A DNA stretch of 64,000 nt, taken from positions 124,046-188,045 of the forward strand of contig JAKSOL010000003.1 of assembly GCA_024405635.1 (NCBI GenBank), given 5' to 3'. Shown piece after piece: positions 1-64,000 of the stretch (positions are counted from its first letter, which is position 1; every line of letters starts with the position of its first letter). Both the position numbers and the translations under genes were made by a program. The DNA is from Salinivirgaceae bacterium (lineage in GTDB: Bacteria > Bacteroidota > Bacteroidia > Bacteroidales > SZUA-534). Under the pieces are notes generated by a model, which had not been told where the DNA came from, did no database searches, and was given only the letters and a program-made list of their open reading frames with translations.

Positions 1-1
1 T

Positions 2-337
2 GGCCCATATAGCCAAGCAATTGAAACAAATGGTTTTGTTTTTGTGTCTGGTCAAATTCCAATTGTTCCTCAAACCGGAAATCTTGTTGATGGCGGTATT
101 GAACAGCAAACTGAGCAAGTTTTGAAAAACATAGCAGCAATTTTAGAAGCTGCAGGTCTTTCGTTGGCCAATGTTGTAAAAACAACAGTGCTACTCAAGA
201 GCATTAACGATTTTGCAGCAATGAATGCGATATATGCAAAGTTTTTCACTAACGAAGCACCAGCGCGCGCTGCGTATGAAGTGGTTAATTTGCCAAAAGG
301 AGCTTTGATTGAGATTGAAGCTATTGCAGCTCGATAA
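2..337 (+). CDS. ridA: RidA/YjgF family enamine/imine deaminase, 5' end outside the window
   Basis: Frame is open from base 2 (GPYSQAI...FVSGQIP) with PARAAYEV and LIEIEAIA motifs. Confidence 0.92.
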
Positions 338-350
338 GTATTTTTGTAAG

Positions 351-1376
351 TTAATTTTGTTTGCTTTTATCTGACGAGGCCCTAACTATAAGTGTTGCGG
401 GTACAATAATCTCTTTACCTTCGGCTACAGGCTTACCTTCTATTTGGTCAAACAATAGTTTAGCTGCCAAAATTCCAATTTTCAAAGGATTTTGGTCCAA
501 TGTACTTAATGCAGGTTCCATATAACTAGAGCGACGGCTGTTTGAAAAACCAACAACAGCAACATCATCAGGAATACTTAATCCTTTTTCTTTAATTGCA
601 TATAGTGCGCCAATTGCAACGTCGTCGTTAATGCCAAATATAGCATCAGGTGGATTCTTTAGGTTTAGCAATTCGCTTGTGGCTTGTTTTGCATTGTCAA
701 CGGTAAGATTGCAGCGTACAATTAAACTATTGTCAATTGGTAGCCCGTGGTTTGTTAGTGCAGCTCGGTATCCTCTAAATCTGTTGCGACCTATCAACAT
801 GTGCTCTGGGCCTGTTATTAACGCTACTCGTTTTGCTCCGTTTTCAATAAGATGAGAAACTGCCATGTATGCGGCATCGGCATCGTTAGCAACAACTTTT
901 GGCACGTTTATTTCTTTTGATGTGCGGTCAAATAGTACCAATGGTACGTTGTCGCCTTCAATTCGGTGAATATGTACAAACTCATCGGTTGCTTTTGATA
1001 GCGATACTATCATACCATCAACTCTATGATCAAGAAAACCATATACGTTTTGCATTTCTTTTATCATGTCTTCGTTTGACGATGATACAAAAACTTGATA
1101 ACCAAGTTCGTTTGCAACTTGTTCAATGCCTTGAACAACAGTAGCATAAAAGAAACTTACAATTTGAGGTACAACTACTCCAATTGAATATGTTTTGCGC
1201 GTTTTTAGGGCAACCGCCATTGTGTTTGGCCTATATTGGAGTTTAGCTGCGGTGTCGCGAACAAGTTGTTTTGTCTCGTCAGATATTTCTGGCTTGTCTT
1301 GTAGCGCTCGCGATACTGTTGAAACCGAAACCCCAAGTTCTTTGGCAATGTCTTTTATTGTTGCTGCTTTTTTCAT
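351..1376 (-). CDS. LacI family transcriptional regulator
   Basis: N-terminal TIKDIAKELGVSVSTVSRAL HTH plus sugar-binding domain (PDAIFGIND, IPDDVAVVGF). Confidence 0.95.
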   Translation of the reverse strand: MKKAATIKDIAKELGVSVSTVSRALQDKPEISDETKQLVRDTAAKLQYRPNTMAVALKTRKTYSIGVVVPQIVSFFYATVVQGIEQVANELGYQVFVSSSNEDMIKEMQNVYGFLDHRVDGMIVSLSKATDEFVHIHRIEGDNVPLVLFDRTSKEINVPKVVANDADAAYMAVSHLIENGAKRVALITGPEHMLIGRNRFRGYRAALTNHGLPIDNSLIVRCNLTVDNAKQATSELLNLKNPPDAIFGINDDVAIGALYAIKEKGLSIPDDVAVVGFSNSRRSSYMEPALSTLDQNPLKIGILAAKLLFDQIEGKPVAEGKEIIVPATLIVRASSDKSKQN

Positions 1377-1477
1377 AACAAGTAGTTGTTTTACTATAGG
1401 TATCGGTTTACCTTACAAATATATATTTTTTGAGTTCGTTTTCTTTATGGCGTTGGTTACATGTGAGAAAAACATAT

Positions 1478-1511
1478 AAAAAAAGCCGCATTCTATAGGA
1501 ATGCGGCTTTT
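1478..1511 (-). terminator. Intrinsic terminator after the glycogen operon (probably bidirectional)
   Basis: AAAAGCCGCATTC/GAATGCGGCTTTT stem with A and T runs on either side. Confidence 0.8.
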
Positions 1512-1531
1512 GTATGTTATTGCCTTTTGTA

Positions 1532-4500
1532 TTAAATCCAACGAAGCAATGGAAGGTCTTGACGATGAGGCAATTCTGGATGTTTTGCAAACACGCGAAT
1601 ACCGTAATCGTACGAACCTGGTAGGTCAAGTTGGAAATCAATTGCAAAGAATGCCATTGAATTTACCGATTTAGAAAGTGTTAATTCACGGCAACCAATG
1701 AATTTATTTCCATCAGGTTGAACAAGAACCAATTCAACGCCTATGTCGTTAATATTTAGGTCTTTAATGTCAAGGGCTACTTCGCCGTGGTAGTTTTGAC
1801 CAGTTCTAAAATCGCTATTCAATGTGTTAGGGAAGTCAACTGATACAATTTCAATTTTGTCCCAATTCTCCATAAGTTTTGCTTTCCAACTAGTAAGTTC
1901 ACGAGCCAATTGATAGTTGTTATCAATGATTTTTTTGCTGCGAACGTATTGCTTGCTATAGTATTGAGCAATGTAGTCGTCAAGCATACGTTTTGTTGTA
2001 AAGTTAGGAGCGATGCTTGCAATTGAACGTTTGATGTATTGTACCCATTCTGTTGGAACACCATCTTCGCCACGTTGGTAGAACAATGGGATGATTTCGT
2101 TCTCAAGAATACTGTAAATAGTGGCAGCATCAAGTTCGTCTTGGAATTGAGTGTCTTGGTATGTTTGTTTTTCAGTTAAAGCCCAACCAGCTTTTTCTTT
2201 GTAACCTTCGCACCACCAACCGTCAAGCACACTAAAGTTTAGTACACCATTCATTTCGGCTTTTTGACCACTTGTACCACTGGCCTCAAGTGGGCGAGTT
2301 GGGTTGTTCAACCATACGTCAACACCGCGAACCAAACGTTTTGCTAGGTCAATATCGTAGTTCTCAAGGAACAATATTTTGCCAATGAATTCAGGACGAC
2401 GCGAAATCTCAATAATGTTTTTGATAAGGTCTTGACCTGGTTTGTCGTGTGGGTGAGCTTTACCAGCAAACAAGAATTGAACTGGACGCTCTGGGTTGTT
2501 TACGATTTTAGCCAAACGGTCAATATCGCTGAACAACAAGTGTGCACGTTTGTATGTAGCAAAACGGCGAGCAAAACCAATTGTCAAGGTGTTCTCGTTA
2601 ATTGAGTTAAGAGTCTTAACGATGTATTTTGGGCTCTCGTGACGACGAATGAAACTATCCTCGTAACGTGATTTTACGTAATCGATAAGTTTTTTGCGGA
2701 GTTTGTTTCTCAAATCCCAAATAACGTTGTCTTTTACTTTGAATATTTTCTCCCAATAGTCTGTGTTTGATTGGTCTTGCATCCAACCTTCGCCAAATTC
2801 TTGCTCATACAAACGACGCCATTCGTTTGCTGTCCATGTTGGCATGTGAACACCATTGGTAACGTAGTTGATGTATAGTTCTTCTGTAAAGAAGCCTTTC
2901 CACATATATTTAAACATCTCCTTTGTTACTTCACCATGCAAGCGGCTTACACCGTTCATTTCTTGCGAAGTTTTTGTTGCCAAAACGCTCATTGAGAATT
3001 TGTCGGTTTGGCTTCCTTCGTGTTCGCGACCTAGGTTTAAGAATACCTCCCAATCAACTTTCAAGCGCTCTGGAATTGGGCGCAAGTAAGTTCTAATCAT
3101 TTGTTGGTCAAAGGCATCGTGGCCAGCGGCAACAGGTGTGTGTGTGGTAAACAATGATGATGAGCGAACTACTTCAAGAGCCTCGCCAAATGTCAAGTTC
3201 TCGTGTTGAACAAGGTCGCACAAGCGTTCAACGTTGATAAGAGCTGCGTGGCCCTCATTGCAGTGATATACGTTAGGTTTGATGCCTAATGCTTTTAATA
3301 CTCGAATACCACCCAAGCCAAGGAACATTTCTTGTTTCAATCGGTTTTCCCAGTCACCACCATAAAGTTGGTGTGTAATGGTACGATCCTCTGGTGAGTT
3401 TTCAGGGCATTCTGTATCAAGCAAATACAATGGAACGCGACCTACTTGAACTATCCAAACTTTAGCCATTACCATACGACCTGGCAGGTTCAATGTAATC
3501 ATCAAATGGTGATTGAACTCGTCAAGAACTGGTTTGATTGGAAGGCTATCAAGGTTTTGTGGAATCAAACTAGCTTGTTGCTCGCCTGATACTGTTAATT
3601 CTTGTGTAAAGTATCCGTATTTGTATAGGAAACCAATTGCAACCATGGGCATGTTAGAGTCGCTGGCTTCTTTCAAGTAGTCACCTGCCAAAATACCCAA
3701 ACCGCCCGAGAATATTTTAAGGTTGTCAGTCAAACCATACTCCATGCTGAAATAGCCAACTAGTGGCATATCGGTACGTGGAGCAACGCTCATGTATTTT
3801 GAAAAGTCGTTGTAAACTTTTTCATATTGTGCAAGGAAAACAGGGTCTTTGCTTAATTCGTTCAAACGAGCTGTTGAAACTCGTTTAAGTAAGGTGATTG
3901 GGTTCTTTTCGCTCTTTTTCCAAAGTTCTGGATCAATGTATTTAAACATATCTAGAGCTTCGTAGCTCCAACACCACCATAGGTTGTTTGAAATTTCTTC
4001 AAGATTTTCCAATTTGCTTGGTAAGTCTGAATGGATAACCATTCTTTTCCAAACAGGTTCATTACTTGTCTGTCTATTCTCCATAATATAATTTGTGATA
4101 ATCTGTGTGTCGTTAACTTTTTTTCTTGTTGAAATGCTCAAGGCTTTTTCGTACACCTCAATGTAGTATGGGAATAAGTTCTCCCAACTTATTTCTAGCG
4201 ATTGTTTACGAGCTGCTTCGCCAATTTCTTTACGTTTTTGTACTGGCATGCGGTAAACGTTTTCAATTACATCTACCAAATCGTTTACAACATCCCAATA
4301 TCCGTCTTCGTTGCGATTGATAACAGCAATACCGTCTTCAATGCCATCGGTACGTTTTTGCATCCATTGTCCAAAACCAGCCAAGTTGTCGGTAACTGTT
4401 GGAACTCCAACTGCAATACTCTCAAGTGGAGTATAGCCCCAAGGTTCGTAATATGATGGGAATGCAGTTAAATCAAATCCGCTTAGCAATTCGTAGTACG

Positions 4501-5737
4501 ACATGTTGAAAATGCCATCGTTTCCTTTTAGGTAAACAGGAACCGATACAATATTAATGTCGCTACCATCGTTGTTTAGCAACTGTAATTGGTTGCATTT
4601 ATCAAGGATAGGGTCGTATGCGTTACGGTCAAGTTCGTGAGTTAAAATACGATCGCTAATAGGTTTCATTCCTCCGTTTAGCGCGGTAATCAATTCTTGT
4701 CGAGGTCCGTAATTGTTGTTTGGTACAAGAATAAAACCAACAATCTTGTGGTCGTGTTTGGTTTGACGCAGTTTACCTAGAGCATCAATAAATACATCAA
4801 TTCCCTTGTTTTTGAATTCGTAGCGACCAGAAATAGCTACAAATAAAGTATCGTCGTCGTATTGGTTGCCAGTTAGTGCAGATGCAACTTTGGCTAATAG
4901 TTGACGTGCTTTTTTAGGGGTGTCTTTTGCAATTTTTGGCAAGTGCTCAAGTGAAAAACCATTTGGGGTAATTACATCTGGAGCATTGTTCAAAATAACC
5001 GAACATTCGGTTGCTGTAACTTTACTCACTGTTGTGTATGCCGATGCATATTTTGCCGACATTTTTTCAAGCGAGTGCTTTGCCATCACATTCAAGTCGC
5101 GAGCTTTGGTGTCGGGGTCAAAAGTGCCAAGGCTTTTATACAATGGAAGTCCGTTGCCTGCTATTGAGCGACCAAGAACGGTTGCGTGTGTTGTAAATAC
5201 TGTGCCAATTTGTGGACAATTTTGTTCAAGGTAAAGAACGCCTGCTCCTGTTTGCCATTCGTGGAATTGGGCAATAACTGGAGTGCCTTTAAGAACGTAC
5301 TTCTTAAAACTTTCAATTACCATGCCCACAGCATAACCAAACAATGCCGATTCAACATAATCCCAGTCGCCGGTAATAGAATCGAGTTTATATGTTTCCC
5401 ACCATTTAGCAAAGATTTTATCTTTTTGTGGAATTAAAACTGTATAGTCAACCAAGAATGCTGTTGGCTTGTGTGCAACGTTCCATTTGCCAATTCTAAC
5501 TCTAATACCTTCTGCTGCAATTGCTTCTCGCCATTCAGAATATAGAGTTTTATCCTCGGTGAACTCCATGTTTTGTGTGTCGCGAATAAAATCAGGACCA
5601 ACAAATATTACGTTGTCACCATATTTGGCATGTTGGTATGGCATTTTTGATGTAATAACAGTATGGATGCCTCCAACTTTGTTGCAAACTTCCCAACTTG
5701 TTTCAAAAATAAAACATGATGAGGGGGTAGTACTCAT
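1532..5737 (-). CDS. glgP: Fused GT3 glycogen synthase (N-terminal ~550 aa) and alpha-glucan phosphorylase (C-terminal ~850 aa)
   Basis: FETSWEVCNKVGGIHTV, FTTHAT, GRYEFKNKG and FPSYYEPWGYTPLE (GT3), then YFSMEYG, GGLGILAGD, NEGH, FARRFATYKR and EASGTSGQKA (PLP lysine of phosphorylase). Confidence 0.92.
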   Translation of the reverse strand: MSTTPSSCFIFETSWEVCNKVGGIHTVITSKMPYQHAKYGDNVIFVGPDFIRDTQNMEFTEDKTLYSEWREAIAAEGIRVRIGKWNVAHKPTAFLVDYTVLIPQKDKIFAKWWETYKLDSITGDWDYVESALFGYAVGMVIESFKKYVLKGTPVIAQFHEWQTGAGVLYLEQNCPQIGTVFTTHATVLGRSIAGNGLPLYKSLGTFDPDTKARDLNVMAKHSLEKMSAKYASAYTTVSKVTATECSVILNNAPDVITPNGFSLEHLPKIAKDTPKKARQLLAKVASALTGNQYDDDTLFVAISGRYEFKNKGIDVFIDALGKLRQTKHDHKIVGFILVPNNNYGPRQELITALNGGMKPISDRILTHELDRNAYDPILDKCNQLQLLNNDGSDINIVSVPVYLKGNDGIFNMSYYELLSGFDLTAFPSYYEPWGYTPLESIAVGVPTVTDNLAGFGQWMQKRTDGIEDGIAVINRNEDGYWDVVNDLVDVIENVYRMPVQKRKEIGEAARKQSLEISWENLFPYYIEVYEKALSISTRKKVNDTQIITNYIMENRQTSNEPVWKRMVIHSDLPSKLENLEEISNNLWWCWSYEALDMFKYIDPELWKKSEKNPITLLKRVSTARLNELSKDPVFLAQYEKVYNDFSKYMSVAPRTDMPLVGYFSMEYGLTDNLKIFSGGLGILAGDYLKEASDSNMPMVAIGFLYKYGYFTQELTVSGEQQASLIPQNLDSLPIKPVLDEFNHHLMITLNLPGRMVMAKVWIVQVGRVPLYLLDTECPENSPEDRTITHQLYGGDWENRLKQEMFLGLGGIRVLKALGIKPNVYHCNEGHAALINVERLCDLVQHENLTFGEALEVVRSSSLFTTHTPVAAGHDAFDQQMIRTYLRPIPERLKVDWEVFLNLGREHEGSQTDKFSMSVLATKTSQEMNGVSRLHGEVTKEMFKYMWKGFFTEELYINYVTNGVHMPTWTANEWRRLYEQEFGEGWMQDQSNTDYWEKIFKVKDNVIWDLRNKLRKKLIDYVKSRYEDSFIRRHESPKYIVKTLNSINENTLTIGFARRFATYKRAHLLFSDIDRLAKIVNNPERPVQFLFAGKAHPHDKPGQDLIKNIIEISRRPEFIGKILFLENYDIDLAKRLVRGVDVWLNNPTRPLEASGTSGQKAEMNGVLNFSVLDGWWCEGYKEKAGWALTEKQTYQDTQFQDELDAATIYSILENEIIPLFYQRGEDGVPTEWVQYIKRSIASIAPNFTTKRMLDDYIAQYYSKQYVRSKKIIDNNYQLARELTSWKAKLMENWDKIEIVSVDFPNTLNSDFRTGQNYHGEVALDIKDLNINDIGVELVLVQPDGNKFIGCRELTLSKSVNSMAFFAIDFQLDLPGSYDYGIRVFAKHPELPHRQDLPLLRWI

Positions 5738-5763
5738 TTGTAGTATAGGTTTTTGTTTTTTAG

Positions 5764-7071
5764 TTACAATTTGCTAGAACTGCTCAGAGCTAATTTTAGC
5801 TTGCTCTTAAGTTTCTTAATCTCGTCTTGTTGCGAAAGAACAGTTTTTTGTAGCTTTTCAATGTCTTGGCCTTCAATTTCGCCATACAATTCACGATTTA
5901 CACGAATTGTAAAATCGCTTAGCACGTTCATGTAGTTGATAAATGCCTCGTATGGATCTTTGTAAGGATTGAAGTATGCATGAACCTCACCATCGCTGAA
6001 CCATTTGGTTGACATGTAGTAGAAGTGGTCGCTAGTTTGTAAATACTTCCAATCTTGAAGAATTTGAGGGTCTTTAATTTTTTCCATCTTTTCGGTCAAA
6101 GCATACAACTTGCTGAATGCCTCGTTTTGCATGCTATTACCTAACCAAGCGGTAATGTCGCGTTCTTCATCGGCCCACGAAATAGGATAAGGAACATTAA
6201 TGGCTGCAACTGGTTGAACTTTCTTAATAATTGATGATGGTGTCTCAAATTTGAAGTCAGTCATGTTGAGCACAGTTTCTGGCAAACGTTCAACAAAATT
6301 GAAAATTCCAGTTTCTGCGCTTTGGTGTTCACCAAATGTTTCGTAGTCCATAAACAAGTTCACAACTTCCTCTTTGTTTGATATCTCATTGAGCCATGAT
6401 GCGTATTTCTCAGGAGTAAGAGGATAGTTTTCCCAACCTTGGTTTGAGAATCGGAACGAAATGTCGTCACTTAATACATAGTTGCGTAATAACAATTTTA
6501 GCTGAGGCTCAATTGCATTGTAGTATAAGAAATTTGGCGATTTCCAACCCAAAATGTGTTTAGCACCCTCGGTAAGCATTCCTTTGAAACCCATTTTGTA
6601 CACAGCAGCACCAATTTCGTCGGAGTATATAAGCTCGGTGTTTCGGAATACTTTTGGTTTGTAACCAAATAGCTCCTCAATTTTTGCTGTGTGGGCTTTT
6701 ACTTGTTTGCTGAAAACCTCAAATGTGGTTTGCGATGCCAATGAGTGTGAATATGTTTCAGCAAGAAATTCAACTTGGCCAGTTTTTGCCAAACGTTGAA
6801 AACTCTCAATAACTTCTGGAGCATAAAGCTCAAATTGGTCAAGAGCAATACCTGTGATTGAAAATGTTACTTTGAAGTTCTTACCATGTTTTTCAATTAG
6901 GCGCAACAACAAGTCGTTAGCTGGCAAATAGCAGCGGTGAGCCACTTTTTGCATAATTGATTCGTTGAGGTAATCGTCATAGTAATAATGGTTTTTACCC
7001 ATATCAAAGAACGAGTAGTTACGGAACCGAAATGGTTGGTGAACTTGAAAGTATAAACACAAACTCTTCAT
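5764..7071 (-). CDS. Glycoside hydrolase family 57 (alpha-amylase-like)
   Basis: YFQVHQP, ETYSHSL, FRNTELIY, FMDYETFGEHQ, SWADEERD motifs. Confidence 0.92.
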   Translation of the reverse strand: MKSLCLYFQVHQPFRFRNYSFFDMGKNHYYYDDYLNESIMQKVAHRCYLPANDLLLRLIEKHGKNFKVTFSITGIALDQFELYAPEVIESFQRLAKTGQVEFLAETYSHSLASQTTFEVFSKQVKAHTAKIEELFGYKPKVFRNTELIYSDEIGAAVYKMGFKGMLTEGAKHILGWKSPNFLYYNAIEPQLKLLLRNYVLSDDISFRFSNQGWENYPLTPEKYASWLNEISNKEEVVNLFMDYETFGEHQSAETGIFNFVERLPETVLNMTDFKFETPSSIIKKVQPVAAINVPYPISWADEERDITAWLGNSMQNEAFSKLYALTEKMEKIKDPQILQDWKYLQTSDHFYYMSTKWFSDGEVHAYFNPYKDPYEAFINYMNVLSDFTIRVNRELYGEIEGQDIEKLQKTVLSQQDEIKKLKSKLKLALSSSSKL

Positions 7072-7083
7072 GGCTTATATGTT

Positions 7084-8379
7084 TTAAATATTTTTTTCTG
7101 AAATAACTGAATTATACACTTTGTATACCTCTTTGGCTGATGCGCTCCAACGCAAGTTGTTTGCCTCGTTACGACCATTTTCGCTGATTGTTTGAGCCAA
7201 CGATGGGTAGTTGAGTATTGCGTATATAGCGTTTGCCATTTTGTCGATATCCCAAAAGTCAATCTTAATAGCGTGCTTCAATATTTCGCTTACGCCCGAT
7301 TGTTTTGAAATGATTACTGGCACACCAGACTGCATTGCCTCAAGTGGCGATATTCCGAAAGGCTCTGAAATTGATGGCATAATGTATAGGTCGCTATAGT
7401 TGAACATTTTGAACACTGCATTTCCTTTCAAGAATCCTGTGAAGTGAAATTTGTCCATAATACCCAAACTTGCAGCACGCTCTACCATTTTGTTCATCAT
7501 GTCGCCGCTACCTGCCATAACAAAGCGAACATTGTCCATACGTTTTAAAACTTTGTATGCAGCTTCAACAAAGTATTCGGGACCTTTTTGTAAGGTAATG
7601 CGGCCAAGGAAAGTTACAACTTTCTCGTCCATGCCTTTTTTCTGTTTAACTAATGCTGCTTCGTTTGGCTCAACAGCATTGTAAACGGTTACAACTTTAT
7701 CAGGCGATTGTCCGTATTTGTTAATAACAATGTCGCGAGTCAGATTACTTACAGTAATTGCACGATCTGCATTGTCAAGTCCTTCTTTTTCGATGCGGTA
7801 AACGGTTGGGTTTACGCTTCCTCCACTACGGTCAAAATCGGTTGCGTGTACGTGAACAACCAATGGTTTGCCCGAAACGCGTTTTGCTGCAATTCCTGCT
7901 GGATATGCTAGCCAATCGTGTGCGTGGATAATGTCAAAGTCGTACATTTTGGCAATTTGCTCGGCAACAAGACTATAGTAGTAAATCTCTGTGTAAAGAG
8001 AACTGCCATATTTACCAGTAAATGGAATGCAACCTTGCTCGTTTACCTCAACTATGCGCGATTTGTTAGTTGTACTTTTGCTTACAAGTTCAAAATATTC
8101 CTCTGGAGTAGAGTAGGGTACAAGGTTAGAATCAACTTGCAAGTATTCAAGGTTACTGACGTATGAGTCGTCAGTAAAACGAGTGATTTTAACTGGAATG
8201 TTGCCTGCACCAACAAGTTTTATGGCATCTTGTGGTTCGTCGCCATAGGCTTTTGGCACAACAAATATCACTTCCAAGTTAGGTATTTCAGACATTCCTT
8301 TGGTCAAACCATAGCATGCTGTTCCTAAACCACCAGAAATATGAGGTGGGAATTCCCAACCAAACATTAATACTCTCAT
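7084..8379 (-). CDS. GT4 glycosyltransferase of the glycogen operon
   Basis: MRVLMFGWEFPPHISGGLG, HAHDW, EPFGISPLEA. Confidence 0.9.
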   Translation of the reverse strand: MRVLMFGWEFPPHISGGLGTACYGLTKGMSEIPNLEVIFVVPKAYGDEPQDAIKLVGAGNIPVKITRFTDDSYVSNLEYLQVDSNLVPYSTPEEYFELVSKSTTNKSRIVEVNEQGCIPFTGKYGSSLYTEIYYYSLVAEQIAKMYDFDIIHAHDWLAYPAGIAAKRVSGKPLVVHVHATDFDRSGGSVNPTVYRIEKEGLDNADRAITVSNLTRDIVINKYGQSPDKVVTVYNAVEPNEAALVKQKKGMDEKVVTFLGRITLQKGPEYFVEAAYKVLKRMDNVRFVMAGSGDMMNKMVERAASLGIMDKFHFTGFLKGNAVFKMFNYSDLYIMPSISEPFGISPLEAMQSGVPVIISKQSGVSEILKHAIKIDFWDIDKMANAIYAILNYPSLAQTISENGRNEANNLRWSASAKEVYKVYNSVISEKNI

Positions 8380-8380
8380 A

Positions 8381-10447
8381 CTATTTCTTTCCTTTCTTGG
8401 TTTCTTTCTTTTCGGTTGAAGCTTTTTTGCTTGTTGTTTTTGCTTCAGCTTTTGGTGCTACAACTTTTTTTGTTTTGGTTGTTTTTGCTACAATTTCATT
8501 TGCCTCTTGTATTGCAGCTGTGCTGTTAAGTTGGAATACTAATTTAAGCAAGCAAGCTGTATTCATTGCAAACGAAATGGCACCTTTTCCTTTGTATGGT
8601 GGGTCTCCATGATACAACTCTGAAACTGAGCAAATGCCCGCCATGGTCATTTCTTTTTCAAAATTGTCAACAAACTCGGCAATTTTTGCATTCAACATTC
8701 TTGGTTGAATTTTTGCCAAAGTGTCGATGTAGAACGACAATAACCAAGGCCAAACTGAACCATTGTAGGCTGCATTTTCGCGGCGGTCTTGGTTGCCTTT
8801 GTATAGTGAAATGTATTGCGAGTCTGATGGCGAAAGTGAACGCATTCCGTAAGGGGTAAGTAATTGACTTTCGGCCAATCGAAATGCTTTCTTAATTTGG
8901 TCTTTTTCAAGTGGGCAATAGTCTAGCGCGCAAGCAATTACTTGGTTTGGTCTCATTTGCCAATTTGCTCCATATTCGTTTACGTGGTCGGCAAGATAGC
9001 CTTTCTCTTCGCTCCAGAATATTTTGCTATAGTTTTCAAGCACTTTAACTGCTATAGGTTCCCATGCTTTAATAAATGCGTGGTCTTTGTTTTCGTGACT
9101 CTTGGCTAGTGCGTATTCAATAGCATTGTACCATAGTGCATTGGTTTCAACAACATAACCATTACGCGAAGTAACTGGGCGGCCACCAATCACAGCATTC
9201 ATCCATGTGTTTGCTACGGTGTTGTGGTTGTTGTATATAAGTCCGTTGTCGTCAACTTTAAAGTGATAGTTTTGAGTCAGGTAGCTATTAAGAATCTTTT
9301 TAACCTCTTTGCCGTATTGTTTCCAGATGTTTTCGGCTGGGAACATTTTTTCAAGTTGTTGGATGCACCAAATAAACCACAAAGCAATGTCTGATTGGAA
9401 TTCGTAACTATCGGTGTTTGTGAATTCGCCCATTAGGCAACCATCGCTGTGCGAAAGTATTGTGGATAAAACGCTTTTGTAAATGGTAGGATTTTGCGAT
9501 CCGTTGAGCAAACCTGGCAACGCAATTAATGCATCGCGAGTGCGTGCAGGTAACCATGGGTATCCTGCTAATATGTGAGTTTGCTTACCATCGGTCATAA
9601 AGAACTGTGATGCACTATTTATCAAGAAGTTGGTAAAACTGTTGCGAGGTACGCGGTTCTTTATCTCGTTGCTAAATTTGGTTTTAAGCGTTTGTGGATT
9701 AGCCTCGTTCAAACCAGCTGATATAATAATGCTTTCTCCTTTTTTGATTGATGTCTCAAAGTATCCAGGAACAAACAAGTCTTCCTTGAAATCGTAACCG
9801 CGACTTTGTTCTTTCATGTACTCAATGTTGTAGTACCAATCAGGTGCAGGAACAAATTCACATTTTTTTGAACTTTGAATGTATAGGTCTGGGTATGGAC
9901 TATACAAACGAGCTGAAATGCCGTTTTCTACTTCGCGAACCTTTGTGTTAGCATCCATATTGGCTTTGCTCAGCGCGTGTATGTTGCGGAATGCCAAAAA
10001 TGGTTTGAAACGAATTTTAGTTTCGCTATGAGCATCAAGCAATGTGTATTTGATGAGAATACGTGGCTCGTTGTAAACCAAAATCTTTTCTTTCGAAATC
10101 AATACGCCACCCACGCGATAAACCAAAGTTGGAATAGGGTTGCTTTTGAAATCGGTTATGTACTTGTGCCCTTTTGGCTCGTAGTTGTCTCCTTCGTATT
10201 TGTGCAATCCAAGGTTGAATTCACAATCGTGTTGAATGATTGTTTCGTCAAGACTTGATAATAGTACGTGGCGGCCTCCGTCAAGTGCGGGGAGTGGGGT
10301 TACCAACAATCCGTGATACTTGCGGGTGTTGCAGCCAATAACTGTAGTGCACGAGTAGGAGCCTGCTCGGTTGGTTCGCAAAACCTCTTTCTTTAGAGAT
10401 TTTTCAAGGTTGACCAGTTCTTTCTTGTTGAATTCCAAAGAGTTCAT
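8381..10447 (-). CDS. Glycogen debranching enzyme / amylo-alpha-1,6-glucosidase (GH133-like)
   Basis: TNRAGSY...NTRKYHGLL N-terminal domain, AGYPW, RPNQ, YNGSVWPWL; operon context. Confidence 0.88.
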   Translation of the reverse strand: MNSLEFNKKELVNLEKSLKKEVLRTNRAGSYSCTTVIGCNTRKYHGLLVTPLPALDGGRHVLLSSLDETIIQHDCEFNLGLHKYEGDNYEPKGHKYITDFKSNPIPTLVYRVGGVLISKEKILVYNEPRILIKYTLLDAHSETKIRFKPFLAFRNIHALSKANMDANTKVREVENGISARLYSPYPDLYIQSSKKCEFVPAPDWYYNIEYMKEQSRGYDFKEDLFVPGYFETSIKKGESIIISAGLNEANPQTLKTKFSNEIKNRVPRNSFTNFLINSASQFFMTDGKQTHILAGYPWLPARTRDALIALPGLLNGSQNPTIYKSVLSTILSHSDGCLMGEFTNTDSYEFQSDIALWFIWCIQQLEKMFPAENIWKQYGKEVKKILNSYLTQNYHFKVDDNGLIYNNHNTVANTWMNAVIGGRPVTSRNGYVVETNALWYNAIEYALAKSHENKDHAFIKAWEPIAVKVLENYSKIFWSEEKGYLADHVNEYGANWQMRPNQVIACALDYCPLEKDQIKKAFRLAESQLLTPYGMRSLSPSDSQYISLYKGNQDRRENAAYNGSVWPWLLSFYIDTLAKIQPRMLNAKIAEFVDNFEKEMTMAGICSVSELYHGDPPYKGKGAISFAMNTACLLKLVFQLNSTAAIQEANEIVAKTTKTKKVVAPKAEAKTTSKKASTEKKETKKGKK

Positions 10448-10590
10448 TTTATATAGTCTTATGAACAGTTACTTTTTTTACAAATGCAAAGAAACAAAAA
10501 AAACAGTCAAGGATTTTTTCGTCTCGTCAATATTCTTGTTAAGTTTTTGCTCAATTGTAAATATACGATTGCCAAATCTTTGCAAGTGCT

Positions 10591-10608
10591 TACGGAAACG
10601 TTTGTGTA
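10591..10608. promoter_or_regulatory. Candidate LacI-family operator upstream of the glycogen operon
   Basis: Imperfect palindrome TACggAAACGTTTgtGTA with central CG; a LacI gene follows the operon. Confidence 0.4.
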
Positions 10609-10728
10609 TTTTTTTTGTGTACAAAATATGTGCTTTTGGCAAAATAATCGTTTGGTTATGTTTTAAAATGAAAGTAGCCCAAAAGATTTTATCTATTGGG
10701 CTACCTGCTTCTTTATGTCGTGTTAATG

Positions 10729-11769
10729 CTAGTTCTCTTTGTTAATCAATTTGTTGTAAACATTGATTTTTGCTTGGTTGCGTAGTTTTTCTTGCAATTG
10801 TTTTGTTGGTAATTTTTTCTTTGCTGATAATTTTTTCGTAGGAGTTAGATTGTTTGTTGCTCGTGCGTAATCAAATTCATAGTCTAGCTCGTATGCAACT
10901 GTATTGTCGTCGTTTAATTCAATGTCCCAATCGTAGCTATTTGATTCGTTCAATGGTCCACTTTCATCAATGCCTGTAGTTTTGTATGAGTATTTCATTG
11001 GGAGTTTACTTGTTCCCTTTCCAATTAATCCAACCATTTGTAATTCAGTTAGATAATATATGTTACATATCTCGTTTAGTGCAAATGTGTTTTGATAAAG
11101 AGGATTTTGACCATTGTATGTTAGTGTTGCGGTTCTTTTTGTTTTGTATTTGCCGTTGGTTGCTTCTGATGTTGACGAAACTGCACAACCGTTTTCCCAG
11201 TTGATATTTGTATTGATGGTTATGGTTTCGTTTTGTGTTACTCCCATATATGAACCGCTAATTTTGTATTTTTCTACAATAGCTACAAGGTTTTTGTTGC
11301 TGTTGTATGAAAGACTATAATTGTCTGATATAGTTGCAGTTATCTTTTCTCCATGGTATTCTTCAACTATTTTTTCTTCTATTGTTATTTTGCTTAAAAA
11401 TCCATTGCTGTTAAACTCTGGCAATACTTTAATTGTAGATATGTCTGTGTCTTCTTCGTCGTATATGTCTTCAACAACGCTGATTTTTGTTTTGTTGCCC
11501 GAATAATTGAATTTGCCAATAAAGATAGTTTCGCTCATTGTTGAAGCCCAAAATTCGTCAAGTGAGCCATCGTTGTTGTAATAGTAATTAGCGTAATTGT
11601 AGTCGTCTTCGTAGTTGTATATGTTTAATAGCAAATTGTTACCCAAATTAACATTATTGCTAATCTGGTTTCTAATTTCAGATGCATCAATTGTGTTTGA
11701 ATCTTCTTTGTTGCATGCTGCAAATAGCATTGCAAAAGCAACTAATAACAAAGTTTTTTTTGTTCCCAT
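10729..11769 (-). CDS. Hypothetical lipoprotein, beta-rich (DUF4595-like)
   Basis: Lipobox LFAAC followed by NKED; Tyr/Thr-rich beta strands. Confidence 0.65.
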   Translation of the reverse strand: MGTKKTLLLVAFAMLFAACNKEDSNTIDASEIRNQISNNVNLGNNLLLNIYNYEDDYNYANYYYNNDGSLDEFWASTMSETIFIGKFNYSGNKTKISVVEDIYDEEDTDISTIKVLPEFNSNGFLSKITIEEKIVEEYHGEKITATISDNYSLSYNSNKNLVAIVEKYKISGSYMGVTQNETITINTNINWENGCAVSSTSEATNGKYKTKRTATLTYNGQNPLYQNTFALNEICNIYYLTELQMVGLIGKGTSKLPMKYSYKTTGIDESGPLNESNSYDWDIELNDDNTVAYELDYEFDYARATNNLTPTKKLSAKKKLPTKQLQEKLRNQAKINVYNKLINKEN

Positions 11770-11800
11770 TTTATTGCTTGTACTAGAGGTTTAACGTGTT

Positions 11801-13234
11801 TTATTTTTTGTCTTTTGGACCGCTTGATCCAACCATTATATTCATGCCAAATGCCATGCTAAAGTTGTTGAAGCTATAAGGCGCGTTTATTTTCGATATT
11901 GATTTGGTTTCAGATTCAGGCAAAATGTATGAGCGATAGGTTAGCGGAATGTTATCTATTACTGTATATAGTTGCAAAACTTTTAGGTTTATTGACATTC
12001 CCATACTTGCGGTAAGTGCACCTTTTATGCTATAGTTGAATCCTGTTGTGGCCGAAAACCAATCGTGACGTGGATTAAAGTTTGCTGAAACACTGAATTG
12101 TTGGTCGATGCTTGGTTTGGAGAATTTTGTTGCAGATAAAATACCAACGCTAAAACATCTGCATGGTTTATATTCAGAACCAATAAGCAACGATGGTGTG
12201 AGGGCGGTTGCGTATGTTTTGTGCCCGGGTTTGGGTTTTATTTGTGTTTGAATTGAGTCGGCAATGTTTTCAAATGAATTAACCACGTTGTCGCGAATAT
12301 CGTTGAGTGAACTTGTTTCGCAGTGGATACCTGTGTAGGTGTATTTGCCTTTCATTGTTATGTTGTTGGTTTGTCGCGCCCACACTACAAAACCAATATT
12401 GTTTAGTGCTGCCGATATGCTTAGTTTTTCGTTTATATCGTATTGGGTACCAAAATCGAATCCCCAACCAGGATTTCGCAAGCTAGGAATGAATGATTTT
12501 ACACTACTATTAATGGTAATGCTATCAATTAATGCCATTTCGCCGTTTTCGTCGGTAATGTCAATAGGTAGGGCAACGTCAACTTTTCCATCAAGTTTAA
12601 GTTCCCATTTGTCTTTGCTAGTGTATAAGTCGAGTTGGTTAAACTTGGTTCTAATATCGGTTATACCCAAAATTTGTTTTGCGCGCACGCCTGCGGTCAA
12701 GTTGTCGGTTAGTTTTGCCGATAATGCAGCCGAAAGGTCTGTGTAAATCAAAGTGTTGAATCGAAGATCTTTGAAGCTAAGGTTTGATCCGTCGGGTAGG
12801 CCGCGGTCTATTAACTTAAATGCGTCGGAGGGAATGTTTGAGCGTAGGTCGATGTGTGCGTCATACGAAATGGTGATGTATGCTTTGCCTAGTCGAAAAC
12901 CTCCGCTTAACAAACTTGTGCTAAAGTCGTTGTTTAGACTAAAACCATGTTTGTATTTGCTGTATAGTTGATTGTATTCGAATTCTTTTTGTAAAAAAGT
13001 GTAGGTTAATCCATTTTTTTCTTGGAACAGGTTTTTTACATTGAAATTGGTGTGTAGGTTTTCGTAAAAATTAAGAACAGGAATTCCAACAAATATATTT
13101 GTGCGAGGTTGTAGTGCTGGATTGAGTTTTGTGCTTTGTGGCACATTCTCCATAAAATATAGCGATGTTGATGTTTGAGCTATTGCCCCAAAAAACAACG
13201 ATGCGAACAATATTGAAAGAACTATTTTTTTCAT
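11801..13234 (-). CDS. DUF5723-like outer-membrane beta-barrel protein
   Basis: Signal peptide, LYFMENVPQ..LNPA N-terminus, GWGFDFG.QY and alternating beta strands. Confidence 0.7.
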   Translation of the reverse strand: MKKIVLSILFASLFFGAIAQTSTSLYFMENVPQSTKLNPALQPRTNIFVGIPVLNFYENLHTNFNVKNLFQEKNGLTYTFLQKEFEYNQLYSKYKHGFSLNNDFSTSLLSGGFRLGKAYITISYDAHIDLRSNIPSDAFKLIDRGLPDGSNLSFKDLRFNTLIYTDLSAALSAKLTDNLTAGVRAKQILGITDIRTKFNQLDLYTSKDKWELKLDGKVDVALPIDITDENGEMALIDSITINSSVKSFIPSLRNPGWGFDFGTQYDINEKLSISAALNNIGFVVWARQTNNITMKGKYTYTGIHCETSSLNDIRDNVVNSFENIADSIQTQIKPKPGHKTYATALTPSLLIGSEYKPCRCFSVGILSATKFSKPSIDQQFSVSANFNPRHDWFSATTGFNYSIKGALTASMGMSINLKVLQLYTVIDNIPLTYRSYILPESETKSISKINAPYSFNNFSMAFGMNIMVGSSGPKDKK

Positions 13235-13237
13235 TGT

Positions 13238-14854
13238 TTATTGGTTTATTAGGTTAGAGTTACTTTTTGCTTCAACGGCCATACTTATATTTAAATAGTA
13301 GTCTTTGTACAAAGGAATGAAGTTGTTGCCAGCGGTTTCGCTTGTTGTGGCTCTCGATTTTAACACAATATGTGTAACATTTGAGTTTAGACACTTTGTG
13401 GCTCGAGGGTTGTCAAGTGCAATGTTGAATGTGTTGTGGGCTGGTTGGTTGGCTATCATATTGTTGTTTAGTTTGCAGCCTTTCCAAAGCGGGGCGGATG
13501 TGTTCATTAGCGAGTCAACAATTTTACCATCTTCAGACATAAGGTAAGCTTGTGAGTACACATCAAGTGGAATTAGGTTTTCGGTGTTGAATACAAATAT
13601 TAGCGAGTCAATGGCTTCTATTGTACTATTGCTTAATTGCGACGATAGGTTAAAGTTGATGGTATCGAAACGCAGTAAATGGTTTATTCTTAAATATATG
13701 GGAACGTTTACTTCGCTCACTACACTCATTTTGTTGGTTTTGGTTATAAAGTTTTCGTCTTTTTCGCCGTCGGGATTGGTTTCAATGTTAATTGTGTGAG
13801 AAAAATGGTTTGGAAAAAGGTTAATAACTTGCTGTATGGTTGAGTTTGTTGAGTCGAATGTAAATTTGTTGTGCTTTGGCTCAAGGTTGTTCAAACTTAA
13901 GTTTGTTGAGTAAGGTATTTGTTCAATTTTAAGCGAATTGTCAATGTTGAATACCAACGGGGTGGAATCGTCTTTACAATGAAAATGCATGTCGGTTACG
14001 CTTACCTTGTATGGTATGCCGGTGTGGTTTAGTACATCAATATTTACACAAGCCCCAGCAAATTCAATTTCGTTAGGAATGTCGTAGTCTTTAAAAAATA
14101 CTATTGAGCGATTGTTTTTTTGCGATAGTACAATGTTTTTACCCAAGTAGCCGTATGCAACTTGTGGAATTAGTTTTTCGGCAACAAGGTTAAAGTTAAA
14201 TTGTTGTGTTTCGTTAGAAAGGGCGGTACCTTTTATTGTAACGTTAATAGAGATGCTACTGCCGCTGCTTGTAATATCGGGGTAAATTGTGTAGCCAGTT
14301 AAGTTGGCTTGTGACGAGTAACCATCGGTTAAAGGCCATGATAGGGTGAAAGGCTCGCCATTGCGGCGAATGTTTTTTATTTCTAGTATTCCGTTTCCAC
14401 TTATTTGTAGAGAAGAAATGTTTAAGACGATGGGCATGCTGTCAATAACTATTGAATCGATGCGCTGATTGTTGTCGGTTGTAATTGCTTGGGTAATAGT
14501 AAACGACAAGTCGGCATCTTTGCCTTTTACAAGCGACACGCTATTGTTTTGTTTGCAACTAATGTTGTTTAAGTCCAAAACTTGTTCCCAACCAATTTCG
14601 CTAGTGTCGCGGTAATACACATGTAGCAAACCATTGTTGTTTGCACGTAAAACGCTACTGCTGTCTTTTGCAAAATGATTGAACAAAGCATTTACGTCGA
14701 GTTGAGTTGTGAATATTGGCGCGGCAATTTCAAGCGGGCGCGAGTATTCGTTGTAACCAGGAGCTAGAATGGCATCGTCTTTATGGCAACTATGCATAAG
14801 CAAACAAGTTGCTGGCAATGCAATCATCAGTTTTAGTATGTTATGTTTATTCAT
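13238..14854 (-). CDS. Hypothetical lipoprotein, likely partner of the DUF5723 barrel
   Basis: Lipobox LMHSC; 3-nt gap to the next gene. Confidence 0.65.
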   Translation of the reverse strand: MNKHNILKLMIALPATCLLMHSCHKDDAILAPGYNEYSRPLEIAAPIFTTQLDVNALFNHFAKDSSSVLRANNNGLLHVYYRDTSEIGWEQVLDLNNISCKQNNSVSLVKGKDADLSFTITQAITTDNNQRIDSIVIDSMPIVLNISSLQISGNGILEIKNIRRNGEPFTLSWPLTDGYSSQANLTGYTIYPDITSSGSSISINVTIKGTALSNETQQFNFNLVAEKLIPQVAYGYLGKNIVLSQKNNRSIVFFKDYDIPNEIEFAGACVNIDVLNHTGIPYKVSVTDMHFHCKDDSTPLVFNIDNSLKIEQIPYSTNLSLNNLEPKHNKFTFDSTNSTIQQVINLFPNHFSHTINIETNPDGEKDENFITKTNKMSVVSEVNVPIYLRINHLLRFDTINFNLSSQLSNSTIEAIDSLIFVFNTENLIPLDVYSQAYLMSEDGKIVDSLMNTSAPLWKGCKLNNNMIANQPAHNTFNIALDNPRATKCLNSNVTHIVLKSRATTSETAGNNFIPLYKDYYLNISMAVEAKSNSNLINQ

Positions 14855-15140
14855 TTGACAATTTGTTATTTATGGTAAATAGTAATTGTTGTTCTTTCTT
14901 AAAATACAATTTACAAAAATAACTAAAGTATAGATATTGTAAATGATGTTTTGATAGACGATAAAATATGAAGAGAGGTTGCTTGGGGTTACTAATAATA
15001 ATGGTAGCCGCAATTAAATATTCCGAAACCTGAAAGCAATTTTAAAACAACTCAGAAAAAATAGTGTCGATTATTTGTTTGATATTCATGTGGTTGGCGA
15101 TGTTGAATGAAAAAATGTTGAATTTTTTTAACTATAACAC

Positions 15141-15170
15141 TTGCAGATAACCAAAAAAGCACTACTTTTG
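15141..15170 (+). promoter_or_regulatory. Bacteroidetes sigma70 promoter of tRNA-Asp
   Basis: TTG at 15141 and TACTTTTG (TAnnTTTG) at 15163-15170. Confidence 0.7.
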
Positions 15171-15205
15171 CATCGCTTTTGAGACATAAAGCAAGTTCTA
15201 AAAAT

Positions 15206-15279
15206 GGTGCGGTAGTTCAGTTGGTTAGAATATCGGCCTGTCACGCCGGGGGTCGCGAGTTCGAGTCTCGTCCGCACCG
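15206..15279 (+). tRNA. tRNA-Asp(GTC), CCA not encoded
   Basis: Acceptor GGTGCGG/CCGCACC, D-arm GTTCAGTTGGTTAGAAT, anticodon loop CTGTCAC, T-loop TTCGAGT. Confidence 0.97.
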
Positions 15280-15280
15280 C

Positions 15281-15312
15281 AAAGCACTCAAGCAATTGGG
15301 TGCTTTTTTTTT
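15281..15312 (+). terminator. tRNA terminator
   Basis: AAAGCACTCAA/TTGGGTGCTTT stem followed by a long T run. Confidence 0.75.
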
Positions 15313-15496
15313 GCTCACACTTTTCGTGGTGCGTGCTATTTTTTTTGCCGTTTGCTTTTTTGTAAATTGTTGTTTTGCTGAAGATTACAATGTGTTTACA
15401 ATTAACGATAATTACTTTTTATAAAGTTATTCACTACACATATTTGCTACTGTCATTTATCTAAATTTGCCAATTATTATTTAAAAACGAATTGTT

Positions 15497-17293
15497 GTGC
15501 AAGAGAAAATAATTGTATTGGATTTTGGTGGACAATATGCTCACCTTATTGCAAACAGAGTGCGCCGTTTGGGCGTTTTTACTGAAATTTGTTCTCCAAC
15601 AGCACCAGTTAGCGAACTGGTAGGAGCAAAGGGCATTATATATAGTGGTGGTCCTTCAAGTGTTTATGCTGAAGATGCACCAGAGTATAATCCTGAAATT
15701 TTGGACATTCCTGTGCCAAAATTGGGAATTTGTTATGGTCACCAACTTATGGCATCGCAGCTTGGTGGTTCGGTTCGACCAGGAAAAGTAAAGGAGTATG
15801 GCATTGCCGATCTTTTGCTAACAGAACCACAACATCCGCTTTTGAAAGATATTCCTGCATCGTCGCCAATGTGGATGAGTCATGGCGATGCTGTTGAAAA
15901 ATTGCCAGAGGGTTACAAAATTATTGCATCGACTAAAGATTGCCCAATTGCCGCTGTTGCACTTGATAGTCGAAAAATATATGGAATTCAGTTCCATCCC
16001 GAAGTAACTCACAGCAAATATGGCATGAAGATTCTTGATAACTTTATTGACATCTGTGGCTGCCAACGTACTTGGAACATGAAGAGCTACATGCCGCTTA
16101 TTTCCGAAAAAATTAAAAACGAAGTTGGCAATCGCAAAGTGTTCTTGCTTGTTTCGGGAGGTGTTGATAGTACAGTTGCTTTTGTGCTCCTAAACAAAGT
16201 GCTTGGAACCGACCGTGTTCTTGGCCTTCATATCGACAACGGTATGATGCGTATGGACGAGAGCCAAAAGATTATTGAGTTTCTTAACGCTTCGGGTATG
16301 AACAATCTTCGCGTTGTTGATGCAACCGATTCATTCCTTGGTCGTCTTGAGGGAATTACCGCTCCAGAAGAAAAGCGCAAGCGCATTGGTGCAACATTCC
16401 TTGTTGTTAAAGATGAGGAAATGGCTAAACTGAACCTCGATCCAAAAGAGTGGATGATTGCTCAAGGAACTATTTATCCTGATACTATTGAAAGTGGCGG
16501 CACAAAGAATGCCGACCTAATTAAAACCCACCACAACCGTGTGCAAGAGGTGATGGACTTAATGGCACAAGGACTTCTTCTTGAGCCACTTGCCGACCTT
16601 TACAAAGACGAGGTTCGTATGCTTGGCGAGGAACTTGGCATTCCTCACAATCTTGTATGGCGCCACCCATTTCCAGGCCCAGGCCTTGGCGTGCGCATGC
16701 TTTGCACCGATGGCAAAGGCGAATTTGCAACCAATGCCGAAGTGGCAGGTTTGGCCGAGTATTTGAAAGAAAACAACATTGAAGGCAAAGTGTTGCCAAT
16801 TAAGAGTGTTGGCGTGCAAGGCGACGGCCGCACATACGCGCAACCATTTTTGCTAACAACCAAAAACCTAACATGGAAGCAATGTGAGAAATTTAGCACC
16901 GAATTGGTAAACCGTTTTAAGGTGATAAACCGTGTTATTTGGCAAGTTGGCTCGGTAAGCGACGATGATCCAAAACTTGTTGAGCAATATGCAACCAAAG
17001 ACAAGTTCGACACCTTGCGCAAGTTTGACAACATTTGCACCGAGTTTTTGCAAGAGAACAACTTGTACGAGTCAATTTGGCAAATGCCAGTTGTGTTGGT
17101 TCCGCTTACAGTACAAGACAAACCTTGCATTGTGATGCGTCCAGTAAACAGCTCGGAGGCTATGACAGCCAACTTTGCCGAGATTGACCAAAAACTTCTT
17201 GAAGGACTTTGGGGCCGCTTTGTAGCCGAAGGCGCAGGTTCGCTTTGGTACGATGTTACCCACAAGCCTCCAGGCACTATTGAGTGGGAATAG
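15497..17293 (+). CDS. guaA: GMP synthase (glutamine-hydrolysing), long 598-aa form
   Basis: LDFGGQY, GICYGHQ, QFHPEV, SGGVDS, IKTHHN, HPFPGPGLG, KPPGTIEWE. Confidence 0.97.
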   Translation: MQEKIIVLDFGGQYAHLIANRVRRLGVFTEICSPTAPVSELVGAKGIIYSGGPSSVYAEDAPEYNPEILDIPVPKLGICYGHQLMASQLGGSVRPGKVKEYGIADLLLTEPQHPLLKDIPASSPMWMSHGDAVEKLPEGYKIIASTKDCPIAAVALDSRKIYGIQFHPEVTHSKYGMKILDNFIDICGCQRTWNMKSYMPLISEKIKNEVGNRKVFLLVSGGVDSTVAFVLLNKVLGTDRVLGLHIDNGMMRMDESQKIIEFLNASGMNNLRVVDATDSFLGRLEGITAPEEKRKRIGATFLVVKDEEMAKLNLDPKEWMIAQGTIYPDTIESGGTKNADLIKTHHNRVQEVMDLMAQGLLLEPLADLYKDEVRMLGEELGIPHNLVWRHPFPGPGLGVRMLCTDGKGEFATNAEVAGLAEYLKENNIEGKVLPIKSVGVQGDGRTYAQPFLLTTKNLTWKQCEKFSTELVNRFKVINRVIWQVGSVSDDDPKLVEQYATKDKFDTLRKFDNICTEFLQENNLYESIWQMPVVLVPLTVQDKPCIVMRPVNSSEAMTANFAEIDQKLLEGLWGRFVAEGAGSLWYDVTHKPPGTIEWE

Positions 17294-17305
17294 AAGATTT
17301 GTGAT

Positions 17306-17331
17306 ATAGAGGCGCCGAAAGGGGCCTCTAT
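17306..17331 (+). terminator. Hairpin after guaA
   Basis: ATAGAGGC...GCCTCTAT stem with GAAA loop; weak U tail. Confidence 0.55.
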
Positions 17332-17373
17332 TCGTATTTTGGGGGAATTGCAGAACGAAAAACATAACCAACT

Positions 17374-17448
17374 ATGGTAAGCAAATACAAAATAAATCTC
17401 CCCACAGAAAACGAATTACAAGATTATTTGTCGAAAATTGAAATATAA
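17374..17448 (+). pseudogene. Short relic resembling the C-terminus of a DUF1016/YhcG PD-(D/E)XK protein
   Basis: (PT)MVSKYKINLPTENELQDYL resembles my recollection of the SKYxxxLPxxxEL end of DUF1016 proteins; an in-frame stop lies just upstream. Confidence 0.35.
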
Positions 17449-17536
17449 ACAAATGAAAATTAAAGAATTAAAGTAATAAATAGAAATAATTTTAGACTAA
17501 CATATTATTAATCATAGCGTTTGCTATTTGTTCCAT

Positions 17537-17726
17537 CGAACTGAAACGTAGGAAATTTCAAAACTGATGAAGGAATAAAGACAAAAGTGCAAACGTCCGT
17601 CATAGGCGGGCGTCTCTTGTCGTTCCTTCTGGTTTCCTACGACCACAGTTCGGGCAGGTTTCGCCCGTTCTTTATGTCGTAGGTTGTAAGAAGGACATTG
17701 GCAATTCGCTTAATAGCAAGTTGCCA
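17537..17726 (+). promoter_or_regulatory. Structured leader upstream of the R-M gene (candidate cis-regulatory RNA)
   Basis: Five nested helices with G-U pairs, plus an alternative set of pairings; see findings. Confidence 0.55.
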
Positions 17727-19786
17727 TGGCGAAAAGTATTGAAGAAAAAATCGAGGATATTGCTAAAAAGCAACTCGACAGATTTGGTGTGAAGTATCAC
17801 ATAAAGACGGACAACATAAATAGCGAGATTGACAATGCTCTGCAAAGCGCAAAGTCAAAGTCGGGAAATGATGGAGGTAACTATCCCGACATCAAGTGTC
17901 TGATTCAGTTACCACAAAGTCAGAAGTTTGTTCCTGTAATGATAGAGGTTAAAGGAACAAAGGGAGATTTCGCAAAAATCGAGGATGGAGAGGTCGCCAA
18001 TTATGACGATAACGGCAAACCTATTTATAAACACATTAAGAAGTACGCTGTGAATGGGGCCGTGCATTATTCGGAAGCCATAGCAAAAATCACTAAATCA
18101 TATAGCGATGTTATAGCCATCGGATTCAACGGCTTTGATGCGTCGGGAAATGCTGAGCCGACAACAGAAATGGGTGTATATTATGTGAGCAAATCGAACA
18201 TGTATTGCCCCAAGAAGGTGGGAGATTACAGCGATTTCTCTTTCTTGAAGGCAGAAAATGGCTCGATTTTAGAGGAAAGGCTTAACGCCATACTGCTTTC
18301 TGACGAGGAAAAGGAACGCCAAACTCGTGAGTTGGAGGATAGAATTGAAAATACCCTTGCCGAACTTAATCAGGATATGCGAGACAAGATGCGTGTGTCG
18401 GAGCCTAAAGATCGATTGAAGTTGGTGTGTGCTTTGATAATGGCAGCTCTTGGCGTGGAAGGGAAAATTCCGCCTCTTGAAATTGCCGATTTAAGAGGTT
18501 TACAAACCGAAGATGACCACGATGGAGCTATTATTTTGCGAAAGATAAAAGTGTTTTTGAACGAAAAACATATACCACAAGAAAAGCTCGACAATATATA
18601 TTCGCTCTATAAAGGAATACTGAACGACGCTCTTTATTATCGGGCAATAAACGGCGAAAGCACGATAAAGACAGCCTTTATTTATGTGAAGGAAGAAATT
18701 ATGCCAATCTTTACTATGGGAGAGGAAGTGCATATTGATTTTACTGGAAAACTGCTCAATGTGTTGACAGGTTGGATTACGGAGCGTGCAAGTGATGATG
18801 AAAGAAATGATGTTGTGCTTACTCCTCGATATGTTACCGAACTGATGGCAAAGCTATGCAAAGTGAACAAGGATAGTTATGTTTGGGACTGGGCGACTGG
18901 CAGTGCTGGTTTTCTTGTCTCTGCTATGAAGTTGATGATTGACGATGCCAACAAAACAATCCAAAGCGAAGATGAGCGAAAAGCAAAGATTGCAAAGATA
19001 AAAGTGGATCAGCTGCTTGGTATAGAGCTTAGGCAGGATATTTATGTTCTTGCCGTGCTTAATATGATTCTGATGAAAGATGGTTCAAGCCACATCTTGA
19101 ATAAGGATTCGCTAAATGAATACAACGGAAAATATGAGCAGGGAAAAAATAAAGATGATGAGTTCCCTGCCGATGTGTTCCTATTAAATCCTCCCTATTC
19201 GGCGGAAGGTAAAGGTTTTGTCTTTGTAGAAAAGGCTTTGAATCGAATGAACAAAGGTCGTGCGGCTGTGATTATTCAGGAAAATGCAGGAGGTGGCAAA
19301 GGCGATGGCTTTACTAAAAACATTTTGAAGCATAGCACATTGTTGGCTTCCATTCGTATGCCAATAGATTTGTTTATAGGCAAATCGAGTGTGCAGACTG
19401 CAATCTATTTGTTCGAGGTGGGGACACCACATGATACAGAGAGTCTTGTTACATTTGTAGATTTTAGTAATGATGGTTATGCCCGACAGAACCGCAAGAA
19501 ATCAAACTCTAAAGTGAATTTGAAAGATGTGGATCATGTAAAGGAACGCTATGCAGAGTTGGTGGATATTGTACTTAATCGTAAGACAAAGACAAACTAT
19601 TACACTGAGGCGAACGGACTTGTGGTGAAAGATTCCATTTCGCTCGAAGGCAACGATTGGACATTCAATCAGCATCGCAAGATTGACACTATGCCAACCG
19701 AAGCAGATTTCCGCAAGACTGTTTCAGACTATTTGAGTTGGAAACTCTCAACCATCATTAAGGAGGACGCTGCAAATTTTCAGTAA
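17726..19786 (+). CDS. Fused restriction endonuclease / N6-adenine methyltransferase (BcgIA-like, Type IIB/IIG)
   Basis: N-terminal PD...IEVK nuclease motif; VVLTPRYV, DWATGSAGFL (motif I) and NPPY (motif IV). Confidence 0.9.
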   Translation: MAKSIEEKIEDIAKKQLDRFGVKYHIKTDNINSEIDNALQSAKSKSGNDGGNYPDIKCLIQLPQSQKFVPVMIEVKGTKGDFAKIEDGEVANYDDNGKPIYKHIKKYAVNGAVHYSEAIAKITKSYSDVIAIGFNGFDASGNAEPTTEMGVYYVSKSNMYCPKKVGDYSDFSFLKAENGSILEERLNAILLSDEEKERQTRELEDRIENTLAELNQDMRDKMRVSEPKDRLKLVCALIMAALGVEGKIPPLEIADLRGLQTEDDHDGAIILRKIKVFLNEKHIPQEKLDNIYSLYKGILNDALYYRAINGESTIKTAFIYVKEEIMPIFTMGEEVHIDFTGKLLNVLTGWITERASDDERNDVVLTPRYVTELMAKLCKVNKDSYVWDWATGSAGFLVSAMKLMIDDANKTIQSEDERKAKIAKIKVDQLLGIELRQDIYVLAVLNMILMKDGSSHILNKDSLNEYNGKYEQGKNKDDEFPADVFLLNPPYSAEGKGFVFVEKALNRMNKGRAAVIIQENAGGGKGDGFTKNILKHSTLLASIRMPIDLFIGKSSVQTAIYLFEVGTPHDTESLVTFVDFSNDGYARQNRKKSNSKVNLKDVDHVKERYAELVDIVLNRKTKTNYYTEANGLVVKDSISLEGNDWTFNQHRKIDTMPTEADFRKTVSDYLSWKLSTIIKEDAANFQ

Positions 19787-19813
19787 GCCCTCGTTTGACA
19801 AAACTCAAAGAGG
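19761..19813 (+). promoter_or_regulatory. Putative -1 programmed ribosomal frameshift signal
   Basis: AGGAGG (19761-66), in-frame A_AAT_TTT (19774-80), hairpin CCTC-G-TTTGA/TCAAA-GAGG (19789-19813). Confidence 0.6.
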
Positions 19814-21015
19814 ATTTTGAGGCAAGCGGGGGAGTTTGGAAAGAGTGGAGAATTGGGGATTTGTTTGACATACACCCGACTAAAGCATACAAGATGACTA
19901 ATCTTGATTTGTTTAAGAATAAAGGTGATATACCAGTAGTAACAAATTCAAGTGTAGAAAATGGTATTACCGGATATGTAAATTTGAAACCAACTGAAAA
20001 GGGTGGTATTGTTACATATAGTGACACAACTACTGATGAAGGAATATTTTATCAGCCTTATGATTTTGTTGGGTATTCTCATGTTCAAGGTGTTTATCCG
20101 TTGAAAACCTATAATTGGAATGAGGACAAGCTTTTGTATTTTGTTTCATTATTCAAGAAATCTGCAAAAGGTCGTTTTGATTATGCTAGCAAATTCAATA
20201 GAGCAATAGCAAAAGAAATGCTTGTGAATCTTCCAACATTCAATGGCGAGCCATCCTATTTCTACATGGAACAATACATCTCTTTGTTAGAAAAAGAAAA
20301 GATGCTTCAAGTGGATAAATTCCTAAAAGATTCTGGCTTGAATGATACCACACTTACTGTCGAAGAAACAGCTGCACTTGAAAAGTTTAGAAATGGAGAG
20401 GTGAAGTTTGTGGAGAGGAAGATAGGGGATTTGTTTGAAAAAGTCAAGTTAGGGATTAGTAATCCTAATTTTAATAAAAAAACTGATTTGTCTGCTTGCA
20501 AAGATTTAGAACACCCAATTCCTGTGATAAATGCAAAAATTGGAGATAATGGAATAATGTATTGGGCAAAGCAAGGAGATTTTGAGACTATTTCAAAGTG
20601 TATAGATGTTATTCAAAATGGAGCAATTGCTACAGGAAAAGTATATGCTCAACCTCAAGAAACAGGCGTGTTGTGGGATTCTTATTTGATTAAACATGTT
20701 AAAACAACTTTAGAAGATGAACAACTTTTTTTCTTTGCGACAGTCATAGAAAAATCAATACGATTAAAATTTTATTATGATTGTAAGGCTTACTGGAATG
20801 AAGTAAAAGAAGAATTTATTATGTTGCCTTGTACTCTTGATAATGACATCGACTACACCTTTATGCAACACTTTATATCGGCTTGGGAGAAGTTGGTGAT
20901 GAGAGGTGTGGTAAAGTATAAGGACGAGATGTTGAATGCTTATGACAAAGCATTAGATTTTGCTGTGGCAGCTGAGCAAATGTTAAATTATGGACAAAAA
21001 TCAGAATTTTTATAA
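19795..21015 (+). CDS. Restriction-modification specificity (S) subunit with two TRDs; no ATG start, possibly made as a frameshift fusion
   Basis: Two repeats starting WKEWRIGDLF and FVERKIGDLF, each ending LP...YxxM.xxI; lies in the -1 frame of the upstream gene. Confidence 0.85.
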   Translation: MTKLKEDFEASGGVWKEWRIGDLFDIHPTKAYKMTNLDLFKNKGDIPVVTNSSVENGITGYVNLKPTEKGGIVTYSDTTTDEGIFYQPYDFVGYSHVQGVYPLKTYNWNEDKLLYFVSLFKKSAKGRFDYASKFNRAIAKEMLVNLPTFNGEPSYFYMEQYISLLEKEKMLQVDKFLKDSGLNDTTLTVEETAALEKFRNGEVKFVERKIGDLFEKVKLGISNPNFNKKTDLSACKDLEHPIPVINAKIGDNGIMYWAKQGDFETISKCIDVIQNGAIATGKVYAQPQETGVLWDSYLIKHVKTTLEDEQLFFFATVIEKSIRLKFYYDCKAYWNEVKEEFIMLPCTLDNDIDYTFMQHFISAWEKLVMRGVVKYKDEMLNAYDKALDFAVAAEQMLNYGQKSEFL

Positions 21016-21086
21016 ACTTGTCTTCAAAACCTTCTCTACTGAAAACTTTTGTGCGTTTTTGAAAAAGACGCCCACTCACTAACAAC

Positions 21087-21117
21087 CAAATCGTGTCGAA
21101 ACACTCGGCACGATTTG
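21087..21117 (+). terminator. Hairpin closing the R-M insert
   Basis: CAAATCGTGTCGA/TCGGCACGATTTG stem. Confidence 0.5.
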
Positions 21118-21237
21118 CTTTACAATATCTCTGTCCTTTTAGGTTGTTAACTTTCCGATGATAAAAATAGTTTTCGGAATAAAAATAATACCAAAGAATT
21201 GGTTTTCTTTGCTCATTGAAAGTAACGGCAAAAATGA

Positions 21238-21714
21238 ATGGACAACAATTCGAGAATAGACGCGCTTGACAGAAAGATTTTATCGATAATATCGAAGGAT
21301 GCGCGCACGCCATTCCTTGAGGTGGCTCGAGAGTGCGGAGTGTCTGGTGCTGCCATACACCAACGTGTTCAAAAGCTTGTCAACATGGGCGTTATTATAG
21401 GCTCGGAGTTCATTGTTAGTCCTCAAAGCATGGGATACAAAACATGCGCTTTTGTGGGCATCAACCTAAAAAAGGCTTGTCTTTATCAAGACATAGCCGA
21501 AGAGTTGGCCAAAATACCGGAGATAATTGAATGCCACTACGTTACCGGCAACTACTCGCTCTTTATTAAAGTGATGGCACACGATAACGAGCACTTGCGA
21601 AAGATACTATCAGACAAGTTGCAACGACTCGATATTGTGGAGCGCACTGAGACCATCATCTCGCTTGAGGAGAGTTTCCGCCGACAATTCCCAATCGATT
21701 TAGCAGAACAATAA
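21238..21714 (+). CDS. asnC: Lrp/AsnC family regulator
   Basis: [35 protein letters not shown]; ECHYVTGNY. Confidence 0.9.
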
Positions 21715-21743
21715 ATACAAAACATAATCTAACTTTAAGTAAA

Positions 21744-23024
21744 ATGAATAAGGACAACGAGATTTTCTCACTTATTGACAAAGAATACGCCCGCCAAAAA
21801 CGTGGCATTGAGATGATTGCATCTGAAAACTTTGTGAGCGACCAAGTAATGCAAGCAATGGGTTCGTGCCTCACAAACAAATACGCCGAAGGTTACCCAG
21901 GCAAACGCCACTATGGTGGTTGCGAGGTTGTTGACGAGGTTGAAACTCTTGCTATTGAGCGCTTGAAAAAGATTTATGGTGCTGAATATGCAAACGTACA
22001 ACCACACTCGGGCGCACAAGCCAATGCAGCTGTGTTGCTTTGCGTACTTAATCCAGGCGATAAATTCATGGGCCTTGACCTTTCGCATGGTGGTCACCTT
22101 TCACACGGTTCGCATGTTAACACATCGGGTATGATTTACACTCCATGTGCATATCACTTGAACAAAGAAACTGGCCGTGTTGATTACGACGAGATGGAAG
22201 AAGTTGCAATGCGCGAAAAACCAAAATTGATTATTGGTGGTGGTTCAGCATACAGTCGTGAATGGGATTATGCTCGTATGCGTAAGATTGCTGATGCTTG
22301 TGGCGCTTTGCTTATGGTTGACATGGCTCACCCAGCAGGTTTAATTGCAGCAGGTTTGCTTGACAACCCAGTTAAATATGCCGACATTGTTACCTCTACA
22401 ACACACAAAACACTTCGTGGCCCACGTGGTGGTATTATTCTTATGGGTAAAGATTTTGAGAACCCATGGGGCAAGGCTACCAAAAAAGGTAAAATCCGCA
22501 CAATGGGTAGCTTGTTGAATTCGGCAGTGTTCCCAGGTCAACAAGGTGGACCACTTGAGCATGTAATTGCAGCAAAAGCAGTTGCATTTGGCGAGGCTCT
22601 TACACCAGAGTTCAAAACATACCAAGAACAAGTTAAAAAGAACGCTGCAGCTTTGGCTAAAGCAATGACCGACAAAGGTTTCTTTATTATCTCTGGCGGT
22701 ACCGATAACCACTCAATGTTGGTTGACTTGCGTCCAAAATATGCTGATTTGACAGGTAAAGTTGCTGAAAAAGCACTTGTTGCAGCCGACATTACCGTAA
22801 ATATGAACCTTGTTCCATTCGATACTCGTAGCGCAATGGAAACCAGCGGTTTGCGTCTAGGTACCCCAGCCATCACAACTCGTGGTTTGAAAGAGGCTGA
22901 TATGGTTACAATTACCGATATGATTGACCGTGTTCTTGCTGACCCAGAGAACGAGAGTGTAATTGCTGCAGTTCGCAAAGAGGTTAACGCAATGATGGAA
23001 CCACGTCCAATGTTTGCTTGGTAG
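21744..23024 (+). CDS. glyA: Serine hydroxymethyltransferase
   Basis: [41 protein letters not shown]. Confidence 0.98.
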
Positions 23025-23048
23025 TAGGAATCATTTTACCTCATAAAT

Positions 23049-23083
23049 AAAAAACGCTCAACCAAAAGGTTGGGCGTTTTTTT
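23049..23083 (+). terminator. glyA terminator
   Basis: AAAACGCTCAACC/GGTTGGGCGTTTT stem plus T run. Confidence 0.8.
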
Positions 23084-23252
23084 GTGTACTTAGTAGAGTT
23101 GAGGTGCGTACTTGTTATGTGCTACTGAAGCGTGCCAATTGTAATAGATAAATAGGGGATAAGTATCGACAATTGGTTTTGATATAGCCAAAGCACTATT
23201 ATATATTTGCTGAACTACGAAAAATGAAAAAACATTACATAAATAAACTACT

Positions 23253-24107
23253 ATGAAAAAACTATTTACAATGCTTATGCTTATGGGCGGGATGCTAGTA
23301 AGCAAGGCGCAAATGCCAGAGAGTTTTGATATTGATCTTTGGCAAAATGGTTTGCCAAACACAAATGGCATCGACCATCAACCCTACAATGCAGAACAAC
23401 GAAATTTTAAACCAAGTATCCGCGTGTTTTTGCCAGAGGAAGGTAATCGAAATGGCAAAGCAATTCTTGTTTGTCCTGGTGGCGGTTATCGTGTGTTGTC
23501 GTTAGCACAAGAGGGTTACGATTGGGCAAAAGAGTTTGTGCCACAAGGCATTGCAACCATAGTGCTTAGCTACCGTATGCCAAACGGAAACAAAGAGGTG
23601 CCTATGAGCGATGCAAAAGAGGCAATGCGCATTATTCGCGAAAATGCCGAAAAATGGGGCATCGACCCACAAAAGGTTGGTATTCTTGGTTCGTCGGCAG
23701 GTGGCCACTTGGCTTCAACCATTGCAACTCATAGCGACGAAGCAACTCGTCCAAACTTCCAAATTCTGTTCTATCCAGTTATTTCAATGGATAAGTCAAT
23801 TACCCACATGGATTCGCATAACTGTTTCTTGGGCGAGAATGCAACTGCCGAACAAGAGCAAGAATACAGCAACCACCTTCAAGTAAACAGCCAAACTCCC
23901 CCTGCCATCATTCTTTTGTCCGACGACGATTTTCTTGTTCCACCAGCAAACTCAGCAGAATATTACCTTGCTCTAAAAAAAGCAAAAGTAAAGGCTTCGA
24001 TGCACGTTTATCCTTCGGGAGGACATGGTTGGGGTTGCGGCAAATTTTTCCGCTATAACAAAGAAATGATGCAAGATTTGCAAATTTGGATTAACCAATT
24101 GCCATAA
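23253..24107 (+). CDS. Secreted alpha/beta hydrolase (BD-FAE / acetylxylan esterase-like)
   Basis: Signal peptide, CPGGGY, GSSAGGH nucleophile, DD..VP, GGHGWG. Confidence 0.88.
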   Translation: MKKLFTMLMLMGGMLVSKAQMPESFDIDLWQNGLPNTNGIDHQPYNAEQRNFKPSIRVFLPEEGNRNGKAILVCPGGGYRVLSLAQEGYDWAKEFVPQGIATIVLSYRMPNGNKEVPMSDAKEAMRIIRENAEKWGIDPQKVGILGSSAGGHLASTIATHSDEATRPNFQILFYPVISMDKSITHMDSHNCFLGENATAEQEQEYSNHLQVNSQTPPAIILLSDDDFLVPPANSAEYYLALKKAKVKASMHVYPSGGHGWGCGKFFRYNKEMMQDLQIWINQLP

Positions 24108-24155
24108 AAACCGAAACTATCTTTTGCAACAAAGTTGGTTTGTCAAAAAAATTGT

Positions 24156-24196
24156 AAACAGAGAGTTGGTAGTGTTCTGCCAACTCTCTGTTTTTT
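24156..24196 (+). terminator. Intrinsic terminator
   Basis: AAACAGAGAGTTGG/CCAACTCTCTGTTT stem plus T run. Confidence 0.8.
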
Positions 24197-24217
24197 ATGT
24201 AGCCTTTTAAACTCCAA

Positions 24218-24970
24218 ATGAAACTGACATACATTTTTCACAGCGGTTTTGCTTTAGAAACCAACCATTGTGTTTTGATATTTGACTATTGGACCGACCC
24301 CGCAAATGTGGTGCCGCAGTTGATAAACGTAAATAAGCCCATGTATGTGTTTGCTAGCCATTTTCACGAAGATCATTTTTCAAAAAACATATTCGAGTGG
24401 CGAAAGTTGAAAACAGACATAACTTATGTTCTTTCAAAAGATATTTTGAAGCATAAACGAGCACAACAAACCGATGCCAAAGTATGGATGGTGAAAGGCG
24501 ATGTGTGGGAAGATGAAAATTTGAAGGTTACAGCAACCGGAAGCAACGACTGCGGAGTTAGTTGGGTAATAAATATCAACGGCAAAAGCATTTTCCACGC
24601 AGGCGATTTGTGCAACTGGTATGCCAGGTTTCTTGCCGATGAAATACCAGCAGAATCGGTGTATAGCAAAATGTTAGGCAAAAATGTGAACCCAGTTATT
24701 GAGGAAAAACGATTTCTTGGCGAATTGAAAGATTTACGAAAAGTAACCCAATCATTCGACCTTGCAATGTTTCCTGTCGATGGGCGAATAGGAAACGGTT
24801 ATACACGCGGAGCTCGTCAGTTTATTGAAAGATTTAAAGTGAAAATGTTTGTACCAATGCATTTTGAGGCTAGTGGTTTTGAGTCGGCTTGGCGCATGGA
24901 ACCTTTTTGCCAAGAAAGTGAAATTGCATTTTGGAAAATTAAAGAAGTGGGCGAAACTGTTGATATTTAA
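24218..24970 (+). CDS. MBL-fold metallo-hydrolase
   Basis: YIFHSGF, SHFHEDH, FHAGD, VPMHF. Confidence 0.88.
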   Translation: MKLTYIFHSGFALETNHCVLIFDYWTDPANVVPQLINVNKPMYVFASHFHEDHFSKNIFEWRKLKTDITYVLSKDILKHKRAQQTDAKVWMVKGDVWEDENLKVTATGSNDCGVSWVININGKSIFHAGDLCNWYARFLADEIPAESVYSKMLGKNVNPVIEEKRFLGELKDLRKVTQSFDLAMFPVDGRIGNGYTRGARQFIERFKVKMFVPMHFEASGFESAWRMEPFCQESEIAFWKIKEVGETVDI

Positions 24971-25024
24971 CAAAATACATCGCTTATATTTGTGCATATA
25001 CTAAACCAAATAAAATTATCGTAA

Positions 25025-25651
25025 ATGAAAAAAACATTGTTTATGCTGGTATCGTTGTTTGCAATGGTATCGTGCACATCACCACAAGTGAAAAACGAAG
25101 TAGGTGACGCATCGCAAGTTGTAGATAGTGTAATAATGGCGCGAAGGAGTGTCCGTCAGTACACCGACAAAACAATTAGTCGCGATATGCTTAATCAAGT
25201 GCTGAAAAGTGGTATTAATGCACCCAATGGACAAGGACGTCAAGCTTATGAAATTCGTGTGGTTGATAACCCAGAAATGCTCGCAGCAATTACTATGGCA
25301 GTTTTAAACGACAATCAAGCTATGAAACCACAGAATGAAGTAAAAAACATTTTTGCAGGCGCACCTTGTGTTGTTTTTATAGCAAACGATACAACTTACG
25401 ACATGTCGCAGGTTGATTGTGGCTTGTTGGGCCAAAACATCATACTTTCAGCATGGTCAAAAGGTATAGCGTCGTGTTGTATGGCATACCCAGTACGACT
25501 GATGAAAGAAAGTAAATTGTGCGCTCCGCTTATTGCGAAACTTGGTTTTAGCCAAGGTTACAACCTTTTGTATAGCATAGCTTTGGGATATGCCAACGAG
25601 TCGCCAAACGCAAAACCTCGAAAAACTGAAAAAATAAAATACGTAGATTGA
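25025..25651 (+). CDS. Nitroreductase family lipoprotein
   Basis: Lipobox MVSC; RRSVRQY, APNG..RQ, IALGY. Confidence 0.88.
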   Translation: MKKTLFMLVSLFAMVSCTSPQVKNEVGDASQVVDSVIMARRSVRQYTDKTISRDMLNQVLKSGINAPNGQGRQAYEIRVVDNPEMLAAITMAVLNDNQAMKPQNEVKNIFAGAPCVVFIANDTTYDMSQVDCGLLGQNIILSAWSKGIASCCMAYPVRLMKESKLCAPLIAKLGFSQGYNLLYSIALGYANESPNAKPRKTEKIKYVD

Positions 25652-25652
25652 T

Positions 25653-26474
25653 ATGATTACCCTAAACAATAATTTAACAATACCGCAAATAGGTGTTGGA
25701 ACATGGACACTAAAAGGCGAAACTGCGGTAAATAATGTGCGTATGGCACTTGATGCAGGTTTTCGTCTTGTAGATACTGCACAGATGTACGAAAACGAAA
25801 AAGAGGTAGGCGACGGAATTCGTTTGAGTAAAGTGCCCCGTGAGGAAATTTTTCTTACCACCAAAGTTTCAACCGTTGTTATGCGCGAAAAGGAGTCGGT
25901 TATTCGTGCCTCGATTGACGATAGTTTGGCAAAGCTACAAACGCCATACGTCGATTTGCTACTTATTCATTGGCCAGTAAAAGATTGCGTGAAAAAAACT
26001 TGGGTAATTATGGAAGACTATGTGCAACAAGGAAAGGTTAAGTCGCTGGGTGTTAGCAATTTCAACCGCCATCACCTTGAAGAACTTTTCCAATACGCAA
26101 ACATTCGTCCTGTGCTGAATCAAATTGAAGTACATCCACTTATGAGCCAAGTGGAGAACATAGCTTACAACCATTCGCTTGGCATTCAAGTTCAGGCTTG
26201 GGGCCCTTTTGGTCAAGGCGATATTGATGTTGTTGGCAACGATGTTATTAAGCATCTGGCTGCAAAGTATGGCAAAACATCATCGCAAATTGTGCTACGT
26301 TGGATAATTCAACGCGATTTAATTACCATTCCGCGTGCAAAACCAAATCACTTTGACGAAAACCTTGGAGTTCTTTTGTTTGAATTGTCAAGCGACGATA
26401 TGGCTGCTATTGATGCATTGAACATCAACCTTCGTTCAAATAAAAGCAACGATCCTGAAAACTTTCCGTGGTAA
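25653..26474 (+). CDS. Aldo/keto reductase
   Basis: DTAQMYENE, TTK, DLLLIHWP, GVSNF, NQIEVHP. Confidence 0.93.
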   Translation: MITLNNNLTIPQIGVGTWTLKGETAVNNVRMALDAGFRLVDTAQMYENEKEVGDGIRLSKVPREEIFLTTKVSTVVMREKESVIRASIDDSLAKLQTPYVDLLLIHWPVKDCVKKTWVIMEDYVQQGKVKSLGVSNFNRHHLEELFQYANIRPVLNQIEVHPLMSQVENIAYNHSLGIQVQAWGPFGQGDIDVVGNDVIKHLAAKYGKTSSQIVLRWIIQRDLITIPRAKPNHFDENLGVLLFELSSDDMAAIDALNINLRSNKSNDPENFPW

Positions 26475-26528
26475 GTCTTTTTTATAGTATATGATGCTAA
26501 TTGATTGAAATACAATTGATAAGTAAGT

Positions 26529-26563
26529 AAAAAAGCAACTCAAGTACAAGGGTTGCTTTTTTT
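26529..26563. terminator. Bidirectional terminator
   Basis: AAAAAGCAAC/GTTGCTTTTT stem between convergent genes. Confidence 0.75.
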
Positions 26564-26584
26564 GTGTCAATTAGCAATGTATTA

Positions 26585-27514
26585 TCAAAGTTTTTTGAAA
26601 ATAGAAGCAGCAATGCTACCCGAAAAGTTGTGCCAAACCGAAAAAATAGCACCAGGAACGGCCGCCAAAGGGTACATGGCAAAGTGTGTTGCAGCCAACG
26701 ACGATGCAAGTCCAGAATTTTGCATGCCAACCTCAATTGAAATGGCTGTACGCTTGCTTTTTTCCATCTCAAATATTTTGCATACCACGTATCCTATTGT
26801 TAGTCCAAGCAAGTTATGCATAACCACCGCAATGCCAACAATCAAACTGCACGACAAAATGCGTTGTGCGTTGTGCGAAACAATGGTACCAATTATTATA
26901 GCAATAGCAAATGTTGAAACCATTGGCAACAATGGTGTTGCTTTTTGAGTAAAAGAACTGAAGAAATGGTTAACTGCAAATCCTAAAATAATTGGAGCAA
27001 TTACCACCTGTACAATGCTTAAAAACATTCCCCAAACATTAACATTTACAATTTCGCCTGCCAATAGGAAAACCAAAGCAGGCGTTACTAAAGGCGCTAA
27101 CAAAGTTGAAACCCCAGTCATGGCTACACTTAAAGCAATGTCGCCTTGCGCCAGATAGCAAATAACGTTGCTTGCTGTTCCTCCGGGACAACAACCTACT
27201 AATATCACCCCCAAAGCTAGCTCGGTTGGTAGGTTAAGCAATTTGCACAAAAGCCATGCAACAGTAGGCATAATAACAAACTGAGCCAACTCGCCAACAA
27301 TTATGTCTTTTGGATGGAGCAAAACGGGCTTAAAATCGCTTGGTTTTAGAGTTAATCCCATGCCAAACATAACAATGCCCAACATTGGAGTTATTGTTGA
27401 AGTGCTAATCCAATTGAAAGATTTAGGCATAAGTAAAGCTAATGCACTAACAAATAATACTATAAGAGTGATGTTTGATGCTACGATTGCCGATATTTTG
27501 TACAATGCCTTCAT
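26585..27514 (-). CDS. Bile acid:sodium symporter family (PanS-like)
   Basis: MFGMGLTL, GCCPGGTASNV, IEVGMQNSGL. Confidence 0.92.
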   Translation of the reverse strand: MKALYKISAIVASNITLIVLFVSALALLMPKSFNWISTSTITPMLGIVMFGMGLTLKPSDFKPVLLHPKDIIVGELAQFVIMPTVAWLLCKLLNLPTELALGVILVGCCPGGTASNVICYLAQGDIALSVAMTGVSTLLAPLVTPALVFLLAGEIVNVNVWGMFLSIVQVVIAPIILGFAVNHFFSSFTQKATPLLPMVSTFAIAIIIGTIVSHNAQRILSCSLIVGIAVVMHNLLGLTIGYVVCKIFEMEKSKRTAISIEVGMQNSGLASSLAATHFAMYPLAAVPGAIFSVWHNFSGSIAASIFKKL

Positions 27515-27794
27515 GCAAGCAAAATTAGAATTATTATCGCCATTATGTAATTGTCGTAAATAGCCATAATTGTTGGGCGTAATTCATTCCGATGAAATAT
27601 ATGTTTTGATGCTTAAACCAATGTTCGACAATTGACAAAAATTATTGCTGTTAATCCACATAAACCATAATTCTGCATGAAACAAAAAACCATATTGCTC
27701 GTAAAAGTCAAAGCATTACTTTTGAGTTATATCTAAAAAGTGGAGAAGAATATTGTAATAAACTGATTGTTAATATATTAAACAAAAATAAAGC

Positions 27795-28343
27795 ATGAAA
27801 CTTATCAGCAAAGTAATTGTGGGTTTGGCTATTTTGGTCTGCATCCCTTTCATTGTAGGCTTTTGCTTGCCAAAAGATCGTGTGGTAGATGCTCGCATTA
27901 TGATTGACCAAATGTATTTTGAGGTGTTGAGCAACGTATCAAATCATTGGGAAGAGCCAATTTGGCGTACTGAGGTCGATTCAATGGTTGAACTAGAGCA
28001 AATAGATGCACGCGATGTGTGGATGGAATACTACACCAACGGCGATTCGGTAAAACTACAAACACAAAGCCTTGGCGAGTTCGACTACATTCGTATGATA
28101 ATTTGTCCCGATGGAACAGAACTAAATCGAAACATAACATTGGTAAACCTTGAAGATGCTGAAGGCAATATGCGTACAGTGGTTCGTTATGTTGAAGAAG
28201 TTCATGTAACCGATCCGCTTAAACGATTCGTTAATCTATTTAACGACAAGTACGAAAAACGAGCTCATCGATATCTGTTCGATTTGAAAAATCGCGGTAT
28301 TCAGCAAAAACAAGAAATGGAAGAGATGAATTCTGGTTGGTAA
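27795..28343 (+). CDS. Membrane-anchored hypothetical protein (SRPBCC-like)
   Basis: N-terminal TM helix followed by LP; W.WR..V pattern. Confidence 0.5.
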   Translation: MKLISKVIVGLAILVCIPFIVGFCLPKDRVVDARIMIDQMYFEVLSNVSNHWEEPIWRTEVDSMVELEQIDARDVWMEYYTNGDSVKLQTQSLGEFDYIRMIICPDGTELNRNITLVNLEDAEGNMRTVVRYVEEVHVTDPLKRFVNLFNDKYEKRAHRYLFDLKNRGIQQKQEMEEMNSGW

Positions 28344-28353
28344 TCAGTTGTTT

Positions 28354-28944
28354 ATGGAAGATATCGAAAGCGTAGTATATAACGATCGCACAGTAGCTTT
28401 TACGGCACTGGCTAATCAATTTTGCACCTTTATTGATAGAGTTGCCACATTTTCGCAAAAAGATTTTGTTGACAATGCTCACAAATTGCTGGCTTTGCTT
28501 TATGTAAAAGCACTCTCATTGCCACAAACCGAACCTACCGATCCCGATATGATTGAGAAAACAGTTACTCAAGAAGAGTGGGACGAGGTTTTTAATGCAG
28601 TGGCTCTAAAAATGGGCAAGTTTGATAAGTATAAAGAAATTGAGCAGCCAATTCAATCGGGAGCAAAGGCCGAAATGGCTAGCATTGCCGAAGGTTTTGC
28701 CGATATTTTTCAAGATTTGAAGGACTACACCTCGCTTATGAGTTACGGTTCGCCTGAGATGATGAATGATGCCATTTGGGAATGCACCAACAACTTTCGC
28801 CAATATTGGGGACAACGATTGGTAAATATCCTACGCGTGTTGCATCTTTTGCAATATTCTGGTGTTGAACTCTGCACAACCGATGCTCGCCAATTTGACG
28901 AAAACAAAAGCCGACGTAAAACCCATAATAACGAGCAAGATTGA
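28354..28944 (+). CDS. DUF5063-like protein
   Basis: FTALANQFC.F, LYVKA, ADIFQDLKD, F..YWGQRL; ATG at 28354. Confidence 0.75.
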   Translation: MEDIESVVYNDRTVAFTALANQFCTFIDRVATFSQKDFVDNAHKLLALLYVKALSLPQTEPTDPDMIEKTVTQEEWDEVFNAVALKMGKFDKYKEIEQPIQSGAKAEMASIAEGFADIFQDLKDYTSLMSYGSPEMMNDAIWECTNNFRQYWGQRLVNILRVLHLLQYSGVELCTTDARQFDENKSRRKTHNNEQD

Positions 28945-29528
28945 TGCGAACCTCAATCCCAAAAGACGAACTCGCCTTGCTTGAAGTGAGAAGCTATACT
29001 GGCAATATTTATATGCCTGTTAATCAGCAAGAAATACAAGAGGCTGTTAACTATCTATCTAATTTTGAGGTTGTAGGTTTTGACACCGAAACCCGTCCAA
29101 ATTTTGTTAAAGGTCAGCGAAACAAAGTAGCATTGTTACAATTGTTTGCAGGCGAACGAGCGTATCTTTTTCGCCTTAATCAAGTTAAGTTTGGCTCTCC
29201 GCTTACCGATTTCTTGGCCGATGCTCGAATTATTAAAACAGGAGCCGCCATTCACGACGATTTGAAAGGATTGCGCAAGTTGTGTGAGTTTGAGCCATGT
29301 GGTTTTGTTGATTTGCAAAACCTGGCAAAACAAGTTGGCATTCAGGAGTTTGGGTTACGAGGAATGTCGGGTTTGCTGTTAGGCTTTCGTATATCAAAAG
29401 CACAACAAACATCAAACTGGGAGGCTACAGTTTTAACTGAGGCACAACAACGCTACGCAGCAACCGATGCTTGGATTTCGCTGCTTCTTTATCAAAAACT
29501 AATTTCGCTAACACCAAATAGTTTATAA
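28944..29528 (+). CDS. 3'-5' exonuclease (RNase D / WRN-like DEDDy)
   Basis: VGFDTETRP, SNWE, YAATDAW. Confidence 0.9.
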   Translation: MRTSIPKDELALLEVRSYTGNIYMPVNQQEIQEAVNYLSNFEVVGFDTETRPNFVKGQRNKVALLQLFAGERAYLFRLNQVKFGSPLTDFLADARIIKTGAAIHDDLKGLRKLCEFEPCGFVDLQNLAKQVGIQEFGLRGMSGLLLGFRISKAQQTSNWEATVLTEAQQRYAATDAWISLLLYQKLISLTPNSL

Positions 29529-30715
29529 TGAACAACTTTGTTAAAATAATACTAAAGTCGGGCAAGGAACAATCGGTTCGACGCTTGCATCCTTGGATTT
29601 TTTCGGGCGCAATAAAACAAATACTTGGAGCCCCAACTGAAGGCGATGTGGTTGAGGTTTATGACAATCACAACGAATTTTTGGCTCTAGGTCACTACCA
29701 ACCAAGTTCAATAGCTGTGCGCATTTTTTCGTTTGAAAAAGTTGAACTTGATAGAAACTACTGGAAAAACAAAATAGCAAGCGCCATTGAGTGTCGCCGT
29801 AAATTGGGCTTTTTTGATGCTCCCGATACAAATGTCTTTCGCCTTGTTCATGGCGAGGGCGATGGTTTGCCTGGACTTGTAATTGATTACTACAATGGTA
29901 CTGCAGTTTTTCAAGCACACTCGGCGGGCATGTATAATTTGCGTAACGATGTTGCTCAAATTCTTGTGGAGTTGTTAGGCGATAAAATAAATGCAGTTTA
30001 CGACAAAAGTTCGCAAACACTTCCGTTTAAGGCAGGTCTTGAGCCTGTTGACGGTTATTTGTACGGCAATTTGAGTCAAAACATTGTTGTTGAACATGGC
30101 AACAAGTTTGAAATAGATTGGGAGAAAGGACAAAAAACAGGCTTCTTTATTGATCAACGTGAAAACCGTCGTCTTTTGGGCGAGTATTCGCGAGGCAAAA
30201 AGGTTTGTAACATTTTTGGATATACTGGAGGTTTTAGCATCTACGCACTTAAAGCTGGTGCCGAATTGGTGCACACAGTTGATGCGTCAAAACTAGCTAT
30301 TGATCTTACCGACCGAAATGTTGAAATAAACTTTGGCAATAGTGTTAACCACAAAGGCTTTGCAATGGATGCTTTTGATTTTCTATCGCAATCAACTGAA
30401 AAATACGATGTTATAATACTTGACCCACCTGCATTTGCAAAGCACCAAAAAAATTTGAACAATGCGCTTAATGGTTACAAGCGAATTAACCAACGTGCGC
30501 TTGAGCAAATTGCTCATGGGGGAATTCTTTTTACATTCTCATGTTCGCAGGCTGTTGATAAGGAGGATTTCCGAAAAGCTGTTTTTGCTGCGTCGGTTAA
30601 TGCAAAACGTAACGTTCGTATATTACATTTCCTTTCGCAACCAATTGACCATCCAATAAGCATGTTTCATCCTGAGAGCGAGTACCTTAAAGGGTTGGTT
30701 CTTTACGTTGATTAA
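29528..30715 (+). CDS. rlmI: RlmI-like rRNA m5C methyltransferase
   Basis: HPWIFSGAI PUA domain, GQKTGFFIDQRENR, LDPPAF, TFSCS, YLKG. Confidence 0.88.
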   Translation: MNNFVKIILKSGKEQSVRRLHPWIFSGAIKQILGAPTEGDVVEVYDNHNEFLALGHYQPSSIAVRIFSFEKVELDRNYWKNKIASAIECRRKLGFFDAPDTNVFRLVHGEGDGLPGLVIDYYNGTAVFQAHSAGMYNLRNDVAQILVELLGDKINAVYDKSSQTLPFKAGLEPVDGYLYGNLSQNIVVEHGNKFEIDWEKGQKTGFFIDQRENRRLLGEYSRGKKVCNIFGYTGGFSIYALKAGAELVHTVDASKLAIDLTDRNVEINFGNSVNHKGFAMDAFDFLSQSTEKYDVIILDPPAFAKHQKNLNNALNGYKRINQRALEQIAHGGILFTFSCSQAVDKEDFRKAVFAASVNAKRNVRILHFLSQPIDHPISMFHPESEYLKGLVLYVD

Positions 30716-30726
30716 AAATGAATTAT

Positions 30727-30768
30727 AAAAAAAGAGGTGTTGTTAGTAATTTACAACACCTCTTTTTT
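30727..30768. terminator. Bidirectional terminator
   Basis: AAAAAGAGGTGTTGT/ACAACACCTCTTTTT stem. Confidence 0.8.
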
Positions 30769-30779
30769 GTTCCTAATTG

Positions 30780-32192
30780 TTAGTTTATCAGCGTTTTATA
30801 TATTCTGTAACGTTCCATAATGCTGCGAACAAAGTTGTAGGTTTCAATGCCGCGGCAATAACCATTTCTAACAAGTTCGGGGTCGTAGTATTGGTTGTCT
30901 GATTTGTGTAGCAAAAAATAGTCAACATTTCCGTCCCACACTTGCGGATTGTATCCATTAGCACGCGCAACACGTTGAGCATCAAATATATGTCCTAGCC
31001 CAATGTTGTACGCTGCTAATACAAATTTTATGCGTTCGTTTTGGTCTGGAACGCTATCTTGCAGTTGCTTATCAATCCATTTTAGGAATTTAGCACCAGC
31101 CTTAAGGTTAGCCTCGGGAGTCGATTCTTCGTCAACTCCATAGCGTTGAGCGGTTTCGGGCATCAGTTGCATCAAACCAAAAGCTCCAGCCCACGATATA
31201 GCATCGGCATTGAACCTCGATTCTTGGTAAACCAATGAAGCAAACAATCGCCAGTCCCAATTTATAATCTTGCTACATTTTTTTATTTCGTCATCGTAAA
31301 CCGAAATGTTACCGCCTTTAAACGATAGATATGGGCTTTGAGCGCGTTTAACGGTTTTGGGGTCGCGGAAATACTTTTCGTATAGAATGGCATATTTTGG
31401 CGATTTTTTTATTTTGGTAATCCATTCATTTACAGCGTCTAACAACTGTGGGTTGTTTTTGTTTACAGCCCATGCCATATTTTGAGGCAGCGATGCTATG
31501 GTTGAAATATCGAGAGTGGGATAGTAGGTTTTATTAACTAGTGCCACTTCTTGGTCAGTAATGCAATAGTCAATGTCGTTGTTAACCACTTGCCAAATAA
31601 GTTGTTCCGAGTCTATATTGTCAACTTCAACAATGTTTATGCTGTCGCCAATTTCGGTTTCAATGTTGCGTAAACGAGCAGCAAACGACGAATTTTTAAC
31701 TACATGAATGGTTTTTTGAGCCATGTCAAGTGTTGATTTAATATGTCCGCCACCTTTATAATCGGGATTGTATTTGGCACGTTGTTTATCGGTTAGTTGC
31801 ACTAATATTTGCTGAGTTTGGCTTATTGGTTGGGTGAAATTAACCAACTTTTGTCGCTCCGATGTTATTGTTAGGTTGATGGCCAAAAGGTCGCACTCGT
31901 TGTTAATTAGCATGTCAAACGATTGCTGAAGGTTGTTGCTTACGTGAATTTCCAAATCAAGGTCAAGTTCGGCAGCCAGGTCTTTTAGCAGTTCGTACTG
32001 ATAGCCCATAGGTGTACCGCGGTAAATGAAGTAACTTATTGAGTTAAAGTCGGTTAGCGCAATAAGTTTGCCGCGTTTTTGAATAGCGTCCAAATCGGTG
32101 CTTGTGGTATTGTTAGTTTGGTGGTTGTTGCACGAAACGAGTAACACCGCCATCAAAAACAATAGTATGTTGCCAATTCTTTTCATTGTCAT
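30780..32192 (-). CDS. mltF: MltF-like lytic transglycosylase lipoprotein (SBP plus SLT domains)
   Basis: Lipobox LVSC; YQESRF, GAFGLMQLMP, AAYNIGLGH; ATG at 32192 or 32186. Confidence 0.85.
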   Translation of the reverse strand: MTMKRIGNILLFLMAVLLVSCNNHQTNNTTSTDLDAIQKRGKLIALTDFNSISYFIYRGTPMGYQYELLKDLAAELDLDLEIHVSNNLQQSFDMLINNECDLLAINLTITSERQKLVNFTQPISQTQQILVQLTDKQRAKYNPDYKGGGHIKSTLDMAQKTIHVVKNSSFAARLRNIETEIGDSINIVEVDNIDSEQLIWQVVNNDIDYCITDQEVALVNKTYYPTLDISTIASLPQNMAWAVNKNNPQLLDAVNEWITKIKKSPKYAILYEKYFRDPKTVKRAQSPYLSFKGGNISVYDDEIKKCSKIINWDWRLFASLVYQESRFNADAISWAGAFGLMQLMPETAQRYGVDEESTPEANLKAGAKFLKWIDKQLQDSVPDQNERIKFVLAAYNIGLGHIFDAQRVARANGYNPQVWDGNVDYFLLHKSDNQYYDPELVRNGYCRGIETYNFVRSIMERYRIYKTLIN

Positions 32193-32309
32193 AAACAACT
32201 GATGCTTAAAATTACGCAAATCTACTGAAACCTGCAAATTCCTATTGCAAAACATGCCTTTAGCGCACCATATTATAATTACCTTCGCTCCCATTACTGA
32301 TTAATAATT

Positions 32310-32894
32310 ATGCAGATGCTTAACTTGATTTTTGCCACTCATAACAATCATAAATTGCAGGAAGTGGCACAATTGCTTGGTGATAAAATACAACTCCAAA
32401 GTCTTGATAATGTGAATATTACTGAGGATATTCCTGAAACTGCAAATACACTTGAGGGAAATGCTCGGCAAAAAGCGCATTACATTTTTGACCGAACAGG
32501 AGCTAACGTGTTTGCCGACGATACAGGTCTTGAAGTTGAGGCGCTTGGAGGTGAACCTGGAGTTTTTTCGGCTCGGTATGCTGGGCCCGCTTGCAATTCG
32601 GCCGATAACATTACAAAATTGCTAAAAAACTTGAACGGCGTACAAAATCGCAATGCCCGTTTTCGTACAGTTATTTGTCTAATACTCAACGGAAAAGAGT
32701 ATTTGTTTGAGGGCATTGTTAATGGTAGAATTATTGAAAACCTAGTTGGTGATGCAGGGTTTGGTTATGACCCGGTTTTTGTTCCTGATGGTTACAATGA
32801 AACTTTTGCTCAAATGTCGATGCAGTTAAAAAATAGCATTAGCCATCGCGGTAGAGCTATAGCTGAGTTGTGCACTTTTTTGAAAAACTTGTAG
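32310..32894 (+). CDS. rdgB: Non-canonical purine NTP pyrophosphatase
   Basis: FATHNNHK, ADDTGL, PGVFSAR, GFGYDP, KN.ISHR. Confidence 0.95.
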   Translation: MQMLNLIFATHNNHKLQEVAQLLGDKIQLQSLDNVNITEDIPETANTLEGNARQKAHYIFDRTGANVFADDTGLEVEALGGEPGVFSARYAGPACNSADNITKLLKNLNGVQNRNARFRTVICLILNGKEYLFEGIVNGRIIENLVGDAGFGYDPVFVPDGYNETFAQMSMQLKNSISHRGRAIAELCTFLKNL

Positions 32895-32901
32895 TTGGTC
32901 G

Positions 32902-35169
32902 ATGAAAAAACTTGTCTTGCTTATAGTATTGACCGTCAGCGCTTTGTGTCATTCATTTGCGCAGGTTGAACCAACCTCGTGGCGCGACCATTTGTGCTAT
33001 CGTGTAGCAAACTCGGTGGCCATAGCTGACCATAAGGTTTATTGTGCAACAGAGCAAGGCTTGTTCTACTACGATATTGACGACTATTCTTTAAATCGGC
33101 TTACTCCAATTCAAGGCCTTTCCGATTTGGGAATAGGTTATATTGCTTATTCGCAAAGTGCTGAAAAACTGGTGGTTGGCTATTCAGACGGAAACATTGA
33201 TTTAATTGATAAAAAAGGCTCAGTTATTAATATGCCCGACTTGTACGAAAAAGATCTTTCAATTGCCAAACAGTTGAATCACATTAATATTGAAGGAAAC
33301 TTGGCTTATTTGTCGTACAATTTTGGGCTCACTGCTATTAATCTTAATCGTAGCGAATTTACAGATACGTATATTCTTGGCGAAAACGGTAACTATGAAA
33401 AAGTTTTGGGCTCGGCTGTGTATAAAGGAAAAATTTATGCCTTTACTCAAAACGGAATTTTGCAAGGCGATTTGAGTAATCCTTTTCTGAGCGACCGAAA
33501 AAACTGGAATCAAGTAACTGTCATTGCGCATCCAGATGCAAAATATACTTCGGGTTGTGTTTTTGACAATAAGTTATTGGTTAACTGCGAGTTGGATGAT
33601 GGTAGCGTGTGCGAAGTTTCGGCCTTCGATGGCGAAAAATGGACTGTAGTTATTGAAAACGAACCCAACATAAAATCAATTAATAGCAATGGAAACTTGT
33701 TGGTGGTTGCTAAAGCCGCAACGGTTGATGTGCTTGATACTAAGTATAATGTGGTTAGTTCAATGGATGATAAAACTGGAGTGATGGGAATTGCTACTGA
33801 TGCAAAAACTTTGTGGTATGCAAGTTCGTATCATGGATTATGTCGTCTTAAAAGCGGCAGTTGGACAGTGTATTTTCCATCGGGACCAATAACTAGTCAT
33901 GCGTATGGTGTTGTTTATATTGGTGGAAGTTTGATGCTTGCGCCTGGTGGAATGCTAGCTACTGGCGAAGGCACTTGGTTTCAACCTGATATCTGTGTGT
34001 ATAAAAATGACAATTGGGCCACAGTTGATAGCGATAAAATTCCTAGTAGCGTTAGCAATATTGTGGGCTTTGCAGGCAATGGAAACGATAATCATTATTA
34101 TGCATCGGCTTGGCGTTGCGGATTAATTGAGGTTGATGGTGACGAAGTGCGTTTTTTCAATAGCGACAACACTAATAACATTCTAGGAAATAATGTTGCA
34201 GCTTGTGCTTTTGATAAAGATGCAAATCTTTGGATAGCAAGTTCATACACCAGTAATGGACTTGTGGTTAAAACAAAAGATGGTAGCTGGTTTAACTTTG
34301 ATTACACTAAAAATTTTACTCAAGTTCAACTTAATACGCTAACACATACTTCAACCGACGATTTTTGGCTTGCAAGCAGTAGAGGTAATGGCATTTTGGT
34401 TTGGAATGCAAATGCTACTCCTGCTGATGGGGTTGATGATAAGTGTTTGTTTTTTGTGCCGAAAAACATTGAAGGTGAGGCATTTGATACTCGCATCAAT
34501 ACCATTGCTGAAGACAAAAATGGTGAGATTTGGGTGGGAAGTTCGCAAGGAGTTTATGTTTTTCGTTCGCCAAAAAAAATTCTGAATGGCGATAATTTTT
34601 ATGCTCAGCGGCCACAGATGGTTGTCGATGGTTATTATCAGGATTTACTTGGAACAGAAAATGTTACAGCCATTGTGGTTGATGGCGGTAATCGCAAATG
34701 GATTGGAACCGAAAAACATGGTTTGTTTGTGGTGAGCGACGATGGAACAACTCAATTAGCTCAATATACAAAGCAAAATTCATACTTGTTGTCCGATAAC
34801 ATTATGTCGTTGGCGTGGGATTCTGATTTAGGTTGGTTGTACATTGTTACCGACAAAGGTTTGCAGTCGGTTCGCATTTCGTCAACGCAGCGGCATTCTG
34901 AATATACAAACGTTTTTGCTTTCCCCAATCCAGTTGAGCCAAACTACAACGGTTACGTAACAATCAGAGGCCTGATTGACGAATCGGTTGTTAAAGTGAC
35001 TGATTTGTCGGGAAACCTTGTATATGAGACAATTAGTAACGGTGGCGATGCTTTTTGGAATCTAAAAAACATGGCGGGCGATGATGTCGCTACAGGTATT
35101 TATCTTATTCATTGCGCAACTGCCGACGGCCAACATTCTGCGGTAACTAAAGTGAATGTAGTTAGGTAG
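32902..35169 (+). CDS. porZ: PorZ-like T9SS beta-propeller protein
   Basis: WRDHL N-terminus, VDGGNRKWIGT, C-terminal VFAFPNPV...G.YL T9SS domain; directly upstream of recO. Confidence 0.85.
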   Translation: MKKLVLLIVLTVSALCHSFAQVEPTSWRDHLCYRVANSVAIADHKVYCATEQGLFYYDIDDYSLNRLTPIQGLSDLGIGYIAYSQSAEKLVVGYSDGNIDLIDKKGSVINMPDLYEKDLSIAKQLNHINIEGNLAYLSYNFGLTAINLNRSEFTDTYILGENGNYEKVLGSAVYKGKIYAFTQNGILQGDLSNPFLSDRKNWNQVTVIAHPDAKYTSGCVFDNKLLVNCELDDGSVCEVSAFDGEKWTVVIENEPNIKSINSNGNLLVVAKAATVDVLDTKYNVVSSMDDKTGVMGIATDAKTLWYASSYHGLCRLKSGSWTVYFPSGPITSHAYGVVYIGGSLMLAPGGMLATGEGTWFQPDICVYKNDNWATVDSDKIPSSVSNIVGFAGNGNDNHYYASAWRCGLIEVDGDEVRFFNSDNTNNILGNNVAACAFDKDANLWIASSYTSNGLVVKTKDGSWFNFDYTKNFTQVQLNTLTHTSTDDFWLASSRGNGILVWNANATPADGVDDKCLFFVPKNIEGEAFDTRINTIAEDKNGEIWVGSSQGVYVFRSPKKILNGDNFYAQRPQMVVDGYYQDLLGTENVTAIVVDGGNRKWIGTEKHGLFVVSDDGTTQLAQYTKQNSYLLSDNIMSLAWDSDLGWLYIVTDKGLQSVRISSTQRHSEYTNVFAFPNPVEPNYNGYVTIRGLIDESVVKVTDLSGNLVYETISNGGDAFWNLKNMAGDDVATGIYLIHCATADGQHSAVTKVNVVR

Positions 35170-35171
35170 TT

Positions 35172-35888
35172 ATGGTTACAGCCGATAGAATTATAGTGCT
35201 CAAGTACGTAAAGTATTCCGACTCGTCGATTATTGTTCAAGCTTTGTCGCAAAAGCATGGGCGGGTGTCGCTTATGGTGAGTGGTTTAGGTAAAAACCGA
35301 ACAAAACTTGGTGCTTTTCATCCGCTTGCGTTGCTTGATGCGGTTTATAGTTATCGCGAAGACCGACAAGTGCAACGTTTGAGCGAATATAAACCTAATC
35401 CACTATTGGCCAATTGTACAACCGATTTGCGTAAAAGTACTCAACTAATGTTTTTGGCCGAGGTTGTGGGTAAAAGTGTAATGCCCGAAACTCCCGATAG
35501 TCTTGTATTCGCTTTTGTTGAGCAATCGATAATGATGCTTGAAGAAATGGAAAAAGGCTTGGCTGAATTTCACATAGCTTTTTTGGTTAAACTGAGCCAA
35601 TTTTTGGGTTTTCACCCGGGACAAGAATCTGTTGATATGCCGTTTTTTGATCTCACTCTTGGGCATGGCGTTGAAATACGACCACATCATAAACATTATA
35701 TCGGCAACGACCTGTTTAAGAAAATGTATAGGTATTTCGGTTTGAAATATAGCGAATTGGATGTTTGTCCTTTGTCAAAGACTGACCGCGATTTTTTGCT
35801 TGATGTGGTTGTTATGTGGTATGCCAACAACATTGTTTCAATGGCCGACATAAACTCACACGAAATTCTGCATCAAGTGTTTAATTAG
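35172..35888 (+). CDS. recO: DNA repair protein RecO
   Basis: IVLKYVKYSDSSIIV...HGRVS OB fold; FLGF.P; FFDL..G. Confidence 0.88.
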   Translation: MVTADRIIVLKYVKYSDSSIIVQALSQKHGRVSLMVSGLGKNRTKLGAFHPLALLDAVYSYREDRQVQRLSEYKPNPLLANCTTDLRKSTQLMFLAEVVGKSVMPETPDSLVFAFVEQSIMMLEEMEKGLAEFHIAFLVKLSQFLGFHPGQESVDMPFFDLTLGHGVEIRPHHKHYIGNDLFKKMYRYFGLKYSELDVCPLSKTDRDFLLDVVVMWYANNIVSMADINSHEILHQVFN

Positions 35889-36747
35889 TTTCTTTGTCGT
35901 TAAAAATGCACTCCTTGCGAGTTGTGCACCATGTTCCAAAGTAGCCAACTCCATTAACAATGTTGGTGGCAATGTTGCTGGCTGGTCCACTAAAGAATGG
36001 CGATTCGCCTTGTATCTCCGATTTTGATTGCGATATAAAATCGTATAGCCCTTTTTCAATTCGTCCCACTATCAAAGTAAGAGTGTCGCCATCGAAAACC
36101 AAACCCTCCATATCTTCAATTAATTCTTCTGGAATGCTTGAGGCAACAATAAGCGTTGCTATTCCTGCAACCATACGTTCGCCAATATAATTGTTGCTCA
36201 TTAAGCCCCATTGACTCATTTGGGGGTTTATAATAGAGTCGTTTATAGCAAGTTGAACCATAAATTGCTCTTTTACATTAGTGTTGTTTTGTGCTTCCAT
36301 AGTTACAATTGCCATTTCGATGCCCATTATCGGTTGCTTTGTAACATAAAGAGTATCAACAATATAAGGCTCAAGTCCGGTTGTTTCAGCCGAAATGTGT
36401 TTTGTTTTGCCGTTGTCGGTATAATCAATTGATAAACTGTAAGTTATGCCTTCTTTTGCGGCAAAGGCTGTTTTGCTTATATAATTTCCACTTTCATCAA
36501 ATTCAAATTCATAAACATCGCCTTCTGATGTTGTTACGGTAACATCTGCATTTTCAACAGGAAGGTTGTCGTTGTTTGAAAAATATTTGGCAGTATGATA
36601 AATTTCAATTTTTTGATTTTCAACCTCATACGATATAATGCCGAAAACGGAAACAGAACTGGAAACCCCAACAGGATCGAGTTCAATGCGTTTGGTGCAT
36701 GCTGAAACAATGATGCAGCAAATGGCTAATATTGAGAGTCTTTTCAT
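35881..36747 (-). CDS. DUF4249-like lipoprotein
   Basis: Lipobox VSAC; P.NI.TNI.NG.GYF C-terminus; follows a TonB receptor. Confidence 0.8.
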   Translation of the reverse strand: MKRLSILAICCIIVSACTKRIELDPVGVSSSVSVFGIISYEVENQKIEIYHTAKYFSNNDNLPVENADVTVTTSEGDVYEFEFDESGNYISKTAFAAKEGITYSLSIDYTDNGKTKHISAETTGLEPYIVDTLYVTKQPIMGIEMAIVTMEAQNNTNVKEQFMVQLAINDSIINPQMSQWGLMSNNYIGERMVAGIATLIVASSIPEELIEDMEGLVFDGDTLTLIVGRIEKGLYDFISQSKSEIQGESPFFSGPASNIATNIVNGVGYFGTWCTTRKECIFNDKETN

Positions 36748-36752
36748 TGTTT

Positions 36753-39077
36753 TTAAAATTTGAAGTTATAAGCCACCGAAGGAACAATTCCAAATAGGTA
36801 AATCATTTCGGCATAAGGAGTTCCGTTGTCTTGTTTGTATTGTATAACCCAAGGGTTGCGGTGATTGTAAACATTAATAATAGCAAAGTTCCACTCGCCA
36901 TGCCACCTGTTGTTACGTTCGGGATGCGGAACCAATGTCCACGAAATGTCAAGTCGGTGGTTGTTTGGTTTGCGGTCGGTGTTTCGGTTTGAATAAATGG
37001 GCAAGTACTCGTCGCCAACTTTAAATCGGGCCGACGGATAAGTGGTAGGTGTGCCTGTTGCGTAGGTCCACGATAAGCTGAACGTGTGCCGAGCCGAATA
37101 CTCATATACTGCCGAAATGGCGAAACTATGTGTGCGGTCGTAAGGCGACAAGTACCATTTGTTGTTGTTTACTTGGTTTATGCAGCGTTCCGATTTTGAA
37201 AGTGTGTAGTTTGCAAAACCGGTTAGTCGGCCTTGAGTTTTGTTAACAGAAAGTTCCAATCCGTAGGCTCGTCCTTTGCCTATGCGAATTTCGCCTTCAA
37301 GTTTATCGTTGAGCATAAGGTTCGAGTGGTCGGCAAAGTCAACCACGTTGTGTTGTTGTTTGTAGTATACCTCGGCCGATGCGGTCCATTTGTTCCACGA
37401 ACCAAAGTATCCAATTGCGCCCATGTCTGAAGTTTGTGGCTTTATGTTGGGCGATGCAGGAAACCAAATGTCAACAGGCGAGCCAGCCGATGAATTGTTG
37501 GCTAGTTGCAAGTACTGAGCGTTGCGTGCATAACTAGCTTTAATTGAATTGTTTTCGTTTATGTTGAATACCAAGCCAGCTCGCGGTTCGGGATTGATGT
37601 ATGTGTTGTATATTTTGCCAGAACCGTATGTTATTGTGTCAACAACCTCATAATCATCGTTATACGTATATACATCGGCCTTGCCTATGTTTTGAAAAAC
37701 AGATAGTCTGATGCCATATCTTATTGACAACATTTCGTTAATTTGATGCTCGGCGCTAGCAAATACACCCGATTCTAATGCTTTGTTTTTCTGTAAATTA
37801 ATATCAAGTGCTTCGGTAGTTTTTTGCCAAGCGTGGCCAGGTTGAAATTGATGGAAAGTACCTTGTACTCCATATTCAATTTTTGTGTTGTCAAGAATGT
37901 TGAAAAAATCGGCTCTAAGAGAATAGTCGCGCAAGTCTGCCTCAATACCTGCTTCTATTTCGCCTAAACTAGCCACCATTGAGTAACTATAATCGCTTAT
38001 TGCAAATGTGGTTTTAATCGATTGATGGTCAGATAAATAGCTCATAAGAGTGGCGCTTGCAGTGCTGTTGCCGTATTTAAATTCTCCAATTTTCATTGCT
38101 AGTTTATCTTTTCCTAAATATCCATTGATAGTCAGCGTGTTACGGTCGTTTATGCGGTGAACTATGCCAGCATTTAAGTCGTAGAAGAACAATTTGGTTT
38201 GGCGCAGTTCTTTGTTTAGCGACATTTTTAGAAACAAATCGAGATACGACCTGCGTCCACCAAGTATAATGCTTGTATTTGAACCAATTGGAATATCGGT
38301 TGACAATCGCGACGACAATAACCCAATGCCACCATTAACGTGCCATTTTTGAGGAATATCGTGGCGAGTTTGAACATCGAGTAGCGATGACAACCTGCCG
38401 CCATAGCGCAAAGGCAAGTCTCCTTTGTAAAGAGTTACATCGCTCACAACATCGTTGTTAAAGGTTGAAAAGAAACCCAACAGGTGCGATGGATTGTAAA
38501 CGGTTGCTTCGTCAATTAGAATTAAGTTTTGGTCGGTGCCGCCACCGCGCACGCTATAGCCTGAGCTACCTTCGCTTGCTGCCAACACACCAGGCATCAT
38601 TTGTATTGATTTTAGCACGTCAACCTCGCCCAACACCGCTGGCATGCTTTTTATTTGTTTAGGCGACAACCGCTCAACTCCAGTAGTTGTGCTACGTAGG
38701 TGTTCGCGTTGAGCTGCCGAAATGGTTACTTCTTGCAAGTTGTGGTTTTCTGATTCCAACCGTATTGTAACTGCTTTGCCTGCTGTAGCCTTTACAATTT
38801 GCTTTACGTAACCCATGTAATTCACTACCAACGATATTGAAGACTCAGGGTTCGAAAATTTAAAACGTCCGTTAATGTCGGTAACCGTACCCAATGTGGT
38901 TCCTTCAATTTGTACGGTGGCAAAACTCAAAACTTCGCCAGTTTCAGAGTCTATTACTTGTCCCGAATAGTTGTATGTGTTTTTTTGAGCCCAAGTTTGG
39001 CTAATAAATAATACAAAAATTAGCAAAAAACTCAGTACTATTTTGTTAATATTCAATAAGTTAATTGTTGTTTTCAT
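36753..39077 (-). CDS. TonB-dependent receptor with CarboxypepD_reg-like N-terminus
   Basis: GQVID.ETGE.L, PAVLGEVDVLK, VRGG..DQN, C-terminal YNFKF; ATG at 39077. Confidence 0.92.
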   Translation of the reverse strand: MKTTINLLNINKIVLSFLLIFVLFISQTWAQKNTYNYSGQVIDSETGEVLSFATVQIEGTTLGTVTDINGRFKFSNPESSISLVVNYMGYVKQIVKATAGKAVTIRLESENHNLQEVTISAAQREHLRSTTTGVERLSPKQIKSMPAVLGEVDVLKSIQMMPGVLAASEGSSGYSVRGGGTDQNLILIDEATVYNPSHLLGFFSTFNNDVVSDVTLYKGDLPLRYGGRLSSLLDVQTRHDIPQKWHVNGGIGLLSSRLSTDIPIGSNTSIILGGRRSYLDLFLKMSLNKELRQTKLFFYDLNAGIVHRINDRNTLTINGYLGKDKLAMKIGEFKYGNSTASATLMSYLSDHQSIKTTFAISDYSYSMVASLGEIEAGIEADLRDYSLRADFFNILDNTKIEYGVQGTFHQFQPGHAWQKTTEALDINLQKNKALESGVFASAEHQINEMLSIRYGIRLSVFQNIGKADVYTYNDDYEVVDTITYGSGKIYNTYINPEPRAGLVFNINENNSIKASYARNAQYLQLANNSSAGSPVDIWFPASPNIKPQTSDMGAIGYFGSWNKWTASAEVYYKQQHNVVDFADHSNLMLNDKLEGEIRIGKGRAYGLELSVNKTQGRLTGFANYTLSKSERCINQVNNNKWYLSPYDRTHSFAISAVYEYSARHTFSLSWTYATGTPTTYPSARFKVGDEYLPIYSNRNTDRKPNNHRLDISWTLVPHPERNNRWHGEWNFAIINVYNHRNPWVIQYKQDNGTPYAEMIYLFGIVPSVAYNFKF

Positions 39078-39224
39078 TGCTATTGATTGTCGCGCAAAAA
39101 TAAGCTTTAATTTACTTTTCACAATCTTGTTAAGTAATCTATAAACGTATAACTAAAGCATTTGTTGCTAGCTTTTTTTGTGCAGTAACAAATCTTATCT
39201 TTGCGAATCAAAATCAAATAATAC

Positions 39225-40166
39225 GTGGAAAAAGGTTTAGTGATAAAATCTACCGGAAGTTGGTATTTAGTTAAAACCGAACGAGGTATAGTTGAATGCC
39301 GAATCCGCGGAAAATTGCGTACAAAAGGACTGCGTACCACCAATCCAATTGCCGTAGGCGACCACGTGCTTTTTGAACTTGAAGATAATGGTAATGGCTT
39401 GATTAGCAGTATTGAAGAACGTAAAAATTACATAATACGCAAATCAACAAATTTGTCGAAACAAGCTCACATTTTGGCCGCTAATCTCGATTTGGCAGTA
39501 ATTGTGGTTACCTTAACCAGCCCGCGTACCTACCAACAATTTATCGATCGTTTTCTTGTCACAGCCGAGGCTTATCGCATTCCTGTGCTCATCGTTTTCA
39601 ACAAAATCGATTTGTTTGACGAAGACTTGAAAATGGAATTGTGGTACATGATGGATATGTATAAAAAGATTGGCTATCAATGTATTGCGGTGTCGATTAA
39701 AAATCAGCAGAATACCGAGGAGTTGCGTCAACTTCTTAAAGGAAAAATCAGTTTAGTTGCAGGGCATTCGGGTGTTGGCAAATCATCGTTGCTCAATTTG
39801 CTTAACCCTCAGTTGAATGTTAAAACGGCTGCTGTATCTGAAAGTCACGACAGCGGAATGCATACAACCACGTTCCCCGAAATGCATCAAATTGACAACG
39901 AGACTTGGGTTATTGACTCTCCAGGTATCAAAGGTTTTGGTGTTTTAGAAGTTGATAAATCGGAATTGTACCATTATTTTCCTGAAATATTTGCCATTTC
40001 AGCCGATTGCCAATTTAATAACTGCACACACACTCACGAACCTAAATGCGCTGTGAAACAGGCAGTTGACAATGGACAAATTAATCCTTTTCGCTACGAT
40101 AGCTACCTTAATATTTTGAACGATGAGGATGAAGAAAAATATCGGCAAGGCGATTCTGATTACTAA
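39225..40166 (+). CDS. rsgA: Ribosome small subunit-dependent GTPase A
   Basis: NKID, GHSGVGKSS, HTTT, DSPG, C.F.NCTH.HEP.C. Confidence 0.96.
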   Translation: MEKGLVIKSTGSWYLVKTERGIVECRIRGKLRTKGLRTTNPIAVGDHVLFELEDNGNGLISSIEERKNYIIRKSTNLSKQAHILAANLDLAVIVVTLTSPRTYQQFIDRFLVTAEAYRIPVLIVFNKIDLFDEDLKMELWYMMDMYKKIGYQCIAVSIKNQQNTEELRQLLKGKISLVAGHSGVGKSSLLNLLNPQLNVKTAAVSESHDSGMHTTTFPEMHQIDNETWVIDSPGIKGFGVLEVDKSELYHYFPEIFAISADCQFNNCTHTHEPKCAVKQAVDNGQINPFRYDSYLNILNDEDEEKYRQGDSDY

Positions 40167-40178
40167 TTGAATAAAGTT

Positions 40179-40886
40179 ATGCATGCGCTTTTAATCAGTA
40201 ATTCAACAATGGCAGGCGAGCCATTCCTTCAATATTCAAAGCCTGAAATAGGTCGTTTTTTGCAAGGAAAAAACAATGTGGTGTTTGTTCCTTATGCCAA
40301 TGTGTCAATGAGTTACGACGATTACGAAACCAAGATTAACGAATGTCTAGCAACTGTTAATGTGCAAGTTAAGTCTATTCACAGGTTTGCCGACCCAAAA
40401 GCCGCAGTTGCATCCGCCGATGCAATAATGGTTAGTGGCGGTAACACTTGGTTCCTTACTCACGAGTTGAATAGGCTAGGTTTGATGCAAGTTATTCGTC
40501 AAGCTGTTCAAAATGGAGCCTATTATGTTGGTTGGAGTGCAGGCGCCGTAATAGCAAGTCCAACAATGCAAACTACTAACGACATGCCAATTATTGACCC
40601 ACAAGGAATGCTATCACTTGCTTTGGTTCCTTTTCAAATCAATCCACACTACACCGATGGCGTGATTCCTAATCATGGTGGCGAAACACGTGCTGTGCGC
40701 ATTAGTGAGTTTGTTTCAGTTAATCAAAATGCAACTGTAGTTGGTTTGCCCGAAGGTTGCATGTTTTTGCGTAATGGATTGGAACTTAAATATATAGGTA
40801 ATCGTTCAGCTAAAATTTTCAAGTATGGAAAAGATGCCGAAGAAATTCCTGCAAAATCGAATTTCAACTTTTTATTAAACTTGTAA
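40179..40886 (+). CDS. pepE: Dipeptidase E
   Basis: LLISNST, GGNTW, GWSAGA, NPHY, HGGETR. Confidence 0.93.
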   Translation: MHALLISNSTMAGEPFLQYSKPEIGRFLQGKNNVVFVPYANVSMSYDDYETKINECLATVNVQVKSIHRFADPKAAVASADAIMVSGGNTWFLTHELNRLGLMQVIRQAVQNGAYYVGWSAGAVIASPTMQTTNDMPIIDPQGMLSLALVPFQINPHYTDGVIPNHGGETRAVRISEFVSVNQNATVVGLPEGCMFLRNGLELKYIGNRSAKIFKYGKDAEEIPAKSNFNFLLNL

Positions 40887-40889
40887 TAT

Positions 40890-41519
40890 ATGTGGCAGAT
40901 TATTTCGGGAAGTTTATTGCTGAGCCTTGTTCATGCTTGCATTCCAAATCATTGGCTGCCAATAATAGCGCTCGGGAAAAGTGAAAAGTGGACCATTCGC
41001 GAAACTATAAACGCAACTATTTTAATTGGTTCGGCTCATATTTTAAGCACCATTATGGTGGGTACACTTATTGGAGCTGCTGGATTACGAATATCGCAAA
41101 CCTATGAAGAACTAACTGAGTTGATATTCCCTTGTATGTTAATTCTCATAGGCTTGATTTACATTGTTTTAGATATTGTTGGGCATAACCATCATCACCA
41201 TCATTTTGAAGTGAGCACCGAACTGCGCAAAAAATCGCGTTGGGCAATACTTGGTTCAATGGCGGTGGCAATGTTCTTCTCGCCATGTCTTGAACTCGAT
41301 GTTTTTTACCTTCAAGCAGGTACTTTTGGTTGGGCCGGCATCATAACAACATCGCTTGTATTTTTGTTTGCAACAGTTTTAGCAATGACAATGCTTGTGT
41401 ACGTTGGATTAAAAGGATTAAACCATATAAATTGGCACTATTTGGAGCACCATGGTAAAATGGTAAGTGGAATTGTGCTTATTGCCGTTGCAATAATGGC
41501 CTTACTAATCGAATTATAG
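40890..41519 (+). CDS. His-rich membrane protein, nickel/cobalt transporter-like
   Basis: HA.IPNHW motif, HNHHHHH loop, SPC, about six TM helices. Confidence 0.65.
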   Translation: MWQIISGSLLLSLVHACIPNHWLPIIALGKSEKWTIRETINATILIGSAHILSTIMVGTLIGAAGLRISQTYEELTELIFPCMLILIGLIYIVLDIVGHNHHHHHFEVSTELRKKSRWAILGSMAVAMFFSPCLELDVFYLQAGTFGWAGIITTSLVFLFATVLAMTMLVYVGLKGLNHINWHYLEHHGKMVSGIVLIAVAIMALLIEL

Positions 41520-41525
41520 GCTACT

Positions 41526-42059
41526 ATGAAAAAAATATTTGCAATTCTGCTATTGGCTTTGAGTTTTCAAACTTCGGCACAAATACTCATTCCTAAAAAA
41601 GACTACGTTCCCGAAAAACGTATTGCGCGTTACTCTTTCTGTATCAGCTTGTTGCCTGCTCCAAATAGTGGAGCCGTTTCGTTTGGCATTCATCGCATGG
41701 CACCCGATAGTACAGTTGAAGTTAATTTTATTCGATACGAAACTTTTTTGCGCCAATTTTCGGGTAACGAAGAGTGCCGAGCCAATCCAGACCGAATTGA
41801 TTTTCTTGAAAAACTTGGCATTGAACAATACATAATCAAAGAGGCTTGGAAACTCCGATATGCTACCTATCCATTTGGCAAATCGCAAGTGCAAGGTTGG
41901 GGCATGGAAAACGGAATGCCTAGTCCCGCACAGATGGAAGAATTGAAACAATTTGGTATTGAGCGCATTAGCGATGTAATTTACGGCGACAACCTATTCA
42001 ATTTATTGCGAAAACTTAACGACCCAGCGTGGGTTGCCAAGTATAAACTATTACGATAG
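41526..42059 (+). CDS. Hypothetical secreted protein
   Basis: Signal peptide ending SAQ; no motif recognised. Confidence 0.7.
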   Translation: MKKIFAILLLALSFQTSAQILIPKKDYVPEKRIARYSFCISLLPAPNSGAVSFGIHRMAPDSTVEVNFIRYETFLRQFSGNEECRANPDRIDFLEKLGIEQYIIKEAWKLRYATYPFGKSQVQGWGMENGMPSPAQMEELKQFGIERISDVIYGDNLFNLLRKLNDPAWVAKYKLLR

Positions 42060-42152
42060 TTGGTGATTTCTTGTTGATTATATGCCTCGGTAGTTAGGTG
42101 TTTCTTTTGAGCGATTGGTTACTTTTAAAACCTAACTAATCATACTCAAAAT

Positions 42153-42947
42153 ATGAAACAATACGTTGATTTTCTGAATCATATACTAACCAACGGTCAC
42201 GAAAAAAGCGACCGTACGGGCACAGGAACCATCAGCACGTTTGGTTATCAAATGCGTTTTGATTTAAATGAAGGTTTTCCTTGCTTAACCACCAAAAAAC
42301 TCTATTTGCGCGCTATTATTCACGAGTTGCTTTGGTTCTTAAAAGGCGACACTAACATTAAATATCTGCACGACAACAAAGTAACAATCTGGGACGAGTG
42401 GGCCGACGAAAACGGCGACCTTGGTCACGTGTACGGATATCAATGGCGGTCGTGGCCAACTCCAAATGGTGGTCACATTGATCAAATTTCAAAACTTATT
42501 AACGATATCAAAACCAATCCCGATTCTCGCCGATTGATAGTAAGTGCATGGAATGTTGCCGACATTGACAGCATGGCGCTTCCTCCTTGCCATTCGCTGT
42601 TCCAATTTTATGTAAACGACGGACGATTGTCGTGCCAGCTATATCAACGCAGCGCCGATGCTTTTTTGGGTGTCCCATTCAATATAGCCTCTTACGCCTT
42701 GCTTACAATGATGGTGGCTCAAGTTTGTGACCTTAAACTTGGCGAGTTTATTCACACGTTTGGCGACTTGCACATATACAAAAATCACCTTGAACAAGTG
42801 CATTTGCAACTCACACGTGAGCCTCGTAAACTGCCAACCATGTGGATTAATCCTGAAGTGCGCAATATTTTTGATTTTAAATACGAAGATTTTCGTCTCG
42901 ATAACTACGACCCTCATCCTTCAATAAAAGGAGATGTGGCTGTGTAG
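42153..42947 (+). CDS. thyA: Thymidylate synthase
   Basis: DRTGTGT, ELLWF, MALPPCH, YQRSAD.FLGVPFN. Confidence 0.98.
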
Positions 42948-42972
42948 TTGAACAATATAAACCGATTTGATT

Positions 42973-44199
42973 ATGATGGACAATGTTTCTTCTTCTGGTT
43001 TTGCACTTGCAGCCGATGGTTTAATGCCTTGCGAAGAGATGCTCGAAGTGATTAATAAAAGCAAGAAGATGCAGATTGCGCTGCCTCGTGAATCGTTTGC
43101 TGACGAAAATAGAGTAGCACTTGCTCCTCATGCAGTTGGTTTTCTTGTAAATCAAGGTCACGATGTGATTATTGAAAAAGGGGCAGGTGAGCGTGCTCGT
43201 TTCGATGACGCAAAATACGTAGCCGAAGGTGCTCGTATCTCTACAAACCGAGCTGAACTTTATTCAAGTGAAGTAATTGTTAAGGTGCTGCCTCCAACCT
43301 TCGAAGAACTTGATATGATGCCAGGAAAGCAAGTTCTGTTCAGCTCATACGATATCCATTCGCAAGATTGCCGATACATTCAAAAGTTGCTCGAAAAGAA
43401 AATAACCGCTGTAAGTTTTGAGTACTACAAAGACAAACGAGCCGACGAATATCCTATTGCACAAAGTATTAGCGAAATTTCTGGTTCAACAGCAGTTATG
43501 ATTGCTGCTGAGTATTTGAGCAACGAGCATGGCGGAAAAGGAGAAATGTTAGGTGGAGTTAGTGGCATTAGTCCAACTGAAGTTGTTATTCTTGGTGCAG
43601 GAACTGCTGGTGAAAGTGCGGCTAGAACAGCAATGGGCTTGGGTGCAACTGTAAAAGTTTTTGATTTGTCAATTACCAAGTTGCGTGCTATGCAAGAGCA
43701 TTTGGGTCAGCGTTTTTTTACATCAGTATTGCAGCAAAGAGTATTGCTTAAAGCGCTTCGTACGGCCGACGTGGTTATCGGTGCTTTGTACGAAAATAAT
43801 GACCGACATCGTGATTTTATTGTTATGGAAGATGCTGTAACTCAAATGAAACCGCGTTCGGTGATTGTCGATTTGTGTATGAATCAAGGCGGTTGCTTTG
43901 AAACTTCGCAACGAACTTCTTTTGCCAATCCTGTTTATTACACAGCAGGTGTTGCGCATTATTGTGTTCCAAACATTCCATCAAGAGTTGCTCGTACAGC
44001 TTCGTATGCTGTTAGCAATGTTTTGGTTCAATTGTTGATTGAATTGGGCGAGGCTGGTGGCATTAACCAATTAGTGCGACAACATTATGGGGTGCGTTGC
44101 GGTACTTATGTGTTCAATGGAATTTTGGTCAAAGAATGTGTTGCTTCACATTTTGGAATTCCATTTCAAGACATCAATTTGATTATGGCAGCTTTTTAG
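42973..44199 (+). CDS. Alanine dehydrogenase / PntA-dI-like protein
   Basis: ENRVAL.P, GAGTAG Rossmann motif, QGGCFETS, YCVPNIP; catalytic positions look altered. Confidence 0.8.
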   Translation: MMDNVSSSGFALAADGLMPCEEMLEVINKSKKMQIALPRESFADENRVALAPHAVGFLVNQGHDVIIEKGAGERARFDDAKYVAEGARISTNRAELYSSEVIVKVLPPTFEELDMMPGKQVLFSSYDIHSQDCRYIQKLLEKKITAVSFEYYKDKRADEYPIAQSISEISGSTAVMIAAEYLSNEHGGKGEMLGGVSGISPTEVVILGAGTAGESAARTAMGLGATVKVFDLSITKLRAMQEHLGQRFFTSVLQQRVLLKALRTADVVIGALYENNDRHRDFIVMEDAVTQMKPRSVIVDLCMNQGGCFETSQRTSFANPVYYTAGVAHYCVPNIPSRVARTASYAVSNVLVQLLIELGEAGGINQLVRQHYGVRCGTYVFNGILVKECVASHFGIPFQDINLIMAAF

Positions 44200-44230
44200 T
44201 TTGCTCTTTTTGTTCTTAGTATAAAAAAAG

Positions 44231-44264
44231 AAAAAGCCTCTTGGTTTTTCCAAGAGGCTTTTTT
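44231..44264. terminator. Bidirectional terminator
   Basis: AAAAAGCCTCTTGG/CCAAGAGGCTTTTT. Confidence 0.8.
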
Positions 44265-44283
44265 GTATTGCAGAGCAATCGTA

Positions 44284-45540
44284 TTATTTAATACGAACGT
44301 CTTTCATCTCTTTGTCGTAAACACCAGCATTCAATTTTTCACGAATCTCTTTAAATGCGTTCAATGTGTAATCAACGTCTTCAATTGTATGAGCAGCAGT
44401 TGAAATGATACGGAAGATAACCATACCTTCTGGAATAACTGGGTAAGTTACAATTGAGCAGAAGATTTTGTAGTTCTCGCGCAAGTCAAGAGCCATGTTT
44501 GCAGCTTGGTTTGCTCCACCCATAATGTGAACAGGAGCAACACATGCTTCAGCTGGACCAATCTCAAAACCAAGGTCGCGGAAACCTTTGTGCAAACGGT
44601 TTGTTACTTCCCAACATTTTTTGCGCAAACGATCACCTTCTTCGCCACGGATAATCTCCAAACGTTTCAAGCAACCTTCAACAATTGGCATAGGCAACGA
44701 CTTAGCATACATTTGCGAACGCATGTTGTATTTTAAGTAATCAATAATTCTTTTTTCGCTGGCTACAAAACCACCAATTGTTGCCATTGATTTTGCGTAA
44801 GCACCAATGTAGATGTCAATGTCGTCCATTACACCAAAGTGCTCTGAAGTACCACGTCCGGTTGGTCCCATCAAACCAAAACCATGAGCATCGTCAATTA
44901 AGATGCGGAATTTGTATTTCTTTTTCAAAGCTGCAATTTGGTCCAAAATACCAAGTGCACCAGTCATACCATAAACGCCCTCGGTAATAAGCAATACGCC
45001 ACCGCCTTGTTCTTCTGCAACTTTGCAAGCAACTTTAAGTTTCTTTTCGCAACTCTCAATGTCATTGTGACGGAATGAGAATGATTTACCTTGGTGTAAA
45101 CGTTTACCGTCCAACAAGCAAGCATGTGCTTCAGCGTCGAAAACAATAACGTCGTGGCGGCATAGCAACGAGTCGATTGTTGAAACAATACCTTGGTAAC
45201 CAAAGTTGAACTCAAAAGCAGCCTCTTTGTGCTCAAATTCTGCTAGTTCGCGTTCAAGTTGTTCGTGCAATGCTGTGTGTCCTGAAAGCATGCGGCTACC
45301 CATTGGATAAGCCATACCCCATTTTGCGGCAGCTTCTGCGTCAACTTTACGAATCTCTGGGTGGTTTGCCAAACCTAGATAGTTGTTCAAACTCCAGTTT
45401 AGAACTTCTTGTCCGTTGAATGTCATATGAGGTCCTAGTTCGCCTTCCAATTTAGGAAAAGCAAAATAGCCTTCTACTCTGTCTCGGTATTGACCAATTG
45501 GTCCACCTGTTGATGCTTCAATTCTATCAAAAATGTCCAT
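44284..45540 (-). CDS. Alpha-oxoamine synthase, most like the sulfonolipid cysteate acyl-ACP transferase (SulA/CapB)
   Basis: GYFAFPKLEGELGPHM, WSLNNYLGLANHPE, DDAHGFG, AKSMA, SQMYAKSLP; subfamily assigned from recalled similarity. Confidence 0.78.
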   Translation of the reverse strand: MDIFDRIEASTGGPIGQYRDRVEGYFAFPKLEGELGPHMTFNGQEVLNWSLNNYLGLANHPEIRKVDAEAAAKWGMAYPMGSRMLSGHTALHEQLERELAEFEHKEAAFEFNFGYQGIVSTIDSLLCRHDVIVFDAEAHACLLDGKRLHQGKSFSFRHNDIESCEKKLKVACKVAEEQGGGVLLITEGVYGMTGALGILDQIAALKKKYKFRILIDDAHGFGLMGPTGRGTSEHFGVMDDIDIYIGAYAKSMATIGGFVASEKRIIDYLKYNMRSQMYAKSLPMPIVEGCLKRLEIIRGEEGDRLRKKCWEVTNRLHKGFRDLGFEIGPAEACVAPVHIMGGANQAANMALDLRENYKIFCSIVTYPVIPEGMVIFRIISTAAHTIEDVDYTLNAFKEIREKLNAGVYDKEMKDVRIK

Positions 45541-45697
45541 GTGTATGTTATTTTACGTTAAATTTCAAAAAACTGCGCAAATGTATTAAAAATAGTACAA
45601 CGACTATGGGTACAAACACCCACTATTACACGTTTTGCGTACGTTTTAGGTTTACTAATTTTCGTGTAGTTGTTTGTTGGAAATTACCATCAATTTG

Positions 45698-46096
45698 CTA
45701 TGCCACACCTTTCAACTCTATTTCAAAAATTAAGGTTGAGTTTGCAGGAATACTGTCCATTCCTCTTGATCCGTATCCCATTTCGGCTGACATGTATATT
45801 TCCCATTTGTCGCCAACGCACATATAAGGAATTGCAGCTTGCCAACCTCGAATTAGTTTGGTTAAGTGAAAAGCATCAGGATAACTTTGCTCCACATTGC
45901 TGTCAAATATTCGCCCATTTATCAGCCTACCAGTATAATAAACCGATACCACACTGTTTGTTCGGGCTTGCATTCCATCGCCTGTTTGCAATACTTTGTA
46001 ATATAGCCCATTAGTAATGCGTTTAATGTCTTCTTGTTTGCTTATTTCATCAAGAAAGTCAAGGTTTTTTTGCTTGTAGATTTCTTTGTTATTCAT
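45698..46096 (-). CDS. FKBP-type peptidyl-prolyl isomerase
   Basis: VYYTGRLINGRIFDS, LIRGW, GYG, IPANSTLIFEIEL. Confidence 0.93.
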   Translation of the reverse strand: MNNKEIYKQKNLDFLDEISKQEDIKRITNGLYYKVLQTGDGMQARTNSVVSVYYTGRLINGRIFDSNVEQSYPDAFHLTKLIRGWQAAIPYMCVGDKWEIYMSAEMGYGSRGMDSIPANSTLIFEIELKGVA

Positions 46097-46167
46097 AATA
46101 ATGTGCTATTTTATAATTAGTTATTAGAAATAATGCTTTTGAAAAGCACCATAACTTTTGGCAAAAG

Positions 46168-47082
46168 CTATTTTACTTCAAATTCGTCACCGTCGTTTGT
46201 TAAATATGTTTCAGCAAACACTTGTCGAGCTTCGTTTTGCAGAATTGTCAAATCTTTGTACCGGTTAGAATAATGACCAATCAATAACCGTTTAACATTT
46301 GCCGAAGCCGCAATTTCAGCTGCTTGACGGGCTGTAGAGTGGTGCATCGTTTTTGCACGTTCTGCATTGTCGTTGGCGTATGTTGCTTCGTGGTAAAGCA
46401 AATCGACTCCGTCTATCCATGGCACTATTTTGTTCAACTTTACGGTGTCTGATACAAAGGCGTATGAGTGTGGAGGTTCTGGGTCTTTGGTTAAAAATTT
46501 GTTCTCAAAAAAACGCCCATCGGGAGAGGTGTAGTCGGCACCTTCTTTTATGCTTTGTAATTTACTTATAGGTATCTCTAAAGCTTTGGCCATTTCTCCA
46601 TTTAGGTGTCGCAGCCTATTTTTTTCTTTAAACAAAAATCCGCAAGTTGGTATGCGGTGTCTAAGTGGAAATGAATAGATTGTCAGTTTGTCGTCTTCAT
46701 ACAAAAGATTCAATCCCGAATATTCCAAATGGTGAAAAATTATATTGAATCCAATTGGATGGTCAAAAGTGTCAAGAAAACAATTAATAAGTGTTTCAAG
46801 TTGGTGGTTTGCATATATGTGTAGGTCGTTTGTTCGACCTTGTAGTCCCATGCTTGAAATTAAACCAGGCAAACCAAGGTAGTGGTCGCCGTGCAAGTGA
46901 CTGATAAATATGTGATTTATGCGTAGCGGATTTATTTTGTATTGGCGCATACGTATTTGTGCGCCTTCGCCACAATCGATTAAAAAAAACCGCTCAAGCA
47001 CGTTGAGCACTTGAGCGGTTGAGTATCTATTGGGTGTAGGTGTTGCAGAGCTACAACCTAATATTTTCAAGCTAAAAGACAT
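46168..47082 (-). CDS. rnz: Ribonuclease Z
   Basis: DCGEG.Q, SHLHGDH, HEAT, HST, GHYSNRY. Confidence 0.95.
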   Translation of the reverse strand: MSFSLKILGCSSATPTPNRYSTAQVLNVLERFFLIDCGEGAQIRMRQYKINPLRINHIFISHLHGDHYLGLPGLISSMGLQGRTNDLHIYANHQLETLINCFLDTFDHPIGFNIIFHHLEYSGLNLLYEDDKLTIYSFPLRHRIPTCGFLFKEKNRLRHLNGEMAKALEIPISKLQSIKEGADYTSPDGRFFENKFLTKDPEPPHSYAFVSDTVKLNKIVPWIDGVDLLYHEATYANDNAERAKTMHHSTARQAAEIAASANVKRLLIGHYSNRYKDLTILQNEARQVFAETYLTNDGDEFEVK

Positions 47083-47088
47083 AAGTCT

Positions 47089-47433
47089 TTATTCGCTAAG
47101 AATAATTTTTTTAGCAGAGTCAATGTCTTTTGTAATGTTGAGAACTGTGTCAAGTTGCGAGATTGTAATCAAGCGTTCAACAGCAGTTTGCAATCCAACA
47201 AGCACAAATGTTCCGCTTGCATTTTTGCATAGACGATTGGCCACCAAAATGGCGCTTAAACCAGATGAATCACAATAGCGGCAATTGCTTAAATCAAGAA
47301 TTATGTTCTTTTCACCATTACCAGCAATAAGTACTAGTTCTGATTTAAGTGATGGCGCAATGTGTGTGTCCAATTTGTCAATCAACACTTCAATTTGTGT
47401 AAAATTGTCTAGTTTTTCTATTTTGAATTCCAT
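47089..47433 (-). CDS. STAS-domain anti-sigma factor antagonist
   Basis: ILDLS..RYCDSSGLSA; ATG at 47433; TATCTTTG promoter at 47460-67. Confidence 0.9.
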   Translation of the reverse strand: MEFKIEKLDNFTQIEVLIDKLDTHIAPSLKSELVLIAGNGEKNIILDLSNCRYCDSSGLSAILVANRLCKNASGTFVLVGLQTAVERLITISQLDTVLNITKDIDSAKKIILSE

Positions 47434-47498
47434 AGTCAAATATGTTGGTTTGGTTTTCTCAAAGATAACAAAACAATTTTCCCTGCAACTATTTTTTA

Positions 47499-49313
47499 TT
47501 ATTCTTCAGCTTTTTTATCGCTTTTTTTAGCCTTTTTTGACATTTCGTCTTTCAAGGCAGCTAGTTCTGCGATGTCACCAAGAGTGGTTTTCTCCAATGT
47601 GTCAGCCAATTTTTTGGTTGCTTTCTTGGTTGTTTTAGCAGCTGCTTCTTTTTTAGCCTTTTCTTCGCTACGTTTTTCGTCTTCAAATGTGCGAGAGTGG
47701 CTTACAATAATTTTCTTGCTGTCTTTGTTGAACTCAAGAACTTTGAAGCTCAATTTTTCGTCAGCTTTTGCTGCTGTACCATCTTCCTTAATAAGGTGTT
47801 TTGGTGTTGCAAAACCTTCAACTCCGTAAGGCAAAGCAATTACAGCTCCCTTTTCTGACAACTCGGTGATGGTTCCTTCGTGGATTGAGTCAACAGTAAA
47901 TGTTTCTTCAAATGCATCCCATGGGTTGTCTTCCAATTGTTTGTGACCCAAACGCAAGCGACGGTTGTCAACGTCAATTTCCAAAACAACAACCTCAATG
48001 TCAGCACCAATTGCGGTGAATTCTCCTGGGTGTTTGATTTTCTTGGTCCAGCTCAAGTCTGAAATGTGAATCAAACCGTCGATACCTTCTTCAATTTCAA
48101 CAAAGATGCCGAAGTTGGTGAAGTTGCGAACTTTTGCGGTGTGTTTTGTGCCAATAGCATATTTCTCGCCAATGTTCTCCCATGGATCTGGACGAAGTTG
48201 TTTCATGCCCAATGACATTTTGCGCTCCTCGCGGTCAAGAGTCAAGATAACTGCTTCTACCTCGTCGCCAATTTTAAGGAACTCGTTAGCGCTACGTAGG
48301 TGTTGGCTCCATGACATTTCTGAAACGTGGATAAGACCCTCAACTCCTGGGGCAATCTCAACAAATGCACCGTAATCGGCAATAACAACTACTTTACCTT
48401 TAACGTGGTCACCAACTTTTTGGTCAGCGTTTAGAGCATCCCATGGGTGAGGAGTAAGTTGTTTCAAGCCAAGAGCGATACGTTTTTTCTCGTTGTCGAA
48501 ATCAAGGATAACAACGTTAAGTTTTTGATCAAGAGCAACAATCTCTTCTGGGTGTTGGATACGGCCCCATGAAAGGTCGGTGATGTGAATTAAACCATCT
48601 ACGCCGCCAAGGTCGATGAATACACCGTAAGAGGTGATGTTTTTAACTGTACCCTCAAGTACTTGACCAACTTCCAATTTAGAGATGATGTCTTTCTTTT
48701 GAGCTTCAAGTTCTGCCTCGATAAGAGCTTTGTGTGATACAACAACGTTTTTGAATTCGTGGTTGATTTTAACAACTTTGAATTCCATTGTTTTACCTAC
48801 ATAAACGTCATAGTCACGAATTTGTTTAACATCAATTTGTGAACCTGGAAGGAATGCTTCGATGCCAAATACATCTACAATCATACCACCCTTTGTGCGA
48901 CATTTGATGTAACCTTTGATGATTTCGTTTTCTTCCAATGCTTGGTTTACACGATCCCATGATTTCAAAGCGCGTGCGCGTTTGTGTGAAAGTGTAAGTT
49001 GACCGTTGCGGTCCTCTTGTGTTTCAACGTAAACCTCAACTTTGTCTCCAATTTTAAGGTCTGGGTTGTAACGGAATTCGCTGGCGTTGATTACGCCTTC
49101 TGATTTGTAACCAATGTTTACCAACACCTCACGTTTGTTGATTGAAACGATGGTTCCTTCAAACACTTCGCCTTCTGATACTGAAGAAAGTGTGTTGCTG
49201 TAAAGTTGTTCTAGATTGGCGTGTTCCTCTGCGGTAACAACAATGCCTTTTTCATAGGCTTCCCAATCGAAGTTTTCCAATGATGCGTTTGCACCAGAAT
49301 TTTGATTGTTCAT
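47499..49313 (-). CDS. rpsA: 30S ribosomal protein S1
   Basis: Six S1 repeats (AFLPGSQID, GLIHITDLSW, GLIHVSEMSW); ATG at 49313; TACTTTTG promoter at 49362-69. Confidence 0.97.
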   Translation of the reverse strand: MNNQNSGANASLENFDWEAYEKGIVVTAEEHANLEQLYSNTLSSVSEGEVFEGTIVSINKREVLVNIGYKSEGVINASEFRYNPDLKIGDKVEVYVETQEDRNGQLTLSHKRARALKSWDRVNQALEENEIIKGYIKCRTKGGMIVDVFGIEAFLPGSQIDVKQIRDYDVYVGKTMEFKVVKINHEFKNVVVSHKALIEAELEAQKKDIISKLEVGQVLEGTVKNITSYGVFIDLGGVDGLIHITDLSWGRIQHPEEIVALDQKLNVVILDFDNEKKRIALGLKQLTPHPWDALNADQKVGDHVKGKVVVIADYGAFVEIAPGVEGLIHVSEMSWSQHLRSANEFLKIGDEVEAVILTLDREERKMSLGMKQLRPDPWENIGEKYAIGTKHTAKVRNFTNFGIFVEIEEGIDGLIHISDLSWTKKIKHPGEFTAIGADIEVVVLEIDVDNRRLRLGHKQLEDNPWDAFEETFTVDSIHEGTITELSEKGAVIALPYGVEGFATPKHLIKEDGTAAKADEKLSFKVLEFNKDSKKIIVSHSRTFEDEKRSEEKAKKEAAAKTTKKATKKLADTLEKTTLGDIAELAALKDEMSKKAKKSDKKAEE

Positions 49314-49621
49314 TAAAATGTTTAAAATTAATAAGTTAGACTTTATTTTGTAAAAATCGCGCAAAAGTAATCTATTTGAACTAATTATACAAAAATGTTT
49401 GGCTTGTTTTTAATGTGTGGTTGTTAATTGTAATTTGTTTTGCATCAGCATTTTGTTGCAGTTTGCTTTGCTCTTTTTTTATTCAATTACAACATTTGGA
49501 GTTTTGTGCGGTTGTTGCTGAATGTTTAATATGTGTAGATTGTGTGTGGGTGTGGTTATAAATATCAACGGCCAAGCGTGTTTTGCTTAGCCGTTGAAAT
49601 GTTTTATTTATTGTTGGGTTG

Positions 49622-50401
49622 CTATTTCAATCCTGCCTTTAATGACCGTATTACTGCACTGTTGAATCCTGCATGGTCTAGTTCGTTCAGTCCCTTGATT
49701 GTTACTCCGCCTGGTGTGGTAACTTTATCAATGGCTTCTTCAGGATGCCAGCCTGTTTCTTTTAAAAGAGAAACGGCGCCTTGCATTGTTTGTAGTGCTA
49801 TTTGCTTTGCTTGATTGGGATAAAATCCCATTTCGCATCCGCCTTCCATTTGTGCGCGTATGTAACGCATTACGTATGCTATGCCACAGCTTGCCATCAT
49901 CATGCCAGGACCTACAAGGTTTTCGGCTACTACAAGTGTGTCGCCAACTATGTCGTATAATTCTTTAACTTGAGATTGTGCCTCGTCGGTTGCTGATTTG
50001 CCTTTTGCTATGAAACTCATGCTGGCTCCAAATTCTGCAGCAATGTTTGGTATTACGTAAAACAAGTTGCCTTCGGATTCTAGAGCTTCTGCAAGTTTGT
50101 CGGTGGTGAAATTGGCTGCATCCGATACAATAATCTGTTTCTTTAAATCCAAAATAGGTTTTATTTCGCCAATCACTATAGGCATAAGCCATGGTTTTAC
50201 TACCAATATAATAATGTCGGCGCCTTGGGCTGCCTCAATATTGTTTGTGGTTGTGGTTATTTGCGGATATTTCGATTTGAAACTATCAAGTAGTTGCTCG
50301 TTTTTGTCGGCTATGGTTATGTTGTCAACCTTGCCACTTTTTGCCCAACCGTGTATGAGCGCTCCGCCCATGTTTCCGGCCCCAATTACAGTAAGTTTCA
50401 T
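49622..50401 (-). CDS. proC: Pyrroline-5-carboxylate reductase
   Basis: IGAGNMG, VKP, IPN, VTTPGGVTI.GL; ATG at 50401. Confidence 0.93.
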   Translation of the reverse strand: MKLTVIGAGNMGGALIHGWAKSGKVDNITIADKNEQLLDSFKSKYPQITTTTNNIEAAQGADIIILVVKPWLMPIVIGEIKPILDLKKQIIVSDAANFTTDKLAEALESEGNLFYVIPNIAAEFGASMSFIAKGKSATDEAQSQVKELYDIVGDTLVVAENLVGPGMMMASCGIAYVMRYIRAQMEGGCEMGFYPNQAKQIALQTMQGAVSLLKETGWHPEEAIDKVTTPGGVTIKGLNELDHAGFNSAVIRSLKAGLK

Positions 50402-50539
50402 TGTGCTTTTGTTTTTTTTTAACTGCGGCAAAGGTAAGAATTTTGGAATTGCTGATTAGTGTGTAATTTTTGGCTACAATGAAATTTGATTTCATGTGTA
50501 AGAGGGGACTTTTGTATTAATTTATGATGGAAGTTGTAG

Positions 50540-50569
50540 TTTGGTATGAGAAATATTGTTATATATTTG
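50540..50569 (+). promoter_or_regulatory. Sigma70 promoter of the variable-protein operon
   Basis: TTTG at 50540-43 and TATATTTG at 50562-69. Confidence 0.7.
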
Positions 50570-50604
50570 CTCTCCATTTTTAACAACAAAAACAAATTTT
50601 TAAT

Positions 50605-50724
<120 letters not shown>

Positions 50725-50763
50725 ATATATAGTTGTCGGCCTTGCCGACACAATAATACATAG

Positions 50764-50805
50764 AGCGCTTGCCATGCTGCATTTGCAGTTGGCAGCGCTT
50801 TTTTT
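50764..50805 (+). terminator. Leader terminator / attenuator upstream of the 50870 gene
   Basis: AGCGCtTGCCA/TGGCAGCGCT stem with inner CTGC/GCAG, followed by T7; a second hairpin TGTCGGC/GCCGACA lies at 50734-50750. Confidence 0.75.
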
Positions 50806-50869
50806 GTTTTACGCGCTATGTTCAGCGAGAAACTTAAAATTTAGAAATTAAAACGTAACAATTTGAACT

Positions 50870-51379
50870 ATGCACAAAAAGCTAATTTCCGCGCTCCTTC
50901 TGCTTGCAGCAAGCAGCGGAGCAATGGCCGACAATGTGCCGGGTTTGACGGTGGAGTACCTAAACTCCAACACGCCAGCCTACACCAAGGCCATAAGCAC
51001 CATTGGGCGACTCACCTTTAGTGGCGGCAATGCCACGCTTGAGTTTGCCGACAATAGCACCGCCAACCTTGGCGCACTAACCGACATAAAGCAAATACGT
51101 TTTGCTGAGGTTGACGAGAAAAACCTAACTCCCAACACACCAGTAACGCCGCCCGATGGCATTGCCGATGCACAAGTGCGAGTTAAGGTTTATCCCAATC
51201 CAACCGCCAACCGCCTAACAGTGGAAGGTATAGCCGAAGGCGAAACCGTTAGACTATTTAACGCCAACGGCCAGCAAGTGCTAAAAGCCACCGAAACCAC
51301 CATTGATATGAGCCAATTTACAGCAGGCGATTACCTATTGCAAGTAGGAGCAAACGTGGTTAAGGTTGTGAAGAAATAA
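50870..51379 (+). CDS. Small secreted protein with a T9SS type A C-terminal sorting domain
   Basis: Signal peptide; VKVYPNPT...LFNANGQ...G.YLL.V....KVVKK. Confidence 0.88.
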   Translation: MHKKLISALLLLAASSGAMADNVPGLTVEYLNSNTPAYTKAISTIGRLTFSGGNATLEFADNSTANLGALTDIKQIRFAEVDEKNLTPNTPVTPPDGIADAQVRVKVYPNPTANRLTVEGIAEGETVRLFNANGQQVLKATETTIDMSQFTAGDYLLQVGANVVKVVKK

Positions 51380-51401
51380 ATGAATAAACCACAAATTTAA
51401 T

Positions 51402-51426
51402 GTAGAGACGAGGCATGCCGCGTCTC
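51402..51426 (+). repeat. GTAG-type REP palindrome, copy 1
   Basis: GTAGAGACGAGGCATGCCGCGTCTC. Confidence 0.75.
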
Positions 51427-51465
51427 AAAAACAAAAAATTGAAACAAATAAAAAAACAATAAAAC

Positions 51466-52971
51466 ATGAAGAAACAAATACTAACCGCCGCCATAGCCAT
51501 AATGGCCATAGGCGCCACAGCTCAAGAAAAAGTGCGCGTACACAACGGCACCCAGAGCTATGTAACCGAAATAGAATACATAACCTTTGATGCCACCGAA
51601 GCTGACCAAGCCATTTCGGTTGATGAATTGCAGAAAGAAAACACTCAGCTTTCTACCGAAAAAGCAGCATTGGTAGCCGATACTGCAACTTTAAAAGCAG
51701 CCAATACAAAACTAGAATCATTTTTGAAAGAAAAATTGTTGTACGATGATTATGTTGATTATGTACCAATTTTACATGAGAGTGTTGACCTTGGTCTCTC
51801 GGTAAAATGGGCAACAATGAATGTTGGAGCCACTAAGCCCGAAGATTATGGTAATTATATTGCATGGGGCGAAACCAAAACAAAAAGTGAGTACAACTGG
51901 GATACATACATAGTAGAACAAGGATCATTTATAGGCGACAATAAAACCGTATTAGATCCAGAAGACGATGCTGCTGCTGCCAACTGGGGCGGCGATTGGG
52001 TTATGCCATCGGAAGCCGACTGGAGGGAGATCTATTATAACTGCACCTACGAGTGGACAACCCAGAATGGCGTTAACGGCTACAAGATTACGGGCACTAA
52101 CGGCAACTCCATTTTCCTTCCTGCCGCTGGTTGTCGTTACTACGGCGACCTCAGCGGCGGGGGGGCTATCGGATACTACTGGTCGTCGCTCGACGGGGGC
52201 TACTCGGGCGGCGGCCGTACCCTGTACTTCGACGGGGGATTCTTCTACCCTTGGAGCAGCAACAGCCGTTACTACGGCCAGTCGGTTCGCCCTGTGTGCC
52301 CTTCCGCAGGAAATACCAATGGTCATGTGGCCGTAGACCTTGGCTTGCCAAGCGGCAAACTGTGGGCAGATTGCAATGTAGGCGCCAGCACGCCAGAGGC
52401 TAGCGGCGACTATTTTGCATGGGGCGAAACCGAGGCTAAGGAGAATTATTGTTGGAGCACCTACAAGCACATGCCGAGTGGGAAGTCGGAGTGGTACTAT
52501 ATCAACAAGTATCAGGCAGACGACCATCAGCTTGACGGCTCATGGTACAAGGATGTGAAGTACTGCAACCAAGGCGACAAGAAGACAACGCTCGAGGTAA
52601 AGGACGACGTGGCAACACAGTCGTGGGGCTCAGAATGGCGGATGCCAACGGCTGCCGAGTGGGAAGAGCTCTACGACAACACAACCCAGACATGGACAAA
52701 CGACTATGAGGGTACAGGCGTTAAGGGCTATATCCTCACCAGCACCAAGGAAGGATATGAGGGCGCTTCTATTTTCCTTCCTGCCGCTGGTTATCGTAAC
52801 TACGGCAACCTCGACGGCGGGGGTTCTATCGGCTACTACTGGTCGTCGTCGCTCCGCGGGGACAGCTCGCACTGCGGCCGTAGCCTGTATTTCTACGAGG
52901 GCCACTTCAACCCTTGGAACTACGACATCCGTTACGTCGGCCAGTCGGTTCGCCCTGTGTGCAAACCATAG
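51466..52971 (+). CDS. Secreted DGR target-like protein with two tandem CLec-type (VDLGL..W..NVGA) domains, each ending in a variable repeat
   Basis: Signal peptide, coiled coil, two domains ending IFLPAAG...YWSS...GQSVRPVC. Confidence 0.88.
   Translation: MKKQILTAAIAIMAIGATAQEKVRVHNGTQSYVTEIEYITFDATEADQAISVDELQKENTQLSTEKAALVADTATLKAANTKLESFLKEKLLYDDYVDYVPILHESVDLGLSVKWATMNVGATKPEDYGNYIAWGETKTKSEYNWDTYIVEQGSFIGDNKTVLDPEDDAAAANWGGDWVMPSEADWREIYYNCTYEWTTQNGVNGYKITGTNGNSIFLPAAGCRYYGDLSGGGAIGYYWSSLDGGYSGGGRTLYFDGGFFYPWSSNSRYYGQSVRPVCPSAGNTNGHVAVDLGLPSGKLWADCNVGASTPEASGDYFAWGETEAKENYCWSTYKHMPSGKSEWYYINKYQADDHQLDGSWYKDVKYCNQGDKKTTLEVKDDVATQSWGSEWRMPTAAEWEELYDNTTQTWTNDYEGTGVKGYILTSTKEGYEGASIFLPAAGYRNYGNLDGGGSIGYYWSSSLRGDSSHCGRSLYFYEGHFNPWNYDIRYVGQSVRPVCKP
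52111..52299 (+). repeat. DGR-type variable repeat VR1 (internal)
   Basis: 189 nt aligning to VR2 with 31 mismatches plus one 3-nt indel, mostly at positions 1-2 of NNC codons. Confidence 0.85.
52771..52962 (+). repeat. DGR-type variable repeat VR2 (C-terminal)
   Basis: 192 nt; first 22 nt and last 25 nt identical to VR1. Confidence 0.87.
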
Positions 52972-52993
52972 ATAATTGTAAACGCAACCATAC

Positions 52994-53027
52994 AAAGGCA
53001 TTGTCAGCACACGGCAATGCCTTTTTT
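52994..53027 (+). terminator. Hairpin/terminator 31 nt after VR2
   Basis: AAAGGCATTGTC/GGCAATGCCTTT stem plus T run. Confidence 0.8.
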
Positions 53028-53052
53028 GTTTTCTGTAAAAACGTTGTGCAAT

Positions 53053-53077
53053 GAGACGTGGCATGCCGCGTTTCTAC
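53053..53077 (-). repeat. GTAG-type REP palindrome, copy 2 (inverted)
   Basis: Reverse complement reads GTAGAAACGCGGCATGCCACGTCTC. Confidence 0.75.
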
Positions 53078-53104
53078 GGGTTTTCGGTATGAGAAATTGA
53101 GTTT

Positions 53105-53129
53105 GTAGAGACGTCGCACGCGGCGTCTC
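53105..53129 (+). repeat. GTAG-type REP palindrome, copy 3
   Basis: GTAGAGACGTCGCACGCGGCGTCTC. Confidence 0.72.
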
Positions 53130-53308
53130 CCAATGCAAAAATGCAATGTCTCAAAACCAATGCAAAACACTCCACGTGTGTACCAAAATCGCGTTTAATA
53201 ATGCAACTGGCTTGTTATTATTTGTGAATTTCTATTTGTGTGCATGCGCTCACCAATACCGATAATTGTGTACATTAGCACCACGTTGTTATTTTTTTTT
53301 AGAGATAC

Positions 53309-54187
53309 ATGTATATGGAAAAAATAAACATCTTAGTTACCGGGTCCAATGGTCAGTTAGGCAGTGAGTTGCGCGAATTGTCAGTGCAATATCCCAACTG
53401 CCAGTTTACTTTTACCGATGTTACAGAGCTTGATATTACCAATATCGATGCACTTGACAATTTTTTCGCTAAAGGTAATTTTGACTTTATTATAAACTGC
53501 GCAGCATATACAGCTGTTGATGCAGCCGAAACAAACCGCGATTTGTGCTATAAACTGAATGTTGTAGCGGTATCGTATTTGGTTGAAATGGCACAGAAGT
53601 ACAATGTGTTCCTTATTCAGGTTTCAACCGATTATGTATTTGATGGTACCAAAAACACACCTTATGTTGAGGACGATGTTCCAATTCCAAGTTCAATTTA
53701 TGGTTCAACCAAGCGCGATGCCGAAAAACAAATAATTTTTTCAGACATAAACGCTGTGATAATACGCACAGCTTGGTTGTACTCAACTTATGGAAAGAAC
53801 TTTGTTAAGTCGATGATAAAGTACTGCACCGAGCGCGACGAGATGAATGTTGTGTTCGATCAGGTGGGAACACCAACCTATGCCCGCGATTTGGCAAAGG
53901 CCATACTTGATATGATTCCGCAACTTGAAAAGGTTCAAAAGCCTTTCAACGAACTATATCATTATTCAAACGAAGGAGTTTGCAGTTGGTTCGATTTTAC
54001 TAAGCACATAGTCAATCGATTAGGAATAGAGTGTAAGGTAAATCCAATTCGTTCGGCCGAATATCCAACAGCGGCTCAACGTCCTGCTTTTTCGGTTCTC
54101 GATAAATCGAAAATAAAAAAAGCATTTGGCGTTGATGTACCTTATTGGACTGATAGTCTTGATTTTATGTTAAACAAATTACAATAA
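53309..54187 (+). CDS. rfbD: dTDP-4-dehydrorhamnose reductase
   Basis: GSNGQLG, NCAAYTAVD, STDYVFDG, YGSTK, DQVGTPT. Confidence 0.95.
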   Translation: MYMEKINILVTGSNGQLGSELRELSVQYPNCQFTFTDVTELDITNIDALDNFFAKGNFDFIINCAAYTAVDAAETNRDLCYKLNVVAVSYLVEMAQKYNVFLIQVSTDYVFDGTKNTPYVEDDVPIPSSIYGSTKRDAEKQIIFSDINAVIIRTAWLYSTYGKNFVKSMIKYCTERDEMNVVFDQVGTPTYARDLAKAILDMIPQLEKVQKPFNELYHYSNEGVCSWFDFTKHIVNRLGIECKVNPIRSAEYPTAAQRPAFSVLDKSKIKKAFGVDVPYWTDSLDFMLNKLQ

Positions 54188-54201
54188 CAAAACAATTTAT
54201 T

Positions 54202-55938
54202 ATGGAACTTTTAGAAACAGTAAAGCAACGTGCTCAAGTTTGGTTGTCAACAGCATCAATTGACGATGAAACCAAAGCGCAAGTAAAAAATATGATGGAA
54301 AACGATGAGAATGAGCTAATTGAGTCGTTTTATCGTGATCTTGAATTTGGTACAGGTGGTTTGCGTGGCATTATGGGCGCAGGAACCAACCGTATGAATG
54401 TTTACACCGTTGGAATGGCAACACAAGGTTTGTGCAACTACTTGCTAAAACAATTTGCAGGCAAAGAAATAAAAGTGGCTTTGGCTCACGATTGCCGCAA
54501 CAACGGTCGTTTGTTCTGCGAGACTGCCGCTAAAATTTTCTCGGCCAATGGCATCAAAGTTTATTTGTTCGAGTCGTTGCGTCCAACTCCTGAATTGTCG
54601 TTTGCAATTCGCCATTTGGGTTGCCAAAGTGGAGTTGTAGTTACCGCATCGCACAATCCAAAAGAGTATAACGGCTACAAAGTATATTGGGAAGACGGTG
54701 GTCAGGTTATTGCACCACACGATACCAATATCATTGCTGAGGTTCAGAAAATTACATCGGTTGACGATGTGAAATGGAATGGCACTTTTGACAATGTTAC
54801 CATTGTTGGCGAGGACGTTGATAGCGTTTATCTTGACCGCATTAAGGCTTTGACCTTGTCGCCAGAGATTATTGCCAAGAATAAAGACATGAAGATTGTT
54901 TACACACCAATCCACGGAACAGGTGTTAATCTTGTGCCACGAAGCTTGAAAAACTATGGCTTTGAGAACATTATTCACGTTGAAGCTCAAGACGTTAACG
55001 ACGGAAACTTCCCAACCGTAAAATCGCCAAACCCAGAAGAGCCAGCAGCTTTGGCAATGGCAATTGAAAAAGCAAAAGAGACTGATGCTGTGCTAGTTAT
55101 GGCAACCGACCCAGATGCTGACCGTGTTGGTATTGCTGCTAAAAACAACAAAGGCGAGTTTGAACTACTTAACGGTAACCAAACAGGTTCCATTTTGGTT
55201 TACTACTTGCTAAACAAATGGAAAGAGAATGGTAAACTAAAAGGCAAAGAATTTATTGTTAAAACAATTGTAACCACCGAACTTTTGGCAGCAATGGCAA
55301 AAGACTTCAATGTTGAATACTTTGATGTTTTGACAGGTTTCAAATTCATTGCCGACAAGATAAAAGTAAACGAAGGCAAGAAACAATTTATTGGCGGTGG
55401 CGAGGAGAGCTACGGATACTTGTGCGGCGATTTTGTTCGCGACAAAGATGCTGTAATGTCATGCTCGCTAATTGCCGAAGCTGCAGCTTGGGCATTTAGC
55501 CAAGACAAATCGTTGTTCGACGTACTTGCTGAAATTTACATGCGTTACGGTTTCTATAAAGAAAAATTGGTGAACATTGTAAAGAAAGGTAAATCGGGCG
55601 CTGAAGAAATTCAACAAATGATGGCCGATTTCCGTGCCAATTCGCCTAAAACAATTGCAGGTTCTGAAGTGGTTTGTGTAAAAGACTACCAAACCAAAAA
55701 AGCAACCGACGTTAAAACCGGCGCACAAACCGACATCGATTTGCCAAAATCAAATGTTCTTCAATTCATCACTGCCGACGGAACTATCATTTCAGTTCGT
55801 CCTTCGGGAACCGAACCAAAAATTAAATTCTACATCGGTACAAAAATGGAATTGAACAACGCTGCTGATTATGACGCAGTTAACGCAAAACTTGCTGAAA
55901 AAATCAGCGTAGTTTGTGCCGATTTAAAAATTGCTTAA
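54202..55938 (+). CDS. pgm: Phosphoglucomutase / phosphomannomutase
   Basis: FGTGGLRG, TASHNP, DPDADR, GGEESYG, RPSGTEPK. Confidence 0.95.
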   Translation: MELLETVKQRAQVWLSTASIDDETKAQVKNMMENDENELIESFYRDLEFGTGGLRGIMGAGTNRMNVYTVGMATQGLCNYLLKQFAGKEIKVALAHDCRNNGRLFCETAAKIFSANGIKVYLFESLRPTPELSFAIRHLGCQSGVVVTASHNPKEYNGYKVYWEDGGQVIAPHDTNIIAEVQKITSVDDVKWNGTFDNVTIVGEDVDSVYLDRIKALTLSPEIIAKNKDMKIVYTPIHGTGVNLVPRSLKNYGFENIIHVEAQDVNDGNFPTVKSPNPEEPAALAMAIEKAKETDAVLVMATDPDADRVGIAAKNNKGEFELLNGNQTGSILVYYLLNKWKENGKLKGKEFIVKTIVTTELLAAMAKDFNVEYFDVLTGFKFIADKIKVNEGKKQFIGGGEESYGYLCGDFVRDKDAVMSCSLIAEAAAWAFSQDKSLFDVLAEIYMRYGFYKEKLVNIVKKGKSGAEEIQQMMADFRANSPKTIAGSEVVCVKDYQTKKATDVKTGAQTDIDLPKSNVLQFITADGTIISVRPSGTEPKIKFYIGTKMELNNAADYDAVNAKLAEKISVVCADLKIA

Positions 55939-56013
55939 CTTGTAAACCGAGCCACAACTTTAAATAGTTGCGGCTCGGATTATATAAAAATGTGGAACTA
56001 AATACTTTGCGCT

Positions 56014-56925
56014 ATGATTTACACTGTGGGAGAGATAGTTCTTGATATTATTACAAGAAACTTTGACGACATGCGAGCCAAACCTGGAGGTGCAATGCTT
56101 AACACCGCCATCACATTGGGCCGATTGGGATTGCCGGTTAATCATATCTCGTATTTGTCGGTTGACCAAAACGGACGATTAATTCTCGATTTCTTGTCAG
56201 AAAACAACGTTGGGGCCAATTACATTTATTTGTCCGACCAAATAAGAACCAACTTGGCTTTTGCCCATTTGGACAGTGATTTTAAGGCTCACTACACTTT
56301 TTATAAAGATGATTTGAGCGATTATAGTTTGCTTAAATTCCCAAACTTGCGTAAAGGTGATGTGATTTTGTATGGTTCTTCATTCGCAATAAATCAAAAA
56401 GTTCAAGGCGTTTTAATGTCGTTTTTAAAACGAGCAAAAGATGCTGGAGCATTGCTTATTTACGATCCAAACTTTAGAGTATCGTATCGTTCAAAACTGA
56501 ACGAACTGATGCCAACAATTGACAAAGCTATTCAAATGGCTCACATTGTTAAGGCTTCTGACGAGGATATGAAATACATGTTTAATGTTGAAGATCCCGA
56601 CGAGGCTTGGCAGGTAATAAGCCAAAAAGGTGCTAAAGTGCTAGTACTTACACGAGGCAGAGAAGGTGCAGTGCAATACTCAATGCAAGGAAGCACTCGC
56701 GTAAACGGCTGCGCAATTCAAAGTGTGAGTACAATTGGCGCTGGCGACACATTTACCGCTGGTATGATTTCGCGCCTTACCGAAGACGATATAAACCACA
56801 TTGTTAACGACGAACCAATTAACGATTGGCTTTCGGTATTAAAAGTGGCTAACGAATTTGCTGCACAAGTTTGTTTGAGCTACGAAAATTACCTGTCGTG
56901 GGATTATATTAAATCGCAAAAGTAG
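56014..56925 (+). CDS. PfkB family carbohydrate kinase
   Basis: PGGAMLN, YDPNFR, KASDED, TIGAGDTF. Confidence 0.9.
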   Translation: MIYTVGEIVLDIITRNFDDMRAKPGGAMLNTAITLGRLGLPVNHISYLSVDQNGRLILDFLSENNVGANYIYLSDQIRTNLAFAHLDSDFKAHYTFYKDDLSDYSLLKFPNLRKGDVILYGSSFAINQKVQGVLMSFLKRAKDAGALLIYDPNFRVSYRSKLNELMPTIDKAIQMAHIVKASDEDMKYMFNVEDPDEAWQVISQKGAKVLVLTRGREGAVQYSMQGSTRVNGCAIQSVSTIGAGDTFTAGMISRLTEDDINHIVNDEPINDWLSVLKVANEFAAQVCLSYENYLSWDYIKSQK

Positions 56926-57086
56926 AGCGCGCAAAAAATGGAAAAGACACGGTGCTAACTATATCTTTTTCGTTGTATAGATAAATGCAGTTTGAGTAAA
57001 ATTAAATTGCGATGTTTTATTTATAATTGGCTGATAGTTAGTAATTTACTGCTAACTATCGGCTAATTTGTTTTAATGAATAGCAA

Positions 57087-57563
57087 ATGTATAGCAAAGA
57101 CGAGGCAAAACAATTGATGGTTGATTTTTGGAATGGGTTCAACAACTACACCAAATACTTTGCACGAAAAAAAGGTGAGCCAGTTGAGTGGTTGCTATAC
57201 AAAACAGGCATAAAAGGACTTGAACTAAAGTTCGATTTGGACAAAAGGGGAGTAAGAACGGTGTTAGAGTCAAACAGTCGCGACGAAAGTCGTAGGCTTG
57301 ATATTTTTATTGAACTTGAAAAGTATAAAGTGATTTTGGAACAAGGGTTTGATAATGGTTTAAATTGGACCGACGACCATCATCTTGATGTTGGAAAACC
57401 AGTAATGCGCATCAGTACTCAATTGGAAAATGTTACGTTTCATAATCGCGACAATTGGCCGCAACTGTTTGAATTTATGGCAAATACAATGTGGCAACTT
57501 CAGCAAAACTTTGTTGAGATTCTTCCAATACTTGAAGAAAAATTCAAATACCCAACTCTATGA
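57087..57563 (+). CDS. DUF4268-like protein
   Basis: MYSKDEA...FW..F, WLLYKTGIK, W.....FM pattern. Confidence 0.7.
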   Translation: MYSKDEAKQLMVDFWNGFNNYTKYFARKKGEPVEWLLYKTGIKGLELKFDLDKRGVRTVLESNSRDESRRLDIFIELEKYKVILEQGFDNGLNWTDDHHLDVGKPVMRISTQLENVTFHNRDNWPQLFEFMANTMWQLQQNFVEILPILEEKFKYPTL

Positions 57564-60079
57564 GCTACGACGATAATCCTCAGTTAAGGCTGGCATACAA
57601 CTTTGTTCAGTTTACTAACCGAAATGTTTTTCTAACAGGAAGGGCAGGCACAGGAAAAACAACTTTTCTAAAAAAGTTGCGAACCGAGTCGCCTAAACGA
57701 ATGGTAGTTCTTGCTCCAACTGGAGTTGCGGCCATCAATGCGGGCGGTATGACCCTGCATTCGTTTTTTCAACTACCATTCGGTCTGAACATACCGGGTT
57801 ATAAACGAGCTGAAGAAGAAAACCGATTTACAAAGCGCAAAATTGATATCATTCGTACGCTCGACCTTTTGGTGATTGATGAAATAAGTATGGTTCGCGC
57901 CGATTTGCTCGATGCAATTGACGAAACTTTGCAACGATACAGACGCAATAGCCTACCGTTTGGCGGTGTGCAGTTGCTGCTTATTGGCGATTTGCAACAA
58001 CTATCGCCAGTAGTTCGCGACGACGAATGGGCGCAGTTGCGCGATTATTATGATACCGCTTTCTTTTTCAGCAGTCGTGCGTTACAACGAACTAATTACG
58101 TAACAGTTGAACTACAACGCATCTATCGTCAAGAAAATCAACATTTTGTAGATATTCTGAACCAAATTCGTACAAATACTGTTGATAATGACACAATGCA
58201 AGAGCTAAATGGCCTTTACAATCCGGCTTTTATGCCAAACGATAACGAAGGCTATATAACACTCACAACACACAATAATCAAGCCGACCAAATAAATCAA
58301 ACTAAACTTAAAGAGCTAAAAACCAAACAGTTTGAGTTTGAGGCTAAAATTCAAGGAGTGTTCCCCTCGCACATGTTTCCAACTGAGGAAAAACTAATTC
58401 TAAAAGAAGGTGCGCAGGTAATGTTTGTAAAAAACGACCCTTCGGCCGAAAAACTCTTCTTTAATGGTAAAATAGGTCGCATTGTTAATATCGAAGACGA
58501 AAAGATTTACGTTGAATGCAATAGCGACAAAAAAATGATAGAGGTTGAGCCTCTTGAGTGGAACAATTCGCGCTACGAGATTGATAACGAAACAAAAGAA
58601 ATAACCGAGGTTATTGATGGCGTTTTTTCGCAATATCCACTGCGATTGGCTTGGGCCATAACAGTTCATAAAAGTCAAGGACTAACCTTCGACAAGGTTG
58701 TGATTGATGCCGAGAAGTCGTTCTCGCATGGTCAGGTATATGTTGCAATGAGCCGATGTCGTACTTTGGAGGGCATTGTGTTGCGCTCGCCAATCAATAA
58801 CCGATGCATAATAAACGACCCGCAAGTTCGGGCTTTTAATCGTTGGGTTGAAGAGAATCCTGTTAGCGAGCATGACTTACAAGTGTCAAAAAACGATTTT
58901 GAGTGCGAATTGATTCGTGATTTGTTTTCGTTTGAGCAAATTCAAAAATGTATGCGCTTGTTGAACAATTCAATCAGCAAATACAAGTCGCGTTTGATTG
59001 TTGATGTGTCAGGTCAAACAAATTCGGCGCTAATGGCTTTAAATACAGAAGTTTGTAGCGTGTCGGAAAAATTTCAGAATCAAGTTAAGTTTATGTATAT
59101 GACGGCAACCGCCAACAATTCTGAAATTGATAGGCAAGCCTTGCAAACGCGAATGACCAATGGTGTTGGCTATTTTTTGGATAAACTGAAAGCAATTATA
59201 ACTCCAATATTAACGCTCGACGTTTCGGCCGATAACAAAGAGATTGGCAACGAAATGCAAACGCATTTACTTGACTTGTCGCAAAACTACAAAGAGAAAG
59301 TTTTTTGCCTCAAAAAAATGTCGGAACAGTTTGATGTTCAGGAGTATATGAAAGCAAGGGCAATGTCAAAATTAGAGGCCGAAAACAAACCTAAAACAGA
59401 GAATAAAAAGCCAACAGCTAAGTCATCGAACTTAAACATTGTTAATGCTGAATTGTTTGAATTGTTGCGCAGTTGGCGAAAGGAAACTAGTGAAGAGACT
59501 GGTGCCCCGTTGTATGTAATTGCAACTCAAGATTCGTTGGTTGAGGTGGCTGAAAAATTACCTACAACTGTTGACGAGTTGCAAAAAATTAAAGGCTTTG
59601 GTGCGGTAAAAGTGAAACGTTTTGGCTATAAGATTGTGGAAATAGTTAAACGTTATATGCAAGAAAATGGCATTAAAGGCGCTCCTTTACAATTGAGTTT
59701 GATGGATGCTAGCGTTTCAGTTAAACCCAAAAAATCGGCAAAAGAAAAAGAGAAAGTTGCTGATATTGAAAAATTTGACACTCACGAGGCTACAATGCGT
59801 TTGTTTCTTGATGGAAACGATGTTGATCAAATAGCAAAAAAACGCAACCTAACCATTTCAACAATAATTGGGCATTTGTGCCACTATATAAGCGAAGGAG
59901 CTATTGATCCAGAAGATGTTATAGATGTTGAAGTGGTTGAAAAAATTTTGGCCAACTTGCAAAAGAATGGACTACGCCCACTTTCCGACATTAAAAAGAA
60001 TTTGCCAGAGTTTACTTTTGACGAAATACGTTTGGTGGTGAGCTACTATAAACGCGAGTATGCAGCCGAAAATGATTGA
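57560..60079 (+). CDS. Pif1-like SF1 helicase with HRDC and C-terminal HTH domains
   Basis: GRAGTGKT, DEISM, GDLQQL, AITVHKSQG, YVAMSR; LRSWR...P.YVI HRDC. Confidence 0.92.
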   Translation: MSYDDNPQLRLAYNFVQFTNRNVFLTGRAGTGKTTFLKKLRTESPKRMVVLAPTGVAAINAGGMTLHSFFQLPFGLNIPGYKRAEEENRFTKRKIDIIRTLDLLVIDEISMVRADLLDAIDETLQRYRRNSLPFGGVQLLLIGDLQQLSPVVRDDEWAQLRDYYDTAFFFSSRALQRTNYVTVELQRIYRQENQHFVDILNQIRTNTVDNDTMQELNGLYNPAFMPNDNEGYITLTTHNNQADQINQTKLKELKTKQFEFEAKIQGVFPSHMFPTEEKLILKEGAQVMFVKNDPSAEKLFFNGKIGRIVNIEDEKIYVECNSDKKMIEVEPLEWNNSRYEIDNETKEITEVIDGVFSQYPLRLAWAITVHKSQGLTFDKVVIDAEKSFSHGQVYVAMSRCRTLEGIVLRSPINNRCIINDPQVRAFNRWVEENPVSEHDLQVSKNDFECELIRDLFSFEQIQKCMRLLNNSISKYKSRLIVDVSGQTNSALMALNTEVCSVSEKFQNQVKFMYMTATANNSEIDRQALQTRMTNGVGYFLDKLKAIITPILTLDVSADNKEIGNEMQTHLLDLSQNYKEKVFCLKKMSEQFDVQEYMKARAMSKLEAENKPKTENKKPTAKSSNLNIVNAELFELLRSWRKETSEETGAPLYVIATQDSLVEVAEKLPTTVDELQKIKGFGAVKVKRFGYKIVEIVKRYMQENGIKGAPLQLSLMDASVSVKPKKSAKEKEKVADIEKFDTHEATMRLFLDGNDVDQIAKKRNLTISTIIGHLCHYISEGAIDPEDVIDVEVVEKILANLQKNGLRPLSDIKKNLPEFTFDEIRLVVSYYKREYAAEND

Positions 60080-60094
60080 TAAATAAGTGGTTAT

Positions 60095-60817
60095 ATGAAA
60101 ACGATGCGAAATATATGTCGTTTGGTTTTGCTTGCAATTGTTGTTGTTTCGTGCAATTCAAAAAACGAAACTTTAGAGCCATTTCCAACAAACAATCAGC
60201 AAGAAAAATATCAATACTTTCCTCTTGATTCGGGCTTGTGGCGAGTGTTTGAAATTACTGAAATAAGAACAGATAAAGAGGTAAATGTTTGTGACACAAA
60301 CGTTTATTATTTAATGGAAAAGTGCGGAGGCGTTTTTGTTGATAACGTAGGCGATACAATGCGAAAGATTGAACGATATGTACGCAATTCGTTGTCAGAT
60401 AACTGGTTGCAAAGCAATACACATGTTGCTTATGTAAAGAATAACGAGGCTATTTTGGTAGATGAAAATGTACGTTACTTAAAACTGCAGTTTCCATTGG
60501 AATTGGGCAAAACTTGGAATGCAAACAAATATAACCATATCGATACCGTTCAAACTTTGTTGAGCAAAGTGGTGCAACTAAATGTATCCGTTGCTGAACC
60601 AATGGCATTTGACTCGGTTGTGGTTGTTGAACGCATAAACGAGTCGAACATAGTTAGTAAAAAGCTACAACAAGAGGTTTATGCAACTAATGTTGGACTA
60701 GTGCAACGCCAAATAATTGATGTTTATTCGGACGAATTTGATGCAAATGTGCCTATTGAACATCGAATTACAAAAGGAACCGAACAATATTTCAACTTAA
60801 TTGATTATGGAAGATAA
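60095..60817 (+). CDS. Hypothetical lipoprotein
   Basis: Lipobox VVSC; YFPL..G, L.FPL..GKTW, YA.NVGLV. Confidence 0.75.
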   Translation: MKTMRNICRLVLLAIVVVSCNSKNETLEPFPTNNQQEKYQYFPLDSGLWRVFEITEIRTDKEVNVCDTNVYYLMEKCGGVFVDNVGDTMRKIERYVRNSLSDNWLQSNTHVAYVKNNEAILVDENVRYLKLQFPLELGKTWNANKYNHIDTVQTLLSKVVQLNVSVAEPMAFDSVVVVERINESNIVSKKLQQEVYATNVGLVQRQIIDVYSDEFDANVPIEHRITKGTEQYFNLIDYGR

Positions 60818-62219
60818 TTACGGCGATTTGTTTGGCTTTACACAACAAGCAAGCGAGTCGGCTTTGTCGCTTTCGCAATTGCTTACAAATGTTGCTGATG
60901 CGGTTAAGGTTAATTTTCCATCGTCGAAATGGGTTGTGGCTGAGGTAAATAGCATTAGCGTGGCACGTGTTGGGCATTGTTATTTAGAACTGGTTGAAAA
61001 ATCAGCGGGGTTCGATTCTAAAATCGTTGCGCAGGTTAGAGCTAATATTTGGGCTAATAATTATCGCATCATAAAACAGAATTTCGAAATGGCTACAGGC
61101 GAATCGTTGCGAGTTGGTATGAAAATTCTAGCCTATGTTCGCGTCGATTTTTCGCCAACCTATGGTTTGTCGCTCATTGTGCAAGATATTGACCCTCAAT
61201 ATACTATTGGCGATTTGGCTCAACAACGAGCAATGGTAATTAAGCAACTGCAAGACGATGGCGTGATAGACATGAATAAACAAATTGAATTGCCAATTGT
61301 TGTTCAACGTATTGCGATTATTAGTTCAGATTCGGCAGCAGGGTGGGGCGATTTTAAAAATCAAATTGAGAGTAACGATTATGGTTATAAGTTTGATATT
61401 CAGTTATTTCCTGCACTGATGCAAGGCGAAAAATCACCACAATCTATTATTGCTGCACTTGACGAAGTATCTCAACGTTTTCAAGATTTTGATGCAGTTG
61501 CAATTATACGTGGTGGCGGTGCGCGAACCGATTTGAGCTGCTTTGACCAGTATGATTTGGCGTTTCACATAGCACAATTTCCTTTGCCCGTGCTTACAGG
61601 AATAGGTCATGAGCGCGACGATTCGGTTGCCGATTTGGTTGCACACACTCGACTTAAAACACCAACCGCAGTTGCTGCTTTTATTATTGATAGAGCTGCA
61701 AACTTTATGGCTGAAATTCAAGAGCTGGCCGATGCAATTTTCGATTCTGTAAAATCAAAGTTGGTTGATTGTACCAATGCTTACAAACAGCAAGTTCACC
61801 AGTTTGAAATGATTGTTAATCAGCTGCTTGCAAAAGAGAAACTTGAACTTGATAATTTGCACACAAGTCTGCACTATTCAGCGCGGCATTTTGTTGATAG
61901 TGAAACAATTCAACTAAATAATGTGACCGAAAAAGCAAAAACGGCCTACAAATTGCCAATTTCGGTTATGCATAACAAACTCGACAACATAAAGTTGCAA
62001 CTTGAAACATCGGTTGTTAAATGTTTGAGCATTAAGGAAAAAGAATTGGTTTCAACTGAAATTGAATTGCGTTTGCACAATCCAGAAGAAGTTACAAAGT
62101 ATGGTTTTGCTGTGGTGAGCAGTAAAGGTCAGTTTGTGAATTCAGTTTCGCAATTAACGCAAGGCGCACGCATTAGCATCAAACTTAAAGATGGTGAAGT
62201 TGATAGCATAGTAGAGTAG
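60807..62219 (+). CDS. xseA: Exodeoxyribonuclease VII large subunit
   Basis: GHCYLEL OB fold, RGGG, TGIGHERD, KTPTA. Confidence 0.93.
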   Translation: MEDNYGDLFGFTQQASESALSLSQLLTNVADAVKVNFPSSKWVVAEVNSISVARVGHCYLELVEKSAGFDSKIVAQVRANIWANNYRIIKQNFEMATGESLRVGMKILAYVRVDFSPTYGLSLIVQDIDPQYTIGDLAQQRAMVIKQLQDDGVIDMNKQIELPIVVQRIAIISSDSAAGWGDFKNQIESNDYGYKFDIQLFPALMQGEKSPQSIIAALDEVSQRFQDFDAVAIIRGGGARTDLSCFDQYDLAFHIAQFPLPVLTGIGHERDDSVADLVAHTRLKTPTAVAAFIIDRAANFMAEIQELADAIFDSVKSKLVDCTNAYKQQVHQFEMIVNQLLAKEKLELDNLHTSLHYSARHFVDSETIQLNNVTEKAKTAYKLPISVMHNKLDNIKLQLETSVVKCLSIKEKELVSTEIELRLHNPEEVTKYGFAVVSSKGQFVNSVSQLTQGARISIKLKDGEVDSIVE

Positions 62220-62513
62220 TCAATTATTGATAAAAAAAGCCGCAACCTTCAGCTGAAAGTTGCGGCTTTTTGAGCCTACTTTGGCGGTTATGTCAACTTC
62301 GTTGCCTTCGGCATCTACGGCTATGTAGCGCCCTTGGTTGTTTTGGTATATGGTGGCAAAGGTGGTGGTTAGTTTTACGGTGTCGCGTATGGTGTTGTCC
62401 ACATATATGCTATCTGCCAATGCTGGGGCATAGGTAGGGCTTCCCACTTGCGCAAAGGTTGTGGTTTGGGTGAGGAGGAGCAGAAGTAGTATGAGGAGGA
62501 GGCTATGTTTCAT
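62220..62513 (-). pseudogene. Probable N-terminal fragment of a secreted protein
   Basis: Good signal peptide; its 3' end runs through the xseA terminator. Confidence 0.45.
62232..62271. terminator. xseA terminator (bidirectional)
   Basis: AAAAAGCCGCAAC/GTTGCGGCTTTTT. Confidence 0.8.
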
Positions 62514-62552
62514 TTATTTTTTTCCATATTCTCTTGTAGCCTTCCCTATAAA

Positions 62553-62804
62553 TGTCGCCTTCCCCGTTTTAGGACTAGCTAAAATTAGAGAATTGTTTGT
62601 TTAATTCATAATATATCATGAAAAATCCCGCTCGGGGAGCGCCTCGCAGCAAGGGGCGGGAGCACCCGTCCCGACGAGCGAAGACTTCATTTTCATTTCA
62701 TAGTACTCCATTGGCGTCATGTTTCCCAAAGCTTCGTGAGGACGTGTAGTGTTGTAGTCAAGCTGCCATTTTTCGGTGATATCACGAACGTTCTGTAGTG
62801 TCCT
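62553..62804 (-). mobile_element. IS3-family remnant: transposase C-terminus plus probable right inverted repeat
   Basis: Minus strand RTLQNVRDITEKWQLDYNTTRPHEALGNMTPMEY (IS3 integrase tail); end TGTCGCCTTCCCCGTTTTAGGACTAG at 62553. Confidence 0.8.
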
Positions 62805-63138
62805 ACATACACTCTGCCGCTATGGCCACATATTTCTCATCGGAGAATGGCTCCCATGCCTCCACTGGCTTCGCTTTGATAGGCTCGGTTCGAATCTTCT
62901 GTGCGGCGATATCTTCTGCCGAGAGAATTTCGCCATTCTTCATGATAGTGAACCGCTCGACGATGTAGCCACTGGACAAACCTGCTTGCCAGCTCTGCAT
63001 ATCCGTCGGCGCCCAACGGAGAGCGATGCCGTCACTTGTCACACAGGCTTTGGCCTGGGTGTGGTAGTGGGGCTGGGCTGTGGCCAACAAAGCTACTGTT
63101 GTTAGTGAGATTGCTAAAAGATATTTCATTATTTTCAC
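62803..63138 (-). pseudogene. Truncated secreted (fibronectin type III-like) protein
   Basis: Signal peptide, IALRWAP...W..G...GYIVER; stop codon coincides with the IS3 junction. Confidence 0.65.
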
Positions 63139-63320
63139 TACTTTACGGATTATTAAAAAATGGAACTATATACCAAATTTCCTAACGGCGTCAACCATCT
63201 CACTCTGTGTGTGTAATCTCCTTTCTCATAACCGCTAATTAGTAATTTATTTCTAATTATTCGTCGCAGTCCGACTAACAGTGATAGTTGCAAAATGGTA
63301 GATAAAAGAATCATGTTGCC

Positions 63321-64000
63321 TTACTTTGTTCCAAGTGGTTTTATTGGTTCCAATTCATATTTCCCTTGGTTATCAATGAACCATTGATATATCTCGTCAA
63401 ATACTTTGGGGTCATAATCTTCTTTGAATGGAAAATTTTTTATAATCCCCCATCCATTTGCGTATATGTATATAAGATACAATGCCGTTTCACCGACAGA
63501 TCTTTCAAAAATCCCATCATCATAAACAACATCGCATTTTATCAATGGAGCTATAGCGGCTACAGATTCTTGTGTTCTTATTCGCAACAAATCCTTAACT
63601 ATTCTCTCCGTTAAAGTTGGGTTATCACTGATTTTCTCTATCATTTTTTTATTCGCATTAATTGCTCGTTCCGTATAATCTTTGTATCTGTTATCTACCA
63701 AGAACCAATAACCAGGACCATCATGTAATACTTTACTATTATAAATTTTTTCTACTGTTTCAAGATATAAGTCGGGTACCGTATCTGCAATTGCAGCACT
63801 TAGATACGAATTTGTTATGTGTTCCAATTTTCTTGGCGATTCACGACAAGCTTCGCTTTTATAATAATCTGCAAAATACTCCTCTAGTGTTTTTCCTTCT
63901 TTTGCAGCCCATCCTATAAATGAATTTGATTTTTTACTTATCACTTTTTCCAACGAGTCTTTTTGAAACTTCAAATAATTTCTTTTATCAATTTCCCAAT
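63321..64000 (-). CDS. Hypothetical helical protein, 5' end outside the window
   Basis: Frame is open to the window edge; low GC; ends EIYQWFIDNQGKYEL. Confidence 0.7.
   Translation of the reverse strand, partial: WEIDKRNYLKFQKDSLEKVISKKSNSFIGWAAKEGKTLEEYFADYYKSEACRESPRKLEHITNSYLSAAIADTVPDLYLETVEKIYNSKVLHDGPGYWFLVDNRYKDYTERAINANKKMIEKISDNPTLTERIVKDLLRIRTQESVAAIAPLIKCDVVYDDGIFERSVGETALYLIYIYANGWGIIKNFPFKEDYDPKVFDEIYQWFIDNQGKYELEPIKPLGTK

Follow-up and report, generated by a model that had tools for sequence, protein, structure and literature searches.

How the specificity (S) gene of a BcgI-like restriction-modification system is translated when it overlaps its neighbor and has no evident start codon is the question raised by this locus from a Salinivirgaceae bacterium, which lies in a window of 64,000 nt (the whole stretch of DNA that was analysed). 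The upstream RM gene encodes a single chain with an N-terminal nuclease and a gamma-class m6A methyltransferase, as in BcgI-like Type IIB/IIG enzymes; it matches the PADLOC model REase_MTase_IIG (E 4.9e-177), contains Pfam N6_Mtase, and is 29% identical to the RM protein of phage phi-42 over 681 columns. Residues P54 D55, E74 and K76 and the NPPY motif (488-491) are invariant among 22 homologues. The S frame encodes a Type I-like protein with tandem target recognition domains (TRDs) and long helices, as do BcgI-like S genes. Its structure model finds counterparts in Type I S subunits and in chain 8w0p_C of BsaXI, and PDB sequence searches returned matches to Type I M and S proteins only. The features discussed below are as follows:

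17726..19786, + strand: RM gene, 686 aa, BcgI-alpha-like, with a PD-(D/E)xK-type nuclease motif and a gamma-class N6-adenine methyltransferase
19761..19766, + strand: Shine-Dalgarno (SD)-like AGGAGG, a possible 5' stimulator, 7 nt ahead of the heptamer and 8 nt ahead of its second base
19762..21015, + strand: S (specificity) frame, phase -1; each of its two TRD repeats has a helix before it; shifted ribosomes are predicted to enter it at 19780
19774..19780, + strand: heptamer A_AAT_TTT (AAATTTT) in RM-frame phase X_XXY_YYZ, from direct reading and conservation in relatives
19784..19786, + strand: RM stop codon, one codon past the heptamer
19788..19832, + strand: conserved stem-loop, predicted 3' stimulator, with arms 19788-19797 and 19823-19832, starting 7 nt past the heptamer
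19795..19797, + strand: TTG (Leu) in the 5' arm of the stem, the sole ATG, GTG or TTG ahead of TRD1, not conserved as a start

Direct reading of the RM 3' end gives GCA AAT TTT CAG TAA. In the -1 frame, a TAA at 19759-61 is followed by an open frame from 19762 to 21015, which contains no ATG upstream of the first TRD motif. These readings, including the placement of AGGAGG, bear out the first-pass annotation, which had proposed a complete -1 recoding signal at this junction. The arrangement is that of bacterial -1 frameshift genes, in which the -1 frame is open from an in-phase X_XXZ_ZZN heptamer. We regard programmed -1 ribosomal frameshifting as the probable explanation (probability about 0.87), yielding both RM and a predicted RM~S fusion of 1,096 aa (685 + 411, against the approximately 1,095 aa estimated earlier). 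The case is built on what the sequences show: the elements themselves, how they are conserved, and that they are missing from loci in which S starts at an ATG. As for chance, 85 of the 1,146 long ORFs of the host genome carry a heptamer within the final six codons, and in 13 of these the -1 frame is open as well, over at least 100 codons; with a stem of -14 kcal/mol or lower in addition, only the RM/S locus is left.

A survey of relatives covered 161 loci, of which 154 were counted; the seven dropped were L073 (RM runs off the contig), L160 (no usable hit), L065, L097 and L005 (truncated or cut), and L055 and L137 (without an intact adjacent S). The dropped L005 carries a heptamer. With loci grouped by frame and ATG independently of the heptamer, an in-frame heptamer was present in all 74 loci with S in the -1 frame and no ATG near the RM stop (58 strict, 16 G_GAT_TTT or G_GTT_TTT), as opposed to one of the 58 loci with S in the +1 or 0 frame. 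After clustering at 90%, these fractions became 26/26 and 1/29. The -1 overlap and heptamer, for which a check in homologues had been advised, are conserved. The counts overstate independence because the loci are related and mosaic, with kinship taken from a quick tree only. The heptamer is followed by the RM stop after zero or one codon in 60/65 distinct junctions. A search of 400 other genomes of the phylum gave no matches at E<=1e-20, six of 60 closer relatives gave a match at E<=1e-10, and 20 of 5,426 E. coli genomes carry prophage copies with more than 80% of the query covered.

The heptamer itself varies among relatives while keeping its pattern, as A_AAT_TTT, G_GAT_TTT, G_GGA_AAA and A_AAA_AAG, and changes along with the encoded amino acids (NF, DF, VF, GK). 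Even the preceding base covaries (GTA AAT versus GTG GAT). In 29 cluster representatives, a set chosen by heptamer, it occurs in all 29 versus 5.7 expected from codon usage. Across the sequences compared, the nucleotide motif appears to be under selection beyond the protein sequence. The E. coli loci use G_GGA_AAG and A_AAA_AAG, each with a stem. In the accessible part of one study, H_HH.U_UU.Y and V_VV.A_AA.R are given as the motifs that work most efficiently in E. coli; A_AAU_UUU and G_GGA_AAR fall within these two patterns (PMC4066793). For G_GAT_TTT, P-site re-pairing is poor, a point against the frameshift reading.

Downstream, the stem at 19788-19832 folds at -18.2 kcal/mol (z -3.45). 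Its outer helix is paired in 90.5% of alignment cells, with two-sided changes in 4 of 11 pairs. A stem follows the heptamer at every one of the 65 distinct junctions, averaging -21.2 kcal/mol and z -4.2, compared with -6.9 kcal/mol and z -0.1 for 56 other junctions, the two groups having been chosen by heptamer. An Rfam scan of 17300-21300 found nothing at E<=1, and a search for a terminator-like site at the RM/S junction was negative. A 9-bp bulged hairpin (19789-19813), previously put forward as the structural element, was rejected as stimulator: it lacks conservation (pairing in 60% of cells, 437/500 shuffles as good), and to obtain it the sequence must be truncated near 19825 (-8.7 kcal/mol, z -0.9). 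The longer conserved helix replaces it, and the end of the signal, once placed at 19821, moves to 19832.

The role of the third element is less general. Anti-SD pairing of at least -6 kcal/mol in strength occurs in 55/65 junctions, much of it explained by the amino acids, and the excess over codon expectation is modest (22/29). The SD is absent in L023, L025, L026, L032, L079, L083, L085-87 and L115, including a Prevotella clade. The weaker pairing in these 10/65 junctions rules out the SD as an essential part; thus, of the originally proposed trio of SD, heptamer and downstream structure, the heptamer and a stem stand, and the SD is optional. At 7-8 nt, the spacing here is below the stimulatory 9-14 nt given in the consulted portion of PMC5009743 and within the 6-17 nt range used in that of PMC4066793. 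A caveat had been raised that Bacteroidetes rarely use SD pairing; it is less weighty than feared, because the host prfB retains AGGAGG 3 nt ahead of CTT TGA C.

Could S instead be made separately, by re-initiation at TTG 19795 or another near-cognate codon, with the stem serving translational coupling and the heptamer incidental? The TTG is in frame 8 nt past the RM stop, within reach of a terminating ribosome, in the remaining half of the family a coupled start for S is the norm, and an ATG, GTG or TTG precedes TRD1 in 28/65 junctions. If CTG, ATT, ATC and ATA are admitted as starts, just 8/65 junctions are without a candidate. A free S can also work, as shown by an engineered S for H. pylori JHP1364/65 in the part of PMC3936762 consulted, and fusion is thus not needed for activity. 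However, only 18/65 junctions have TTG at this position (CTT, TTA, CCT and others elsewhere), 37/65 lack any common start, and at -13.4 kcal/mol the fold around the TTG surpasses about 99% of the 946 start regions of the host in stability. Re-initiation also leaves unexplained why the heptamer pattern persists through amino-acid change, and we consider it quite unlikely. The frameshift reading is the one supported by these comparisons, and if it is correct, the internal codons at which S proteins of the heptamer class are annotated to begin are wrong; in E. coli records the S start lies 69-75 nt past the RM stop.

Transcriptional slippage, in which RNA polymerase would add a base at the A/T run so that some mRNAs encode an in-frame fusion, predicts products identical to those of frameshifting. 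The site is A/T-rich, and an RNA stem can act on polymerase too. Nevertheless, the site lacks the long homopolymer or simple repeat expected of slippage or phase variation—the longest homopolymer is 3-6 nt in all 65 junctions and 4 nt in 46 of them—and the motif is always in codon phase. The stem begins 4-7 nt past the heptamer in 65/65 junctions (7 nt here), which corresponds to the ribosomal spacing of 5-8 nt in the available text of PMC4066793. Slippage is therefore very unlikely.

The least probable of the explanations weighed is that the junction is an in-frame fusion broken by mutation, assembly error or phase variation, with S unexpressed. Close in-frame fusions exist (P0010-P0012, 86-89% identity), and H. 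pylori homologues were reported as inactive in the section of PMC3936762 seen; those close fusions, however, join RM to one TRD, a different architecture. The -1 offset recurs in 78/154 loci from at least five phyla, with S frames intact over 370-590 codons, and no long repeat is present at the site. Contigs from other sequencing runs bridge the junction with no gaps (X3 records 16 and 18; X6 record 22), so the indel against which the first-pass annotation had advised checking is not seen. Homologues had been foreseen as possible in-frame fusions, and some are: natural fusions of 1,207-1,378 aa have the SPRL...GG.W linker too, and the ten in-frame fusions with DNA available all lack a heptamer near the junction backed by a stem of -14 kcal/mol or lower; both findings speak for the frameshift reading. 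That in-frame fusions all carry one TRD held for 10/10 loci and four near-length proteins and was dropped because two or three TRD hits occur in 18 longer in-frame proteins, for which plasmid and viral searches yielded no DNA. Long fusions occur, for example, in Campylobacter upsaliensis and Helicobacter himalayensis (EDP6840274.1, WP_082807818.1).

Under programmed frameshifting, the stem would hold up ribosomes whose tRNAs for Asn and Phe sit on AAU UUU, and these tRNAs would re-pair on AAA UUU, the A-site re-pairing being cognate. A fraction of ribosomes would enter the S frame and make RM~S, while the remainder would stop one codon later to give free RM. One free RM and one RM~S would then assemble into an enzyme with 2 RM : 2 TRD and, because free RM would pair with RM~S, S would never be in excess of RM. 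We infer that the frameshift may set the 2:1 subunit ratio, which if exact would require about 50% shifting; the argument is weakened by two-TRD in-frame fusions that have no evident source of free RM.

Few chromosomal bacterial genes are known to use programmed -1 frameshifting, among them dnaX, copA and the magnesium chelatase gene. The present locus would add a defence-enzyme family from at least five phyla. Its several heptamers under one stem form a natural set in which the rules of frameshifting could be compared from phylum to phylum, and the E. coli prophage copies make the proposal directly testable. In the literature searched, with survey supplementary tables partly covered, no description of frameshifting in BcgI-like RM/S systems was found; a supplement row of PMC3711429 names a GeneTack 'DNA methylase' cluster of 59 genes, which may or may not include this family.

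Among known frameshift genes, the dnaX shift gives a truncated product, and that of IS3 elements, as proposed here, extends a short product into a fusion. According to the parts consulted of PMC5009743 and PMC4066793, these systems share an in-phase X_XXZ_ZZN heptamer, a structure 5-8 nt downstream and an optional SD. They differ from the present case, where the host gene is a defence enzyme, several heptamers occur across phyla, and the SD is closer and not universal.

In H. pylori, HP1472/HP1471 and JHP1365/JHP1364 (Hpy99XXII) have an RM stop followed by an S without a start codon; the authors regarded them as inactive and introduced a start by engineering, and the available portion of their report does not propose frameshifting (PMC3936762). 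By our own reading of its published primers, as distinct from native DNA, the two used for joint repair read C_CCA_AAG, one codon and a stop, then G-P-L-N-S-Q-L, resembling the linker of the G_GGA_AAG class. Recoding, if true, would explain this published oddity, and the 'start-less, inactive' HP1472/HP1471 would be expressed.

BcgI-like enzymes (BcgI, BsaXI and the phage phi-42 system) are 2RM:1S complexes (PMC3874165). As in those systems, the S gene here has two TRDs and comes after an RM gene for a nuclease-methylase; phi-42 and about half of the relatives have an overlapping S start of their own, whereas here there is no ATG and instead a heptamer and stem. The predicted RM~S has the domain order of the single-chain enzymes AloI and CjeI; HaeIV joins RM to one TRD, and AloI, CjeI and TstI join it to two. 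Among the relatives are fusions with one TRD, HaeIV-like in layout, and others with two TRDs that have the linker seen here. Unlike single-chain Type IIB enzymes, of which TstI is a homotetramer without free RM, this one gene would also supply free RM. This bears on a question that one review calls 'a mystery': a chain of RM and two TRDs has a single RM to serve both TRDs, and how it manages is unexplained there; some in-frame two-TRD fusions may even use the signal in reverse, releasing free RM. Tentatively, and at slightly less than even odds, a widespread branch of BcgI-like enzymes may build its two-RM, two-TRD complex as a heterodimer in which free RM joins RM~S, a single gene supplying the two through a -1 shift tuned near 1:1. 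Such a design would be a third type, intermediate between BcgI with its two genes and the single chains of AloI/CjeI.

At the junction between the BcgI-like restriction-methylation gene (RM) and its specificity gene (S), direct reading confirmed the first-pass annotation: RM ends with an in-frame A_AAT_TTT, an AGGAGG lies upstream of this heptamer, and the S frame is open in -1 without an ATG.

17726-19786, plus strand: RM ORF, 686 aa, 3' end GCA AAT TTT CAG TAA
19759-61, plus strand: TAA closing the S frame (-1), which is then open to 21015
19761-66, plus strand: Shine-Dalgarno (SD)-like AGGAGG
19774-19780, plus strand: slippery heptamer AAATTTT, in X_XXY_YYZ phase in the RM frame

Of the genome's 1,146 long ORFs, this locus alone has a strong stem together with a heptamer at the gene's end and an open -1 frame. 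On comparative sequence grounds, we read the junction as a programmed -1 ribosomal frameshift, with a probability of roughly 0.87. While the stem holds the ribosome, the Asn and Phe tRNAs would slip from pairing with AAU UUU to pairing with AAA UUU, giving a fusion (RM~S) of 685 + 411 = 1,096 aa; ribosomes that do not shift would terminate one codon further. That the offset instead marks a broken gene is the least probable alternative and fails a comparative test. Indeed, the suspicion of an indel found no support in contigs of two other sequencing runs, which bridge the junction without gaps (X3 records 16 and 18 and X6 record 22, among the pieces listed), and the -1 offset is identical in eight named genomes at 93-98% identity.

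The heptamer was followed through 160 related loci plus the window, 154 of these 161 being used. Loci were grouped by S frame and ATG (-30 to +21 of the RM stop) blind to the heptamer, which was counted when in-frame within the last six RM codons. In this check, which the first-pass annotation had proposed, the -1 overlap and heptamer are conserved: the motif is present at 74/74 loci with S in -1 and no ATG (58 strict, 16 G_GAT_TTT or G_GTT_TTT), at 4/12 with S in -1 and an ATG, and at 1/58 with S in +1 or 0, the other 10 loci being in-frame fusions. Clustering at 90% identity left 26/26 for the ATG-less -1 class versus 1/29, and the background rate is 1.2% per codon (235/19,279). All 29 representatives carry a heptamer, where the encoded residues and the codon usage of the gene concerned predict 5.7, and the last base of the codon before the heptamer varies in step with heptamer type. 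Across 78 loci the motifs were G_GGA_AAA (43), A_AAT_TTT (17), G_GAT_TTT (14), G_GTT_TTT (2) and G_GGA_AAG (2). Transcriptional slippage, in which the polymerase would make the fusion, fails a comparative test and is very unlikely. Records with the frameshift form are named as Bacteroidota, Bacillota, Pseudomonadota, Melainabacteria and Spirochaetota. In Escherichia coli copies, looked at later and outside the 154-locus counts, the heptamer is G_GGA_AAG (stem -23.3 kcal/mol) or A_AAA_AAG (stem -18.1 kcal/mol). The system and its signal occur in an E. coli phage and 29/5,426 E. coli genomes (L165, L168, L169), where the annotation begins S at codons further downstream.

Downstream, extended folding pairs 19788-19797 with 19823-19832 (z -3.45). 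The 9-bp bulged hairpin proposed earlier (19789-19813) appears in the short fold only, at a z of -0.9, and fails the covariation test that the longer stem passes. A stem forms at every one of the 65 distinct heptamer junctions, averaging -21.2 kcal/mol and z -4.2, with z below -1 throughout; 56 other junctions do not form one (averages -6.9 kcal/mol and z -0.1, 12/56 below -1). The stem starts 4-7 nt past the heptamer (6 nt in 43), regardless of loop length. Within 25 equal-length junctions, picked for the long-stem type and with a covariation score inflated by relatedness, the outer helix is 90.5% paired, shows two-sided changes at 4/11 pairs, and beats all 500 shuffles on 3/5 measures as well as slid controls; RNAalifold recovers the same helix.

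Separate re-initiation of S is unlikely and fails a comparative test. In the window, the sole start candidate ahead of the first target-recognition repeat (TRD) motif is TTG 19795, a position that is TTG in 18/65 junctions; 37/65 lack any ATG, GTG or TTG ahead of TRD1, and no candidate is common to all 65. With four rarer starts allowed, just 8/65 have none.

An SD-like stretch reaches -6 kcal/mol at variable spacing in 55/65 junctions versus 25% of control windows, and is absent from a Prevotella clade and other junctions. Most of this signal is dictated by K-E/G-E residues, the observed mean being -7.6 against an expected -5.8. The host itself is probably a Bacteroidota member, judging from its relatives and its start regions. 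The caveat that Bacteroidetes rarely use SD pairing holds for initiation, host start regions being SD-poor (1.9% of 946 versus 8.0% of internal ATGs), but host prfB (L162:1514-1530, G000:C1) retains a +1 frameshift site with AGGAGG 3 nt before CTT TGA C, which suggests that elongating host ribosomes can still use an internal SD.

Natural counterparts of the predicted RM~S exist. The 10 in-frame fusions have one TRD each and no heptamer backed by a strong stem, and 18 longer proteins join RM in-frame to two or three TRDs. Most of these 18 are named as Campylobacter upsaliensis and one as Helicobacter himalayensis, and most of the 18 carry the linker SPRL...F...GG.W that the window's shift would yield. 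A quick tree built from 73 RM C-termini interleaves the frameshift, own-start and fused forms (12, 9 and 9 changes, of which starred branches force 7, 4 and 7), so junction type has switched repeatedly, with no order of events claimed.

In PADLOC, RM matches a Type IIG REase-MTase at E 4.9e-177, and Type II specificity subunits are matched by the S frame. In the predicted S model (mean pLDDT 83.5), a helix comes before each of the two TRD repeats; the stem region encodes the first of these helices (residues 6-17). GC content is 34% in S and 41% in RM. In other runs' contigs, the TRD-coding stretches (19860-20230 and 20436-20845) are replaced and the flanking helices retained, in line with TRD swapping. 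A C-terminal add-on takes 33/72 complete frameshift-class S frames beyond 460 aa, versus 0/64 of the own-start class; in L007 and L090 it resembles, by eye, an S24 peptidase domain, and that of L030, L042, L043 and L049 is a different domain.

The R-M pair is patchy among relatives; its neighbours, with the two protein-coding genes named from their translations, are in order:

15206-15280: tRNA-Asp
15497-17293: gene we take to be guaA-like
21238-21714: gene we take to encode an AsnC-type regulator, beyond the R-M pair

The leader ahead of RM (17525-17728) is strongly folded (-74.3 kcal/mol, z -6.6), contains a terminator-like hairpin (17651-17667), has no Rfam match and could delay or limit RM expression. 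Upstream of it, a ~44-nt motif (17490-17533) has six further genome copies, one at G000:C1:236934 and five at G000:C31:62138-66039. Each of these five directly precedes a gene, and four of the genes form a series of ORFs that look alike. The motif could be a promoter or, by resemblance, a dif-like cassette site.

Overall, we judge the recoding signal to be genuine and strongly conserved, in an enzyme of known type. In published work, the best E. coli motifs are H_HH.U_UU.Y and V_VV.A_AA.R, with structures lying 5-8 nt past the site and SDs 6-17 nt ahead of it (PMC4066793) or at 9-14 nt (PMC5009743). BcgI-like enzymes are 2RM:1S (PMC3874165), a composition that free RM plus RM~S would match; that frameshifting sets this ratio is only a hypothesis, because exactly 2:1 needs ~50% shifting and the E. 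coli survey maximum was 54%, with a pseudoknot (PMC4066793). Single-chain TstI is a homotetramer (PMC4027205), and frameshifting was tested, and none seen, in an unrelated C-REase fusion (PMC3850674). Our literature search, within the texts it covered, found no account of RM-to-S frameshifting, and supplements beyond those texts may list the family. PMC3711429 does not name it in the passages covered, and those of PMC3874209, PMC12666383 and preprint 10.1101/2021.04.16.440249 added nothing.

In Helicobacter pylori, HP1472/HP1471 and JHP1365/JHP1364 resemble this locus in having an RM stop and an S 'without a potential start codon'; an engineered start plus G-tract repair activated the JHP system, not the HP system (PMC3936762), and we interpret that study's primers as containing C_CCA_AAG one codon ahead of the stop. 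Deletion of HP1471 lowered colonisation (PMC4209511), which fits S expression. The RM of phage phi-42, whose neighbours are annotated bcgIA, aligns with the window's along its whole length at 29% identity, and the predicted S model resembles BsaXI and Type I S subunits.

Follow-up and report, generated by a model that had tools for sequence, protein, structure and literature searches.

A Bacteroidales gene with two DGR-type variable repeats, probably a frozen target left after loss of its template and reverse transcriptase

DGR target genes with several variable repeats (VRs), as well as leftover targets, have already been published. According to the available text of Wu et al. 2018 (PMC5758913), a CLec1 gene has three FGE domains in tandem along with three VRs, two of them internal, and 73 DGR targets are non-adjacent. 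Several VRs in one ORF were counted for 31 DGRs (Yan et al. 2019, PMC6642488), and PMC11661182 lists four genes with two VRs and three genes with three, as far as the accessible portions of both sources go. Likewise from partial texts, DUF1566 and Fib_succ_major are among the human-gut DGR targets (PMC4159848), Treponema denticola isolates without reverse transcriptase (RT) and template (TR) keep leftover targets (Nimkulrat et al. 2016, PMC4891356), and the DGR-variable pilin tips of human-gut Bacteroides have uniformly C-terminal VRs (bioRxiv 10.1101/2024.11.15.621889). The available parts of PMC8144416 (and its preprint) and of PMC8008677 add nothing on two VRs per gene. Supplementary tables aside, our literature search found no paper on the particular family of the gene described here, which most likely illustrates a known arrangement clearly, but in frozen form.

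This gene lies in a 64,000-nt stretch of DNA, hereafter the window. Compared with the multi-VR targets in the available text of PMC5758913, PMC6642488 and PMC11661182, it has the same tandem CLec domains, each closed by a VR, and an internal VR read through in frame, but it differs in the Lcl_C/DUF1566/Fib_succ_major type of its domains and in that our searches turned up neither a cognate TR nor a cognate RT. Its domain family, its secreted or surface location and the msl and avd genes in the cassettes of its relatives recall the DGR target category 'd'/CLec2 (Legionella LdtA), from which it departs by having two domains, a leader in which no lipoprotein cysteine was seen and an upstream type IX partner. 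As with the leftover targets of T. denticola, adenine-pattern VRs occur in several dispersed paralogues alongside a core-cassette remnant; in that species, however, other isolates preserve the cognate TR according to the accessible part of PMC4891356, whereas here it was not found. Finally, it shares with the Bacteroides pilin tips, as described in the portion of 10.1101/2024.11.15.621889 available, a gut Bacteroidales origin, the CLec fold and Msl and Avd accessory genes, but it differs from them in that one of its VRs is internal and a pilin domain is lacking. Two VRs per gene were seen in 9 genes from 6 genomes, so that this layout would be used repeatedly among the surface proteins that make up this very large gut Bacteroidales family, and targets such as this one are missed by RT-centred surveys.

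Coordinates below are window positions, on the + strand unless stated. The target gene (51466..52971) encodes 501 aa comprising a hydrophobic leader, a long helix at residues 52-90, known from a low-confidence model, and two CLec-fold domains; read by eye, the leader looks like a signal peptide, which would make the protein a secreted one. CLec domain 1 (51775..52302; Lcl_C/DUF1566/Fib_succ_major-like) is 57% identical to CLec domain 2 (52321..52968) and carries the internal repeat VR1 (52111..52299, 189 nt), which has one Ser codon fewer than the terminal repeat VR2 (52771..52962, 192 nt). Both VRs are in frame within the single 501-codon ORF. The cassette has a GC content of 51%, against 40% for the genome. 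Short palindromic intergenic repeats flank the target gene at 51401-51430 and 53047-53130, the first of which has 9 blastn matches in the genome.

A codon-by-codon count of the two repeats reproduced the mismatch, codon-position, NNC and adenine figures of the original prediction, and the identical outer ends that it quoted were confirmed. VR1 and VR2 differ by 31 aligned mismatches and one TCG codon indel; the mismatches are distributed 14/13/4 over codon positions 1/2/3. Positions 1-2 are altered in 20 codons, 17 of which have C as third base in both VRs. Neither copy is the template, as had been proposed: of the mismatches, 8 have A in VR1, 12 have it in VR2 and 11 in neither, so that each VR carries non-A changes of its own.

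The attribution of both repeats to a DGR, made in the original prediction from this pattern, is borne out by a relative. Genome G033 contains two intact chromosomal DGRs (L085 1-4100 and L086 100-3000) whose targets belong to the same family as the window gene, with the gene orders msl-avd-small gene-target-TR-RT (contig C10) and target-msl-TR-RT (C27). Mismatches between each TR and its adjacent VR fall on template adenines in 24/24 and 24/25 cases. For three VRs located on other contigs of G033 the proportions are 31/31, 28/31 and 26/30, and since these off-contig VRs track the adenines of the TR, remote DGR targets exist in this group. Both G033 TRs are homologous to VR1 and VR2 and align with them codon for codon, but they are non-cognate, with 38-46 non-A mismatches. 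Adenines occupy 54 of 183 columns of the C10 TR, and 25 of the 31 VR1/VR2 mismatches coincide with them (hypergeometric p=9e-11); for the C27 TR the figure is 24 of 31 (p=5e-10). The expectation that variation among homologues would concentrate at template adenines was likewise confirmed: we compared 20 clade VRs (6 genomes; 9 genes with two domains and 2 paralogues with one), and of their 48 hypervariable columns 39 have an adenine in the C10 TR. With four columns added from the clade's own variation, we defined 52 adenine-type columns, of which 32 are non-A in VR1 and 27 in VR2. These non-A states (G36/T19/C4) resemble those of five real TR-VR pairs (G69/T46/C14; p=0.53). The TRs that stand beside DGR RTs of relatives were considered as cognate templates and rejected, all ten family-related TRs aligned differing from VR1 and VR2 at no fewer than 38 non-A positions. 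A DGR in another genome, G056 (L107, about 3863-4046), has a VR bearing a 1-nt frameshift relative to its TR.

The location of the VRs is also that of DGR targets, since in the predicted structure they would sit at the ends of CLec folds. The Pfam match of the whole protein is faint (Lcl_C, E=0.14); among 78 aligned homologues of domain 2, 65 match Lcl_C, the former DUF1566, and 11 match Fib_succ_major. The AlphaFold2 model of domain 2 (pLDDT 95.1) was matched in a structure search to Bd2740 (Z 7.3), the C-terminal domain of Legionella Lcl (Z 6.9, rmsd 3.1, 105 aligned), TvpA (Z 6.9, rmsd 3.2, 130 aligned), Mtd (Z 6.2, rmsd 3.0, 122 aligned), TaqVP (Z 5.9, rmsd 3.2, 137 aligned) and 4EPS (Z 5.7, rmsd 5.1, 139 aligned). 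Nearly all of the best 50 structural matches are CLec/FGE folds, at middling Z values. A Foldseek search with the same model gave no match at E<=0.001, and a PDB sequence search gave none. A full-length AlphaFold2 model built from 16 sequences was discarded (pLDDT 51.6), its fold search being meaningless. All 8000 of the 8000 scored candidates matched the family, and the homologues with names are from Bacteroidales. The scaffold of domain 1 is nearest to the paralogue on contig C16 and next to the first domains of relatives. Most likely the protein is adhesin-like, exported and ligand-binding, with two fixed and differing putative pockets.

Outside the repeats the two domains are far more diverged, as had been noted originally. 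Among codons for the same residue, silent differences amount to 21/46 in the scaffolds and 4/41 in the VRs (Fisher p=3e-4), which argues that both VRs were overwritten long after the domain duplication. Codon bias alone is no explanation for this silent likeness, because the VR of the C16 paralogue differs silently from VR2 at 10 of 32 codons (p=0.03). The duplication itself is old on the evidence of sequence relationships: outside genome G025, 15 of 16 scaffolds are nearest to the same-position domain of another gene. In their frames VR1 and VR2 are mutually nearest (6 of 137 frame columns differ), yet at 25 of the 52 adenine-type columns they differ about as much as cross-genome pairs do (55 +/- 6%, 80 pairs). 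Both also carry their own non-A states, and the claim that diversification reached the internal VR as well, to all appearance separately from VR2, is supported. The comparison shows two VRs of the same template type in one ORF, each diversified, their independence being supported statistically. The first two-domain gene of G033 and that of G047 display the same pattern, with silent VR differences of 1/46 and 1/35. Weighing against rewriting of both VRs, the same-gene partner has the nearest VR frame for only 9 of the 18 VRs in two-domain genes, and several relatives' VRs look decayed.

The two repeats have a common 25-nt GC-rich end and then part ways. VR1 is followed by a conserved 3' tail (52300..52309), a putative IMH end common to most clade VRs and here translated on into domain 2. 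After VR2 this tail gives way to an end resembling the one in the C16 paralogue, and a terminator-like hairpin follows (52994..53024). The conserved tail is 10 nt long, and behind the terminal VRs of several relatives stands a hairpin whose GGA loop is of a kind described for DGR targets in the available text of PMC4372165 and PMC3240598. No GGA- or GNRA-loop hairpin was found after VR1 or VR2, the only structure being the terminator-like stem after VR2. A hairpin within the coding sequence after VR1 was considered and rejected, as there is no stem of at least 6 bp and folding is no better than that of shuffles (z -0.09); a 7-bp stem follows 3 of 9 internal VRs of relatives. If the cognate template were found, the gene would provide a test of in-frame IMH recognition without an obvious hairpin.

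A different outcome awaited the proposal that a living remote template diversifies both domains, with a non-coding, A-bearing copy expected near an RT and avd gene. In the assembly (2.66 Mb, 36 contigs, 99.78% complete), neither the RVT_1 profile nor tblastn with the RTs of relatives matched a DGR RT. Template searches by blastn (word size 7) and nhmmer --max, in an assembly that may be incomplete, found only VR-bearing paralogues, namely targets on C16, C36 and C1 and a deleted remnant on C12. An avd query gave one weak match (E=0.008), and msl is present only as an 81-codon stub on C36. Nor was a cognate template or RT found in the five other genomes with such genes, and no cognate template turned up in 33 genomes of the family or in 36 and 133 genomes around G033. 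A GTDB-wide pattern scan returned 4 loci, all of them VRs: three are in horse-faeces Bacteroidales assemblies, and the fourth repeats the G025 locus and was counted once. Template pattern scans of JGI metagenomes (0 and 0) and three of IMG/VR (0) gave nothing, a further IMG/VR scan gave 2 loci of a distant phage homologue with no template seen, and BLASTN of phage and plasmid records gave no match; the exact-pattern scans miss templates one base off, and records very near the genome itself may be left out. In a gut phage (L029/L030, 5986-6645 and 9695-10279), two genes of the domain family lie near a tape-measure gene, with no RT or template in 11-12 kb.

The assembly does contain the remains of a DGR. 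On the - strand of contig C36 (L002, 7760-10120), a truncated cassette consists of a CA tract of 27-28 units, a type IX partner, a single-domain paralogous target with the same leader as the window protein and an msl gene cut after 81 codons, which is 75% identical to the msl of the G033 C27 DGR. The cassette has neither TR nor RT; 180 nt past the msl stub, and 2.7 kb from the contig end, an unrelated gene starts. As a remnant of another TR type, this cassette shows the loss of a DGR, not of the window gene's own DGR.

Taken with VR2 lacking its 3' tail and hairpin, the missing TR and RT and the C36 cassette cut before them speak against a living remote template and fit instead the fallback of the original prediction, a frozen, orphaned target. 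We consider it fairly probable that the gene is a frozen two-VR DGR target left after loss of TR and RT. This reading starts from the adenine-specific pattern, the homogenised VR frames, the CLec fold, the absence of TR and RT from the assembly and the truncation on C36. An old duplication would have produced a secreted Bacteroidales protein with two CLec domains, which presumably bound ligands. The RNA of one template, presumably common to both VRs, would have been reverse-transcribed with errors at adenines, and the cDNA would have replaced the terminal ~190 nt of the two domains on separate occasions, so that silent sites in both VRs took on the template state and each VR received a different predicted binding surface. 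In the presumed order of events, the lineage would then have lost TR and RT, the 3' targeting end of VR2 would have been replaced, probably via recombination with a paralogue, and the present allele pair would have become fixed. Such a history would mean that one DGR can rewrite the internal and the terminal VR of a single chromosomal gene. Against it stands the fact that the cognate template has never been seen. The 6 frame differences and one indel cannot date the inactivation, because 0-3 non-A changes per remote target also occur in a genome whose DGR is intact.

It is possible, although unlikely, that the system is still or intermittently active, with TR and RT on an unassembled contig or an unbinned mobile element that rewrites both VRs in trans. 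Assembled bins frequently lack repeats and mobile elements, and a systematically unbinned element would explain why the cognate TR was seen in none of the six genomes with this VR type. VR1 retains the clade 3' tail, and across genomes of two families the VR frames remain within 7-11 of about 140 columns, next to scaffolds that differ at 20-46% of silent sites. Opposed to continued activity are the GTDB, JGI metagenome and IMG/VR scans and the phage and plasmid BLASTN, none of which yielded a template, and the accessible text of PMC5758913, in which distant targets occur almost only in DGRs without phage association. In the best-holding sequencing run (X1, probably the source), each VR is moreover found in one exact contig, at depths of 22 and 17.4 versus 17.8 for the flank, and the longest pieces listed include nothing full-length that resembles a template. 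The single-contig result is weak evidence because contigs drop rare variants. Differences seen in runs X2-X4 were not used, as their contigs may be paralogues or other species.

We regard as improbable the alternative that only one VR was a true homing target and that the other arose by gene conversion or module duplication of a diversified copy, with later rewriting of one copy. Copying does occur in this family: the orthologous cassette of G025 (L031, 8998-10842) contains a recent 720-nt whole-module duplication with 89% identity and differences concentrated in the VR, and paralogues within the genome studied here have exchanged ends. VR1 and VR2 also share G at two columns where most relatives carry A, and VR1 is not followed by a clear DGR-type hairpin. 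The split of retained adenines (8, 12 and 11 mismatches) leaves each VR with non-A changes of its own, however, and where both VRs are non-A they agree at 13 of 21 columns, like other distinct VR pairs. The recurrence of the pattern in G033 and G047, with old scaffold duplicates and nearly no silent VR differences, points away from copying as well. Even if copying took place, the internal VR is DGR-written or copied from a DGR-written one.

The surroundings of the gene lead to a broader scenario. Directly upstream lies a partner gene (50870..51379), whose 169-aa product has an N-terminal leader and carries a sorting domain for type IX secretion (PF18962, E=6.9e-10), and a (CA)22 tract (50670..50713) stands about 157 nt upstream of this two-gene cassette. 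In C36, G025 and G034, and twice in G033, a homologue of the partner directly precedes the target; a more distant homologue, with 23% identity, lies within the intact C10 DGR of G033. The target may be displayed on the surface together with the type IX partner; a complex prediction for the partner and the target N-terminal segment scored 0.01 and counts neither way. Only two CA/TG tracts of at least 8 units exist in the genome, the other preceding the C36 cassette by about 160 nt, and a tetranucleotide tract lies upstream of the intact G033 C10 cassette, at the contig start. No simple-repeat tract was found within 330 nt upstream of the G025, G033 C46 and G034 cassettes. By its position, the (CA)n tract could possibly act as a slipped-strand phase switch or phase-variable promoter. 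In a scenario that we hold to be distinctly improbable, two-VR surface proteins of herbivore-gut Bacteroidales from two bacterial families would be rewritten in trans by a passing, unbinned mobile TR/RT, while the hosts would retain the targets alone and turn them on and off through simple repeats upstream; if true, three layers of variation would be combined, namely a phase switch, two independently randomised sites and module exchange among paralogues.

That no DGR was ever involved, the repeats having been shaped by normal duplication and gene conversion together with selection for diversity in binding loops, is very improbable and already largely refuted: binding loops often evolve fast and the genome itself lacks RT and TR, but selection predicts neither the coincidence of 25 of 31 mismatches with template adenines nor the spared third base in 17 of 20 NNC codons, the base spectrum G>T>C is that of real DGR pairs, and in G033 members of the family are demonstrably targeted by DGRs.

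Further members of the family were observed besides the window gene. On C12 of the same genome (L004, about 4900-5200), an internally deleted paralogue has its domain start fused to a VR end and shares the 3' terminator region of VR2 and the C16 paralogue. Two large secreted proteins encoded on C1 (L003, 6666-10466 and 12675-15188) have near-identical N-terminal halves and one or three CLec domains of the same family, with ends that look decayed or never targeted. A related protein, P0036, combines the leader and helix of the window protein with a single domain and the usual clade tail, which suggests that the number of domains at the target locus may vary among close strains.
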